NCBI GenBank assembly: GCA_000934665.2
Contig: JYFJ02002175.1
Span: 1 to 61,692 of the forward strand
DNA: 61,692 nucleotides
Source of the DNA: Catajapyx aquilonaris
Lineage: Eukaryota
Direction: 5' to 3'
Every line of letters starts with the position of its first letter. Position 1 is the first letter of the stretch. The notes under the pieces were generated by a model that did no database searches, was not told the origin of the DNA, and was given only the letters and a program-made list of their open reading frames with translations. Position numbers and translations under genes: made by a program. Positions 1 through 61,692 of the stretch are shown in pieces.

Positions 1-150
1 CCCCCCCCCCAATATTTTTATTTTAACCCTGTACTGCACACATTTAGGATTGTGGGAAGAAAAATTCTAGCGCCTTTTTCTCATCATATGCGACGTAAGG
101 ATGGTTTTTATTATGTTTTGGTCATCTATGACCCAATGACTTTGAAGTTA

Positions 151-520
151 CACCGGGTGAGTCAAAAGTCATGGCGAGTATTTTTTTTATTCAAAAATGG
201 TAACACATACAGAGATGACCTTTGCTAAGTTTTGAAGGTCCGGTGATTACAATTTCATCTGATAAATAGATGGCATCCATATCGCAAGGGGGTCCAGAAA
301 ACTAAAGGCGATCATAACCCCCACCCTTCCACCGTCTCATGCAGCTCGGGGTGGGGGGGTCACCATTCCCTTTCGTTTACCGGCTCCCCTTGAGATCTCG
401 GGGCCATCTATATTCCAGTCCGAATTGTAATCGCCGGGCCTTTAAAACGTAGTAACGGTCATATCTGTACATGTTTCCGTTTTTGAATAAAAATAGTACA
501 ATGACTTAGGACTCAAACCT
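151..520. mobile_element. Degenerate palindromic MITE (Tc1/mariner-like, TA-flanked left end)
   Basis: Left arm tgagtcaaaagtcat...tattcaaaaatgg...ccggtgattacaatt is mirrored by aattgtaatcgccgg...tttttgaataaaa...atgacttaggactca. Confidence 0.6.
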
Positions 521-1000
521 CAAGCAATATTGTGCCTGCGCCGCCAAAAAATTGGGATGAAATTGTGCTGGCAAAATTAGAATGGCTTCAAATGGCGACG
601 AGAGAGCTACTCTTGCAGTGTTACACATGCAATTGGATATTTAATATCTGCACCTATATCTAATCAGCTCCAGAAACAATTGCTGCTACAGCAAATTCAA
701 ATTTCGCGCCATTTTCAACGACCTTGGCTTCTCTCCGCTTCATACCATATCCCGATCGTAACATTGTCGACATTGCATGTCATCCAGCGGAAGCTAACAA
801 ACTAACGGTGACATCAAGACACACTGTGGTTTCCAGGACCAATGTTGAAGCTTATGGCGCCTGCGCAAATTAATTGTTGCCCTCAGGCAACAATGCCCGC
901 TACAGGGTTAAAAATAAAGCCATTTTTGCCATTTTGTCACACCCCTCAGTGATGACACTCGGGGCGGCCCGCACTCACCGCACCCCCCTTCCTACGCCTC

Positions 1001-1002
<2 letters not shown>

Positions 1003-1061
<59 letters not shown>
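1003..1061. repeat. (GA)n microsatellite
   Basis: Uninterrupted GA run; source of the spurious ERERER ORF 874..1170. Confidence 0.97.
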
Positions 1062-1063
<2 letters not shown>

Positions 1064-1160
1064 TAACCATTTTTGCCAAATTTGGCAACTGGCTACCTAG
1101 CAGGGGTTTAAAATTTGGACATTCTTTTTCGATGACACTTTATTGTTTTAACCCCTTCGC

Positions 1161-1861
1161 TATCAGCTAGGCCAAAAACGCCTAGATTTCAGCTTACGCC
1201 TACTCTGAAGATAAAGTGAAGATATTTTACAAAATAATAATAACTACTACATATACCCGTTCAGAGAAAACACTCTGAATGTGTTGCGAACCATTTTACT
1301 CCTGTAGAAGTCCCTAAATTAATGGCCAAAAAGACAGCCTTAAAAACTCGAAATTATAGTAGGCCTTGGCCTTACTACCTGCTAACTGTTAGGCTGATTT
1401 AATTATGAAATGCGCTAAAATATACGTACCGAACAACAACCTTGAGAACCGTGCCAGACGAATTTACTGAAATCGTCGTAATCAATTTGGGATTTTTCCG
1501 AAGTGTCAAAAAGCTCCAGAAATAAGGAGATTAATTTATTCATCGCAAAGAACGCCGATTTCAGCAAATTCGTCTGGCACGGTTCTCAAGGTTGTTGTTC
1601 CGTATATTTTAGCGTATTTCATAACTAAATCAGCCTAACAGTTGGCCGGTATGTAGTACTCTAATTTCGAGTTTTTACGGCGGTCTTCTTGGAAATTAAT
1701 TTAGGGACTTCTAGAGAGAGGAGTAAAATTATTGTCCTCACATTCATAGTGTTTTCCCTGAACTGGTAAATGTAGCTGTTATTATTTTTGTAAAATATCT
1801 TGTCTTTATCTTAATTCAGAGTAGGCATAAGCTGAAATCTAGGGGTTTTTGGTAGCTGGTA
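1161..1861. mobile_element. ~700-bp foldback/MITE with very long imperfect inverted arms
   Basis: cctagatttcagcttacgcctactctgaa mirrored by ttcagagtaggcataagctgaaatctagg; aacaacaaccttgagaaccgtgccagacgaattt mirrored by aaattcgtctggcacggttctcaaggttgttgtt. Confidence 0.85.
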
Positions 1862-2120
1862 GTAATACAAGAAGATGACCGTGTTGCTCAGTTGATTATA
1901 AGACTCTCACATTACAGCTCCATAATATATTATGTAGAGTGCATAACACCCCTTCCCCCCAGCCCCTTGCAGTGACTTGTTTTGTCAGTTAGAGTAATTA
2001 ATTTTTAGACGATAAATTTTACTGCGAAAAACAAGACTCGAAGATTATATCCTTTTGTTGGGACGAAATACATACAGTATATGCATATGCTAAAATTCTT
2101 TTTGCCTGTTAGGACAATAT

Positions 2121-2167
<47 letters not shown>

Positions 2168-2193
2168 CCCCATTAGCTGGCCTATTGGCCATT
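2121..2193 (-). mobile_element. Severely 5'-truncated non-LTR retroposon 3' end with (TAAA)n tail
   Basis: 15-bp direct repeat ctgttaggacaatat at 2106-2120 and 2194-2208 flanks a (TTAT)n run plus a short unique stub, the signature of target-primed reverse transcription. Confidence 0.75.
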
Positions 2194-2209
2194 CTGTTAG
2201 GACAATATA

Positions 2210-2307
2210 CAGGGTGTTCCGAGTTTGTGGGTCACTTCTTGATAACTGATATCGCCCGATAGTACAAGTAGTTATCAAGAAGTGACCCCCGAACTTGGAA
2301 CACCCTG
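2210..2307. mobile_element. Tc1/mariner-type MITE
   Basis: TA|CAGGGTGTTCC...GGAACACCCTG|TA termini; internal tcacttcttgataact/agttatcaagaagtga inverted repeat. Confidence 0.85.
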
Positions 2308-2612
2308 TATTATTTGCCATTTCAACCATCATCAAACAAGCTCTGGTCCAATCCCAAATTTTTGCCACTTCCTTTTGATCCGGATTATGTTTGAATTTCT
2401 TAAATAGCACTCACTCACACAGAACATATTTATCAAATGAAGATTCAAACCTAATAGGCTAATCACGCAGAATATCCTGCCATTTTTACTGCCATGTACA
2501 GTACATCATAATATACAGTGGTTATAATACATAATCATGTAAGTTATAGCGCAAATACAATGATCTCTTAAAATGAGCCAGAACTTTATCCTTATGGCTT
2601 CTATCCGTTATT

Positions 2613-3736
2613 TTAGTCCTTTTCTTTAAAGCAGGATTGAATATCTACGTAACACTTGCAGTCATCAGTTGCTTTCATTTTCGGCACTGAAAAAAAAACA
2701 TTCTATTACTTACATTCCATTCTGAACGAAAGGGAAAAATATTTTAAATTATACTTGCCCTTATCTTTGCAACAATTTATTGATTTATCTACAAAACTAG
2801 AGACAGTCTTGCAACTCTTCCTCATTCCCTCCAGTATAGCCATATCAGGTTTGCCATCTTTGCCAATCTGTCCTCAAAGAAATGAAAAATAATGATAGAA
2901 CACCAAATTATGTAAAAGATGGGTTTGGGTTCATTCTTGAATTTAAAGTTGAGGTATACCAGAGAGTAATTTACCAGCCTTCATGATAAATTGATTATTA
3001 TAGGCACGATTTTTGAGAACAAGGCGATCCAAATAGGCCATCATACTGTATGTAAAAATTATCGTATTATAATAAACACAGTATCGCGTCCCAAAATATG
3101 AAGACACTCAGGATGAGGATAGAAAGATAAATAAACAAAATAAATAAATATTGCAGTGGGCTACATGTATAGGCCCTAATGGCTATCTATAATATTGATA
3201 AGCTGAATTTTTTGACAAGTTTTTAAAATACGGATACAACGTACAGCTATGGTAACGATTTTATGATATGCGCTGTTTTCAAGTGCGTAGTATGAAATCA
3301 TAGACTTATTACTCTCAGTTATACCTAATTTCCTAAATCTCACTTACCGCTTTCAGCTTCTTAAATAAGCATGGTATCCTGCACTGTAAATAACAAAGAA
3401 GTGTCAGTAAATTGGATACGGCATGATAGGTTATTTTGGGATTACATTGGAAAATATTGTGTTATAAAATATTGACACTGTGGTATACCAGAGGGTCTTT
3501 GCTGTTCGCTTTGTCATTCTTGCATTCTTCGTAGGTAGACTCATATTTGTCAAGAGCACACTGAAACAAATAAATATTGCCGACATAATTATGCATGACA
3601 GCAGGTATGATCCAATGAACTATTTTATGATAATTATAATATACCAATGAAGAATGTACAATACCTGGCTTGATGTCTCTTGAACAAAAATGGCACTGGC
3701 TAAGAATATCAGCAGAATTCCGTGGACCGACTTCAT
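2613..3736 (-). CDS. Secreted Cys-rich odorant-binding-protein (PBP/GOBP)-like protein, copy A, 120 aa, 5 exons
   Basis: Exons 3736-3665 (signal peptide MKSVHGILLIFLASAIFVQETSSQ), 3560-3489 (CALDKYESTYEECKNDKANSKDPL), 3383-3348 (CRIPCLFKKLKA), 2867-2759 (IGKDGKPDMAILEGMRKSCKTVSSFVDKSINCCKDK), 2686-2613 (VPKMKATDDCKCYVDIQSCFKEKD*). All acceptors AG; donors GT, GT, GT, GC. C-X3-C-LF-K-L...G-K-P-D and C-X8-C are OBP hallmarks. Exon structure matches copy B. The gene model is firmer than the family call. Confidence 0.8.
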
Positions 3737-5992
3737 AATGAACATCTGCCTCACAGCTATACCTGTTGTGTTAATGATTTTTGTCGCTTCGCTTGTTTTA
3801 TGGGACTCTCGACACGACACATACGTTGACATTATAAATATCAAATACTTGGGAAATCCCGTCACATGTCCGACGCAGCACATCTTTGTACCGCCACATT
3901 TTTAGTTGCATGTACGCACGCAAATTACAATATGAAACCTTGACAATTCAGGATTCGCAGCAATTGCATGTCACTCATGGTATTCAGACTTTTTGATATC
4001 AACTAATTAAAGATTGTGACTTACACTAATAATATGTTGCAAGTCAGCATGGGATGTCCAAAGAGTGTCTCATATAGTCAGACGTCTCTTACAACTACTG
4101 TTGTGTATATACCTACTAGATTGTATGCTCAGAAATTCTTCATTTCAATGGCAAAAAATTCTATCACTGCTACTAAATTTTGCAAGTCACGCTGTGACAT
4201 TGTTGATGCGTGGATGGAAACGTGCTGTCATAATCATTTTATGTAACTGATGTTGCATCAGTTTTCTATGAAGTCTAATGAACTGCTTCTGGAAGGATCG
4301 AATATTAATAAGTTTTGTGTCAAAAGCTTGCATATAATAAAGCAGTTGTGACGTTTACATAGGCGACCTTATTACGGCTCAAAAAACGATCAATTCTAAG
4401 ACTATTATTACAACTCGAGCTTTGAAGAAGGCCTACTTTTTAGCCAGGTACTACAACTAAAAATATCTCTCTCATGCAGAAGTTATCTAAAGCATTTTTC
4501 AGAGTATATGGTGCAGTGTAAACTTTCGATGCCCATCGTCATGCAGGTCTTGGCGTCTCGGAAAATTAGTTACAATGTATAATCGCAATCTGCTCCTATA
4601 CTGGATTTACCTTTGACACTAAGGTGGAAAGAAAGTACCGGTACCATAACTGTCAATTATGAGGTTATTACAGAAGAAACAGATCGTTCAGTAACATTCG
4701 AAACATTTGATTTATCTCTTCAATGAGTTGTCAATTTCACAGCCTTCAATTTATATTGAGTGAAGAATACAATCAGATTATTTTAATAGGTTACTGTTTC
4801 CGAAGCACGGGTAAAAGCACTGGAAATTGGTAAATCGGTTTGTATGAATAATTGCACTTTTCCGTCGCATGTTTTTTCCTAATTAATCTGAACAATAACC
4901 TCTGTATAGATACGAAAGCTACACTGGATGTACTGTACGTATATTTCTACGTGGCAAGCAACATCAAAATCCCTACAATATTACGCTCATGTTCTTATTT
5001 CCAACTTGGAAAATAATGTGCTGACCGATTTGACAATCCAGCCATTTTCATGGCAACCATCAACCTGATAGAAAAATCACTCTCTACAAAAATTGTAGAA
5101 CATGACTCGTAGAAATTATTGTGTGGAGGAAAATAATTGCGAAAAGGGAAATGGTACCGAAGTAATATTAGCACTGACAAGTGAGTGACAGCCAACTTGA
5201 GTCGTTCGTAGAAGATTAGACTATAATGATGAAAACAAGTCATGAGTGAGAGACCGAAATGAAGTTTATATGGTTTTTGGACTATTTTCAAGCTAGTATA
5301 GTAGTAATTACTTTCCAAAAGTACATACTTATGCAAAAATTTAAGTTGATATCTCTGGACTGATTTGTCAAACAAAATTATTTTTCCTTATTAATTGGTA
5401 AGGTAGTATAAAGGTGTGAAATACGTGTTCCCTGTGATGTTATTATATACAGAAATAAAATGACATTCTTCTTGCGTTATCCGCATATCACAAAATAATT
5501 ATGCTTGCAAAACGTGTAATAAAGAAATCTATTGATCTAGAGGTAATATGCCTAATATTAAAGGCAATATTAAGGCAATAAATATTCAACTTCTTTAGTC
5601 ATTTACATTGATTCAAAAGAAAATTAATTGTGTCTCATTGTTTCGGAGATATGGCTTATTCGAATCAATCATAAGCATTTTGCATTATTGCCTCTATATT
5701 GGAACTAATTGGGAAAGTTGGAGGTATAATCACTCAGAAACATCGAAAATGTGTGACTAGCAATAATCAAGTAGGATACTTGAAGAATGGCTTCTAACAG
5801 GGTACCTTTTGTGGCGATTCGATTCAAATAATTAAAAACATTTTTATTACTGCATATAGTTTTATTACGTATAGATACAGTTTTCAATATAGCCTGCTGA
5901 AAGAATGTGCTCATCCGACATAACGAGTGAAATTGAATTATTACATAGACGGGAGTAATTTTTACTGAACTGGATTCTGTATAATATTATGA

Positions 5993-6686
5993 TTATTTCT
6001 TTTCTTTGGGAATACAGTCGTAAATAGGGTCGTAACCACTGCAGTCTCCACTACTGGTTGTAACTTTAGGCACTGAAAAAATACACGAAAAACCTCAGCA
6101 GTTACGTTACCTCTTCAATTGAAGCTATAATAATATTCTGTCAAGAGTATGTACAGTAGCCTACCATTTTCTCTCCAGCACTCGATCATAGCCTTGGTGT
6201 CGTCATCAAGCGATCCAGAGTCTGAGTTACAGTTCTCGATCAGTTGCTCGAGTTTAGCCATATCAGGTTTCCCATTTCTTGCCATCTACACATTTTGAAA
6301 ATGATTTAAATTAATTATTACACTACATGATTGCTAGATAGAGTACAATCTGTGTTATGTGTGAACACTCACTACTCCAAGTTTCTCAAAGAGGCAAGGC
6401 ATCACACACTGGGAAAAAATTACGAATGTGTTACTATTACCACCGGACCATTGCACTGCGAAAAATATTGTCACCTTAGCTTTCTCCGGACTTGAATTGT
6501 GCCTGCTGCATTCATTTACAAAGTCTTCCATATCATGTTCGCTTGGACACTCCTGCTGTAAACGATCATTATATCTACATTTGTAGAAAATACAACAGCT
6601 ATGATTATTCGTGTTTTTCTTACCTCTCCTCGAACGTGGTGACTAACACAGATGCAGATCAATGTCAGGATGCTCAGAAGCTTCAT
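5993..6686 (-). CDS. Secreted Cys-rich odorant-binding-protein (PBP/GOBP)-like protein, copy B, 125-126 aa, 5 exons
   Basis: Exons 6686-6624 (MKLLSILTLICICVSHHVRGE), 6555 or 6552-6475 ((Q)ECPSEHDMEDFVNECSRHNSSPEKAK), 6408-6373 (CVMPCLFEKLGV), 6285-6165 (MARNGKPDMAKLEQLIENCNSDSGSLDDDTKAMIECWREN), 6072-5993 (VPKVTTSSGDCSGYDPIYDCIPKEKK*). All introns GT-AG, phases 0,0,0,1 as in copy A. Confidence 0.82.
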
Positions 6687-6740
6687 GATGAAATCCGCAA
6701 ATTCACTGCTCTTAATAAGAACCACGCCACAAATCCAGCC

Positions 6741-6746
6741 TTTATA
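6741..6746 (-). promoter_or_regulatory. TATA box of OBP-like gene B
   Basis: TATAAA on the minus strand about 55 nt upstream of the ATG at 6686; copy A has a CATAAAA near 3796-3802 at similar spacing. Confidence 0.55.
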
Positions 6747-7698
6747 TTGTAATTCTTGTGACGTCTGTCCTTGAACGTGAACGGTAGTTAGATTGCAGTG
6801 GATTCAAAATCTGTCTTGCCAAGAAGTGAGGCACAATCAGAGAGTCCAACTGTTATTGTCAACTTGTCTGACCTTGTAAACATCCCATGGAAATTGCTTC
6901 TATTTGTAGTTGACTATTACTGCATCATTGCCGTGGGTTAAAAAAAACATGAATGTTCTATTCTGTCTCAATTCATACTGTACACGAAGCTCATTATTTG
7001 CATCGTCATCGTGATCTGACTTCAACTATAATTGACATTAAGAAAAACACCCAAAGAAACTTCACAGATACGTTTTAAATATTTTAAATAAAATGCAAAA
7101 CAGAAACGTATATACAGTAGGCCTACTCCTCCCCAATATAACACTACCTTAGACACTGTTAAAATAGCTGCCCTCATTGTTGCAGAAGCAGGGGCAGAGC
7201 CAGACTTTAGATTGGGAGGGGGGGGGGGNGGGGGTCATGCCGTCATGTTCCTGTCGGACCGTTCTGTACCATACCGCAGACGTGGTGGCGTTTGCGAGGT
7301 GGGGCGGGGAGCAAGAGCGCCGTAGGCGAATTTTTTTTGGGGGGTTCAAGGTCACACGAGCTTAGGTGAATGTGGGAGATTTGAATAGGTGTGTACAGTA
7401 TTTGATGAAATTGGTAGCACTTTTTCCAAAAAAAAATCATCCTAATTTGCAGATTAAAATTTAGAAAATATTTCACTTCCCACGGTTTGGGGGAGGGGGG
7501 GTCATGACCCCCGTGACCCCCCCTGTGCAGAAGTGCGCGGTTGAGGTCAAGAAAGCATGCAGGCTACAACTTAAATAAATTAACACACTACGACAATATT
7601 TATGGAAATAAAATTTAATAAATAAACTTGGTTGCCAATTTGTATGCACAGCACAAATGGAAGGGGAAAATCACCACCTGCGGAATGTCACAGTTAAA

Positions 7699-7708
7699 GC
7701 GCGCCAAA
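7699..7708 (-). promoter_or_regulatory. E2F-type site upstream of Cks
   Basis: TTTGGCGCGC on the minus strand matches E2F consensus TTTSSCGC, about 550 bp upstream of a cell-cycle gene. Confidence 0.35.
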
Positions 7709-8253
7709 GGCCAAACGACACCCCAGATTTGAGCGGGAATCTTCATGGGGCTAAAATCGCTGCTATCTCTAGTAAAAACCTGCTATCTGAAGCAATAATA
7801 GCTATAGCAGATAGCAGATATATTCTACAACAGCAGTTATAAATATTAGACACTTATTGCTCTCATATGCGAATAAGGCGAGCAATACAGGTAAGATAAT
7901 GTGCTGAAACCTAAACCAACCAAACAGTGATTACGCATTGCTCATACCGTAATTATAAATTGCATATTTGACTAACTGTTAACAATGGTTACTTATTAGC
8001 TATTAATGTTACTTGATGACATTTGCTGTAATAACTGTTACGTTATGGGGGTCTCTTCGCCATCTTTTTCTGAAAGGCTTGGTAGGTGGTGGTCAGTGGT
8101 CGTCTTTTCCGCGTTTGTCTAATTTTGGTAGCCGTTTCAGTCGCCCCCTTTTTTTTTTACGTCCAACCTGTATTCCCTGCCTCATCAGACGTTGTTCATA
8201 ATCAGCCAGTTGGTGTGGCTTTTTCGACTGCGGGTCCGTTGTTTCTACTAACC

Positions 8254-8501
8254 ATGCCTGCTGATCAGATTCAATATTCTGAGAAGTACTCAGACGGGCA
8301 GTACGACTACCGGTAGGAATAGTGGAGTGTGGTGCATTAGAAAGATAGGTTTTGACACTATGTGTTCTTACAGGCATGTTATCCTGCCTCCCGACATTGC
8401 TAAGCTGGTACCCAAAGCACACATGATGACCGAGACTGAGTGGAGGAACATTGGTGTGCAGCAGAGTCCGGGCTGGGTGAACTTCATGGTTCACAACCCG
8501 G
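8254..8501 (+). CDS. Cks1: Cyclin-dependent kinase regulatory subunit (Cks1/Suc1 family), coding exons 1-2
   Basis: Exon 1 8254-8312 [20 protein letters not shown], 61-nt GT-AG intron, exon 2 8374-8501 [42 protein letters not shown]; diagnostic YSxKY, YRHVxLP and EWRxxGVQQSxGW motifs; accATG context. Confidence 0.97.
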
Positions 8502-8614
8502 GTAAGCATATTGTGTTGGACTGTAGTGCAAACCAGTTGTGCCAGTGGGGAACTTTTACAACATTTGAAGTCCTATTCTAGGTATATTTTTTACCAATAT
8601 TTTGACTGGCTTCG

Positions 8615-9078
8615 CAATATGTAATATGTGAGGTCCCGGCTGGTTCGCCAGCGACGGTACTCTCTTCCTCGAGCGGTCCTCGGACCCGACTCGCATTTCT
8701 TGGTTGGACGGGGTGCTTGGGAGAATATCCCACCCCCGTCCCTGGGTTGGACCCGGCATTGCAGTACAGCTGGGGCCAGCCCTCCTCTCCCCTACCCTTC
8801 TCACCCACCCCTTGCAATCCCACACCTTCCTCTCCTACCCCCGGCTGCCAAGGCTCGACTCAGACAGAGCCATACAAGCTGGGTAAAGGCGGCTACACAC
8901 GGGCAGGTTGCATCCGCAGTTGGAGTCGGAGTTGGACTCTACCCGCCAATGAGCACGAGGCGGCAGCTGTCGCGAGAGCTGCCGCCTCGCTCTCATTGGC
9001 GGGTGGAGTCCAACTCCGACTCCAACTGCGGATGCAACCTGCCCGTGTGTAGCCGCCTTAACCCTTCCAAACCAACCA
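8615..9078 (+). mobile_element. GC-rich SINE-like or truncated non-LTR retroposon with (CCAA)n tail
   Basis: 10-bp direct repeat actggcttcg at 8605-8614 and 9079-9088; ends ccaaaccaacca; 3' stem-loop ggctc..gagcc; interrupted by a Harbinger MITE. Confidence 0.6.
8887..9058. mobile_element. PIF/Harbinger (Tourist-like) MITE, near-perfect 172-bp palindrome
   Basis: TAA|AGGCGGCTACACACGGGCAGG...CCTGCCCGTGTGTAGCCGCCT|TAA with 3-bp TAA TSD. Confidence 0.9.
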
Positions 9079-9503
9079 ACTGGCTTCGAAGTCTTGTTCA
9101 GCTTAAGGGGTGGTTTGGTGGTCCAGGGGGGCTTCAAGGTGTTCAGGTACGCATTTTGAGGAGATTTGGAGCTTCTCCGCAGGTGCATGGGGCATTTGGT
9201 TCACCAGGTTGCATATTTTGAATGTCGACCCCATTCTGTTCAACTCAAAGGGTAAATTATTGAGCAGTTGAGCGTACAAAGGACTTGTAAAAAGCCAGAC
9301 TTGTCGGATTGGCACCTTGTACCGTACAACGGACTTGACGAGTGATTTACCCCTTGGTCAACTAATTCCATTATTGGGGATTGGGCTCAGTTACTTTTGC
9401 TCACCAAAAGGACCCATACGGTTCCCATCACATAGGGATCAGACTCAATGGGGACAGCAAAAACTAGACTGAATATGAATTTATATAGCCTGCAGTGAGT
9501 ATA

Positions 9504-9714
9504 CAGGGTGTTTCAACTTTTTTGTCCAAACAGTTATCAGAAATATTCCACTAAGCTGCTACTTTGTAAGCAGTGTATGCCACTTCAACCTAAGATTCGC
9601 AGGGAATATTCCCCATTCCTCCGACAAACCGATTGCAAGTCACTGCCTACAAAGTAGCAGCTAATAGTGCAATATTTCCGATAACTGTTCGGGCAAAAAA
9701 GTTGAAACACCCTG
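9504..9714. mobile_element. Tc1/mariner-type MITE (family with a second copy at 51467-51669)
   Basis: TA|CAGGGTGTTTCAACTTTTTTGTCC...AAAAAAGTTGAAACACCCTG|TA. Confidence 0.9.
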
Positions 9715-9993
9715 TATAAATTTTGGTGGGGAAAAAGAATTTGCCTTGCTCAAAGAGAATATTTTTAATTTCCGCCAAACATTAGTAGGCCTACAGTGAA
9801 ACCTGTGTATTGCGGAATCGCATGGGACCCAAAAAAAATTCTGTTATGGATAGGTTTCCGTTATATTCAGATCAAGGATGTTACTGATATTTTTTGCCAA
9901 TGAGACAGAAAGGAAAATGGGACAGCAAAAAAAAGCACCTTACCCCAATTTGTCACCTTACCCCAATATGGTGCAAAATCAGTCCATACAGTA

Positions 9994-11347
9994 AGGGAGA
10001 TTGGGGTCAGTTGTAACATTTTTTAAAGTCAGGATTTTTTAATTCAGTTACATATGCATTTAGGCAAAGGTTTATGGGATGGTGGAAATAAGGCAACTTT
10101 CATCTATGTAAAATTACCATTATAAAATCTTCAGATTAAAAATTGGTAGATTTATAAATATTTTTCCAAGGCAAGGCAGTGTTAAAACCGACCCCATCGG
10201 TTGTAACAGAGGGCAGGGTCAATTGTAACACTATGTATTAAGGGGAAAACGTAATATGGAAGAACAATATTTACACCCACTCATCTTCTCGATAATTGTC
10301 TCATAGCCTACTTGATCCACCTAAATTACTATTTATCTCTCGATACACTGGAATTTATTCAGCAGAATAGTATTGCAAGAGAATTGATTTTTTATTCATA
10401 TAAATTTTCGACAAACAGGTTATAAGAGGCTTTATAGCACAAAATAATAAATATTTCTACTCTCAATATCCTGTGAGATGTGTAGCTGTAACATTTGTAC
10501 ATAGACTTGACCTTTCTCCTATGATTTTACCATGTTACAACTGACCCCAAGGAAGCTGAACATTGCAACCGTCCTCATTGTGTGTTGTCTTGTAGATATG
10601 CTTACTACTTTTTAACTATGCACATGATTTGGTCATCCATACAGTCAGTGTGACCCCACTAAAGGAACCTTTCTGCTGTTACCAAGGGCAATTCAATGTA
10701 ACCGCTGCCTTTCACATAATCACTTGATTACTGTCTCTTACAATTATTAAGTTGGGAACACACCTTGATTTTGGTTTTTTGTATACAGGGTGTTTGTTAC
10801 TAGTCCAGCCAATGGCCGTCAGCGTATTTCTTGAGCCAAAAGAAGTTGAAAATGTGTGTGTGTGGAGGAGGAGGAGAAAAAGAGAGATATGTCGAGGGAG
10901 CAACCTTTAATATGACCTTGACCAGAAACATTGATCAATGGTTGCCGAAGGATCAGGATATGAGCGTGAAAATCACGACTGTTGGGATTTGCAAGGTCAA
11001 CTCTGTCACATAAGTGATTATCACCGCTCATATCCTGCAACTTCGGCAACCACCACCTAATGTTTCTGGTCGTCTACCTCGTTAACGGTTTGTCCCTCGA
11101 CATTTCTCCCCCCTACATTTTCGACTGGTTTTGGCCCAAGGTATACGCTGACGGCCGTTGGCTGGACTAGTAACAAATTCCCTGTATAAATTAACAATAA
11201 ACCAAAAAGGAGAAGCCTAAGTTTTGCCTGGCTTAGAGGCCATAGTGACACATGTGCTGTGTGAGTTTCAGCTTCAGGGCTTTCCAAACGTATTTATTAT
11301 TGCCGATGTTACAACCGCACCCTGTTACAACCGACCCCGATCTCCTG
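9994..11347. mobile_element. TA-flanked non-autonomous TIR element nested in the Tigger
   Basis: ta|agggagattggggtcagttgtaaca ... tgttacaaccgaccccgatctcctg|ta; subterminal ttgtaaca repeats. Confidence 0.7.
10786..11184. mobile_element. Tc1/mariner-type MITE, innermost nested; related to 25871-26405
   Basis: TA|CAGGGTGTTTGTTACTAGTCCAGCCAA...TTGGCTGGACTAGTAACAAATTCCCTG|TA. Confidence 0.85.
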
Positions 11348-12979
11348 TAGTATTTTTGTGGAATAGTCTGTTTTGCCTGGCGTACTGCACATCTCAAAAA
11401 TGGCAGTTACGTTGCAGTTGAAAATGACCTCCTTGGAATACCCCAAACAGAAGCTTCCGACTTTCTCCTTCCAATTTTCTACTTTTCGATATTCGCTGCA
11501 CTTGCATCATCACACTACTGTCTATGAAATTTTGTGCCTGTTGCAGAAACTTTTTAGCCACCCATTTGAAGCACTAAATTTTGCCACGCCAAGTTTTTGG
11601 GCTATTAATTTTGCCTGCTCTATTGGACCATCGGACAGGACACGGGCAATACTTTGAGCCTGTCAACCCCTTCTTCTTCTCCGACATTTTAAAACTGGAC
11701 TGAACAGTGAAATGAGAGCAGGGCACCTACTAATCTCATGAGTCACAATCTTCTTGGCCCTCCCGCAATCTTCGTTTTCCAGCCAAAAATATTCCCCTGA
11801 CCAATATTCTTATTTTCAAGGCCATGAGCTGGTAGAAATTCCAGCAATTACGAGACAGTATGGTGTCAGATGGTCCAGAAAGGGTTAGTCAGGGGCCTCC
11901 TAGAAGCACTGAGGGTGAACAGGGCTGTAGTTTCTATTTTTGTGACTCACAGGACATAATGTAAACCTTTTGATTTCCGTTATGAACAGAGATTTTCCCT
12001 GAAGGGAGCCCAAAATCCCTTCCGTTTCTGCGTTGGGCAGGCTCCATAATATCCGGCAAAAAATACATTGCATAACTATGCTACGCCCGTTACGAGAAAA
12101 AATTGCCCAATGGATAGGTTTCCGCTATACCCAGGGTCCATAATGGGTAGGTTTCACTGTCTTATGTCCAATAGGGAAAGAGGTTTTTTGGGGGATGTTT
12201 TAAGGAAACTCGTCAATGGGGAGGACAGTAATATTATTATTGCATATTGTAAACACATGAATGGTCTACAAAACGGTGTATAACACATATCTCAAAATGC
12301 ATGGGATCACTTGGAAAAATTGGATTGAGAAAATTTTTAAATCTTGAAAACATGCCATTGCCTGCTTTATTTAATCTTAAACCGCCGCAGCGTTGCCGCT
12401 TCTCCAACACCCCTTGACTTAATCATATTTTTAAAATTCTATATCTCACCAAGGCGATGTGTTAGCCCCATGCCGCATATATCATTCGAACCGCACTGAA
12501 TCGCTGCTCCCTCCAGATCTAATGCGCAGCACCCATAGTCTAGGCCGTGCATAGCATATAATAGCTATAACTATTTCTATGCATCTACTTGCGGGTCGGA
12601 AAAAACGTAGCGGTGAAATTTACTGGTTCAAAGAACGCTTATATGCAAACTATCGCTTAGAATCCGATCTAAATCATTTTTAAATTCCCAGAATTAGCTC
12701 GAATTCATACACGCTCTATCGCTGCGCGTAGAACTCTTTCCAATATCGGCAATATGTCCCCCAGAAGATCACGTCATCCGAAAAAGTCAGACAAAGCACT
12801 TGAGCATGTGATTTTTGTGTTGAATTCTGTGATTTTTGCTTGTGAATATGCCGAAAACAGCATTCATTTACGATTATAATTTTTTTTTGCTAAAATTTAT
12901 GAAAATTTCTGTTGGAAATTGTCTGTTGAGGATTGAGACGGCAGGGAAAGAGTTAAGGAGTTGTAGCCCTGTCAATCTA

Positions 12980-13657
12980 CAGGGTGATTACAAATGAATA
13001 GTATAATTACAAATGCATATAGCTCCGTACCTATCAACCGCACATGAACGTGTTATACACCAAATGAAAGAGGAGGTTTTAAAGTTTATTTCATACCTTA
13101 TAAATGTTCTATATGACTTCCCTTGGTCACTCGAGAAACGTCAATCCGATAGTGCAATTCCTCCTATACTCGTGCCAGCATGTCCGTTGTCACTGACTCA
13201 ACAGCAGTAACAATGCGATGTTTGAGTTCATCCAGGGTTGTTGGCATCGGTGGCACGTACACAGCATCCTTAACGTACCCCCAAAGGAAGAAGTCGCATG
13301 GCGTCAAATCCGGCGACCTTGGGGGCCAGCAGTAAAGCGCCAAGTCTGGCAGGTCACTGCGACCTATCCAACGACGAAGGAGCACATTGTTCAGAAACTG
13401 GCGAACATCTGAATGCCAGTGCATTGTTACTGCGGTTGAGTCAGTGACAACGGACATGCTGGCACGAGTATGGGAGGAATTGCACTATTGGATCGACGTT
13501 TCTCGAGTGACCAAGGGAAATCATATAGAACATTTATAAGGTATGAAAAAAACTTTCAAGCCTCCTCTTTCATTTGGTGTATAACATGTTCATGTACGGT
13601 TGATAGGTACGGAGCTATATGCATTTGTAATTATACTATTCATTTGTAATCACCCTG
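12980..13657 (-). mobile_element. Tc1/mariner (maT/DD37D-like) foldback derivative with transposase C-terminus
   Basis: TA|CAGGGTGATTAC...GTAATCACCCTG|TA; arms 12980-13216 and 13421-13657; minus strand WIGR...WPPRSPDLTPCDFFLWGYVKDAVY. Confidence 0.93.
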
Positions 13658-13689
13658 TAGAATGAAAAACAGCTAAAGGTGGAAATTTT

Positions 13690-14447
13690 AGATAGAAAGC
13701 TAATTTTTGGTACAGTTGCCCTTCATGATGTTCTCAAACAGTACGTAAAAGTCCCGGAGTGTCCGACGCTTGCTTTGTCCGGGACAACGCAAAAAGTACC
13801 TATGTGACACTAGTCCAGGGAAGATACGAAAAAATACCCCATAACCTCAAATAAACCTGCAATGGAAATGAAATTTTCACCATTTGTTCAGGAAAATGGG
13901 GAGAACAACATATCCAAAGTTCACAGCGATTGGTGTGGGGGAACCAGCCGCCATCTTGGAAAATGGCGGCGAAAAGGGGTGTTTTAGATTTATCTCGTAA
14001 ATGACTGCATGTATGTGGATTTATGTAGAATACGAAATAAAATATCACACCAATTCACACATATTCGGTCCCTATCACATTTTTGTAGAGGGAATATCTA
14101 CAAAGATATCGCCGATTATATATTGACGCCACATAACCACTCTACGGAGATATTATGCATATATGCTGTTTCTACTCAAGCCTTTATGTAAATAATAGTC
14201 ACTTTTCATTACTTACTGTAATAATACAGAGACAAGCTATCATTGAGAAATTGTTCGTAACTGATAATAGCTGTCATAGCTATTATAAGTAACTATTATT
14301 ATTTAAAACATCTAATTTAATATAGTTAAGATAGAAAGTTAATTTTTGGTACAGTTGTCCTTCATTATGTTCTCAAACAGTGCGTAAAAGTCCCTGAGTG
14401 TCAGACGGTTGCTTCGTCCGGGACAACGCAAAAAGTGCCTATGTGAC
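13690..14447 (+). repeat. 119-bp direct repeat (13690-13808 and 14329-14447)
   Basis: agatagaaag(c/t)taatttttggtacagttg...gtccgggacaacgcaaaaagt(a/g)cctatgtgac occurs twice. Confidence 0.9.
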
Positions 14448-14479
14448 GGCTACTTCGTACTCGACAGTTCCCCCAACCG

Positions 14480-15653
14480 CGCGTAAGGCCTCCAGAGTTG
14501 CTGAGGCCACAGCTGAAATAATCAGAGCAGACATACGTGGTACAGTGTACAATGTAAATATTGTAGACGAATATTCAGCAGTTGATCCTGATGCTCTGGA
14601 TGCTCTTAGACGTCTAAGTGGTTCTGTTCCCTGGACCTTACGGATTTTCCTTGACACTGTTTTAAAGTCAAAGAGTTCCCATATTCCCAACATAGACCTG
14701 AAGAAATTTGCTATAGGTCATGCTCTCGTCAGTGCCTGTAGACCTCGTTCATTTCTTTCTCCAGTTTTAATAGGTCTCGGTCTGTCTGTCCACAATCATG
14801 ATATTAGTGCAAGCTATGCCGAGGTACAGCGTTAAGAATGCTCCCTTCTCTCGCAGGACAAGCCAGAAGACTATTCAGGAAGTCACGTCCAATTCATCTT
14901 CAACAATGCGGACTTCAGCATCCGAACTCTGGATGGGAAAGGGAAATTTCACTCCATGGGAGAAATGCACAACCCCCATGAGCAGTAGAGTAGCAGTGAA
15001 TGTTCCAAGGCTTAAGTAAGTTCCCTCTGCTGGAGAAATAGCTGCCATGGTTTCATTCCAAATTAGTAGGTACAAAAAGCCCTCCTGCTCAGGTCGCCAG
15101 TCTTGCACCATACGTGACGTTACAGTTGTCTTTCCTCCTACAAGTGATCGCCTTGGTAGGTCCCTTGATGTTTTGTGGATGACAAGTTCATGGCTGGGTT
15201 TGTCACCAAGGCCATCTTGGAATGGTTATATGCAGGGTGCCTTCCAGGGCTGCAATTGCGCCACAATAAGCAGTGTTAGCACCGGTGCCTTTCATCAACT
15301 TTGATCCTGGCAACCCCAGCACCATCCACACTGCACTATACTGTTTTCAGCAGAGCAGCAGTATATAAACTGTGGCCAATCAAACTGTTTTGTGACCTTT
15401 GACCAGCCTTTATATGCAAAAGTTGTGGAATATTGTCGCCTCTGCAGGTTCGGGGAGTCCCATGGGCATTGTTAGGGTTAGACTGGGTGGTTTTCATCTT
15501 ATGTCGTTCGTAGGCCCCACAGGGTACATTATGAGTGGGAGCGCCCTAGAAGATGCTGTCTGGAGGGAAGTTTATGCCAAGTCATCTGTTCCTCACATGA
15601 CAACGGGACATGCATATGCCGCCCTTGCAATCAGAGCTCATTTTTTGACTTAA
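14480..15653 (+). pseudogene. Frameshifted DNA-transposon transposase, probably Academ-like
   Basis: Successive frames give HALVSACRPRSFLSPVLIGLG, FNNADFSIRTLDGKGKFHSMG, PSWNGYMQ, VTFDQPLYAK, VRLGGFHLMSF..GYIMSGS, HMTTGHAYA..IRAHFLT, motifs of a widespread arthropod transposase; superfamily name from memory. Confidence 0.7.
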
Positions 15654-16347
15654 CAGGCGCTAGGTGTCCACGTGTCCTTCTGTGGTTTCCGTGGTTTGAA
15701 TCCACCGTGATATCTTGAACTGTCTCAGTATTTTGGACGCAGCCACCAGGTGGCGATGTCTGTGCATAGCCATTAATGCAGGTCACTGGATAGTGGCAGT
15801 CCGCTAGTTGAATTAGAGAGCACTTCTACAAATACGCATCATTTAGTTATTTACTGTTTCGTACAGTTTTGGTGTGTCACCAGTGAGCGGAAAGGTGGCC
15901 CTCTGACCTGGAGGCTCTGACCATACCCGTTCCACCCTCGGGCCTTGAACTCCCCTACCCGTAAACTGATCTATTTATCCCTGCCTTGAGCGGAAAGTGG
16001 GAATTGGTTCACAATGCTGTTCAAAAAATAAAACAAGAACATGAATGAATTTTGTTCGCAGACTTACATTGAGCGGAACTAAACTTAGCGGAAGCTAATT
16101 GGTCCGCTAGCAAAGTTATCAAAAGCGCTAGTCAGCTAACCAAAAATATGCACAACTGTTGCATGATACATGAGGCCTCTGATGATTGTTTAGTTTTATT
16201 TTGGCCCCAATTTGCAAAAACATGTGACTGTCGCCAAGGGCATGGGTGGACATTGATCATTTTCCCTCAAAGGTGGTGGACATTGATCGTTCTTTCAACA
16301 ATGTCAAATATTTCAGGGCCTCTCATAGCGAACTATGATCATTTCAC

Positions 16348-16348
16348 C

Positions 16349-16385
<37 letters not shown>

Positions 16386-16386
16386 C
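16348..16386. repeat. (ACA)n microsatellite
   Basis: caacaacaa run; source of the poly-T stretch in ORF 16148..16546. Confidence 0.95.
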
Positions 16387-16418
16387 CAAACCATCTTATT
16401 CTACATTAGTTAAATTAA

Positions 16419-17617
16419 GGGGGCGCATTAGTAAAAATACGGTAGGCGCATTTTTGAGGGAATTTTATTTTTTGTGGCGAATCGGAAAAATCACGACGAA
16501 GGTGCCCTGCGCAAAGGTTTGGCCTTTAATATGGTACCATACTTGATATGATTGCATTAAAATTGTGGCCATATGGGCGCGGAAGCGTTCCCGACTTTGT
16601 CGCGTTTCTGCCTCAATGTTATTCAAATGGGCTTCTCGGGAACGCCATTTTCCTTTCACTTCAACTCGATGAAAAGGTCACTTCTGGGCCGAAAATGGTA
16701 AAATGACGACAAAGGTACCCTGCGCCAGATCATGTCTTATTTTTGGTGTAATTTTTGTGTCCATTGCTCCATTTTTGCGGCCGTACGGCCACAGAAGCGT
16801 AGACATGTCGAATCCCCATATCAGGGAGCATATACTACATTAGAGGCGCAAACTTCTGTCGGCGCCTTTGATGTTCGCATCTCTCTGTTTATAGGGCGTT
16901 GCCAAGGCTGGCGGCCATTTTGAAGTGTGTGGTAGGCCAACGAGGTATAAATAGGGTACAGGCAGGTCGTCAAGGTCCACGGGGGTCCGCCATCTTTGAT
17001 GGTTTTGGCGGTCATGGCAACTACACTGCAAGAACACACGCGAATTTGAATTCGATATTGGAATGGGTAAGTAAATTGTTATTGCCGTGTATTGCCATGG
17101 CAGCCAAAACCATCAAAGATGGCGGACCCCCGCGGACCTTGATGGCCTGCCTGTACCCTATTTATACCTCGTTGGTGCACCACACACTTCAAGATGGCCG
17201 CCAGCCTTGGCAACGCCCTATAAACAGAGGACGCAAAAATCGAATGTTTGCGCCTCTTATGTAGTATATGAGGAGCGGCAAAGCAAAACCCGCAAGATCC
17301 AATGTTGGCGGGAAACGAGTTAGGCATGGCATATTGTCCATTACATAGGGTGTGATGCGGTGTTAAAAGCTGGTCGGGCAAAATGTGTTAGTTCCATAGT
17401 ATATGAGCCCAAAAACTGTCGATTCAAGCAAATACCGCAAGATCCAGCAGCATAGTGCAAGCAAAACCATCAAGATCTATAGAAAAGTTTGTGATGGATC
17501 TTGCGGGTTTTGCTTTGCTGCTCTTCATATGCTCCCTGCCCATATGCTGTCCATGCACACGCGAGTTTGTTTACGTGGTTACAGATTGTTACCGTATTTT
17601 TTTGCTAATGCGCCCCC
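16419..17617. mobile_element. Non-autonomous TIR transposon with TTAA TSD and GG termini (Kolobok-like)
   Basis: TTAA|GGGGGCGCATTAGTAAAAATACGGTA...TACCGTATTTTTTTGCTAATGCGCCCCC|TTAA; internal near-perfect hairpin 16883-17229. Confidence 0.8.
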
Positions 17618-18001
17618 TTAACTCATGGAATACGTAAACCATTTTTGACAAGAAGTTGACCTTGATCGTTTTCTCCCCAAAGTCTTCATATGCAATAAAA
17701 ACTAAAATTTCTTGCCAGAAACGAAGGGGAATATGGAGGAAAGAACCCAACCCCTTCCCTCCATCAGTTGGTGGCCATTGTGGGGTCTCGATGCTTCTGT
17801 AAATCACTTCACAACTTTGGTGACAAAAAACGCGATTTTCCCATCCACTCTCTAGAAAAGGTTTACTTAGTTATTAATAGCTGTCAATGTGCACTTTCAC
17901 TTTCATACTTCAAACCAGCTATTCATTTTGCCTCATACCACAAGGCATGCAAAGGCTATTAAAAGTAAAGATGTCTCATTATTGTTATGGGAAACGAGAA
18001 A

Positions 18002-18538
18002 GAGTCATTGGAAGAAAATGGCGGCCGTGAATCCAATATATGTGTAGAGAACCATAGTAAAACATACAGCCTAAATCATCCCAAGACAAGTTTATTCGGT
18101 CAAGGAAGCCATTGAAAATAAATGTGTCCTCGACAAAAAATGACCGAAAATTGTTATTTTAAAAAAGGTGGCCGTGAAACCAATATATGTATAGAGAGCC
18201 TTAATAAAACATACAACCCAAATCATTTCAAGTCAATTTTGTTTGGTCTAGGAAGTTATTCAAAACGAATGTGTTCTCTACATGAAACGGCGAAAAAATG
18301 GTATTTTAAAAATGGTGACCATTCAGAGTGTAAGATATATAGGGTGGAGCAAACCGCCATTTTTAAAATAACAATTTTCGGTCATTTTATGTAGAGGACA
18401 CAATTATTTTCAATGGCTTCCTTGACCGAATAAAATTATCTTGGGATGATTTCGGCTGTATGTTTTTGTTTTACTTTGGTTCTCTGTACATAATTATAAT
18501 GTATTGGATTCACACCCGCCATGTTCTTCCAATGACTC
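18002..18538. mobile_element. Foldback element with internal sub-repeats
   Basis: gagtcattggaagaaaatggcgg..tgaatccaata mirrored by tattggattca..ccgccatgttcttccaatgactc; tttattcggtcaaggaagccattgaaa mirrored at about 18407-18434. Confidence 0.75.
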
Positions 18539-19397
18539 ATTCACATGCACATTCTATCAAAATGTGCTCCTTGAATGGCAATTTTGAAAATTCATGCACT
18601 TCCCAGGTCACAATGGGGAACTAGCCTTCATTTTGGAAACAACATAATAAATTCGCCCATATTTTTTTGCTTTTTTTGGCATATTTCGTTTTAAGAAATC
18701 AGTTTCAGTTCCAGAGTAATTAGGGTTTTTTCGAAGGAAAATGGTGACATCACTGTTTTCCTCGAAAATGTTGACGTCACGCGAAGTGAAATGAACGCAA
18801 AAATGATGTTATAGAACGCGCCCCGGCATGGTCGTAAAATAATTCGTTGTACTGTGCTGGACACGGCTGGACATTTTAGCAGTCCGAGTGTTGACTTAGT
18901 TGCCAGGTAACGGGCGCGTTTTTACTAGAATCCGCTCAGAGAGCTTCGCGCGTGGCAGTGATGCCAGCAGCTCGGAATTATCTGTCTCCCGAATCCGGGA
19001 CATAAAGCCCCCTTTCTCCACCTAGATGACCTGCAGCCGCCTTGCGAATGTTTTCCGTCGTGTCCGCGGTATATTCAAAGTCAACTTCCTCATCTCTCGC
19101 AGTAAACCAGGCATTGTAGTCTACACTTCCATTGGCACCACTCCGCTGCCCCGTTTATCCCGCCAATTTTGAAGGCACTTTTAAATATGCCGTAATTTAT
19201 CCAGTAATGTCATTTTGATGCAACAGAGTGATGGAATATATGTTTACAGTCATGGGCTAGCTAGTTATGAACAAAAATCCCAAATCCCAGACCAAGGCTA
19301 GTTCCCCATTGAACCGCAGATCTTCTGTCATCTTTTTTGGATGCAGATCTGTAATCGTAGCCAAGAGCGAAGATGCGTCGTTTTTCCTTATGTGCAA

Positions 19398-19401
<4 letters not shown>

Positions 19402-19452
<51 letters not shown>

Positions 19453-19727
19453 TCATACCCGTTATCAGCCTATCGGCTCTTTAGGGGGGAAGTTTTTGTT
19501 TTGCCTGGAACTCTTTGCTTTCATTTTTACTATGCTTTTTGGGATAGGATAGGGACGGAAGGAAGCGGCTGTGACCTATTAATTACGGAAGCAACTTCGG
19601 AATTTTCTTGGAAGGACTGCGGGGGAACCACAGAAAACCACGCTCAGAGTTGCCGGCCCCGGGATTTGATCCCAGGACCTGCCGATTAGCAGTCGGACAC
19701 CATATCCCCTACTCCAAACTGCTTCGG
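19402..19727 (-). mobile_element. tRNA-derived SINE with Lm1/Nin(Inv)-type core and (TTA)n tail
   Basis: 14-bp TSD ttatgtgcaaatat (19388-19401, 19728-19741); B-box-like gggatcaaatcc; core gtggttttctgtggttcccc...ggtcacagccgcttccttcc. Confidence 0.85.
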
Positions 19728-20091
19728 TTATGTGCAAATATGTGCGATCCTTTTTGCCTGAGCAAGCTCAAGCATAACATTGTCTATCACCCACTTCCCA
19801 AAAAGTCGCGAAGAGAGGCGGTGAGAGAACTGTAGGCCTAACTTTGTGTGAAAATGTCACTTTTAAATTATCGCTATCTTCTGAATTTATTATGCCTTTA
19901 TCATGGAAGATTTAAAAATATCATAATATTGGACTGAAAGAGCACACAATACTTAATGTTGTCATATGTTTTTTTACATTCCCTATCGCACTTTTCGGAA
20001 TCAATGAAATATTATTTGGTGCTACTTTTGCCTGTGATACAGGAAGCGTAAAATCTGCCATGTTTGACACGTTATTGTGACGTAACAAAGG

Positions 20092-20680
20092 GAATTTTTT
20101 ATGACACTTTCAGGAGGCCAAAAAAATTTCCCTGTGAACCCTGGATAGTGCACATCTGTGTCTATCTAATGATATATTTGAAACATTGAGATCGCCATTT
20201 GTGAATCATAAAAGTCTTATCTTAAAAGTTAATTGCACACCTCTGTTACCTCGGCTATTTATAATCCGAATTACTTCGCGAATGCATCGACGGCAAGCCA
20301 GGAATGTGCGTGATAAGATTACATTGTGCTCTATTACACTAAAAATTTTAAAAGTATTGTTTAGTCAGTTTAATAGAAAAGGACTGAGCCTGCTTCCTGG
20401 CGGGAATAGACAGCGATACTTTTAAATACTTTTAAAAATTTTAGTGTAATAGAGTACGGTGTAATCTTATAACGCACATTTCTGGCTTGCTGTCGATACA
20501 TTAGTGAAGTAATTCAGATTATAAACAGCCGAGATAACAGAAGTGTGCAATTAACTTAATTATGATTACACAAATGGCGATCTCAATGTTTCAAATATAT
20601 CATTAGATAGACAAAGATGTGCGCTATCCAGGGTTCACAGGGGGATTTTTGTGTCCTCCTGAAAGTGTCATTAAAAATTC
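20092..20680. mobile_element. ~590-bp foldback/MITE
   Basis: ccctgtgaaccctggatag...tctatctaatgatatatttgaaacattgagatcgccatttgtg mirrored at about 20568-20643. Confidence 0.88.
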
Positions 20681-21890
20681 ACTTTGCGGTGTAACGTCGG
20701 CAACTAGTCAAAAAATGACACTTTTCCGTCTTCTTTTTATGATAAAAAATTAGAGACTGACGATAGGAAAACATCTCGCATATATGTAACGTGGATTTAA
20801 ACAAGCTTTCTAACGATACATACCATTATTTTTTAGATAATTTTCCTGGGAGTTGTTTAGAGTCAAACACAGGGCTCTATATTAAATAAACAGATATAGT
20901 AGCTTGCTTTCGCTCGCATTGAACTGAAACAATGCTGTAAGGCGACAAACCGTGCCTGGCAGGATAGTACTGTTGCGGTAATATAAACCCATATAGCATC
21001 ACCGACACAAAGGGCAACTCCATCCCTAACCCAAGCAGAACAGCACAGAATTTCATTCCATTTCTGCCCGTCCATTACGAGTAATGAAATGGGTATAAAT
21101 ATGGCCCAAATCAGCGAGCCAATCAGCGCCCAGCCCAGCCATTGCCAGGCTACACACAAGGACAGCTTGCCTCTCTAGAAATGATGTGAGTCTGAGGCAT
21201 GACTGTAGAGCAGCCCAACTGAATGCCTCAAGAGTGGAATATGTGAAGGGGGCGAATCTGCGGGGGTGAAAGCTCCGGATACCATACAGTATTTGCTTTG
21301 TATCTCTTTCATTACCCCCTGTCTTTACAAATGAGGGCTATGGGGAGACACTTGTAGTGATAACTGGAGGGTGGATATCTTGTTACCGCTTTTGTCTTTT
21401 CCATGCAGACACCTTTAAAAAATGCACTTGTTACACACGTGGAACTGCTTGGCCGTTTGCTGGATTTAAGTTTGGCCCTGTTACACCCCCATGATATGGA
21501 ACACTTTAGCATAGCTGAAGTACATTTTGAATGGCAGACAGCAAGGTATGACTCCCTGAATATGTCTTGGAAGTTGTGCAACCCCATCTATCCGGCAGGT
21601 TTCATATGCCTTATGAATTTAATTTTGCTTCTGTAAGCATATAATTGCAGGGTTTCAGGAGCATGAGTGTACGCTTAGTTTGGTGGGCCGAAGTACAATG
21701 TAGGCTACAAATCCTCATTCTAATCATGATTTACCTACTCATTCAGTCATTCTGAACTGGAACTTGTTGCATGTTTGAAACTGATGTGTGGGGGTGTTAG
21801 GAAAAAGCCTCTTACAAGCCAATTTTATTATTGTAGATTACCAGCCTAGTCGCATCCCAGTAGTGCTGGAGGCAGCCCCCGGGCAATTAT

Positions 21891-22245
21891 ACTACATTCT
21901 GAGCTTATCGCCTGCCGAGGGGTTTTGCAGCGGGTGCTCACCTGAGAGCGCCATGTGACATTTCCCAGAGCAATTATGTGGCAACCCTACCGGACTAGGC
22001 TGAACTTTATAGGTACGAAAGGGAAGCGCCGGGAAGCGCTACATGTGGGCCAAACATGGCCGCCGGTGGCCATGTTGGGTCCCCCAATGTAGCGCTTCCC
22101 TTTTGTACCTATAAAGTTCAGCCGAGTCCGGTAGGGTCGCCACATAATTGCTCCGAGAAATGTCTCATGGCGCTCTCAGGTTCAGCACCCGCTGCAAAAC
22201 GCCTCGGCAGGGGGTGGGTGGGAGTGACCTAACCTGAGTCTTCTA
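21891..22245. mobile_element. Palindromic MITE, same family as 23791-24602
   Basis: cctgagagcgccatg...gctgaactttataggtac...gtacctataaagttcagc...catggcgctctcagg; shared with the second copy. Confidence 0.85.
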
Positions 22246-22598
22246 AAACCATGGCTGGAGGTGTCATGGTACTCCTGTGAGATATAATGGGTGTTGGCAT
22301 GCCAAAGATGAATGCTTATACCGAACTGGGGAAATTATAATGCAGTTGTAGGTTTATGCATGGTGAGTTATTCAAAATAGATGACAACTTGTTGCTGGTA
22401 ACAAGACCGTGACGAAGGGTGTTTTGATTTGAGCATTTCGACCAGGAGGTGCCACATTTCATTGTCTTTTTGCAACATAAACTGCCTGCAATGGGGCTGG
22501 TTTTTTTTACTGTTCATTTGTTAACGTAATAAGTAGGAAGTGAATATTAAAATGAAAAATGTGAACAGTATCTATTTTAAATTTTCTTGTTGTTTCAG

Positions 22599-22672
22599 AG
22601 CCACACATCTTGCTGTTCCGACGTCCTCTGCCAGAAGCAGAGCCATCTAGCAGTCGGTCATCAAGGGAATAA
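22599..22672 (+). CDS. Cks1: Cks1 coding exon 3 (completes an 86-aa protein)
   Basis: ttttcttgttgtttcag| then (G)AG CCA CAC ATC TTG CTG TTC CGA CGT CCT = EPHILLFRRP, the conserved Cks C-terminal strand; phase matches the donor at 8502; TAA at 22670-22672; AATAAA at 22938 and 23092. Confidence 0.96.
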
Positions 22673-22757
22673 GTGAAACTCCCAGCATATTCGGAACACA
22701 TTTAATTTATTGTCCTAATGAGGTGTGCTGCTATTTTTTATATGGACAATTTGACTT

Positions 22758-22819
22758 CCATGGGGTTCCAATGGTTCCAATCATGAGGTTCCAATGGTTC
22801 CAATCATGGGGTTCCAATG
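22758..22819 (+). repeat. Short tandem repeat of ggttccaat units in the Cks 3' UTR
   Basis: ggttccaat occurs five times in a ~23-bp higher-order unit. Confidence 0.85.
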
Positions 22820-23200
22820 TATTTTCCATGACGTAGAGTTCCACTAGGAACAGGCTTGTGGAAACGGCACGTTTCGTTCAGGAGGCAGTTCGGCAGCACT
22901 TGCTGGTGGCCTGGGAAGGCGGGTGGGCGGACTGGGGAATAAAATATTGTGTGAAGTCATGGTTTAAGATGTATGTTAACTGGAAATTGAAGAGACTTAC
23001 TCTCAGCGTACTTAACAAATGGGCATGCGTTCCAGCTGTATCGCCCATAGGCAGCACTGTTAGTGGTCTCATACATGTTGCTGAACTGTGGAATAAAGGA
23101 GTAAAGTTATGACAAACTATGGTCAATTTAAGCTTTTCATTCTAGTTTAACTTGGAAAGAAAATTCATAACCAGTGGATCTATTTTAAAAATCAGTTGTA

Positions 23201-23790
23201 CGACGGCCGTTCTAAAATGATTTAACAATTTATTTTTATGCACAAACACAGTGCCCGTACAGGTCGGCAGATAGTCACACATTATAGCTAGAATCTTCCT
23301 GGAGCCGAATGCACTACCACCACTGGTGTGTTAATCTCTCCAGGCCCTCCAGGAACCACTTTTTGGAGGTGCGACGCACCCAGTACCGGACAACTGTGCA
23401 CAATCAACAACATAAACAACTGTCAACAGTGTCCTCGAAATGGTGTCGGCGAAGTGTTTTTTTCGTGGATCTGGGTTTGGGTGTTTCCACACCCGCTGAA
23501 CTCAACCGGCTTGGCCCCCGGTGACTTTCACCTGTGCAGATCCATGAAAAAAACTCCTTCCCTGATGCAATTTCGAGGACATTGTTGACTGTAAGCAGTT
23601 GTCCGGGAGGGTGTGTGCTGAACCTCCAAAACGTGGTTCCTGGAGGGGCTGGAATGGTTGCCACACCCATGACTCCTGTTCATTCAGCTCCAGGAGGATT
23701 CTCTCGATAATTTGTGACTATCAGCCGACCTGTACAAGCACTGTATTTGTGGCAAAAAATAAATTGTAAATCATTTTAGTACGGCCCTGG
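23201..23790 (+). mobile_element. mariner-derived MITE
   Basis: TA|CGACGGCCGTTCTAAAATGATTT...AAATCATTTTAGTACGGCCCTGG|TA; core encodes STGLAPGDFHLCRSMKK, a decayed mariner SPDLAPSDFHLF motif. Confidence 0.8.
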
Positions 23791-24602
23791 TATAATGTCA
23801 TAGGGTTGGGCAATATCTATATAGACCAGCCCCCGGACACTTATAGTACATTCTGATCTTATCGCCTGCCGGGGAGTTTTGCAGGGGGTGCTCACCTGAG
23901 AGCGCCATGAGACATTTCAGAGCACTGGTATGTGGCGACCCTACCGTACTACGCTGAACTTTATAGGTAATAATAATAATAATAAATAATAATCCGGGTA
24001 GTGCACGAACTCCTTACGAGTTATATGGCACGGACCTTGATTACTCATATACATTAGTATACATCAGGACCTGATAACGTAACGCCCGGGCCCACGGGCA
24101 GGATGACAGGAGGGGATGTGCAAGGTGCAGTGCAATGTCTTAACATGGTCATTTTTAGTGAACTCCCCCGGGTGGTTTAGTCTGTGGAAATACCACCCGA
24201 GACGAAGCCAGAGGTGACCCTGAACTCTGCACAAGACGAAGGGGGTGTCCCCGGGCTGGGGTCGAACCCGGGACCTTAACATCCGTGGGCGCATACGTTA
24301 CCGCAGCACCACTCCGCCTCCCCCTGAACTTTATAGGTACAAAAGGGAAGCGCTACACTGGGGGACCCAACATGGTCGCCGGGGGCCATGTTGGGCCCGC
24401 ATGTAGCGCTTCCCTTTTGTACCTATAAAGTTCAGCGTAGTTCGGTAGGGTCGCCACATACCAGTGCTCTGAAATGTCTCGTGGCTCTCTCAGGTGAGCA
24501 CCCTATGCAAAACGCCCCGGCAGGGGGTGGGTGGGAGTGACCAGACCTGAGTATTCTAAGATCATGATGATTATAGACATTGCCCAACCCTATGACATTA
24601 TA
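23791..24602. mobile_element. Palindromic MITE interrupted by a SINE
   Basis: tataatgtcatagggttgggcaat...attgcccaaccctatgacattata termini. Confidence 0.85.
23970..24323 (-). mobile_element. tRNA-derived SINE (family with a copy at 37983-38352)
   Basis: 16-bp TSD ctgaactttataggta (23954-23969, 24324-24339); minus-strand head ggggaggcggagtggtgctgcggt with B box ggttcgaccc; (TTA)n tail. Confidence 0.92.
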
Positions 24603-24713
24603 CAGCTGATACTGCCATCGCCATTGTTGCAGCTTTCCAGATGTGAGAAAATTGAATTGTATCACTACTTCGTACCATGAAGTTTGCAATGCATTTACAA
24701 GGGTTGGACAAAG

Positions 24714-24838
24714 TAATGGGGCCCTCTGCAAAAAGCGGGTAAATTTTCTCATCCATTGTACTCGAAAACTGGAAAGGTGACAGTTTTTGAGTACAATGGA
24801 TGACAAAATTCACCCCCTTTTTGCAGGAGGCCCCATTA
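24714..24838. mobile_element. Small hairpin MITE (Harbinger-like)
   Basis: taatggggccctctgcaaaaag...ttttttgcaggaggccccatta. Confidence 0.7.
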
Positions 24839-24988
24839 TTTTGTCTAACCCTTGTTACATGCACATTCATGTGATTCAGTGACATTCTTTCTGTATGATG
24901 ATCAGTTTCATCAGACTTCATTGGCACTGTAGCTGATTTGTTGTGTTCATTTTCAATTAATATTATATTGCTGTTGCTCCACCTTTGA

Positions 24989-25106
24989 TGGAATTTTCGT
25001 TCCACTGCCAGTTACTGCTAACTTAGCAGTCCCAGAGAGAGAGGCAGAGTGTTGGGAATATGGCACTGCTAAGTTAACAGTAACTAGTAGTGGGACGAAA
25101 ATTCCA
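24989..25106. mobile_element. Small hairpin MITE
   Basis: tggaattttcgttccactgccagttactgctaacttagcagt mirrored by actgctaagttaacagtaactagtagtgggacgaaaattcca. Confidence 0.7.
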
Positions 25107-25870
25107 CTCCTTGTCATTAGGTATTTGAAATTTGACAGTTTCATGCTGGCTGTTAGTAATCGTCCTGAATAATATAACATATAGGGCTTTCCTCATCCCA
25201 GAGCATTGTCTTTCAGCAAAGATTTACAGTGATTCATTATACACTTGCTATGAGTTCTCCCCTTCACTCTTTTTCTTCCTATCTCCCCCCTCCCCTCCCC
25301 CCATTACCAGAGGAAGACTGAAGTGATACGATTCATTTCATCATCATGCCGATTACACTGCCGCAATGGCATTTTGTTAGATTTATGATGTGCAACTTGG
25401 TCTGATAGCAGGTCTCCAAAAATCGGTCAAAAATCCCAATTCCGAAGGTGCATTGAAAGGTAGTCTCAGGCAAGAGGTTTGGGTTGGGGAAAGTGGATTG
25501 TCTGCAGCAGTGGGTTTATCAGGTGAAGGGATAGCTACTGATGTGTCTGCAGCTAACTGGGCATTTCCTTGAGAGAGAGAGTGAGTTGGAATCAGAGATG
25601 GTCACTTTGGGGTTGACTTGAAATTATATGATTTCTTGAAAATATCCCTTGGCCACTTCCTACATGGAAATGGCACTATCTAGTGGACAACAGGTTCCCT
25701 CCCAACTTGCCCTCTTGCCTTGGGGTTACATTTCAGTTCTAAGATATAAACATGTTGCGTCCTTCTTGCCAAATTTTTAGAGGCCAACTTGCAAATTGAG
25801 TACAGTGTCCCTTGAAGGCAATATTTGTTAGTTCATTATTTTGGGAAACTCAATGTTGAATGCTATTATA

Positions 25871-26405
25871 CAGGGTGAAGCTTACTAGTCAGTCAAGCCA
25901 CAAGTGGCATATTTCTTGGCCCAAACCAAGTCTAAAATGTAGGGGGGAGAAATGTCGAGGGACCAACCAGCAGCGAGGTAGAGAACCAGAAACATTGGCC
26001 TGCCCCTAAACACATGCTGCAACACACTCGACGCCTCTTTGCAGGGAGATCTCCTGGCAGATGGACCCTTGCACCTCACAGGCATTGCCTAGGGAGCAGG
26101 ATATGAGCGTGATAATAGATTCTGCAAAAGAGGCAATCTTGCAAACTACTACAGTCATAATTATCAAGCTCATATTTTGCTTCCTAGGCAGCCCCTGTAA
26201 AGCACGTGCGACCACCTGACAGGAGATCTCCCTACAAAGAGACAACTTGTGTGTTGCCACGTGTGTCTAGGGGTAGGCCAATGTTACTGGTCATCTACCT
26301 CGGTACAGGTTGGTCGATCAACATTTCTCCCCCCTACATTTTAGACTTGGTTTGGGCCAAGGAATACACCACCACCAGCTTGACCTACTAGTAAAAAACA
26401 CTCTG
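25871..26405. mobile_element. Tc1/mariner-type MITE
   Basis: TA|CAGGGTG..tactagt..ttggcccaaaccaagtctaaaatgtaggggggagaaatg mirrored at about 26322-26405. Confidence 0.85.
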
Positions 26406-27064
26406 TATAGGTTAACTATTTCTCTCTGCATTATGAAGCACATCCAGTTGTCCAAAATAGACAGCTCAGCCAAGGACAACAGTTCATAGTCTCTGTTTTA
26501 TGAACATTCCACCATCTCATTCCAACCTCACTTTATTACTATTCAGTACCGGTATGTATGAATACTTGAATAATGGAACCTTACACTAGTGGCTAATATT
26601 TTTGATAACTACTTCAATAACAGTTTGAAAGTAACTGCTTAAGCCAGTAGGTGCAAAAAAATTATTGACCACTATCGGTACTGACATTTCAATTGGAACA
26701 TTGTATATGAGGCGGTGTCCACTTATGCAGTGTTTTCCAATTGAATTGTCCAGAGCGGTTAACAATTTTTTGCACCAAGTTTCTTATTATTAGAGAACAG
26801 ATTTCTAGGTGTTTACCTACTTTTTATTTTGTAGGCAGAACACCGGAACCAAAATATCTATCCTTTTCATAACACAAGGACTTCAAAAATCGTAGTTTTA
26901 TAGAACCTAAAATTGCCTATTTCGGGCTTTGAACCTAAATTGCCTATTATCACCTATTTCCACCTTTTTGACACCACTTTGAAATATTTTCAAGAGATTT
27001 TGCGGGTTTTCCGTTCAAGGCATCCCATCTGCCTCAACCTGTGAAGGGCGAAGAAGCTGTAGGC

Positions 27065-27235
27065 ATGCTGGATGAACTGACTGTTGAAGAAACTCTTTTC
27101 AAGTATGATCCAGTTACTTCGTGTGAAGTCGAAAGGTCATTTTTAGCATATAAGATGTATTGTCAGACAGGCGTCAATGAATAACTGCGATTAAACAACG
27201 AAAATATGGAACAACTGCTAGTTAGTTGTTGTGCT
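27065..27235 (+). pseudogene. hAT-type transposase C-terminal (dimerisation region) remnant
   Basis: LDELTVEETLFKYDPVTSCEVERSFLAYK..LSDRRQ..NENMEQLLV resembles the arthropod FKYAPVTSCDVERSFS..K..LSDRR motif; frameshifted; flanked by gaacctaaa subterminal repeats (about 26870-27390). Confidence 0.75.
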
Positions 27236-28038
27236 GCAAAATTCCATGGCCAAGAGTATAGGATGTTGAAATTAATTAGGACCTTCTTGATTTTTACTGG
27301 CTATTAAGAGCCAATTTTGACTGTTTCAGGGCCTCAATGCCTAACTATTTGAGGGTTTTTTAGAACCTAAAAATCCGATCCGTACTTATTATAAGTGGTT
27401 ACTTTTAATCAGCTCCTTTTCGAAATTATCTCAAATATTCTAAAATCTGATTATTAAATAAAATTGGTTCATCTTGGGTTCATCATTTTAAAGTAATACT
27501 AGAAAAACCCTCGCTACACTCGCATTTTTCTGTGGTGCAGGTGTAGAAAACCACTTGCTACGCTCGCTTTTTCTAGGCCTGTGGCCTGCAGTGCCCACCA
27601 TATTTTTAATCGCTTCAGACTTATAGCCAGTGATGATGCCCATACCCCAATCATATGCATAACCCCCACCCCCACCCATTCCTCCGTGCATTCACATATC
27701 CGTGAATCTGTACCCTGCAACCCATCTGCAATCCCACCTTTGTATTGGCTGTGAAATATGCATTTGCCCACCTCAACATACCCATACCTTTAAAATTAAA
27801 AAACAAAAACAAATATTGCATGAACGGAAATTTACAACCTCTACCGCCTCTACTCGCATGGACTCACACATGTATCTGAATTATACGTGCACTTTCCGAC
27901 CACGTTTTTCTAACTGCTCATATAACTCCCCTTTATTATGAACGTCCATGGAACTTGGCAGTGTTTGTATTAGATGATCAAAAACTGGTTTTATTCTTCC
28001 TGACCCTTTCTTTTGACATACTGGGCCTATCCCCTGGT

Positions 28039-28113
28039 TCAATGTTGAAAATTGCGCCCAATCCTGCTTACCAACTCCTCGCGGGGGTGCCAGTAAGGAC
28101 CTCGTTTAAAAAA
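28039..28113 (-). CDS. CFAP68: CFAP68/C11orf1-like, downstream coding exon
   Basis: aatttcag|FFKRGPYWHPREEL, phase 0 and in frame with the upstream exon, resembles the FKREPHWFP..QPEL segment of C11orf1. It either reads on to TGA at 28039-28041 or splices at a gtaagc donor after 28072. Confidence 0.55.
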   Translation of the reverse strand, partial: FFKRGPYWHPREELVSRIGRNFQH

Positions 28114-28242
28114 CTGAAATTATTTTACTGTGAGTACGTTGCTAAACTCAGCGCTGTCAGCACTGCTCTGACGGCACAAGTTAAAATCCCATATCTTCGA
28201 AAATCACGTAATTGGAAATAAATTTTCCAATATGCATATATA

Positions 28243-28698
28243 CAGGGTGAAGGGAAACTCGCGCCCAATCGCCAGATAGACTGATAGTACTCGCAAAACT
28301 AATATAGGGATGTGCAATTAGTTTTTGGTGCCAGTGCGTAGTTAATGCGTGTATGGCACCTTTAAAGTGTAGAGTGCCAGGTGGTAAAATATGAGGTACA
28401 AATGACAAAGTGCATGGGTGTGACACCCAGATTGTTACTCTGATGGGATTTGATCGCTTATTGCACAATGCACATGGATGATGTGTTAGGGGACCAAGGC
28501 TGGATTATTTGGAGGCCCTAGAGCTGACTTTTGCTTCTTTGAAACAGGCGGAGCGGATGTGACGTCACGAAACTTTAAAGGCGTCATATGCATTAACTAT
28601 GCTACAGCGCCCAAAACTAATAATTGCATATCCCTATATTAGTTTTGCAAGTACTATCAGTCTACCTGGCAATTGGGCACAAGTTTCCCTTCAGCCTG
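28243..28698. mobile_element. Tc1/mariner-type MITE in the CFAP68 intron
   Basis: TA|CAGGGTGAAGGGAAACT..agactgatagtact..caaaactaatatagggat mirrored at about 28613-28698. Confidence 0.85.
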
Positions 28699-28832
28699 AA
28701 TATTCACAATAGTAATAAAAGGCTAGACATGCTAAATGAGGTGTAATGGTTCTAGATATATTGAATTGCTGAAGTACTTCCTTAGTGATTCTACAGATCT
28801 TCTAAGCATACTTTAAAACACAGATCTTATGT

Positions 28833-29059
28833 GCAGGCAAAACCTCATATCTACAAAAATTAAATTTCACAGGAGGGAGAAATAAACATGCGCATATGCT
28901 TATGCATAATGTGAAAATATATAACCATTTCGGTATTCACCGGTACTGCATATGTAGAACTGAAATAGTTATATTTTTCACGTTATTTGTAAGCATATGC
29001 ACATGTTTATTTCTCCCACCTGTGAAATTTGATATTTGTAGATACGAGGTTTTGCCTGC
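28833..29059. mobile_element. Palindromic MITE in the CFAP68 intron
   Basis: gcaggcaaaacctcatatctacaaa...tttgtagatacgaggttttgcctgc. Confidence 0.8.
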
Positions 29060-29127
29060 CCACTCTCAATTTGTTACTGCACATGATCCTAGAAGATGCT
29101 ATATTGAGGCATGCTGAAATATCATAC

Positions 29128-29397
29128 CTGTCCTAGTATGGTCCCACGGGGAATCTTGATGTACTTTGTCTCATGTCGCTCTTCAAGCCAGTTACCAACA
29201 AGGGTTTCTGGGGTGTATGAGCTCTCAGTTTTGTAGTTCCTCCAGCCAAACTCTTTGAACTTGCTGATTTCTGGGTATGGGCTGTCATCCCAGGGCTTGC
29301 ATGAACCACTGGCCCTCACATCCCCAGCCAGGCATGGCAGCTGGGGAACAGGTGGGCAGAGGTTGGCTTCTAAATGGAATTTCAGATTTATCTCCAT
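29128..29397 (-). CDS. CFAP68: CFAP68/C11orf1 (UPF0686)-like ciliary microtubule inner protein, main coding exon
   Basis: ttccacag|ATG...GQ|gtatga; VRASGSCKPWDD..SKFKEFGWR..ESSYTPETLVGNWLEER matches the recalled C11orf1 pattern V.A.G...W....SKF...GWR....Y...TL.GNW..ER. Confidence 0.8.
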
Positions 29398-29601
29398 CTG
29401 TGGAATGTTGGAGAGGACTGTTTGGAAGTAACTATGGCAGTATATTATTTAAGCAGGGTAGGCAACAGGTAAAGGCTGGGGGAGGGGCTTGAGGTGAGGG
29501 GGCATTCATGCCTTTTCAAGTTACACTTCCGCTGACATTATAGAGTGCAAGTAAATATTTAAAAATGTAACACTCAAAAGTCCAGCAAAGTATTAGACAA
29601 A

Positions 29602-29851
29602 TGAAGACCTCGGGGGAAGAACGATCAAGGCCTACCTCAGGTGAAACGGAAATATTCCAATTTTAAATTTCGAAGGCCCATAAGGTTCCATTGTAAATCC
29701 CACTTTCGGGGCTTTCCGTTGTGACCTATGATCATTACTTCACAACCACGACCAAACCATCATATTCTACACTAGTGAAAGTATCTTCTGAGATATGTAA
29801 CTCATTTTTGACAAAACGTGGACCTTGATCGTTCTTCCCCCAAGGTCATCA
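29602..29851. mobile_element. TIR MITE
   Basis: tgaagacctcgggggaagaacgatcaagg...ccttgatcgttcttcccccaaggtcatca; a related end lies at about 17640-17690. Confidence 0.7.
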
Positions 29852-30590
29852 TAATAATGACTGCCCAAGTGCAGGTGATTAACTTGCTTGCCTCGTGGAA
29901 TGCCATCATTTGAGAACAGATTGATCCAACTGTGCATAATTATCATGCCTTATCCAATGAGAAGATTGTTGGTGTTTGTTGGCACCATAAGAAAGTAATG
30001 GGATAAATTAATAACATGCTTCTCAATATTGCAGATAAAGGTTAAGGATGTCAGTTATGAGCCACATGAAAGAATCAGTCAAAAAGTATATGGCATTTAT
30101 TATTTATCACTGCCCATGCAACCAGAGATGATGTGGAATGAGTACCATAGGCAACATTGTGTGGGGTGAGAATTACAAGGTTGTAACTACATGGGATTTT
30201 CATTGCAGTTACAACCTAGTAATTCTCACCCCGCGATTGGGCAACTGTGCCCAGCTGGAGGATTGAAATATTTGTCACGTGGTCACGTTGATGCTTTATT
30301 TTTTAGGCGACATACCCAAGGGTACTCTAGGTTTGAACAAAGACCTAGTCAGTCATGCAGTGAGTCCTGGACATGGTAACAAAATAGCATGTGGAACTGA
30401 TATTACTGGGAGGTCATTCATAACATTGGATGACCTGTTCATGGGCAACAATCACCATGACTTTATTAGCAGTTCTCTCATATATGAAATCACAGGTGCT
30501 ATGTTGATACTGAAAGGAACTACAATGAGGGTGATCAGCATTACCAAGAAGAATGTGTCTAAGGAGAGGGCACTTCTCTTTTTGCAGGTA

Positions 30591-30804
30591 CAGTTGTGAG
30601 GGTAAAGATGTGGGCGGTAGACCAGAGCTCCTCCTCTGCCTGGGGATGGGGGCTCCCCACACGACCCCCCCCCCCGCCCCTCACCAACACCCCTAGGGTA
30701 GGCCTACATGCCGAGAAAACTGTGTTGATAGTGTAATGGTGACGCTGGCAGCTCCTCTACTAGCAAGGGGAGTACTACCGTCCACATCTTTATGCTCACC
30801 ACTG
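30591..30804. mobile_element. Degenerate hAT-like MITE
   Basis: cagttgtgagggtaaagatgtgggcggtag ... ctaccgtccacatctttatgctcaccactg. Confidence 0.6.
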
Positions 30805-30945
30805 TAATCCTTAAGGGTCTTCACTTTCAGGTTCACGAAGCTGCAAACAGTTGCAATGATTGCTTCTCTACAGGGTGAGTTACCCGATAGGTGATAGTTT
30901 CTATTAACAATAACTGAGCTACGTGGACACTGGAGAAGTCATTAA

Positions 30946-31419
30946 CCCTTAACTACGTAGGTGGGTGAAACACCTTTAACTACGTAGGTGGAGCCTGAGA
31001 GGCTCCAACGGTATATTTAAATTTCTGCTTATCAACTAAATTGTTATATTGGACTTTTCACATACAGAAAGTGCAGTTCAGATCATTAGGCTTCCGAAAA
31101 CGTAAAAATCACACGCTGAGTCAGCATATTCCGACAGGGAAAATTTCTTAATTAAAAGGTTACATCATGTGTTTGAGCCGCTCAGGCTTCACCTGAGATA
31201 CAGAGCCTGAGCGGTTCCAGGAGGGACCTGTTCCTCGTTACGAATTTTTTTTAACCAAAGAATAGGGACAAAAAAAAAATTTCTTTCCTTTTCATGCTTA
31301 GGAAGGTTTTTCTGACAAAGTCACGGAAGGACAGGGGAAAATAAAATTCAATGAAAAAGTTACATGCGTTTAAAAAATAGTGCTTGGAGCCTCTCAGGCT
31401 CCACCTACGTAGTTAAGGG
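30946..31419. mobile_element. piggyBac-type MITE
   Basis: TTAA|CCCTTAACTACGTAGGTGG...CCACCTACGTAGTTAAGGG|TTAA; subterminal gagcctgagaggctcc repeats. Confidence 0.92.
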
Positions 31420-31531
31420 TTAACATTATAACTTTTCTGTTTCTAAAAGGTTTTATGTAACTTGCAGTAACTGCTACTGTTACTGACATTATAGGCAAGT
31501 AGCGGTTTCTATCTATTGTGGTGGACTTGCT

Positions 31532-31873
31532 TGGGCCCTTCGTAACCACAGGTTCTGCATCCACAGATTCATATGACTGTGGTTCGAAAATAATTGCTGA
31601 AAACCTTTTTTGCATAAATTTCCAAAAGACAAAACTTGAATTTGCCATGCGCCAAGCAATACAGCACAGTATAACAACAATAATATTTACGTATAGCAGT
31701 TGCATTGCGATATGTACCAGTATTATGTGAGTATATGTAATATAGAGAGGATTTAAAGTATATGAATGGAAGTGCACAGGTTGTGTGCAAATACGTAAAC
31801 GTCATTTTATGTAAAGGACAGATTTTAGTAACTGCAGAAAATCCTAGAACCTGCTGATTCGAAGGGCCCACTG
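31532..31873 (+). mobile_element. Tigger-family MITE resembling MER2
   Basis: gggcccttcg...cgaagggcccactg|ta termini; internal ttccaaaagacaaaacttgaatttgcc, gatttaaagtata, aggttgtgtgcaaatac, cattttatgtaaaggac in the order recalled for the MER2/MER2B consensus. Confidence 0.7.
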
Positions 31874-32252
31874 TAGTTCCTAAACTTTTCTTTCAGGTGA
31901 AGGAGGGCCTCCAGACCACTGTCTTATTATGGTACTATACCACCATTTTCACACTCTTAAAGTACATGGTGATCCAATAGGCCCAAACCATTTGAGACCA
32001 GTATTTGCAGACCTTTCGTTGAAGTTCAGAATGTTAGGAGGCAAAGATGCCACTTAATTTGGTACCAAAGTTATGCTTGCTTCTCAATATTGGTATTAAA
32101 TAGGAGTTATTTTTATTAAAAATCAAGGGCAAGGGTTGGGAATTCTCATATAAGTAAACTAAAAACATGCAGAAATAAAGTATGAAATTTGGCATTTTGT
32201 AGCAGTATCAGTATGCAGAGTCTGCCTTTCTGTCATTTGCTATACCGGTATA

Positions 32253-32484
32253 CCAGGTGTTCCAAGTATGCAGGTTACTTTAGTTACGGTATAGGAAATT
32301 TTGCTCGAATCTGTTCTTTTTTAAATAGCTTGTTGTGCCCTGATCCACATGCCATATTATAGAGCAACTGCTACATTCGACCACCTGGGATACCTGGATC
32401 GGGGTGACAAGCTACACAAAAATAACAACTTTGGGTGATATCGGTGATAACTAAAAATGACTCTGATACTGTGGGAACACCCTG
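32253..32484. mobile_element. Degenerate Tc1/mariner-type MITE
   Basis: ta|ccaggtgttcc...ggaacaccctg|ta. Confidence 0.55.
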
Positions 32485-34429
32485 TAGGAGTAACACCTAT
32501 TGGTAACAGTCCCTGTAAGTAGCATAAACCAGGCATAAATGTGTCTGTAATATAAATTATCTTTGCTCCTGGCAGAGGATTTTCAATGAAGTTTTGTAAT
32601 AAACATAATATAAATTAATTATTATGCCTGTTCAGGAAAATTCTGCAAACTGCTTGGAACTACAGTATAATTGGTATATTTTGCTACTGTTCCATCTGCC
32701 TTATAATGACAGAAAGAGAAAACATGATGGCTAAAACCCACCAATTTTTAAGGTTCACTCACATCCCTAGTTCTCATGCCCATTTAAACCATGGAAATAT
32801 CACATCCTGGCTCTTAAAAGCATGTGAACATTAATGCATCCTAAGTTTTAGTTAAGAAAATGCCAGCATGTTGTATTTTGCCCAGGAAAAGTTAAAGACA
32901 CCTTCCGTAGGTTTCTTTTTATGTCACAAGAATGCTCTATCCAGTTGCCAAGTACAGTACAATACTACAAATGTGTATGTCCGTATGATAACAACTAGGC
33001 CCTAAGTAATGCATTTGAGTGCCAAGGAAAGAAACCTCGAAAGAGTTTCCTAACTTCTCTCTGCAGATATACTACCTTAAACTCTTAAAGACTTAACAGC
33101 ACTTAAAATTGATACAAAAATTATTTCTGAGTGTGCATTGGTTTGTAACAGGCATGTTTTAAAACTTGTCACTCTGGAAATTAAGCAGATGTGCCAATTA
33201 ATTTATGCTTAATTTGCAGATGCACTTGTAAGAAACCCTGTATGTAGATATGTTCTGAAACAGTAAACTTGCTACTTGCCTGCATGCTGCTATAAATTCT
33301 GCAAGACACCTTATTACAGTCGATTTACTGCTGTCGACAATGGAGTCAAAGTTGCCATGGATATTGACTACACAAGTGTAAGCAAGTAAAGTACAGGGTG
33401 ACTATAGTCAGGATAGGTAATTGGGTTGTATTGTTGGTTTTCAGTTGTGCCAGCTCCAAGTGCCAACCTTACCAACTCATCCTTTACTGACTGGCAACAA
33501 TCTTTTATCTGTCACAACTGGAAACCAACAATACAATCCAATTAAGCTACCTATGTATCCTGAGTTTAGAGTCACCCTGCATTTTTTTCCTGTTAGTTGA
33601 TGATTCCTCGATTGAAAACTATTTAAAATTATTGGGATATGAAATGATGCAGTACTGTATGTACCACTTGTCTGAAGTTGTATCATAGGCAACCTATATG
33701 GATAATAGCAGAAATAGAGCCATTTGGGACAGCATGGTGAAAATATTGTAAGCAAAATGCCCTATGATCAGCAACTTAGGCAATCAATAGGCTAATTTCG
33801 GTTTCTTTTGCTATGGTGTGTATGATGGAGGCTACAATATTGTTTGTAAAACATTTTGAGCCTTTTGTGTTTTGTCTTCTTTCATGGCATTATACCATGT
33901 CAGGTTGTCTTTAATGCCTTGAAATGTTCCAGCTATTCCCGCTATCCCGCATCAACATGGCCATTGACACAATCTATATACTGGGTGTTCCTGTTGAAAT
34001 GCTTCTTCTAGTTAGCAGTTTTGAACTATAATTAGTGGCTTATTTTTAACCACTTTTTTGAGTAATTACTTTTAGTGGTTAGCAGAAGTATTATACCTGA
34101 TAAATATTAGACCAAATTGGGTCATCTACCCAAGCTCTGAATTGCAATGAATTGCTGATGGAAGTGTCGATTGGAATGTTTGGCATCAATGACAATCAAT
34201 GACAGAAATCATAGGTCAGACTCAACTCAATATTACCAATTAATAATACTTCATAACCACTAAGAGTAGCTATTTTTTTAAACTGCTTAGAAATAAGCAC
34301 CTTAATACAAAAATATTGAGCATTGTTGTGGTTGAAATTGAAAGTTGTTATTAGGATTTTACATGAATGGCCTGCAGCCTTTTAGGGGATCCCTTACACC
34401 TGTATTTATTCATATGGCTGTGCTGCTGA

Positions 34430-34550
34430 TGGATTTTGATTGTGGGAGGACGCAGGAGAACCCTGAAAAATCCCATACAACTATGGAGAGAATCTCAAAG
34501 ACCACAAAGGTGAAAAGGCTGTGATGCTAACCACTACACCAGTGTGCTAC
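34430..34550 (-). mobile_element. Old SINE fragment (V/Meta-core-like)
   Basis: tgtgggaggacgcaggagaaccctgaaaaatccca...ggagagaa...gctaaccactacacc is a decayed form of a common SINE core plus tRNA head. Confidence 0.45.
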
Positions 34551-34839
34551 TGCCCTACATACAGTGATAATAGTGGACATACCTCACCTGTACATTTTAA
34601 ACACAGCCGTTTCGGGGTAGGGAATCACCTAGAACACTACATATTTTGTTACAACCATGTGTTAGAGTAATTAGCTTGTTCGTTGGTTGGTTCATAAGAG
34701 AACATGCACTATGATGCCGCGGCGCCTTTTTACTCGACTTTTGACTAAGAACAAAAGAAGCAGCAGGTAGGTAAAATATTTCCCAAATTCAAAGGACAAA
34801 ATAGAGCAAAGCAATACACATAGATATCTATACATGGAC

Positions 34840-34960
34840 ATTCTAGAAAAGAAACTATTCCAGAATTTTCTGGTAATTGACTGGGGAAACACTTGGAAAG
34901 CCTCAAGACAGGATCATCCAGACCAGATTCAAACCAAGGACCTCCCAAATGACACTACCA
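34840..34960 (-). mobile_element. Old tRNA-SINE fragment related to 19402-19727
   Basis: ccagaattttctgg..gactggggaaacac..gattcaaaccaaggacctccc (core and B box). Confidence 0.5.
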
Positions 34961-35492
34961 ACTGCTGAATGCCTAATTAACAGGCTAGGCATATTGGCAC
35001 TATGGTGTAATGTGGCTACGATTTCTCTCCCTCAAACACAACAATAACCATAACTTAATCAAAATTAGTCTTGAGAGCAAGATTACCATGTCCCAAACAA
35101 TATACAATATGTCTTGGTGAGAAAGATGGCAAATATTTCAATATAAACTTCCTAGAGATGTCTGTACTCTGTAGTCTTTTTTTCCTCTAAGAATAGCGTT
35201 TTCATGATGGGTATATTCCATGCTATCAGTGATATTGCCATATCAGTTCGGATGAATATTATTTTAGTGTTCATTGACATCTAACAAGTACAAATATTCT
35301 AATCCTCAGAACTGCCTATTCCATAACATAATAAGCTGGATCAAGTTCTTGATAATTATGACCATGTCCTTGACTTCTTCTTCATACAGCATGAATACTG
35401 CTTTCTTTAGTTGAGATGATTACTCCCGATTATCCTGGCTAATGACTGCACGGGTGTTGCCTGATAATCGTAAAACACGGATAACAGCTTAA

Positions 35493-37350
35493 CACTATGC
35501 AACACGATATTTGTCCATGGAAAGTCATCGTCATATTCGTGTTCCTTAGGTCACAAGTATCACTCATAATGGGCATTCATTTTGTCTTTGATTTGTTTTT
35601 GACCTCGGGGCAGGCAAAAAAACCAAAACTCTCAAATATAGCAATTTTTTCCCAATCAAGCGCGCTTAATTGTTACTAAGCCAGGATTTTCCTGAAAATA
35701 GTCACAGATGTACACACCTACGCCGTAACATTGCATTTTCAAGTTTCATCCAAATTGCGAAATACAGTGGGGAGAGAAAAAATCGCGCAAATTTTGAAAA
35801 TTTGGCCTTTTTTGGATAAAGTTTTTTTGGTTATTGGAAGTGGTCAAAACCCAATGAACATAATTATACGGTACATCAAACGAAAGAGAAACGCGAGTAG
35901 AATGCGCCCATTTAATTTGTTTTTCACCAAAATGCACTCAGAAAAACATGTGTGGCATTTCATCAGTCACATGTCCAAGAATTTGGCTCCATTAAAATCA
36001 ATGGTAATTCGGCAAACATATCTATTATTTTCTCGCGAGCCATGCATGACCCAGGATTGAAACTGAACATATTGAATCTTGTATGCTGGGTCACAACTCC
36101 TGTCACCAAATATGGCTGCTCTTACTTAAATACATCACAAATTTTTGGAGTCTAAACACTTGTACATGTTACTGAGCATGTGACCGATGTGTCGAACCTA
36201 CGCAGGTACTGGTTCGAATATAAGTTAAGTAGGAGTATGTGTCGGATATCTGCAGGAATGAAACGTAAATGGCTGTTTTGGAATATCATTTTTAATTCAG
36301 CCGTAAAAGGCTGTATATTTTCTCACAACATTTCTGCTGACTATATTCACACACATTATACACTTTCTCACACATTATACACTTTCTACACGACAGTCAA
36401 TCGTTAATTCTTTTGACACTATTGAATATACATTGTTGAAATTATCTCATCTCTTCAACTCTAATGTACAATACATCCTCTCTGGTCACATATACAGAAA
36501 AACCTTTGCAATTGAAAATTTTCCAACATGATGGGCTTACCTTCAAACGGTGGAATGTCGATCTGACCTGCCCTTAAACCCTTCTGCCTTCTTCTGCTTC
36601 TTTTCTAAAATCCGGACCTGCTTATATACTGCCCGGTTTGGGTGGGGTTTTGGTGCTTGTGAGCATCTTTTAGTTAATCTATAATACTCCATTATCGGGT
36701 TTTTCCTCAGTACTTGTCGGCGTGACCTTTTATTTTGCAAGGTGCTACTTTACATTGATGCTGCTCGCTTTGAGTTGCATTGCCTGCTCCGGGTCCTATC
36801 GACTCCTTTATGGCCTTTTTGGCGCCGGTAATCCTGCTCGTATTAGTCATGACTACATTGCTTTTCTTCCACATATCAGGATATGTAGCAAAATTACGAA
36901 TAAATAATTACTAATGAATTTACTGTTTGATCAAGGATGACCTGACATGACAGATGGAAAGCCATACATGTTGATTGGGTTTTGACCACTTACAATAACC
37001 GGAAAAAAAATTGTATCCAAAAATGCACAATTTTCAAAATTTCGCGAATTTTTCCCTCCCCACGGTATTTCGCAATTTGGCTGAAACTTGATATGCAGTG
37101 TTACGGCATAGGTTTGTACAGCTGTGATTATTTTCAGAAAAATCCGAGCTGGTCTAGCAACATTTAGGCCCACTTGATTGGGAAAAACCTGCTATATTTG
37201 AAGACTTATGTTTTTTGACTGCCCCGAGGTTAAAAACAAATCTAATAAGATAAAATGAATGCCCATTATGAGTTACTTGTGACCTAAGGAACATGAATAT
37301 GACGATGAATTTCCATGCACAAAAAAAGAGTCAAATTTTGTTGCATAGTG
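35493..37350. mobile_element. Non-autonomous TIR transposon with CACTATG termini (CACTA/CMC or Transib type)
   Basis: CACTATGCAACA...TGTTGCATAGTG; inverted arms of about 370-400 bp (ccttaggtcacaagta, ctcataatgggcattcattt); a related, more decayed copy spans about 37880-39660. Confidence 0.8.
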
Positions 37351-37423
37351 TAGACTAATCGGAAAATGGTCCTAGACGCCGTAAAAATGAGCGTTTCACA
37401 GGTTTTTAATGTACTACTGTATA

Positions 37424-37513
37424 CAGGGTGTTTCCTAGCTAACTTTACAAACTTCTAGGGGTAATAGAGGGTACCAAGACAAACGTATTTCAAGTTAGCT
37501 CGTAAACACCCTG
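37424..37513. mobile_element. Short Tc1/mariner-type MITE
   Basis: TA|CAGGGTGTTT..agctaactt...aagttagct..AAACACCCTG|TA. Confidence 0.8.
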
Positions 37514-37979
37514 TATAGAAAGCATGATGCTTGGTTAAATCAAAATAATAAAACTTCTCATAGATTTTTACTTTGTCTTCTAGAAAATGATTGTTATATT
37601 TATTAATTGGCGAGACATATTGACAGCGGGCCGAATTTCATCCCCAGGGCCGGCCTTTGAACGGGGCAAACGGGCCCACGCCCTGGGGCGCCGAAGGTGT
37701 AGAGGGGCGAAGAAAAAACAAAACAAAACGCTAATGGAAGAACAAATTTTTGTCCAAGTAAGGGGCTCTTTTAGATGGTGAGGAGGGGTGGTGGCGAATG
37801 ACAATATTCCCAGATTACGCAATATAACACGATTATTGTCCGTATATTTAAGAATATTATACATCTCTATTTCCGTGCTCCTTAGGTCGCTTCGTCGCTT
37901 GTAACTCATAATGACCTTTCATAATGTCTGAACTTTGTTTTTGACCTTGAGACAGTCAAAAAACCAACGTCCTCAAAAT

Positions 37980-37982
<3 letters not shown>

Positions 37983-38017
<35 letters not shown>

Positions 38018-38352
38018 CCGGGGTAGTGCTTGACCTCATCTGAGGTATGCAGCACGGACCTATATTTATTATGCCAAGTACATTTTTGAGCCTTTATACG
38101 TAGCGCCCGGGCCCACGGGCAGGATGACAGGAGGGGATGTGTGCAAGGTGCAATGCAATGTCTTATCCGTGGCCATTTTTAGTGAACTCCCCCGGGTGGT
38201 TTAGTCTGTGGAAATACCACCCGAGACGAAGCCAGAGGTGACCCTGAACTCTGCACGAGATGAATAGGATGTCCCCGTTGGGGTTGGGATCGAACTCGGG
38301 ACCTTAACATCCGTGGGCGCATACGTTACCGCAGCACCACTCCGCCTCCCCC
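37983..38352 (-). mobile_element. tRNA-derived SINE, second copy of the 23970-24323 family
   Basis: Near-identical body; 13-bp TSD tcctcaaaatgta (37970-37982, 38357-38369); (TTA)n tail. Confidence 0.92.
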
Positions 38353-39746
38353 AGACTCCTCAAAATGTAGACGTCATTGCGAATCACATGTGGGCCGAAA
38401 ATGTTGCTATACCAGCTCGGATTTTCCTGGAAAAAATCACAGCTGTACTCACATACCATGGATAATGCTAAATGTCAAATTTAATTCATTTTTCGCAATA
38501 CCGTGGGGAAGGGGCGCTCCCGGAATTTTGAAAGGGGCTTAAAATTAACCCTTCTTTTGGATTTTTTGCCGTTAATGGAGGTGATCAAAACTTAATGCAG
38601 TAAACAGACAGAGTGTATAGCCTACGAATTCATCTGCCAAAATGATACGGGTGGTAGGGGGTACGTATATGGAAGAAACATGGCATGGGTACGAAAGGCC
38701 GGCGATACTCTGTCTTGAACCATGACAATGACGATGAGCCTGACAAGTATGGATACCACCATTGTACCATACATGCCTGCATTGCTGTTTGCCGGGACCA
38801 GGGGCTCGCACTCACAGACCGTTGCTCAACCAGCCAGACTCCTGCAACCAGCGATGCAAGCGTGCGCAGGGGTATGTCAAGATAGACATCAGCGATGTCA
38901 ACGTCATTGCCGACCTTTCTGATCCATGCCATACTTCTTCCATACGTATCCTACCCCCCTACCACCCGTATCATTACGGGCAGATGAATTCTTATACACG
39001 CCCTGTATATCAAAAGGAGGAATAATACGAGAATGCAACTATGAAATTAGTTTTCCTCGAAAATGTAACCAGAAAAACGTGTGTGGTATTCCACTTGTCA
39101 CATGCTCAGTCACATGTCCAAGAATTTCGACCCCAACAAGTAGCGCTGTACGTATTTGCGGAACATCAGTCATATTTGGTGGCATGAGTTGTGATCCCCA
39201 CAAGGTTTATTGACTTATGTTCAGTTTGAAGCCTAGTTCATGCATAGCTCGAAAAAAATATGAGAGATATTTCGCAGGTGTATCACTAATGTCATTTTCG
39301 GGGACCCAAATTCTTGGACACGTGACCGATGGAATGCTACGCACGTTTTTCTGATTACATTTTAGAGGAAAACTAATAATTTCATAGCCCCATTCCCCTC
39401 GTCTTCCTCCTTCTTTGGATAGGCCTATACTGTTTATGTTCATTGGGCTTTAGCCACCTTCCACTACCCGAAAAAAAATCTTCAAAAAAGGCCTTATTTT
39501 CAGACCGTTTCAAAAAATTTCCCTTCCACACTGTACAGTGTACAATGTACGTACATGGCAATGTGGCTGAAACTTGATATGCAGAGTTATGGCATAGGTG
39601 TGTACAGTTGTGATATTTTTTCCAGCCAATCCGAGATGCTCTAGCAACATTTCAGCCCACTTGATTCGGAATAGCCCCTGGCAGGAATGTCATTGTCGTC
39701 GTATGTTGATGGACACTTGTCATTCATGTCATATTTAGTGTCCTTA

Positions 39747-39882
39747 GGGCCGTTTTCTCGAATAGTGGTTCAAATGTAAACCAGGATCAAAGCCGGTTTA
39801 AACCCTTGACAACAGCCTAACAACAATCAAATCAGGCTTTGAACCGGGTTTACATTTGAACCACTGTTCGAGAAAACGGCCA
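39747..39882. mobile_element. PIF/Harbinger MITE, copy 1
   Basis: TTA|GGGCCGTTTTCTCGAA...TTCGAGAAAACGGCCA|TTA. Confidence 0.88.
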
Positions 39883-40033
39883 TTACTCAATGACAGCCAA
39901 GCCAAATCTGTGTGATGCAAATTTCTGTCAAAGAACACTTTCCCGAACTTATTCCAGGTGGGACAATATCTTGGCCTCGCATGGATATTTTTAGCCTGAT
40001 ATGTTTGCAGGTCAATAATATTATTGTGAGCTA

Positions 40034-40180
40034 GGGCCGTTTTCTCGAACAGTGGTTCAAATGTAAACCGGGTTCAAAGCCAGTTTAATCCCTGATTTGA
40101 TTGTTGTTAGGCTGTTGTCAAGGGTTCAAACCGGCTTTGAACCGGGTTTACATTTGAACCACTGTTCGAGAAAACGGCCC
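40034..40180. mobile_element. PIF/Harbinger MITE, copy 2 (opposite orientation)
   Basis: CTA|GGGCCGTTTTCTCGAACAGTGG...CCACTGTTCGAGAAAACGGCCC|CTA. Confidence 0.92.
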
Positions 40181-40479
40181 CTAGTCAATTGGCAGATATA
40201 ATGACATTTCAGTCTCGAATACAGCAAAGATGAAGTTAAAAAGTTGGCTGCTTGCTCACCTCTAAAGTCCTAAATACCATGAATGGATTGGTTTTAAGTT
40301 AGTTTATTGACATAGTCCCTCTTAATGGTCAGAAAAAGTTGAAACAACTATGCATTAGTGAGACCCTAGAAGATGACGACATGCACTATACGATATCTCA
40401 TTGCAAGAATGTCCGCTACATGGAATGTATAGCTTTTAACAACCCCCTGCAACATGAGTCACCTTTTATGATTGGGCAA

Positions 40480-40702
40480 CACTGTAAACCACAAAACATT
40501 AAAAGAGCATCACTGGTGAGTCTCTCATGGAACATCAATTTTTAATGCTCTTCTAATGCCCTGCTAATGCTCTTGTGATGCTTTTTAGCAACAAAAAAGC
40601 ATTACAGGAGCATCACAAGAGCATTAGAAGAGCATTAAAAATTGATGTTCTATGAGAGACTCACCAGTGATGATCTTTTAAAATGTTTTGCGGTTTACAG
40701 CA
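40480..40702. mobile_element. Palindromic MITE with CACTG-type left end
   Basis: cactgtaaacc..atcactggtgagtctctcat mirrored by atgagagactcaccagtgat..ggtttacag. Confidence 0.8.
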
Positions 40703-40907
40703 GATAACCTACACCACTTACCATGTGTTTCAGAATTGATCTCACATTCATATCAAACAAAATTATTTCATTGATACTAACTTCAGTTCCAATTGTGCCT
40801 GTCCCCCCGCCCCCCTTCAAGTGTGACTGTCAGTTGCATATGTTAGGGTCAAACCCCGAAAACGGCCACCTGCCGAAAAAAGACGACCCTATTAGGTCTG
40901 GTATAGG

Positions 40908-41482
40908 GTAATTGAAAACTTTTTTAATTGATAAGTTTCACTAGTGAAACTGAAACTGATATATAGTAGCCTACATTTGAAAAGGCAAGTCTTTCTCTAA
41001 TTTTAGACAGTTACCGTACTACTTTAGTGCATTTGTCCCAGCAGGTCACTAGTTTTTCCCTATACCCTTGCAGAAAAAAGCGCCAGACTGGGTGGGAAGC
41101 CTGTGGGGGATGGCCTCTTTCACTTCCTCGATGTCGCTGAAGTTCTGCCCTGCCAGGTGCTTCTTCATTAGTCCAAAGAGATGGTAGACCATGGTTAAAA
41201 CCACCTATATAGACTAAAAAAGAAATACTAGCTTCTCAAGACCTAAGCGACATCGAGGACGCGGCCATCACCCACTGTCTTCCCACCCATCAGTCTGGCG
41301 CTTTTTTCTGCAGGGGTATGGAAAAACTAGTGACCCGCTGGGACAAATGCACCAAAGTGTATGGTGAGTATGTCTAAAATTAGAGGATGACTTGCCCTTT
41401 CATATGTATATCTCAGTTTCAGTTTCTCTAGTGAAACTTATGAATTTAAAAAAGATTTCAATTACTTTCTGATTCGCCCTCG
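40908..41482. mobile_element. mariner foldback derivative with duplicated transposase 3' end
   Basis: Right end TTACTTTCTGATTCGCCCTCG|TA; minus strand YHLFGLMKKHLAGQNFSDIEEVK...WDKC; the plus-strand arm repeats GMEKLVTRWDKCTKVYGEYV. Confidence 0.88.
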
Positions 41483-42090
41483 TATAATAATGACATCCGT
41501 TTTTCTGTTCGACAAGTTCTGCTATATTGGACAAAAAAAGCATGGAAAATCATTCCCTGGAATGCAAAAAAAAAAAAAAAAAATCACAGTAGACAAGTAA
41601 CTTAGTTTCTGCTATATCCAGGACCCATTAGGATACTACAGACAGGTTTCACTGTATTATTGTTATTTCCAAATAACTGTACAGTCAGCAGTTGTCTGCT
41701 CAAAATAACTAGTGGTGGAAAATAACACGTTTTTAAAAGAAATTATCTGGGAGTCCTCTTTTCAGGGAGAGAATCTGACAGTCGTTAATCATTTGTCAGC
41801 TGCCTCCAAATATCCAAAACTGTTCTCTCCCTCCTCACAATGTCTGGTTTGGGACTTTGCCAATGTATGTCCCCTTGCCTGATGAACTCACTACAGCAGG
41901 TGATGGTTACTTTCATTTGCCCTCCTGGGTCGCAATTTTTTTTAAATGTTTGAAAATCACTGCCAAAGAGAAATGTTTAGAAAACAAGATCCTATATAAG
42001 CTATCAGGAGTAATGCAATCTTCAAAAAAAAAAAAAACTCATATCTGAAAACCCAAGAATTCATCAGTCCTCTTCAAAGAGTTCCACAAA

Positions 42091-42342
42091 GGATATCACA
42101 CCAATTAGTCCGACGACAACTCTCCCGATGAGGTTTCGCCCGCCAAACTCCCCCATATTCGCTGATACTTATTTTTATTATTGATATAGACCCAATAACT
42201 GAAACGGAATGTATGGCAAATATGCACGGTGGGCGAGTTTGTACAGCGGGTGAAAATTCATCGGGCGAGTTGTTTTCGGACGAATTTTCGGCGCGGGAGT
42301 TGTCAGCGGGTGAATGTGCATCGAGCGAACTGTTACGGAACC
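42091..42342. mobile_element. Small element with ~15-bp subterminal repeats and 8-9-bp TSD (MULE-like)
   Basis: tccacaaa(g) at 42083 and 42343; repeated ggcgagttgt/ggtgaa units. Confidence 0.5.
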
Positions 42343-42539
42343 TCCACAAAGATATCACTTATGGAGCTGCTGGGCTATATTACCAAAGTAAAGATGTGAT
42401 ACTGACTGATACCAACGCTACCATTGATTAGACTGTGCTGAATATACCACGCGTTTCATAATTTAGCTCACATCCCGTATCGGCAGAAATGTTGCGTACG
42501 CCCACAAGTCATGTTGACACCCGGTGGGGGAATACAGGC

Positions 42540-43450
42540 ATCAAAGACAGGCATGGGTTGACCATTTGGCGCGCTCAGGAATACCAACGTGACTGGTCGA
42601 ATACGCAACATATTAACAATACAGATATACTGTAGGCTTGATGAAACACAGTATATTGCACTAATATGGATACATTAGCCACACAAATATTGAAAATTGA
42701 TCCACTTATCCGTACATGCGCCATGCCTTCTAGTCGCAAGCGTCATACCCGAAATGCCATAAATCTGGCCCATGCTCACCGAAGCATGCATGCACCGACT
42801 CGTCAGCCACCGTTATGACGTAGCCAGGCGGGAAAGTTTGAACGAGACGTCTGGGAATGGCAAAGCGCGTTTGTTGCGTGAGTGCGTGTATGAGTATGGT
42901 GCCGAGTGGGACGAAGGGTTGGTGCGGGGGTGTTGCGTTTTACGAGAGGGGGGAAAGGGGGGGGGGAACTCCNGGGGGGGGAACTCTCTTATTTCCCTTT
43001 CTGCTGCGGCTTCCTCTTCATGTCGATCGATGGCGGTCTGTTGGTAGGGGAGGGCATTTTTTAAAGGGGGGTGTGGACGACTAGGGGGTAGGGGGGGTCC
43101 TTAGCAACAAGCCTTGGTCCCGGACTATGTTTGGCCTCTCCTCCCCGCGACGCTGACGGCGCCGACGCCCGCCAACCTCCCCCGTCGGTGCAGACCTATT
43201 ACCTTCCTTCCTCCTATTGCGAATTTAACGCTTGGCGGCGGTGGGAGAGACGCGGGATTTTNCCCCCCCCCCCCCCTCCACGGGTTGGCGGGAGGGGGGG
43301 GGGCAAGATATGCTCCCCCCCTCCCCCTTTTTGGCTGAATTATTGAAGGAGTTAGGCCAGGCAGTGATTCCAAGCTCGCTTTTAATCGCGGAGTCTCGCG
43401 GCCAAAATCCCTGGGCTGACACCAACTAGTCGGAATTCATAATCAGCCGT
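42540..43450. promoter_or_regulatory. CpG/GC-rich putative (possibly bidirectional) promoter
   Basis: CpG-dense, TE-free, G-tracts, E2F-like tttggcgcgc and ggcgggaaa, and donor-like sites on both strands (minus cg|gtgagc near 42779, plus gc|gtgagt near 42877). Confidence 0.4.
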
Positions 43451-46014
43451 TAACTCTTCCCAAAACTTGGGAAAGATCCGCTTGGGATTTGCTGGTAATG
43501 TCGTGTCAGGACTCAGACGGGTTGGATCTTGAGCGACTCTGCTGATTGCATTATTTTTGAGCTATTAACGAAACCGTCTCTCAAACTATGGTTATATCAA
43601 TGGCTTCCAGATGACATCCAAGTAGAAATTTGATCCAATCCTTTTCAATATCACTATAAACGAAACGCTTTCTACAATTTACCTTTCACCGTCTGAGTAG
43701 GAGGTGTCAGCTTACATTTGTAGCAAAGTGTTGCTTGTAACCGATAGCACTTCGAAACAAGGTGTGCATTGGCTTAAGCTTGCTCTACGACCCCTCTGAA
43801 TGGCGACAACTTGTGACAAATTGTAGCCTGATCATTTTTCTTCCGTCTCAAAAAAGCATCTTGCAGTATTTGGTTTCGGATCTCCAACCTTTTTGCTGCC
43901 GGTTTTGCCACACAATACAAACAAAAATCGCACTCTTTCAGCTCTATATCGTCCTTTTTTTGCCATTTCTTTTTTAACTCCACAGTTCCCCTGGAGGCTT
44001 AGTGGAGCACTCTTCTTTTCTGTCAGCGGCATGAACTATACATAGTACTCTATAGCCAGCAGGCGGTGCAGAATCATAGTCGGCGATGCGCTGCATATCT
44101 CAAGCGTGCTTGCACATGCAGGAGATAGGAGCGCATCGCATTTAAGCCCAGCGTCATAGCAACAGCCTAGTAAAGTGAAGTACAGCCTGGTTCAAAACTA
44201 GCGGAAGCCCAGGGGCAAGAGATCGGACCAATTGAGCGCAACTAGCCGCAATTCAATTACAATCGATCACAATCAGTGTAATGGAAAGGGGTTGGATGGA
44301 AAGTGGGAGGTATGCGCCAAGCGACGGAATTTCAATTGAGGAACCTAGCACAAGAATATAAATGCACAGGATTATAATGGAGATTTCGGGTCATACACCA
44401 GAGTGCATAGTGGTCTGGGAGGGGTGGGACAGATTCCGCGGTTGACGACTTCCTCGTGCATCTTTCAGACGCGACGTGCAAAATGCAGCGGTTGCCAACT
44501 GTCTGATTCATTAATGTCGCGCCGACCATGGTTCTAATTAGCCCCCCTGCAACTATCTATGTATTAGCCCAGGTTCGCTCCCACCTCCCCACCCCATACC
44601 TACCATGCTATGCATGCGGCACTGTTGCCATACGAATATTCCGCTTTTTGCACCCCCTCCCCCCTACCCCCTGGCGCAAATCTCAATTGTACTCCCTAAT
44701 TTAGTTGGGAGGCGTGCCGGCCCCCAGAACAAGAATGGTCGACATGGTGTCATACACATCGCACTACACAGTTGGAAGGATCCGTGGGGACACTCACGAA
44801 ATTGTATGAAATATTGACCCGTCGGGGCCGTGCAACAAATTTTGTGCAGCATTATGTTTGTGCCCCTCGTCGACTATGGGTTTGTTCCTATATCATCGTC
44901 CCTCTATCCTTGACATCTTCTCTCATTCATCCCCCAATGACACGCTCTCGTTAACCCCCCACTTCAGAGTCAATTAGCCCCACCAATCAGATGCACACCT
45001 GTACGACTCTGGCTGTTACCAACTTGAAACGACTATAGTCCATCAGAGAAGAAAAGACTAATTACACCATGTAGATTGCTACTGGGTACAGCCTAAGCCG
45101 TGAGAAATTAACTCGCTTTATTCCTTGATGCAGTTGCAAAACGCTTGTTTTAGGCTCGGCGGCCTAATGAGGGCAGTTCCTATCCGAAAGTGCCAGCTTC
45201 GTGGCTTGTTAATTAAATAATAGGGTAGGGCGTAAATTTCTTGGTTGCTAGGCGCGAGGATTTAATTCCGAACCAACAGGAGCAATGGGGATAGGACATC
45301 GGGCTCTTAAAACCCGTATTAAATATTTAAAACACTCCCCCCTCGTTTGCGAATGTTGTTATCGGAATGTATTTTTTATTGGCCTGGGGGGGAAAAAATG
45401 TGAGTGAGAGGATTCTTTTTTTAGATCCGAATCCAGGAATGTTGCTAGAGGCAAAGAGTGGGGAAACACGTTAGAACCCGGTTTATCCTGGAAGTCCCAC
45501 ATCGGTGTCACGCCGGTCAGTGTCGCACATTGCCTAGATGTCAGGATGCCAACATTTGCAGTCTTTCAAGGTCGCAGGTCATTTTTTTATATATATAAAA
45601 AAACTTGTTTGTCGACTAACCAAAGAATGTGTTGGTACCATGGTTGCCTAACACTCAGGATGTCCTTATTATACATTTTTTTTTTTCTCTCTCTCTCTAT
45701 ACAGGGGCCCCCGTTTTTGCCCGCGTTTTTGGCCTGGAGGGTTGGAGAAAGCGGATAGTGCAGGTGTAAAAGGTATGGGAGGTATGGCTTGTATATTGGG
45801 GGAACGGTTGGGGTTGGGTGGGTAGCGGGGGGCGACCTTGAGGTGGCAAAGGGACAAGGTGAACGAGCTTTGAAAAGAGGCGAAAGCCCCGCCATCCAGC
45901 TGACACTCAATGAAAAACCGTATCTTCCACCAGAGTATAACCATATTGATACTCAGTTTTAACAGTGTCGATATACCCAGACGGTGTCTACAGACTAGAT
46001 GCGGGTAGGGTTGA

Positions 46015-46215
46015 GCCAGGGCGGGGGTCGGTCCTCGGGAGGGGGCGGAGGCAAGCCCGCGCGCGCAGTTTACGCTGCGCCGAGTCGAGTCCATCGAGTT
46101 GTACAGTGTTGTGTGTGAGGCAGTTTGGCCTTCGTTCTTCCAGGCAGCTCAACGTCTTCGTCTGGCCGTGCACTGGGCACTGTCATGTGAGTGACCTCAG
46201 CCGGATCAGGTACGC
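46015..46215 (+). promoter_or_regulatory. Putative promoter and non-coding first exon of the capicua-like gene
   Basis: GC boxes (gggcgggg, ggggcggag), Inr-like gcagtt at 46065-46070, donors at 46187 (gtgagt) and 46210 (cag|gtacgc). Confidence 0.4.
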
Positions 46216-49200
46216 ACGTGTTGTCGATATGCATGTTCCATCGACCTCCCCATGCACGGACCACGGCGCTTAACGTTAATTGAGCACTATTCCCAGGCTC
46301 ATTGAGTAGCGGCGTTGCCTCGTCTGGAATCAAGCCGACCTTCACTTCTTGTATTTTTTATTATTATATATATCGTAGTAACGGGTGCAGCCGGACCTGC
46401 AGGTTGCACATGCAGCTAGAACTGCAGGGATGGGGGTGCGGGTAGGGTGGAAAGGGGGGAAGAGCTAGGGCTATAATAATTTATACAGGGCCGGTCCCGT
46501 ACGTACGTAACTACGTACAGTGCGCAGACAGGCCTTTTATAAATGGCTCACAATTGCCCCAAGACATGGACGTTTTATTGACCCATCATAGGACCCACAT
46601 TGCGCCCTTCGTGTAGTAGGTTAGAGTACTACGGGGAGGGGGGNGAGACTATATTTTGACCTTTCACATGCCATCGAGTACCTGCAGAGTAATATGTTGA
46701 ACTCTGGTTTCCAGGAATTATTTGAGCATGTGTGATGACGGAAGAAAAAAAAAGGTGCGGATAATTACAGAGTGATCGGTTACGGAAGAGATTTCCGCGC
46801 AACAATGAGGAACTGGCTATTTGCCCAAAGAATCGCGCGAATATGCCGCCTACGCTGAGTGTACCACAAGTCTCTTTAGAATCATCAATCACGGTCGCGA
46901 AATTAGCAGCGAACTAAACCAGAAGCGTTTGCTCCAGCCTTGAGCAATCATCATTCTCCTCCCGATTGACGCCTCCGGAATGATCCTTGAAGTGACATTT
47001 AACTTAAGCTTTACCTAATTTTTCTTCCCACCAATATTATGGCTGAAAATTCCAGCAAGATGCATTTGGACATACCGCTTTAGCCACACCCCAGCCTGCA
47101 GCCACCTACGATAGCGCTCTTATATGGAGTGTCACACAGTGGCAGTTAGTGTCTCCAATAATGGCTCGGCCCGCCGATGATTGACCATGGCAGCCAAAGA
47201 GCCCCAGGATTATCAGAGTGCGCATCGGCAGTTTCGCCCAATATTTTACATTCCTATCATCACCCGATATATGCTGGGGGCTGACTGGAGGACAGGAGCA
47301 TTCCTCAACCCACCAATTGCACCTGGATACAGACCTGTAATGTAGCTGCTCGTCACTGCATTTGTTTTGTGCAGTGTGGCTCATTATAGGGGATTTTATG
47401 AGGCTCTGTTTGACTGTTGATTGTCTGCGGTCAGCGGATGGTGGGAATTGGCGCGGGATTTGAATCCAGCGGGTATCTTTGGAGCTTGCATGGGCACTAG
47501 CACATTATCTGCTCTTGTGCGCAGTCCACAGTATTTATAATTAGAATCGGCTTACGGCCGGGCATCATATGGCATTATGTCCAAAGAGGTCAGGAAACCC
47601 TGTAATGCGTCCGCACTATTTGGGAGTCAAACGGATCAGGTGGCATGGCCTGTACTGTACGTGTCATAGGGGCTCATCAGTTATCGCAACTCTGATAAAA
47701 CCCACTTGTGCGTCTGGCAACAGCGAGTTGGTAAGTGCGCTGGGTGTTATCGGCTCATATACGGTAAGTACTAATAAACAACGGTGTCGGTAAAGCCACA
47801 ATACATCAATATTGTGTTTTTTTTTGGCATGACTGGCATAGTAAATGTCAAACCGTTGACGTCAATGACGGTACCGATACTTTTGATATCGGATCTGCAA
47901 ATTACCACGCCTACGGTCATGCCTTCTCGGTTTTAATCAGCAGTGTTACGCACTTTCGAGCTTAGTTGTACGGCCGGTTGCTCCACCGATTGATTGAATG
48001 GACGGCTCAGAGCGCGTAAGCCTCACATTGACACCACCTTTCGCACCGTACGGAGCATACAGTATTGTTGATGAAAAGGAATCCCCTTGGCTGCTGGCAA
48101 GAGCTTGTGTTATGATGGCTGCGGACCCCGTTTCATTCATGGCCGCTTCCGGGCCCAATAGTGCGGGTTGGGGTGGTCGAGTCGAGAGAGGGGGGCCATT
48201 CATATCGATTGGTGGGGATGAATGACGAGGGTCTGGGTTCCCTGGGATCTGCTAGGGGTGGCCCCCCCGACGACGCCAACCGACGACGCCGACTCCTACG
48301 ACGGAACCTCTGTTTTGGTGGGTGGAGGTACAGCTCTAACCAAATACTGTCTCTGCTGTTGATGGAACCAGCGCCTGCGTCCCCCCTGCACCCACCCACC
48401 CACGCCATCGGGCCATTGATCCTGACGTCATCCTTTTTTTTAAAAAAAAAAAAAGAAGCCATACCCTGTATATGCAAACTGGACACTGAAGCCAATATTA
48501 TGCTGAAATAGCTATTATAACCAAATACTGGTTGAAAAGGTGCGTTTGGACGCGCATGACACATGTATGGGACGCTTGAAGGGTTATGACAGGGCCACAG
48601 GGGACCTTGCCACCGACGGAAAAGTTACGCGCGCTATACATAGGCCTCCCTTCAGAATCGTATATTGATCTTGTCCGCAAGTTGCGCAGTACAAGAACGC
48701 CCCCCATAAACGTAGCGCCAATCAACGGAATCAAGCTGCTTTTCTGTCACCCCCTGTGGTGGGTGGGTGGGTGGGGGTCTCATCAGCTGATTGAGATAGA
48801 CTCAAAACATCGTGTCAACCAGTTCATAAATCCAGTCACAAGCCGATGAAATATATCCGGACCAACCAAAAAACCGATAGGGGTGAAAGGCGTATTGACT
48901 GCCCCGTATGAATAAGTGATGATCTTTGACAACTCTTGCAAAATGCAGACCGGAACACATACACGTACGGGTGGCCAGGTAAAAAAAAAAATGTTGTGAA
49001 TGCTTATCCCCCTTACCCCCCACCCCCCCTAGTTTTAACTCACAAATCGGCTCATTTGCAATCGATTCGGGTCATCCCACCGGTTCGAAAAATGTCGGGT
49101 ATGTGTACCAATTCCAGCTTCTTACACAAGCTTTCTTTACAAAAGGAAAAGCGTTCCTTTTTTGGGGCCAGACGAGTGGGGGGGGGGGGGGGGGTCCTTG

Positions 49201-51466
49201 GGTTGAGCGCCTTTGGCCAGAGTCATTCCAAGTCGTGCGTTCCGCATCGGTTGCACCATCGTCTGTCTTCTTTTTTTATACCTATGTTGTCCCAAGCAAC
49301 TCAAAATGTGGGGCCTGATGACAAACTAGAAGTAGTGACGTAATTTTTTTGTAGGCCTAACTAAGCTCAGGGTCATAGGAGGGCAAGTAAGCAAATCAGT
49401 GTTTCGATTGTGTAGTAATGAAGGCCACGCGTTTGATATGTTACAAGTCCGTACGGTACATCCGCACACGAGCGACATACTCGATGCGTCATGTGCGACC
49501 TGATCCTGGGTACAGTACAAGTGTGGATCTGATATCAAAGGCAGGATCAGCAAGTTGACAGACCAAAAAAAATTGCTGGTCGTATAGGTATTCGTCTAAT
49601 ACCAGCAGATGGCTATTGCTTCACTTTTGCTACGGGAGGACAACAAGGACGACGAATTATTCAGGAGTGTCGGACGAATGATAGCAGAGGTGACCTAACG
49701 CTTTTCGTGACTCGAGTGTCCAACCCATGCCTTGTTATTATTCCGCGACGTATAAATCAGATTACGTTAGTGTCAGTATGGCTTGATGCTACATGTACTT
49801 TCCACATCTGACAGACTGCAGCATCGGAAAGTCGGTGCAATGTATATTTGCCTTTCAGATTACTTCATTGCGCTTTCGTGTTGCGTTTGTCAGTAGGTTT
49901 ACGACCAATCTATGAGGTGCAGTCCAAATCATAATATGAAGATTTGCAGGATAATTCGGGCTGGAGCTCCATGTGGGAGATAAACAGTGAGGTGCATATT
50001 CAGTTTGGAGAGACTAGAACAGGCGGTAGGTGGCAGGTGCAGTGTCGTGTACTTATGACTTTTATGATATCATGTGGTATGACGAATCGAGCGAACAGCT
50101 TAAGACTAATTTGTTGTCCAATTTGCTGCGTAGCATCTATACGGAGCCTGTAATTGCTCCGTACTTGTCAGTTGACGGTTGACTTCACGTCACCTTGGAG
50201 ATGTCTGAACAAAAGAGGTCAAATGTAGGGTCGACACCCACCCTTGAAGAACTTGATCGCATCTTGCTTTGCTGACAGCAGCAGGAATGCCGCTATCTTG
50301 TTGCCTGCTGTTAGAAAATACTCATTCAGTGTGTGGGCGGGGCATCCAAATAATTGCTAGTAAACCCACTTGGAAGTTCTGAGAACGTCTTTAGGAGATG
50401 ATATCCTCGAACTCACACTTGTTCTTTGTGTATTTTTTTTTCTTCATTTGTTACGAGTCATTTTATTGGGTCATTTAATTTATTTACACTACCGTATATT
50501 TATTATTGGGCCATTTTTGACAGGACTGGGTCACGGATTGGCTTATTCAGGATGGAAAATCGATCCATGAAAGATATCGTATTTTCTGTGGGAGTAAAGC
50601 TGATAACAAGGTGTACATAACCCATGAATATACCGCGAGCGAGCTTAACTTTCAGGGCAGTAATGACCGGGAAGCAACTTAAGCTAGACAGTAGGCCTAC
50701 TGTACATAAAAGGCCCCGACCTCTCCACGCATGGAAACACACTGAATTTTCAGCCGTAAAATCTCCTCCTGTGCAGACTAGCCTTGAGCATAAAATTGGC
50801 GCATAGTAACCGGACAACTTCCCACAAAGCCTGTGGCATCTGACCCAAACATGGCGGCATCCATGTGATGAATACAGTATTTTTTGGTCGCCATGCCCTT
50901 CATCTCAGTACTCGATAATCACCTCCATCGCACTGCATGGCAACTAAGGTAAACCATATAATACTATATAGAAAACCGCGTGCTGTCCATGGTTGACAAC
51001 ATTCCAGAAACGTCGTCTCCTGCTAACTTGGAAAAATAAAGATTGCGAAATTTTTGGGTGCCGCAAGATTTTTCAGTAATATATGCAAGTTTCTGATATA
51101 TACAGGGTCAGGTTTTGGGCCTCTTGAGGGGTAGCAGGCATCCCGACTATATTAACAGATGGCAATCATATAATTCTGGTGGCTGCTGCTTTTCATTGGC
51201 TGCCGGATTTATATTATGTGACTTGCTGTTTGAAGGTAATGAAGGGTATAGTCAAGTCACTGCATCACATCGGATCTGTCTGTTTATGTCGGGAGATAAG
51301 GCGGACATTGCACGTAAAGATCAGTCGTTATATCATCACCCAGTCTCACTACTTGTGCAAGCAGTACTTTTTCGTAAGAAACCCTACAACTGTATCATTT
51401 GCATAACTTTTTTTTTTCTGCGGGAGCTCAAACTTCATCCAACAACGCTCCTGCCCTGTATGTATA

Positions 51467-51669
51467 CAGGGTGTTTCAACTTTTTTGTCCGAACAGTTAT
51501 CGGAAATATTGAACTATAAGCTGCTACTTTGTAAGCAGTGACTTGCAACCGGTTTGTCGGAGGAATTGGGAATATTCCCTTAGGTTGAAGTGGCATACAC
51601 TGCTTACAAAGTAGCAGCTTAGTGCAATATTTCTGATAACTGTTCGGACAAAATAGTTGAAACACCCTG
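51467..51669. mobile_element. Tc1/mariner-type MITE, inverted copy of 9504-9714
   Basis: Same TIRs; spacer is the reverse complement of the first copy with a short deletion. Confidence 0.9.
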
Positions 51670-51725
51670 TATAATTGACATACGTATCATCTTTCATGAA
51701 CCCAGTCATCATGCTCTCTGTAACT

Positions 51726-51956
51726 CAGTGGTTTCCAACCTTTTCCCAACTGCGACCCCCTAAACATGTTTCCATAAATGTGCGACCCCCCCCCCCACCG
51801 GCCCCTTCTACAGCTGACCCATTTCCTGAAAACATACACTCTGTACGGCCGCAAAAATGGTCAAATTTACACAGAAATATTGCAAAAAAAAAAGGTTGAA
51901 CAAAGGCTCGCGACCCCCTGCGACCCTGCCCGTGACCCCCAGGTTGGAAACCACTG
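51726..51956. mobile_element. hAT (Charlie-like) MITE
   Basis: CAGTGGTTTCCAACCT...AGGTTGGAAACCACTG with perfect 8-bp TSD ctgtaact; an orphan right end of this type lies at about 59212-59244. Confidence 0.93.
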
Positions 51957-54900
51957 CTGTAACTATAATGATGGCAAAGGTTTTTATTGTTACCTTTCTT
52001 CAATATACTGTATTATCATCATTACATTTGCAAGTTCTGCCAAGTACGGCCTTTTTAGATTGGCGGTCACAAATTGCGTAACTTTTCAAAAGCCTGTGCC
52101 ATCTCTATCTAGACCAATCTTGTGGCCTCGAGAAGGGTAGCGATGACCTTCGCACAGATCATTTACCGAACCCACCACGAAGTAAAATATACATTTCATC
52201 ACATCAGACCTGTCTCTTTGTCTGGACATGAACACCTTACACAATCTACTGATCTCCAGCTCCCGATGCAATTCGATAGGTCCCCTCCGTCAAGTCCAGC
52301 CGTCTACTCACCCACTGACGAAAACAATGCCAAGTGCTTCCCGAAACCGCAACAGTGTACTTCCGCATTCGAGTCACGTGTCCCCCACGCGCCTGGGCCA
52401 GTAAACAAACAACGTTCAATCCCCCCCTCGTCCTCCTACCAGTCCTCCTACCCTTAAGACACATTCAAACGTACCGCTCGATGTACCGACCAGGTCAAAC
52501 AGACCAAACTCAACCTAGAAAACATGCCATAGCCAATCGGATAGCCTGTATCAGCCAGTAGTGCTGTTAGCCAATAGACGTAAGGCTTGTACCAAAACAT
52601 TTGTAGTCTCCCCCTCCCAGCCCTCCCCTTCCTAGAGTTTACTCATTCACCATTTTTAGTGTGGATCAGGTCGGAGACTTCTAAGGATCGCTTTGGAGTC
52701 AAGACGTGCTTTGGCCCCCCTAGCCCCCAGTCCCTATCGGGGGGGAGGGCGGCCTGCCTTTACGCGTGTTCAACATTTGGATGGATGGGACAGTACGTTG
52801 AGATGAGGGACGTCAGAGCTAGAGGGGTGTCGCCCCTGGATCGGCCCGTGAGCTGTAGACTACATTGTTGGACAGTTAGAGACAAAGGGAAGTGGGTGAG
52901 TCGGATGGTGGTAGCGGACAACGGGAGGGAGCTGAGGTCGGAGGGATGTACGGGGCTAGGCCTGGGTTGTAGTACTGAGGTACTGGTGTGGGTGTTTTGT
53001 AAGGTGTTGGAGGTTTGGTGACTGAAGTATGGTGGGTTGAGCATATGGCCTGGGTGCTGTTTGTTAGCTGGATGCATTTGGAATGAGATGTCGTGATCCG
53101 GATTAGGCACAGTTGTGTGACATTTGCGTTTGGCGTTGGTACTATGTTGATGCGAGTAAGTATAGAATAGGAAACCGAGCTGTCAGTCAATTGAAAATAG
53201 ATTGTCATCAACTTGAAACAATTTTTTGCAGTACTTCAGCAATTTCTGAGTATGGACATTCGCTGAATAGAGTAGACTTGCGGCTGTTGCAGAAGTTAGG
53301 GATACCTGCTCTCTGCGAGCAGGTATTTGATTATAAGTTTACAAAACAGCGATGACAACAATAACTCGGAGCCTGTAAACTCGGCTACATTGAAAATTGT
53401 ACCAAGTTCAGTCACCCATGAAACTGCAGTTTATGTCATGCTCGTAAAGTGCTAGTATTATAGATAACATTGTATTGTGTATGAAGATAGAACACTCCTA
53501 GGCCACCTTGGCTTGTCATGTGATTAATTTAGTCACTCTAAATCTCAAGTAACATACAGATTGTCGTGGGCTCTGTAACGGTAACAATGTTGAATCATCG
53601 GATATGTTCAGTGACGGGGTTGCTATGAGTCTTTATCACCTCAGCAGCTCTAAGGTGGGAGCAAACATTTGGATGGAAGCGAAAGGCAATGCTAAGGTTC
53701 GCAGACTATTTTATGTGACTGGAGATGACATTGAAGGATATAACAGTGGTGTGCGTATGGATGATTGATTTGTAAGTCAAGTTATTTTATGAGTCGAGAC
53801 TTGTAGGAAGCATTTTCTGGCACTGTACTGCAACATATTGGGTAATTGCTGTGTTCATAAATCCTGCAGAGGCAATACACATTGCCAAGTTAATTTTGTA
53901 ACACTGCTTATTCTGTATAGCATAGAATAAATTTGTTTTAGGGCATCCCATGGTGCAGCAGATGCAAACAATTTGTCACAATGGTGTAGGTATGTTAACA
54001 AAATAATTGGGATGTTGCAAAGCTTCTCAAAGGGCTGCGTCGTACATGATTAATGTTGTGTATTATTGTGCCTGTCATTGTTGCAGCCTAGGATTTGAAA
54101 AATGGTGGGTTAGGAATATGTTAATTGCCAGTTAGACTTGCAGGTTTGTTGCGTAAGTGTTTGGGATTTCAGAGATGCCTTCTATGTATTTGAACACTGC
54201 AAATTTAAACTGGTACTATTTTTCAACATGTATCTAAAATTTAAACTGTTACATTTGACTCTGAGATATTTACGGTCATTTCCTACCCAATGTGGAAGAT
54301 TTGGTTTCATGTATCACCCTTTGATATAGCTTGTTATGCAACAGTGGCGATAATTTGCAACAATGTGCGCAAGTAGACTGCATAAGTTTTTCTTAATATA
54401 ACTTGTTGCACATTCTTCCCCTCCTCCTTTGTCACTCTGCAATCGCAGACTTGTGATGAGTCTGGGAAGGTCTCAAAGGACAAACTACCCCCAAGGAGGG
54501 AGGGTGAGGGATACTTTTTGCAGCGTTTGCTGCGCTGATAAAACCTGTCACGCTGGGCGCAACCGAGCAAAGTTTTGAGATATGATGGAGAGGGAATATA
54601 CCCAGTGCCATTGCAACTTATTTACCATTTTGTCCATATGTGACATCAATGATAGGTCTCGTCTGACTAGCCTGATATGGGAACTGCAGGCTGTGCATCT
54701 CGTATGTTGACACTGAGCACATTCGACAGATTCGTGAAAAGAAACGTGAGTGGGGTAATGTGATAGTATGGGGAGGGGTTTTTCACTACTTCCATGCAAA
54801 ATTGCTGCCTGAATTCTGTCAGCAACAGAACTGAAATGGTCAGTTTGTAGCAAGTGGAAACAAAGAATTAGTTACTTTGGTTTCATATGCCATGCGTTAC

Positions 54901-57900
54901 TCATTTTCTGGAGGCCGTCCAGATCTTTGTTCACGTTTTCTTTTTATAAATTACTGGGAAGTGCGTGGTTACTCTAGTGGGGAGTTGTGGCATCGTGTAC
55001 TATTATAATTTGTTAGGTTAATTTTTTTCCTGCTCATAATCACCAGATAGAGCATGGTGTGTGCAAAGCTTTTGACAAATCACATCTGGTGTTTGCTTGG
55101 TGCTTTTTCAGCATTCCGTCCAGTGAATTTTCACTAAAACGTATGGATAAGTTGTAATTGACTTTGTGTGTGAGTGTGGTGGGTAACTTTCCTGCCTGGT
55201 CAGCTGTCATGCATGTATAAAGGTTAAAGGTTTCTCTGATAGAGGGTGTAGTGAGCTTTCATTCTGCATGTGATGGATTGTGAAAACCTTATCTTTGTGG
55301 ATTTGTGGAATTGGTGAGCATTTTAAATAGTGGAATTTTTTGGGTAGGCAGATGATCAATCTGAGACATTAATCTGTCAAAGTCAGTCATGTAATGCAGA
55401 GTTAGACATTTAAGCAAGTTGGTTTTTGTCTGTTGCTGTGCAAATTATTGTTTATTAGGTGCAGGTAACATGTGGGTGCTGCAGGAAGAGATAACTAGTA
55501 AATAAGATAAGCTTCATTGAGGGGGTTGAATGAAGAGTAATATCTCATCTTGGAGGTAACCTTGTGCAATGACATGACCAGCAGTCCGGATTTAGTCACT
55601 GAGCAATCTCCACATAGTGACAGAAGCCCTGCATAGTCATTTGCATGCTTATCCTTGCGTGTGTGTATGTGTGTGCGTGGACCGAGTGCTGTCTTCTCCC
55701 AACTTTTCAATTCTGGGCTGGACAACTATTCCATTAGTCACTTGATCTTGTGTGCAGGGCCCTACACACACAATTGAGGCTGTGCTCCAGTGGAGCACAA
55801 CAAGATGAAATTCGGGGAACCCAGCAGTTGACTCATCCTCAGTTTTGAGTAAGCGACCCTGACAGGTCCACAAGCTGTGTGTGGTGTGCTTCCATCCCTT
55901 CAAATAGGGATCTTTTTGTAGCGGAGGGGGTGGAGTTGGTGTGTGCAAGCGTGCAGGCACTGGGTTGGAACCACCATATAGTAGGTGTGTGCGATCGTGT
56001 GTATTTTACTCTGAATGTGTAGTCACCATTTTTTATGTGAAGAGTTTGTTTCCAGATGATTTGGAGGCCAGTCATAGTGCTCTTCTTGTACGTACTACGG
56101 AGTTAGGTATTGTGGAGTGTAAACCTAGGGCGTATCAGACATTTCCAAAGATAAGATGTGGGCTTTGAATGAGTAATATTGAGTTGTGAAGTTGGGAGTC
56201 ATTTTATCTCACACGTTCTGATTATCAGGGAGAGACTCTAGACTGTGTCTGATACTCAAATGTATTCTAATTGCACTGCCCTTGACTGTGCCCGGAGTGA
56301 AATAATACAGTGCGGGGAGCTGACTGGATAAGAATTCAAGAATGGGACTTGCAGGGTGTAATGTTTTTTGCCAGACGGGAGTGGGAATAAATTTTGTAAT
56401 GTATGTACGTGGAGTGAAACATGGGAAAGTTATCCATCCTATGCGGTTATACTCCATGTCATGGCATACACAAGTTGTGGGAAAAGCCCAACATTTTCTT
56501 CCCTCAATCCCCACCTTACTTCCCCCATTCCTTTGCACCAACTACCACCTTACATTGACTCTCCACAAAAGATTCATATCTGGCCTTGACCCCAGACTTG
56601 AAAGTAAAAAGGTAAAAGAGGGGGGGAAAGAAATCAAAAGGGTGGGATTGAATTTATGTTTATATCAGGCCACCAGACTGTCACCCACCTGTTTGTTGTC
56701 ATGGTCAATGCACACAAACCGAGGGAGTTAAAAAAATTAATCATAGCACAAAAAAATAGGTGTGTACCTGACACGCTTCCAGCCATCCTTGGGCAGTATC
56801 TGCACCTGTTATATGACGTACCTGCCCCCCCCCCCCTCCCCCTCAATTCAATTGTGGTTTGTAGATACTGCTAGACACTAGACAGTACTACTAACTTGTA
56901 GTGGTGAATGGGGTAAAATTTTGCTGCATCACATTGGACCTTTCTATTTAAGCCTGGAGAGTATATAAGCGTATCAAAACTGGTTTGGTTGTTGTGGAAA
57001 GAATGGGTGGCGATAATGGCAGGTCCTCACTTGCCTACGTCCCGTACAGGTGGAAATAGGCGGATTCACTGCAATGTTGCATAATTTTACCAGAGCGTAG
57101 TAGTTGTATGCTGTAGACATATCTGATGTGATGCGGGCAATTTTACAAGTTGCCACTAGACTGTATGTTGTTCATACTTCATATAGCCAAGGTTTTCTCC
57201 ATATTATTTTGATTCATATTTTGTAGATAGATACAATGGAATGGCTGCATTATTGTATGCTGCACCTGGAGTCACATTTTATTATTATTTAGGATTGAAA
57301 TGTTTTCATCTGTGCCATTGATTCAGTTTTTTAAAAGGGCTTGAGTTTGTTCTGATTACCTTGATGACAGAATTTTATACCTCTTCAATTGAAGTTTTAT
57401 TGGAGGGGGATGAAATGGGGGATGGTGAAAATAACTCCTCCAGAGATACATGACCGTAGGTGTTCCATGACATTTATGTCAGCGAATTAAAAAAAAAATG
57501 CTTGATCCATTATTGCAACTGCCACATTATACACACAGGGTAACTTCCAGCAGGTGCTACCAAGATTAACACTGCATGGTTTTATAATTAAAATAGTCAT
57601 TATGTGGTCTGGGGTGGAATTATCTTTCTTGCAATACAGCTGTTGAATGATTTTAGATGGAGCTGTCATTTGGGAGTGGTCCATCAAAGTAAAAGGCGTA
57701 GATTAGGGATTAAGTTGTGGTGGACAGTGGATTTTTGCACCTTCCACTCTTCTGCCTGTCATTATTTTAATGTTTCACATGCCAGGTTATTCACATGCCA
57801 TGTTTCACATGCCAGGTAGTTAGTAACTCTTGCATTTGCTTCAGATTGGGTGATCACTTGACCTATTCTAATACCAAAATGTTTTGTTGATGCTGTGACA

Positions 57901-59478
57901 TTGTTTACGTGGAATGAATACTATAAATAAATATTTGTATACATGAGTAGCAAAAATTAGTGTCTTGAAGCAACCAAGCAAGGTAAAGCCATAATTGCTG
58001 AAATAATGTGATGACCTTCTTAAACTGTAATAAAACTTGGACCCCAATGGTGGATGTTCAGTGTATATAAACAGCAACCATTTAATAACATCACTTTCAC
58101 ACAATTTCTTAAAAAGTTTCAAGTAAGACTGCACACAAATGTTCCATGACACTATTGTTGGCCTTATCCAACTACCCCAATGCTCCCACCATGATTCCCT
58201 CAACTGAGATCATGGCAGGTCTCCATTGCAGTTGCTCTGCCAAAGGGGCATGCTTTCTCATCTTCACACGTGTTGCCATCTCCTATGCCTCGGGGCCTCT
58301 TTCATGACATGTACGCTACAATAAGGGCTGGGGGTTCTTCGATGGGTACCAAGTTGGAGTGGAGGCCGGAGTTGTCTATAGCCAGATTGGTCTATAGCCA
58401 GATTGTGTCCTGCACCTGTGACTGTACTCTCGGGTGCCTTCTGCACCTTTCTCAGTATATACTATCATGGTGCTTTTGGTAGGCTACTGAGGTCGTCATG
58501 TGGTGATGCATTTGCACACAATTTTTGGCCGATAGGTTATTTAAGGGTGTACCCCATGAGACAGTGTCAATGTTGGGGGTGGACTACCACCGTATTCCAT
58601 ATTTTCTATTTTCTATTTTTCTTCTAACTCCGGTGCAGGGAATGAAGGACAATTGGTAAGGATAGGGATTTGCTCCTCCAGTGTAGATCACATATCAGTT
58701 GTAACATTACTTCTAAACACATTCATCGCAGAGGGTTTCACATCACTACAGCACCCCCCAAAGAGCTTGTCTTTTTCATGTTGCATCAGTTACATTGCAT
58801 TAATATTTTACTGAGTCCATTCAAGTTACTGTTGTGAAATAATAAAAATATGGCAATAAGCTACTAGGAGGCAGCCACATGGGAATAATTTTAAATTCCT
58901 TATCCATTAAAATTTGCCATTGCAATAAATATAAGTACAGCATGAATCCTGTCCAGGTGTTGCGTCAGTTAGGTGGAATTGCCCTATAACATGTGGATGA
59001 CTGAATTCAGCATGACCCAACATGTGGAAAGTTACGTGATGTTTACACTTAGCAGCGTCTTAGAATATGTGGTGTCCAACAGAAGTTATGCTGCAGTCAG
59101 GCTGCCGAGTGTAAACCAGAGTTGATAAAATGTTTGTTAATTGCTACCCACTTAGGGTGAGACAAGAGATAATGCAACAAACTTGACTATTTAACCTCGT
59201 AAAAGGCTTCAAGGGGGTCGCGACCCACAGGTTGGGAACCACTGGTCTAAAAATTCTTCCACCTTCCACCACCCTCTCTTACATTGAAATCCGGCCCCGT
59301 CAATTTTACACTCTTCCAACAGTACATGGATTCCAAAATCAACTTACAGGAACTTAAGCAGGTCTGATTTTGTATTCACATGCAATCTAGCTGCTGAGAA
59401 AGGTATCATTTTGAACCTTTTTGGCACCACTTGTATTTATATAATATACCAGTACAAACTTGCGTAGCAGGGCATTTC

Positions 59479-59997
59479 CAGACATATTGTCCGTTCGTTA
59501 CGCAGGTTTTGCAGACATGTACTAGCGTATTTTATTGTAACAATACACACACACACACATTGTATGAAATGGATTAGTATGCATACTTAATCAATTTCAT
59601 GCAATGTGTGTGTGTGTATTGTTACAATAAAATACGTTTATAAGGGAGGCGTGGTAGTCTAGTGGTTATGCCACTGACTAGCCAAGTGGGAGGCCGGGGT
59701 TCAAATCCCGTCCCCGTCACCTCTGCTTGGCCGGGTCTTTTTCCGCTTTTCACCCGACACGCCGGGGCAGCATTGCACTCCCTTAGCTGCCCGGGGCCAG
59801 AGAAAAGGTCTGGTGATCTGAGAGAGTCGTGAGTGACTATAAACCGTGGATGTCCCCCCTTGGGAACCTTTCCCCTCCCCCCAAAACGAGCCGCAATGGC
59901 TCGAGCACGGGGTAACAATAAAAAATAATAATAATAATAAAAAAAAAACGTTAGTGCATGTCTGCAAAACCTGCGTAACGAACGGACAGTATGTCTG
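59479..59997. mobile_element. Palindromic MITE interrupted by a SINE
   Basis: cagacatattgtccgttcgttacgcaggttttgcagacatg mirrored by catgtctgcaaaacctgcgtaacgaacggacagtatgtctg. Confidence 0.85.
59644..59948 (+). mobile_element. tRNA-derived SINE (third family)
   Basis: A box tggtagtctagtgg, B box ggttcaaatcc, 3' hairpin cgagcc..ggctcg, A/TAA-rich tail, short acgtt duplication. Confidence 0.88.
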
Positions 59998-60160
59998 TGT
60001 TTGTGTGGAAATGCCCAGCAGCAGTATCATGAACTGATTATGAAGTTTGTTAACAATGCTTTGATCTTTCAGATATGGAAACGTGAGTGGTGCCTGAAGT
60101 CTGGTACCACCAGTCCTCATCAGCAGTGGAAGTTGTCCATCATGGAATAGACGCCATGCT

Positions 60161-60635
60161 ATGAACAGGCACCTGGACCATAGGTCTAGAAAGGCTGATC
60201 GTTCTGGAAGCATTGGGGGCGGTTGGGTGGGAATTGGGAGTGTAGGGGGAGGAGGAGGAATAATCGGTCAAAGGAAGGCAGGTGACGGGGAGGAGGCTGA
60301 GGAGGATGGCAGGAAGGAGAACACTTCAGGAGGCAGGGAGCCTTTCTCCGCCATTGTAGCCATGCCTCCGACTGGTGTGGTGGTGGAAGGGGAGGGGGTG
60401 GGAGGGAATGGTGGGGAGGGTGGGAAGAGGGAGGCTGTGATGGCTCCACGCAAGCTGCCTAAGAAGCGGAAATTTGACCCAGCGGAACTGGAAGGGATGG
60501 ACAACAATGTCTTGCCAGTAACACTGCCTGCAGCCCCACCACAGCAGCACCACCAGCACCAGTCCAGGCCGGTCATCACCACTGCACCGGCTAGTACCAA
60601 CACAGGGGCACCTGCAGTGCATCAAGTTCACAATG
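60161..60635 (+). CDS. cic: Probable capicua (HMG-box repressor) long isoform, first coding exon; gene continues beyond the window
   Basis: Acceptor tctttcag|60073, donor g|gtaaaa at 60636; Gly-rich N-terminus followed by RKLPKKRKFDPAELEGMD, recalled as the KKLPKKRKFDPSELE motif of insect Cic-L N-termini; no HMG box in the window. Confidence 0.7.
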
Positions 60636-61692
60636 GTAAAAACCCAATGTTTTTATATCAAGGGTTTTTTTGTTACAGGTTACTGGTGTGTCCAAAGCTG
60701 ACTGGGTTTTTATTTGACATTTGAGGTGCTTGTATTGTTGGATTAGAACAGGGTGGTGTAGTTGACCAATTCAATCTGGCATCAGGACGATGGCTTCTGC
60801 CGATGTGCGAGTGTGTGTTTGTACATCACCTCACTGTGCCTATGCACTATCATAAAAGTAGGATGCAATTGTGTACATGGAAACCAGAGGTGTCGGGAAT
60901 AACATGTTTTGTATTTTCTAGCTGAAGTTGCCTGTGTAAAAAAATGTTGCGCCAATTAATTGCAATACATTTTACTGCCTTTTGAATTTCTTTTGGATGC
61001 GCAATATAAGATTGCTCAAAAAGATTGACAGTATTGACGGGTTCATCAGTGCAAAATTGAGTCAATCATTTTGAGTGGTATAGTACACACGGGACCAGAG
61101 GGTTAAAGTATCTGATGAAATATAGAATCAGTAGAACATCTACTAACCTACTGGCTAGCTAAGGTTTCTAGTGCATAGGTGCCTGACAGTGCCAAGTAGA
61201 AAAGAGAGAGAGAGGGATTTGTCAATCATGGATCCTGAGATCAGACACTGGGGTGAGTGTATTGCATATCCTCCTGAGACCTGGTGTCGACATATGTCGA
61301 CATCAGCAAAAGATTTTTTTGGCGCCAACCAGTGATGCCAACAGAACTGTAATAGGCTGGTATCCCATGGTTACAATCTGGCCTCAATAGCTGTAGCCAC
61401 CTAGCGTCGAATATCTGGCTTGGGCCGCGAAAATTAAATCGCGGACAAAATGGCGGATTCTGCTGCTGAAGCTTAGGCGCTCATCTGATAAGTTTTATTT
61501 TTTTACTCATATTTAGAATGCGATTTTCGCAATGCAGTGAATGTCCTGGGATTCGCAAGGAATGTGTCTTAGGAACTGCGAAAAGATGATTCTGGGACAA
61601 TCTTTGTTGCTGTAGAGAACTGGTCATTTTCTTTTCTTCCTGAGACAAAATGTCCATTTAAATGGACATCCGAAAAATGGCATTTTTAGCTG

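Follow-up and report, generated by a model that had tools for sequence, protein, structure and literature searches.

Introduction

Classic insect odorant-binding proteins (OBPs; Pfam PF01395, PBP_GOBP) contain six cysteines joined by three bridges, C1-C3, C2-C5 and C4-C6. AgamOBP7 (PDB 3R1P/3R1V) is an OBP with four disulfides, and D7, Sol i 2 and the sand-fly salivary proteins are OBP-fold proteins found in non-sensory secretions. OBP subfamilies are defined by their cysteine pattern, and the relationship between insect and chelicerate OBPs is unresolved (PMC8269058, PMC5952958). The plus-C motif consists of extra cysteines (C4a and C6a) in an extended C-terminal part, together with a conserved proline (PMC2808328, PMC10926425); a looser definition counts at least eight conserved cysteines (PMC10926425). 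The chelicerate type represented by VdesOBP1 of Varroa destructor (PDB 7NYJ/7NZA) has six cysteines, lacks C2 and C5, and bonds an N-terminal cysteine to the last one (PMC8222343), a bridge to position C6+9 (21/141) established by mass spectrometry and crystal structure (PMC8222343). Varroa and spider-mite OBPs with a similarly open fold bind tested odorants poorly (PMC8222343, PMC8269058).

Here we describe two neighboring genes, A and B, in a window of 61,692 nucleotides from Catajapyx aquilonaris (contig JYFJ02002175.1, the whole stretch of DNA analyzed). Judged by sequence, they are most likely an unusual variant of this well-known protein family in which one conserved cysteine was lost and another gained. 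Our search of openly readable text found no OBP described with an extra cysteine between C3 and C4 and without C6a; one may exist in supplementary files, in papers under subscription or in figures (e.g. the locust cysteine skeletons, PMC5623057 Fig. 1).

Results

Gene models

A sequence-only reading of this DNA had proposed two five-exon genes with identical intron phases (0,0,0,1), a 36-nt exon encoding C-X3-C, a shared GKPDMA motif and a last exon with VPK..C-X8-C. The exon models bear out the gene structure, and all three sequence features were found as stated. With modelled splicing, gene A encodes 126 and gene B 123 amino acids. In the list below, Ca and Cb are the two cysteines before C2, and Cx lies between C3 and C4.

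6741..6746, minus strand: weak TATA-like element (match to consensus only) upstream of gene A
6624..6686, minus strand: gene A exon 1, 63 nt; ATG and a hydrophobic, signal-peptide-like segment (hydropathy only)
6475..6555, minus strand: gene A exon 2, 81 nt; Ca (24) and Cb (37), with an amphipathic helix preceding Cb
6373..6408, minus strand: gene A exon 3, 36 nt; C2-X3-C3; a 36-nt exon also occurs in genes C and D of contig C485 and in the C524 array
6165..6285, minus strand: gene A exon 4, 121 nt; G-x-P-D motif, Cx (79, X25 past C3), C4 (96), phase-1 donor
5993..6072, minus strand: gene A exon 5, 80 nt; C5-X8-C6, with the stop as final codon
3665..3745, minus strand: gene B exon 1, 81 nt; ATG, a second in-frame ATG 9 nt further, and a signal-peptide-like segment (hydropathy)
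3489..3560, minus strand: gene B exon 2, 72 nt; Ca (28) and Cb (40)
3348..3383, minus strand: gene B exon 3, 36 nt; C2-X3-C3
2759..2867, minus strand: gene B exon 4, 109 nt (the size most frequent in the array); Cx (82, X25 past C3), a CC pair at C4, and a GC donor
2613..2686, minus strand: gene B exon 5, 74 nt; C5, an additional cysteine at C5+2, C6, stop

All introns of gene A are modelled as GT-AG, and those of gene B have the same phases, with intron 4 modelled as GC-AG. This GC donor was missing from the sequence-only reading. The N-terminal hydrophobic stretch lies on an exon of its own, and its 9-residue hydropathy maxima (3.3 in A, 2.9 in B) suggest a signal peptide. Scanning the whole window for the same exon grammar returned two matches, exactly A and B, compared to 2 matches altogether in 20 shuffled windows. 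The two proteins are identical at 34/95 positions (36%; E 5e-18), and dN/dS between the genes is 0.57.

A subfamily with a tandem array

The tandem pair is real but not isolated, as contig C524 carries an array of at least 27 further genes with the exon plan and cysteine pattern of A and B. Together with A and B, the predicted subfamily of this genome numbers at least 29 genes. An HMM built from 26 array genes gave A 84.7 and B 48.7 bits, compared to 9-40 bits for the ground-plan domains described below. A and B sit on a different contig from the array and share at most 33% identity with any of its members, among which median identity is ~23%; they are outliers of their family. A tree groups B with array gene K35679 (99/95), and an A+B clade is also compatible with the data (p-AU 0.447), so that A and B may be sister duplicates. 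Comparing the first 9 kb of the window with C524:1-80,000 turned up no OBP-related overlap; a single 118-nt match lies elsewhere.

Mature A has eight cysteines (24, 37, 49, 53, 79, 96, 111, 120). The same eight had been claimed for both genes; eight of B's do align with A's, but B totals 10 (28, 40, 52, 56, 82, 95, 96, 109, 111, 118). Taking Ca as C1, the spacing is X24, X3, X42, X14, X8 in A and X23, X3, X38/39, X13/12, X8 in B, and six of the cysteines fit the classic C2-X3-C3 and C5-X8-C6 spacing (PMC2808328 Table 2). The subfamily nevertheless conserves eight cysteines rather than only six: seven occur in 28/28 alignment rows and Ca in 24/28, the remaining four rows having a cysteine at the end of exon 1. 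Odd cysteine counts in some paralogs mean that some cysteines lack an intrachain partner. The mature chains of A and B (~97-106 aa) begin almost at the first cysteine and end 6 (A) or 5 (B) residues past C6.

The genome's ground-plan OBPs

OBP-type genes C (exons of 54/81/36/118/80/15 nt) and D (78/36/118/80/15 nt) on contig C485 have the intron phases of A and a C3-C4 gap of X42, equal to A's. In A and C alike, codons 11 and 20 of exon 5 encode C5 and C6. In genes C and D this 80-nt exon splices to a sixth exon carrying a cysteine at C6+9 (C6a), whereas in A the exon of the same size ends in a stop. The eight-cysteine ground plan of the genome reads Ca, Cb, C2-X3-C3, C4, C5-X8-C6-X8-C6a. Three exons of two-domain genes (dimers) in the C485 cluster passed the PF01395 cut-off at 25-29 bits; in the second domain of a dimer, C3 and C4 lie close together (X28-33).

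A further two-domain ground-plan protein, P0003, on a 1399-nt contig, scored 35.6 bits with PF01395, and its nearest Atlas clusters, a lead only, are OBP47-like/PBP_GOBP (0.83-0.85). OBP-fold chains were among the best nine matches to its model (pLDDT 59), led by a sand-fly salivary protein, with Z values of 6.0-7.4 (rmsd 2.5-6.4, 72-121 aligned) that fall in the range common for helical models; Foldseek gave no match at E≤0.001. When the C485 profiles and P0003 were searched against PDB sequences, OBPs appeared only at E 0.03-0.4. P0003 agrees exon by exon with a G000 gene, which indicates that a joined form of a related ground-plan gene exists.

Comparison with the ground plan locates the peculiarity of A and B. 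The two cysteines before C2, earlier put forward as a special trait, are the ordinary layout here (10/10 reference domains). A and B lack the exon coding for C6+9 and have Cx, a cysteine 25 residues past C3. Although not demanded by the search, Cx occurs in 27/27 array models (X25 in 26, X26 in 1) and is absent from 10/10 ground-plan domains, while C6+9 occurs in 0/27 array models versus 10/10 ground-plan domains; this mutual exclusion counts as a single evolutionary event and not as 39 separate ones. What is special in A and B is thus the apparent loss of C6+9 combined with the gain of a cysteine at C3+25.

Evidence linking A and B to OBPs

A local HMM of the 10 ground-plan domains scored A at 29.4 and B at 22.1 bits, which against 1.8 billion proteins would mean E 0.08 and 15, respectively; 0/1000 full and 0/1000 cysteine-fixed shuffles reached either score. 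By hhalign, the Cx-type profile (28 rows) matched the ground-plan profile (10 rows) with probability 97.2 and E 3.9e-11 over 74 columns. Direct searches were negative within their scope. Pfam matched 0/8 single exon pieces of A and B, and PF01395 was absent from six intron read-through frames, single exons and read-through frames being scanned unspliced. A and B pieces and array fragments found only chance matches and no OBP in PDB sequences, and a frame across A exons 2-3 found no usable match in the Atlas. PF22651 had no match in the genome, or in the controls. The exon-3 DNA pattern matched three places outside the window, 0 of them in an OBP gene context.

Homolog searches with A exon 4, a C485 exon and a four-exon-4 profile had 0 of 15, 0 of 5 and 0 of 366 candidates scored, respectively. 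The full HMMER search, which returned three matches with P0003 as sole OBP, used the C485-exon profile only (52 positions), so that orthologs of A and B in other species were weakly sought. Cysteine spacing, exon plan and profile scores make an indirect but strong case that A and B belong to the OBP superfamily. The proposed OBP subfamily with extra cysteines holds as to superfamily membership and a conserved extra cysteine pair (HMM, hhalign, exon plan), and it may be restricted to one lineage.

Discussion

Relation to described OBP types

A and B share with classic OBPs the phase-0 end of the putative signal exon, C2-X3-C3, C5-X8-C6, and C3-C4 and C4-C5 gaps of X38-42 and X12-14; with Ca as C1, the X23-24 to C2 lies within the Hemiptera pattern (PMC2808328 Table 2). 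Unlike classic OBPs, they add two conserved cysteines (the second N-terminal one and Cx), and their short chain probably lacks helix 1 or helix 2. Chelicerate OBPs (VdesOBP1, TurtOBP1-4) likewise have an extra N-terminal cysteine, and their five helices around an open cavity resemble the fold predicted for A and B; they are among the fold matches of P0003, and VdesOBP1 shares X42 and C6-X8-C6a with the ground plan (Cys 68/111, 132/141). In them C2 and C5 are missing and the clasp from the N-terminus to C6+9 is retained, whereas A and B keep C2 and C5, lack C6+9 and have Cx, which places them outside the VdesOBP1 type. Resemblance to plus-C OBPs (AgamOBP47/48, PF22651 OBP47_like) and AgamOBP7 lies in having at least eight cysteines and at least four predicted bridges, in the C6-X8-C-P junctions of the genome's dimers, and in the OBP47-like clusters nearest P0003. 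By the loose count of eight, A and B would be plus-C; however, the extra cysteines of plus-C proteins sit in a lengthened C-terminus that also holds a conserved proline, whereas A and B end 5-6 residues past C6.

A putative rewired disulfide

We consider it probable (roughly 0.7) that A and B are both intact and belong to a divergent OBP subfamily, their products being predicted secreted helical carriers of small hydrophobic molecules (~11-12 kDa) with a rewired N-terminal disulfide. In this branch the sixth exon with C6a would have been lost and a new cysteine, Cx, would have become fixed where helix 4 ends. The core of three bridges (N-terminal Cys-C3, C2-C5, C4-C6) would be kept, and the freed N-terminal cysteine would most likely switch partner to Cx, creating a rewired fourth disulfide. 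We favor the pairing Cb-C3 with Ca-Cx, at about even odds, and regard Ca-C3 with Cb-Cx as a possible alternative. In a low-confidence model of an array-gene fragment (pLDDT 53.5), Cx closes a predicted helix; by topology, Cx and C6+9 would then share one end of the helix 5/6 hairpin. The short N-terminal part has no room for helices 1 and 2 together, so by analogy to VdesOBP1 (PMC8222343) the fold probably has five helices, not the six first supposed, and the lack of one of the first two probably leaves an open pocket like that of Varroa OBP1. The proteins would most likely work in sensillum lymph, at taste or contact sensilla, or in secretions of another kind. The dN/dS values near 1 in young array pairs and the poor odorant binding of the open-fold Varroa and spider-mite OBPs (PMC8222343, PMC8269058) weigh against this reading.

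A different site of action for the same structure is the most serious competing view: an OBP fold with rewired cysteines that serves a non-sensory secretion (gland, cuticle, haemolymph, seminal fluid or defence), which we hold to be a distinct but lesser prospect. It draws on the large and divergent tandem array, with dN/dS near 1 in three young pairs (1.03, 1.08, 1.39), on acidic or Pro/Thr/Glu-rich tails in some paralogs, on the pI values of A (4.6) and B (8.7), on the salivary protein heading the fold matches of P0003, and on the expression of many OBPs beyond sensory organs (PMC6303780). The large gustatory-receptor repertoire (at least 107 PF08395 matches, with 111 of 714 candidates scored) weighs the other way, since it fits a parallel expansion of carriers, as argued for the cockroach (PMC6175461).

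The remaining alternatives concern what the genes are. That the likeness to OBPs is convergent, in an unrelated family of small cysteine-rich secreted helical proteins, would accord with the lack of direct Pfam or PDB matches for A and B pieces and with the fold search of the array-gene fragment model, which gave no OBP (best Z 4.5); it is nonetheless very unlikely, as exon sizes and phases are common to A/B and the C485 genes and the cysteine-fixed shuffles, which remove the cysteine signal, still favor kinship. Another alternative is that no cysteine is new. Cysteine number and order are those of the ground plan, and with gaps of X28-33 in the second domains of the dimers, Cys 79, 96, 111 and 120 of A could be read as C4, C5, C6 and C6a with shifted spacing. 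This highly improbable reading is already disfavored: it requires a C5-C6 gap of X14 against an invariant X8, the phase-1 intron follows Cys96 by 3-4 codons in A/B as it follows C4 in C/D, the C5 and C6 codons of exon 5 coincide in A and C, and both HMM and hhalign align 96/111/120 with C4/C5/C6. Finally, silent relics or mis-modelled fragments might be suspected from B's need for a GC donor and from a frameshift in one array member. We find this scarcely credible: frames and splice sites are intact across all 10 exons, identity between A and B at first, second and third codon positions is 0.61/0.68/0.43, the GC donor recurs at the same position in 2/27 array paralogs, and the exon-by-exon parallel between P0003 and the G000 gene shows a related ground-plan gene in joined form.

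Implications

Odorant receptors were not found in this genome, which is not proof of absence: PF02949 gave nine matches, of which the one above cut-off overlaps a stronger gustatory-receptor match. For this arthropod, which yielded no convincing odorant-receptor family but at least 107 gustatory-receptor matches, the eight-cysteine ground plan, uniting the N-to-C clasp of chelicerates with the C2-C5 bridge of insects, might tentatively be seen as the ancestral OBP state. A single branch might then have shed its last exon, shifted the clasp to a helix 4 cysteine and radiated to at least 29 genes. If true, a large OBP radiation for taste or contact sensing without odorant receptors would trace back to a natural switch of disulfide partner. 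The two sister layouts, one cysteine position and one exon apart, make the rewiring directly testable. Genome-wide, PF01395 found three places only, indicating that a large OBP repertoire can nearly escape genome scans.

Organization of the OBP-like gene pair

A tandem pair of five-exon genes had been proposed from the sequence-only reading, and both genes were found, each with intron phases 0,0,0,1:

6686-5993, minus strand: gene A, five modelled exons of 63/81/36/121/80 nt, product of 126 aa
3745-2613, minus strand: gene B, five modelled exons of 81/72/36/109/74 nt, product of 123 aa

The modelled intron borders are GT-AG throughout, with the sole exception of B intron 4 (GC-AG); a GC donor at intron 4 also occurs in two paralogs from the array on contig C524 described below. 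The two proteins are identical at 34 of 95 aligned residues (E 5e-18), and identity per codon position (0.61/0.68/0.43) fits the pattern of coding sequence. An exon-grammar scan of the window recovered exactly A and B, while 20 shuffled windows yielded 2 matches in all. A and B are almost certainly real genes. Because the first exon of each is hydrophobic (hydropathy), their products are predicted to be secreted.

Probable kinship with odorant-binding proteins

Exon pieces of A and B matched no Pfam family (0 of 8) and retrieved no OBP in PDB sequence searches, results that carry little weight for fragments of 21-61 residues. In the same genome, the odorant-binding protein (OBP) family PF01395 was detected above cut-off at three places, all on contig C485. 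OBP-type loci of this genome (G000) include:

G000:C485:68,300-87,400: OBP cluster made up of the single-domain genes C and D plus three or more intact two-domain, eight-cysteine genes
G000:C112:143,766-144,963: ortholog of P0003, a two-domain relative from the database; exon-wise identity to P0003 is 57-81%, and both domains have all of the ancestral introns
G000:C1130:~15,700-16,600: lone OBP-type gene without Cx, the cysteine that lies 25 residues past C3 in A and B

The exons of C (54/81/36/118/80/15 nt) and D (78/36/118/80/15 nt) have sizes and phases as in A and B, from which C and D differ by an extra sixth exon of 15 nt. In the C485 two-domain genes the domains are connected by a C-P-G-N-E-P-C linker, and P0003 shares this two-domain layout (PF01395, 35.6 bits). 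At around 71.2 and 79.1 kb, C485 has additional copies that look broken (frameshift, stop). A fold search with the predicted P0003 model (pLDDT 59) returned OBP-fold chains in its top nine rows (Z 6.0-7.4); Foldseek gave no match to it at E≤0.001 and listed Varroa OBP1 at probability 1.0.

An HMM built from ten OBP-type reference domains scored spliced A at 29.4 bits and spliced B at 22.1 bits, modest scores that would amount to E 0.08 and 15, respectively, in a library of 1.8 billion. Neither score was reached in 1000 full shuffles or in a further 1000 that kept the cysteines fixed. Profile alignment of the type represented by A, B and the C524 array (Cx-type) with the ten reference domains (C6a-type) gave a probability of 97.2 (E 3.9e-11). 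A and B are thus highly likely to belong to the OBP superfamily, and proteins of this type very probably work like an OBP and are OBPs.

Cysteine layout

All ten reference domains share the ground plan Ca..Cb..C2-X3-C3..C4..C5-X8-C6-X8-C6a, in which Ca and Cb are N-terminal cysteines and C2-C6 follow classic OBP numbering. Two cysteines before C2, earlier singled out as a special trait, are therefore the norm in this genome. Eight aligned mature cysteines had been assigned to both proteins; A has these eight, and B has the eight of A plus two more, one adjoining C4 and one at C5+2. Compared with the ground plan, A and B show two linked differences: the chain stops 5-6 residues after C6, and Cx is added. 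The stop of A is the last codon of its exon 5 (80 nt), at the point from which C and D continue by splicing into the exon that carries C6a.

An array of Cx-type genes

Contig C524 was reached via a motif search and its bases 1-80,000 were then covered by an exon-grammar search:

G000:C524:~7,500-62,000: Cx-type array, 27 gene models, 3 inverted

Exon-2 borders were placed by hand in four models. Cx, which was not a search criterion, is present in 27 of 27 (26 at X25, one at X26), and none has a cysteine at C6+9 (one has it at +8, one at +4 and three at +1). Model K44776 has a frameshift in exon 2; it was kept in the tree and excluded from array profile and identity comparisons, dN/dS and the topology test. 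Across 28 Cx-type rows, median identity is 23% and seven cysteines are invariant; Ca is aligned in 24, and the other four have a cysteine at the end of exon 1. The array HMM scored A at 84.7 bits and B at 48.7 bits. In the tree, a branch (91/89, not starred) separates the ten C6a-type domains from the other sequences. B groups with array gene K35679 at 99/95, and the topology test does not reject A and B as sisters (p-AU 0.447).

Individual members vary. K8088 and K18097 have long acidic tails and K61530 a Pro/Thr/Glu-rich one; the odd cysteine count (9) of K21035 and K23179 could permit dimers. K59980 (~59,600-60,200), on a long branch, has Cx plus cysteines at C3+30 and C6+8, possibly a secondary return of a C-terminal bridge.

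A probable rewired fourth disulfide

OBP core bridges are C2-C5, C4-C6 and N-terminal Cys-C3 (PMC10926425). PMC8222343 describes Varroa OBP1 as having an N-terminal cysteine bonded to one nine residues past the C6 equivalent, and as lacking helix 2, with a wide-open cavity; its X42 and X8 spacings equal the ground plan of this genome. A and B would keep the three core bridges, so that loss of C6a would leave Cx and one N-terminal cysteine as the sole unpaired conserved cysteines. Cx lies at the end of helix 4 in a fragment model (pLDDT 53.5), 10-18 residues before C4. If helices 5 and 6 form an antiparallel hairpin tied by C4-C6, Cx would sit about one turn from the would-be C6a site. Given this proximity and the lack of other unpaired partners, the fourth bridge has most likely been rewired rather than added; we put the probability that it runs through Cx at about 0.75.

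The N-terminal partner is uncertain. Pairing of Ca with Cx, and of Cb with C3, is favoured by the Varroa precedent, by an amphipathic helix running into Cb and, weakly, by K31287, whose extra cysteines at Cb+4 and C3+8 are both missing from its relative K33125. The alternative Ca-C3/Cb-Cx arrangement is favoured by the Ca-C2 spacing of X23-24, which matches that of classic C1-C2 (PMC2808328).

Comparison with known OBP classes

The A/B type is distinct from classic six-cysteine OBPs and from chelicerate OBPs, from which it differs in retaining C2 and C5. Cysteine count alone would put it loosely in Plus-C; by position it is not Plus-C, lacking the C-terminal extension, C6a and the proline. OBP cysteine profiles vary widely (PMC3134979). 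We found no OBP group with the A/B layout in passages from the running text of literature including PMC4145409, PMC6175461, PMC3134979, PMC5623057 and PMC5952958, nor in those of PMC5381604, PMC9779611, PMC3839933 and PMC6303780, a comparison that leaves aside the AgamOBP7 and AgamOBP47/48 pairings. Weak searches found no orthologs of A or B in other species.

Possible functions

By family membership alone, A and B would be ligand carriers. For gustatory receptors, scoring of 111 of the 714 candidates in the genome gave at least 107 matches; long open frames hold many of these, often in clusters. A genome-wide search for the odorant-receptor family gave nine matches, none convincing; the only one above cut-off overlaps a stronger gustatory match. 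This receptor repertoire tilts the prediction towards taste or contact chemosensation. Secretion with a non-sensory role is only slightly less probable: dN/dS by simple counting is 1.03, 1.08 and 1.39 in three young array pairs (0.33-0.78 in four others), values that reflect relaxed or diversifying selection, and mite OBPs showed poor binding of the odorants they were tested with (PMC8222343, PMC8269058).

Genomic setting

The window makes up all of contig C1004 in a genome of 285.6 Mb, with 2.6 kb left between gene B and the nearer end of the contig. A gene for a cyclin-dependent kinase regulatory subunit (CKS; 8252-8578, plus strand; PF01111, 79.9 bits) lies ~1.6 kb upstream of A and is transcribed away from it, and an exon at 29122-29445 (minus strand) matches CFAP68 (PF06608, 36.2 bits). 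An open frame at 13167-13484 (minus strand), which had no Pfam match at E≤0.01, carries a motif known from mariner-type transposases. By eye, a long imperfect inverted repeat at ~1330-1690 is probably a small non-autonomous transposon. Across many contigs of the genome, an 18-nt motif occurs in 409 copies, against 29 with the reversed control. The copies frequently pair up in inverted orientation, ~180-500 nt apart, and would be the terminal repeats of a miniature transposon that is abundant in this genome.
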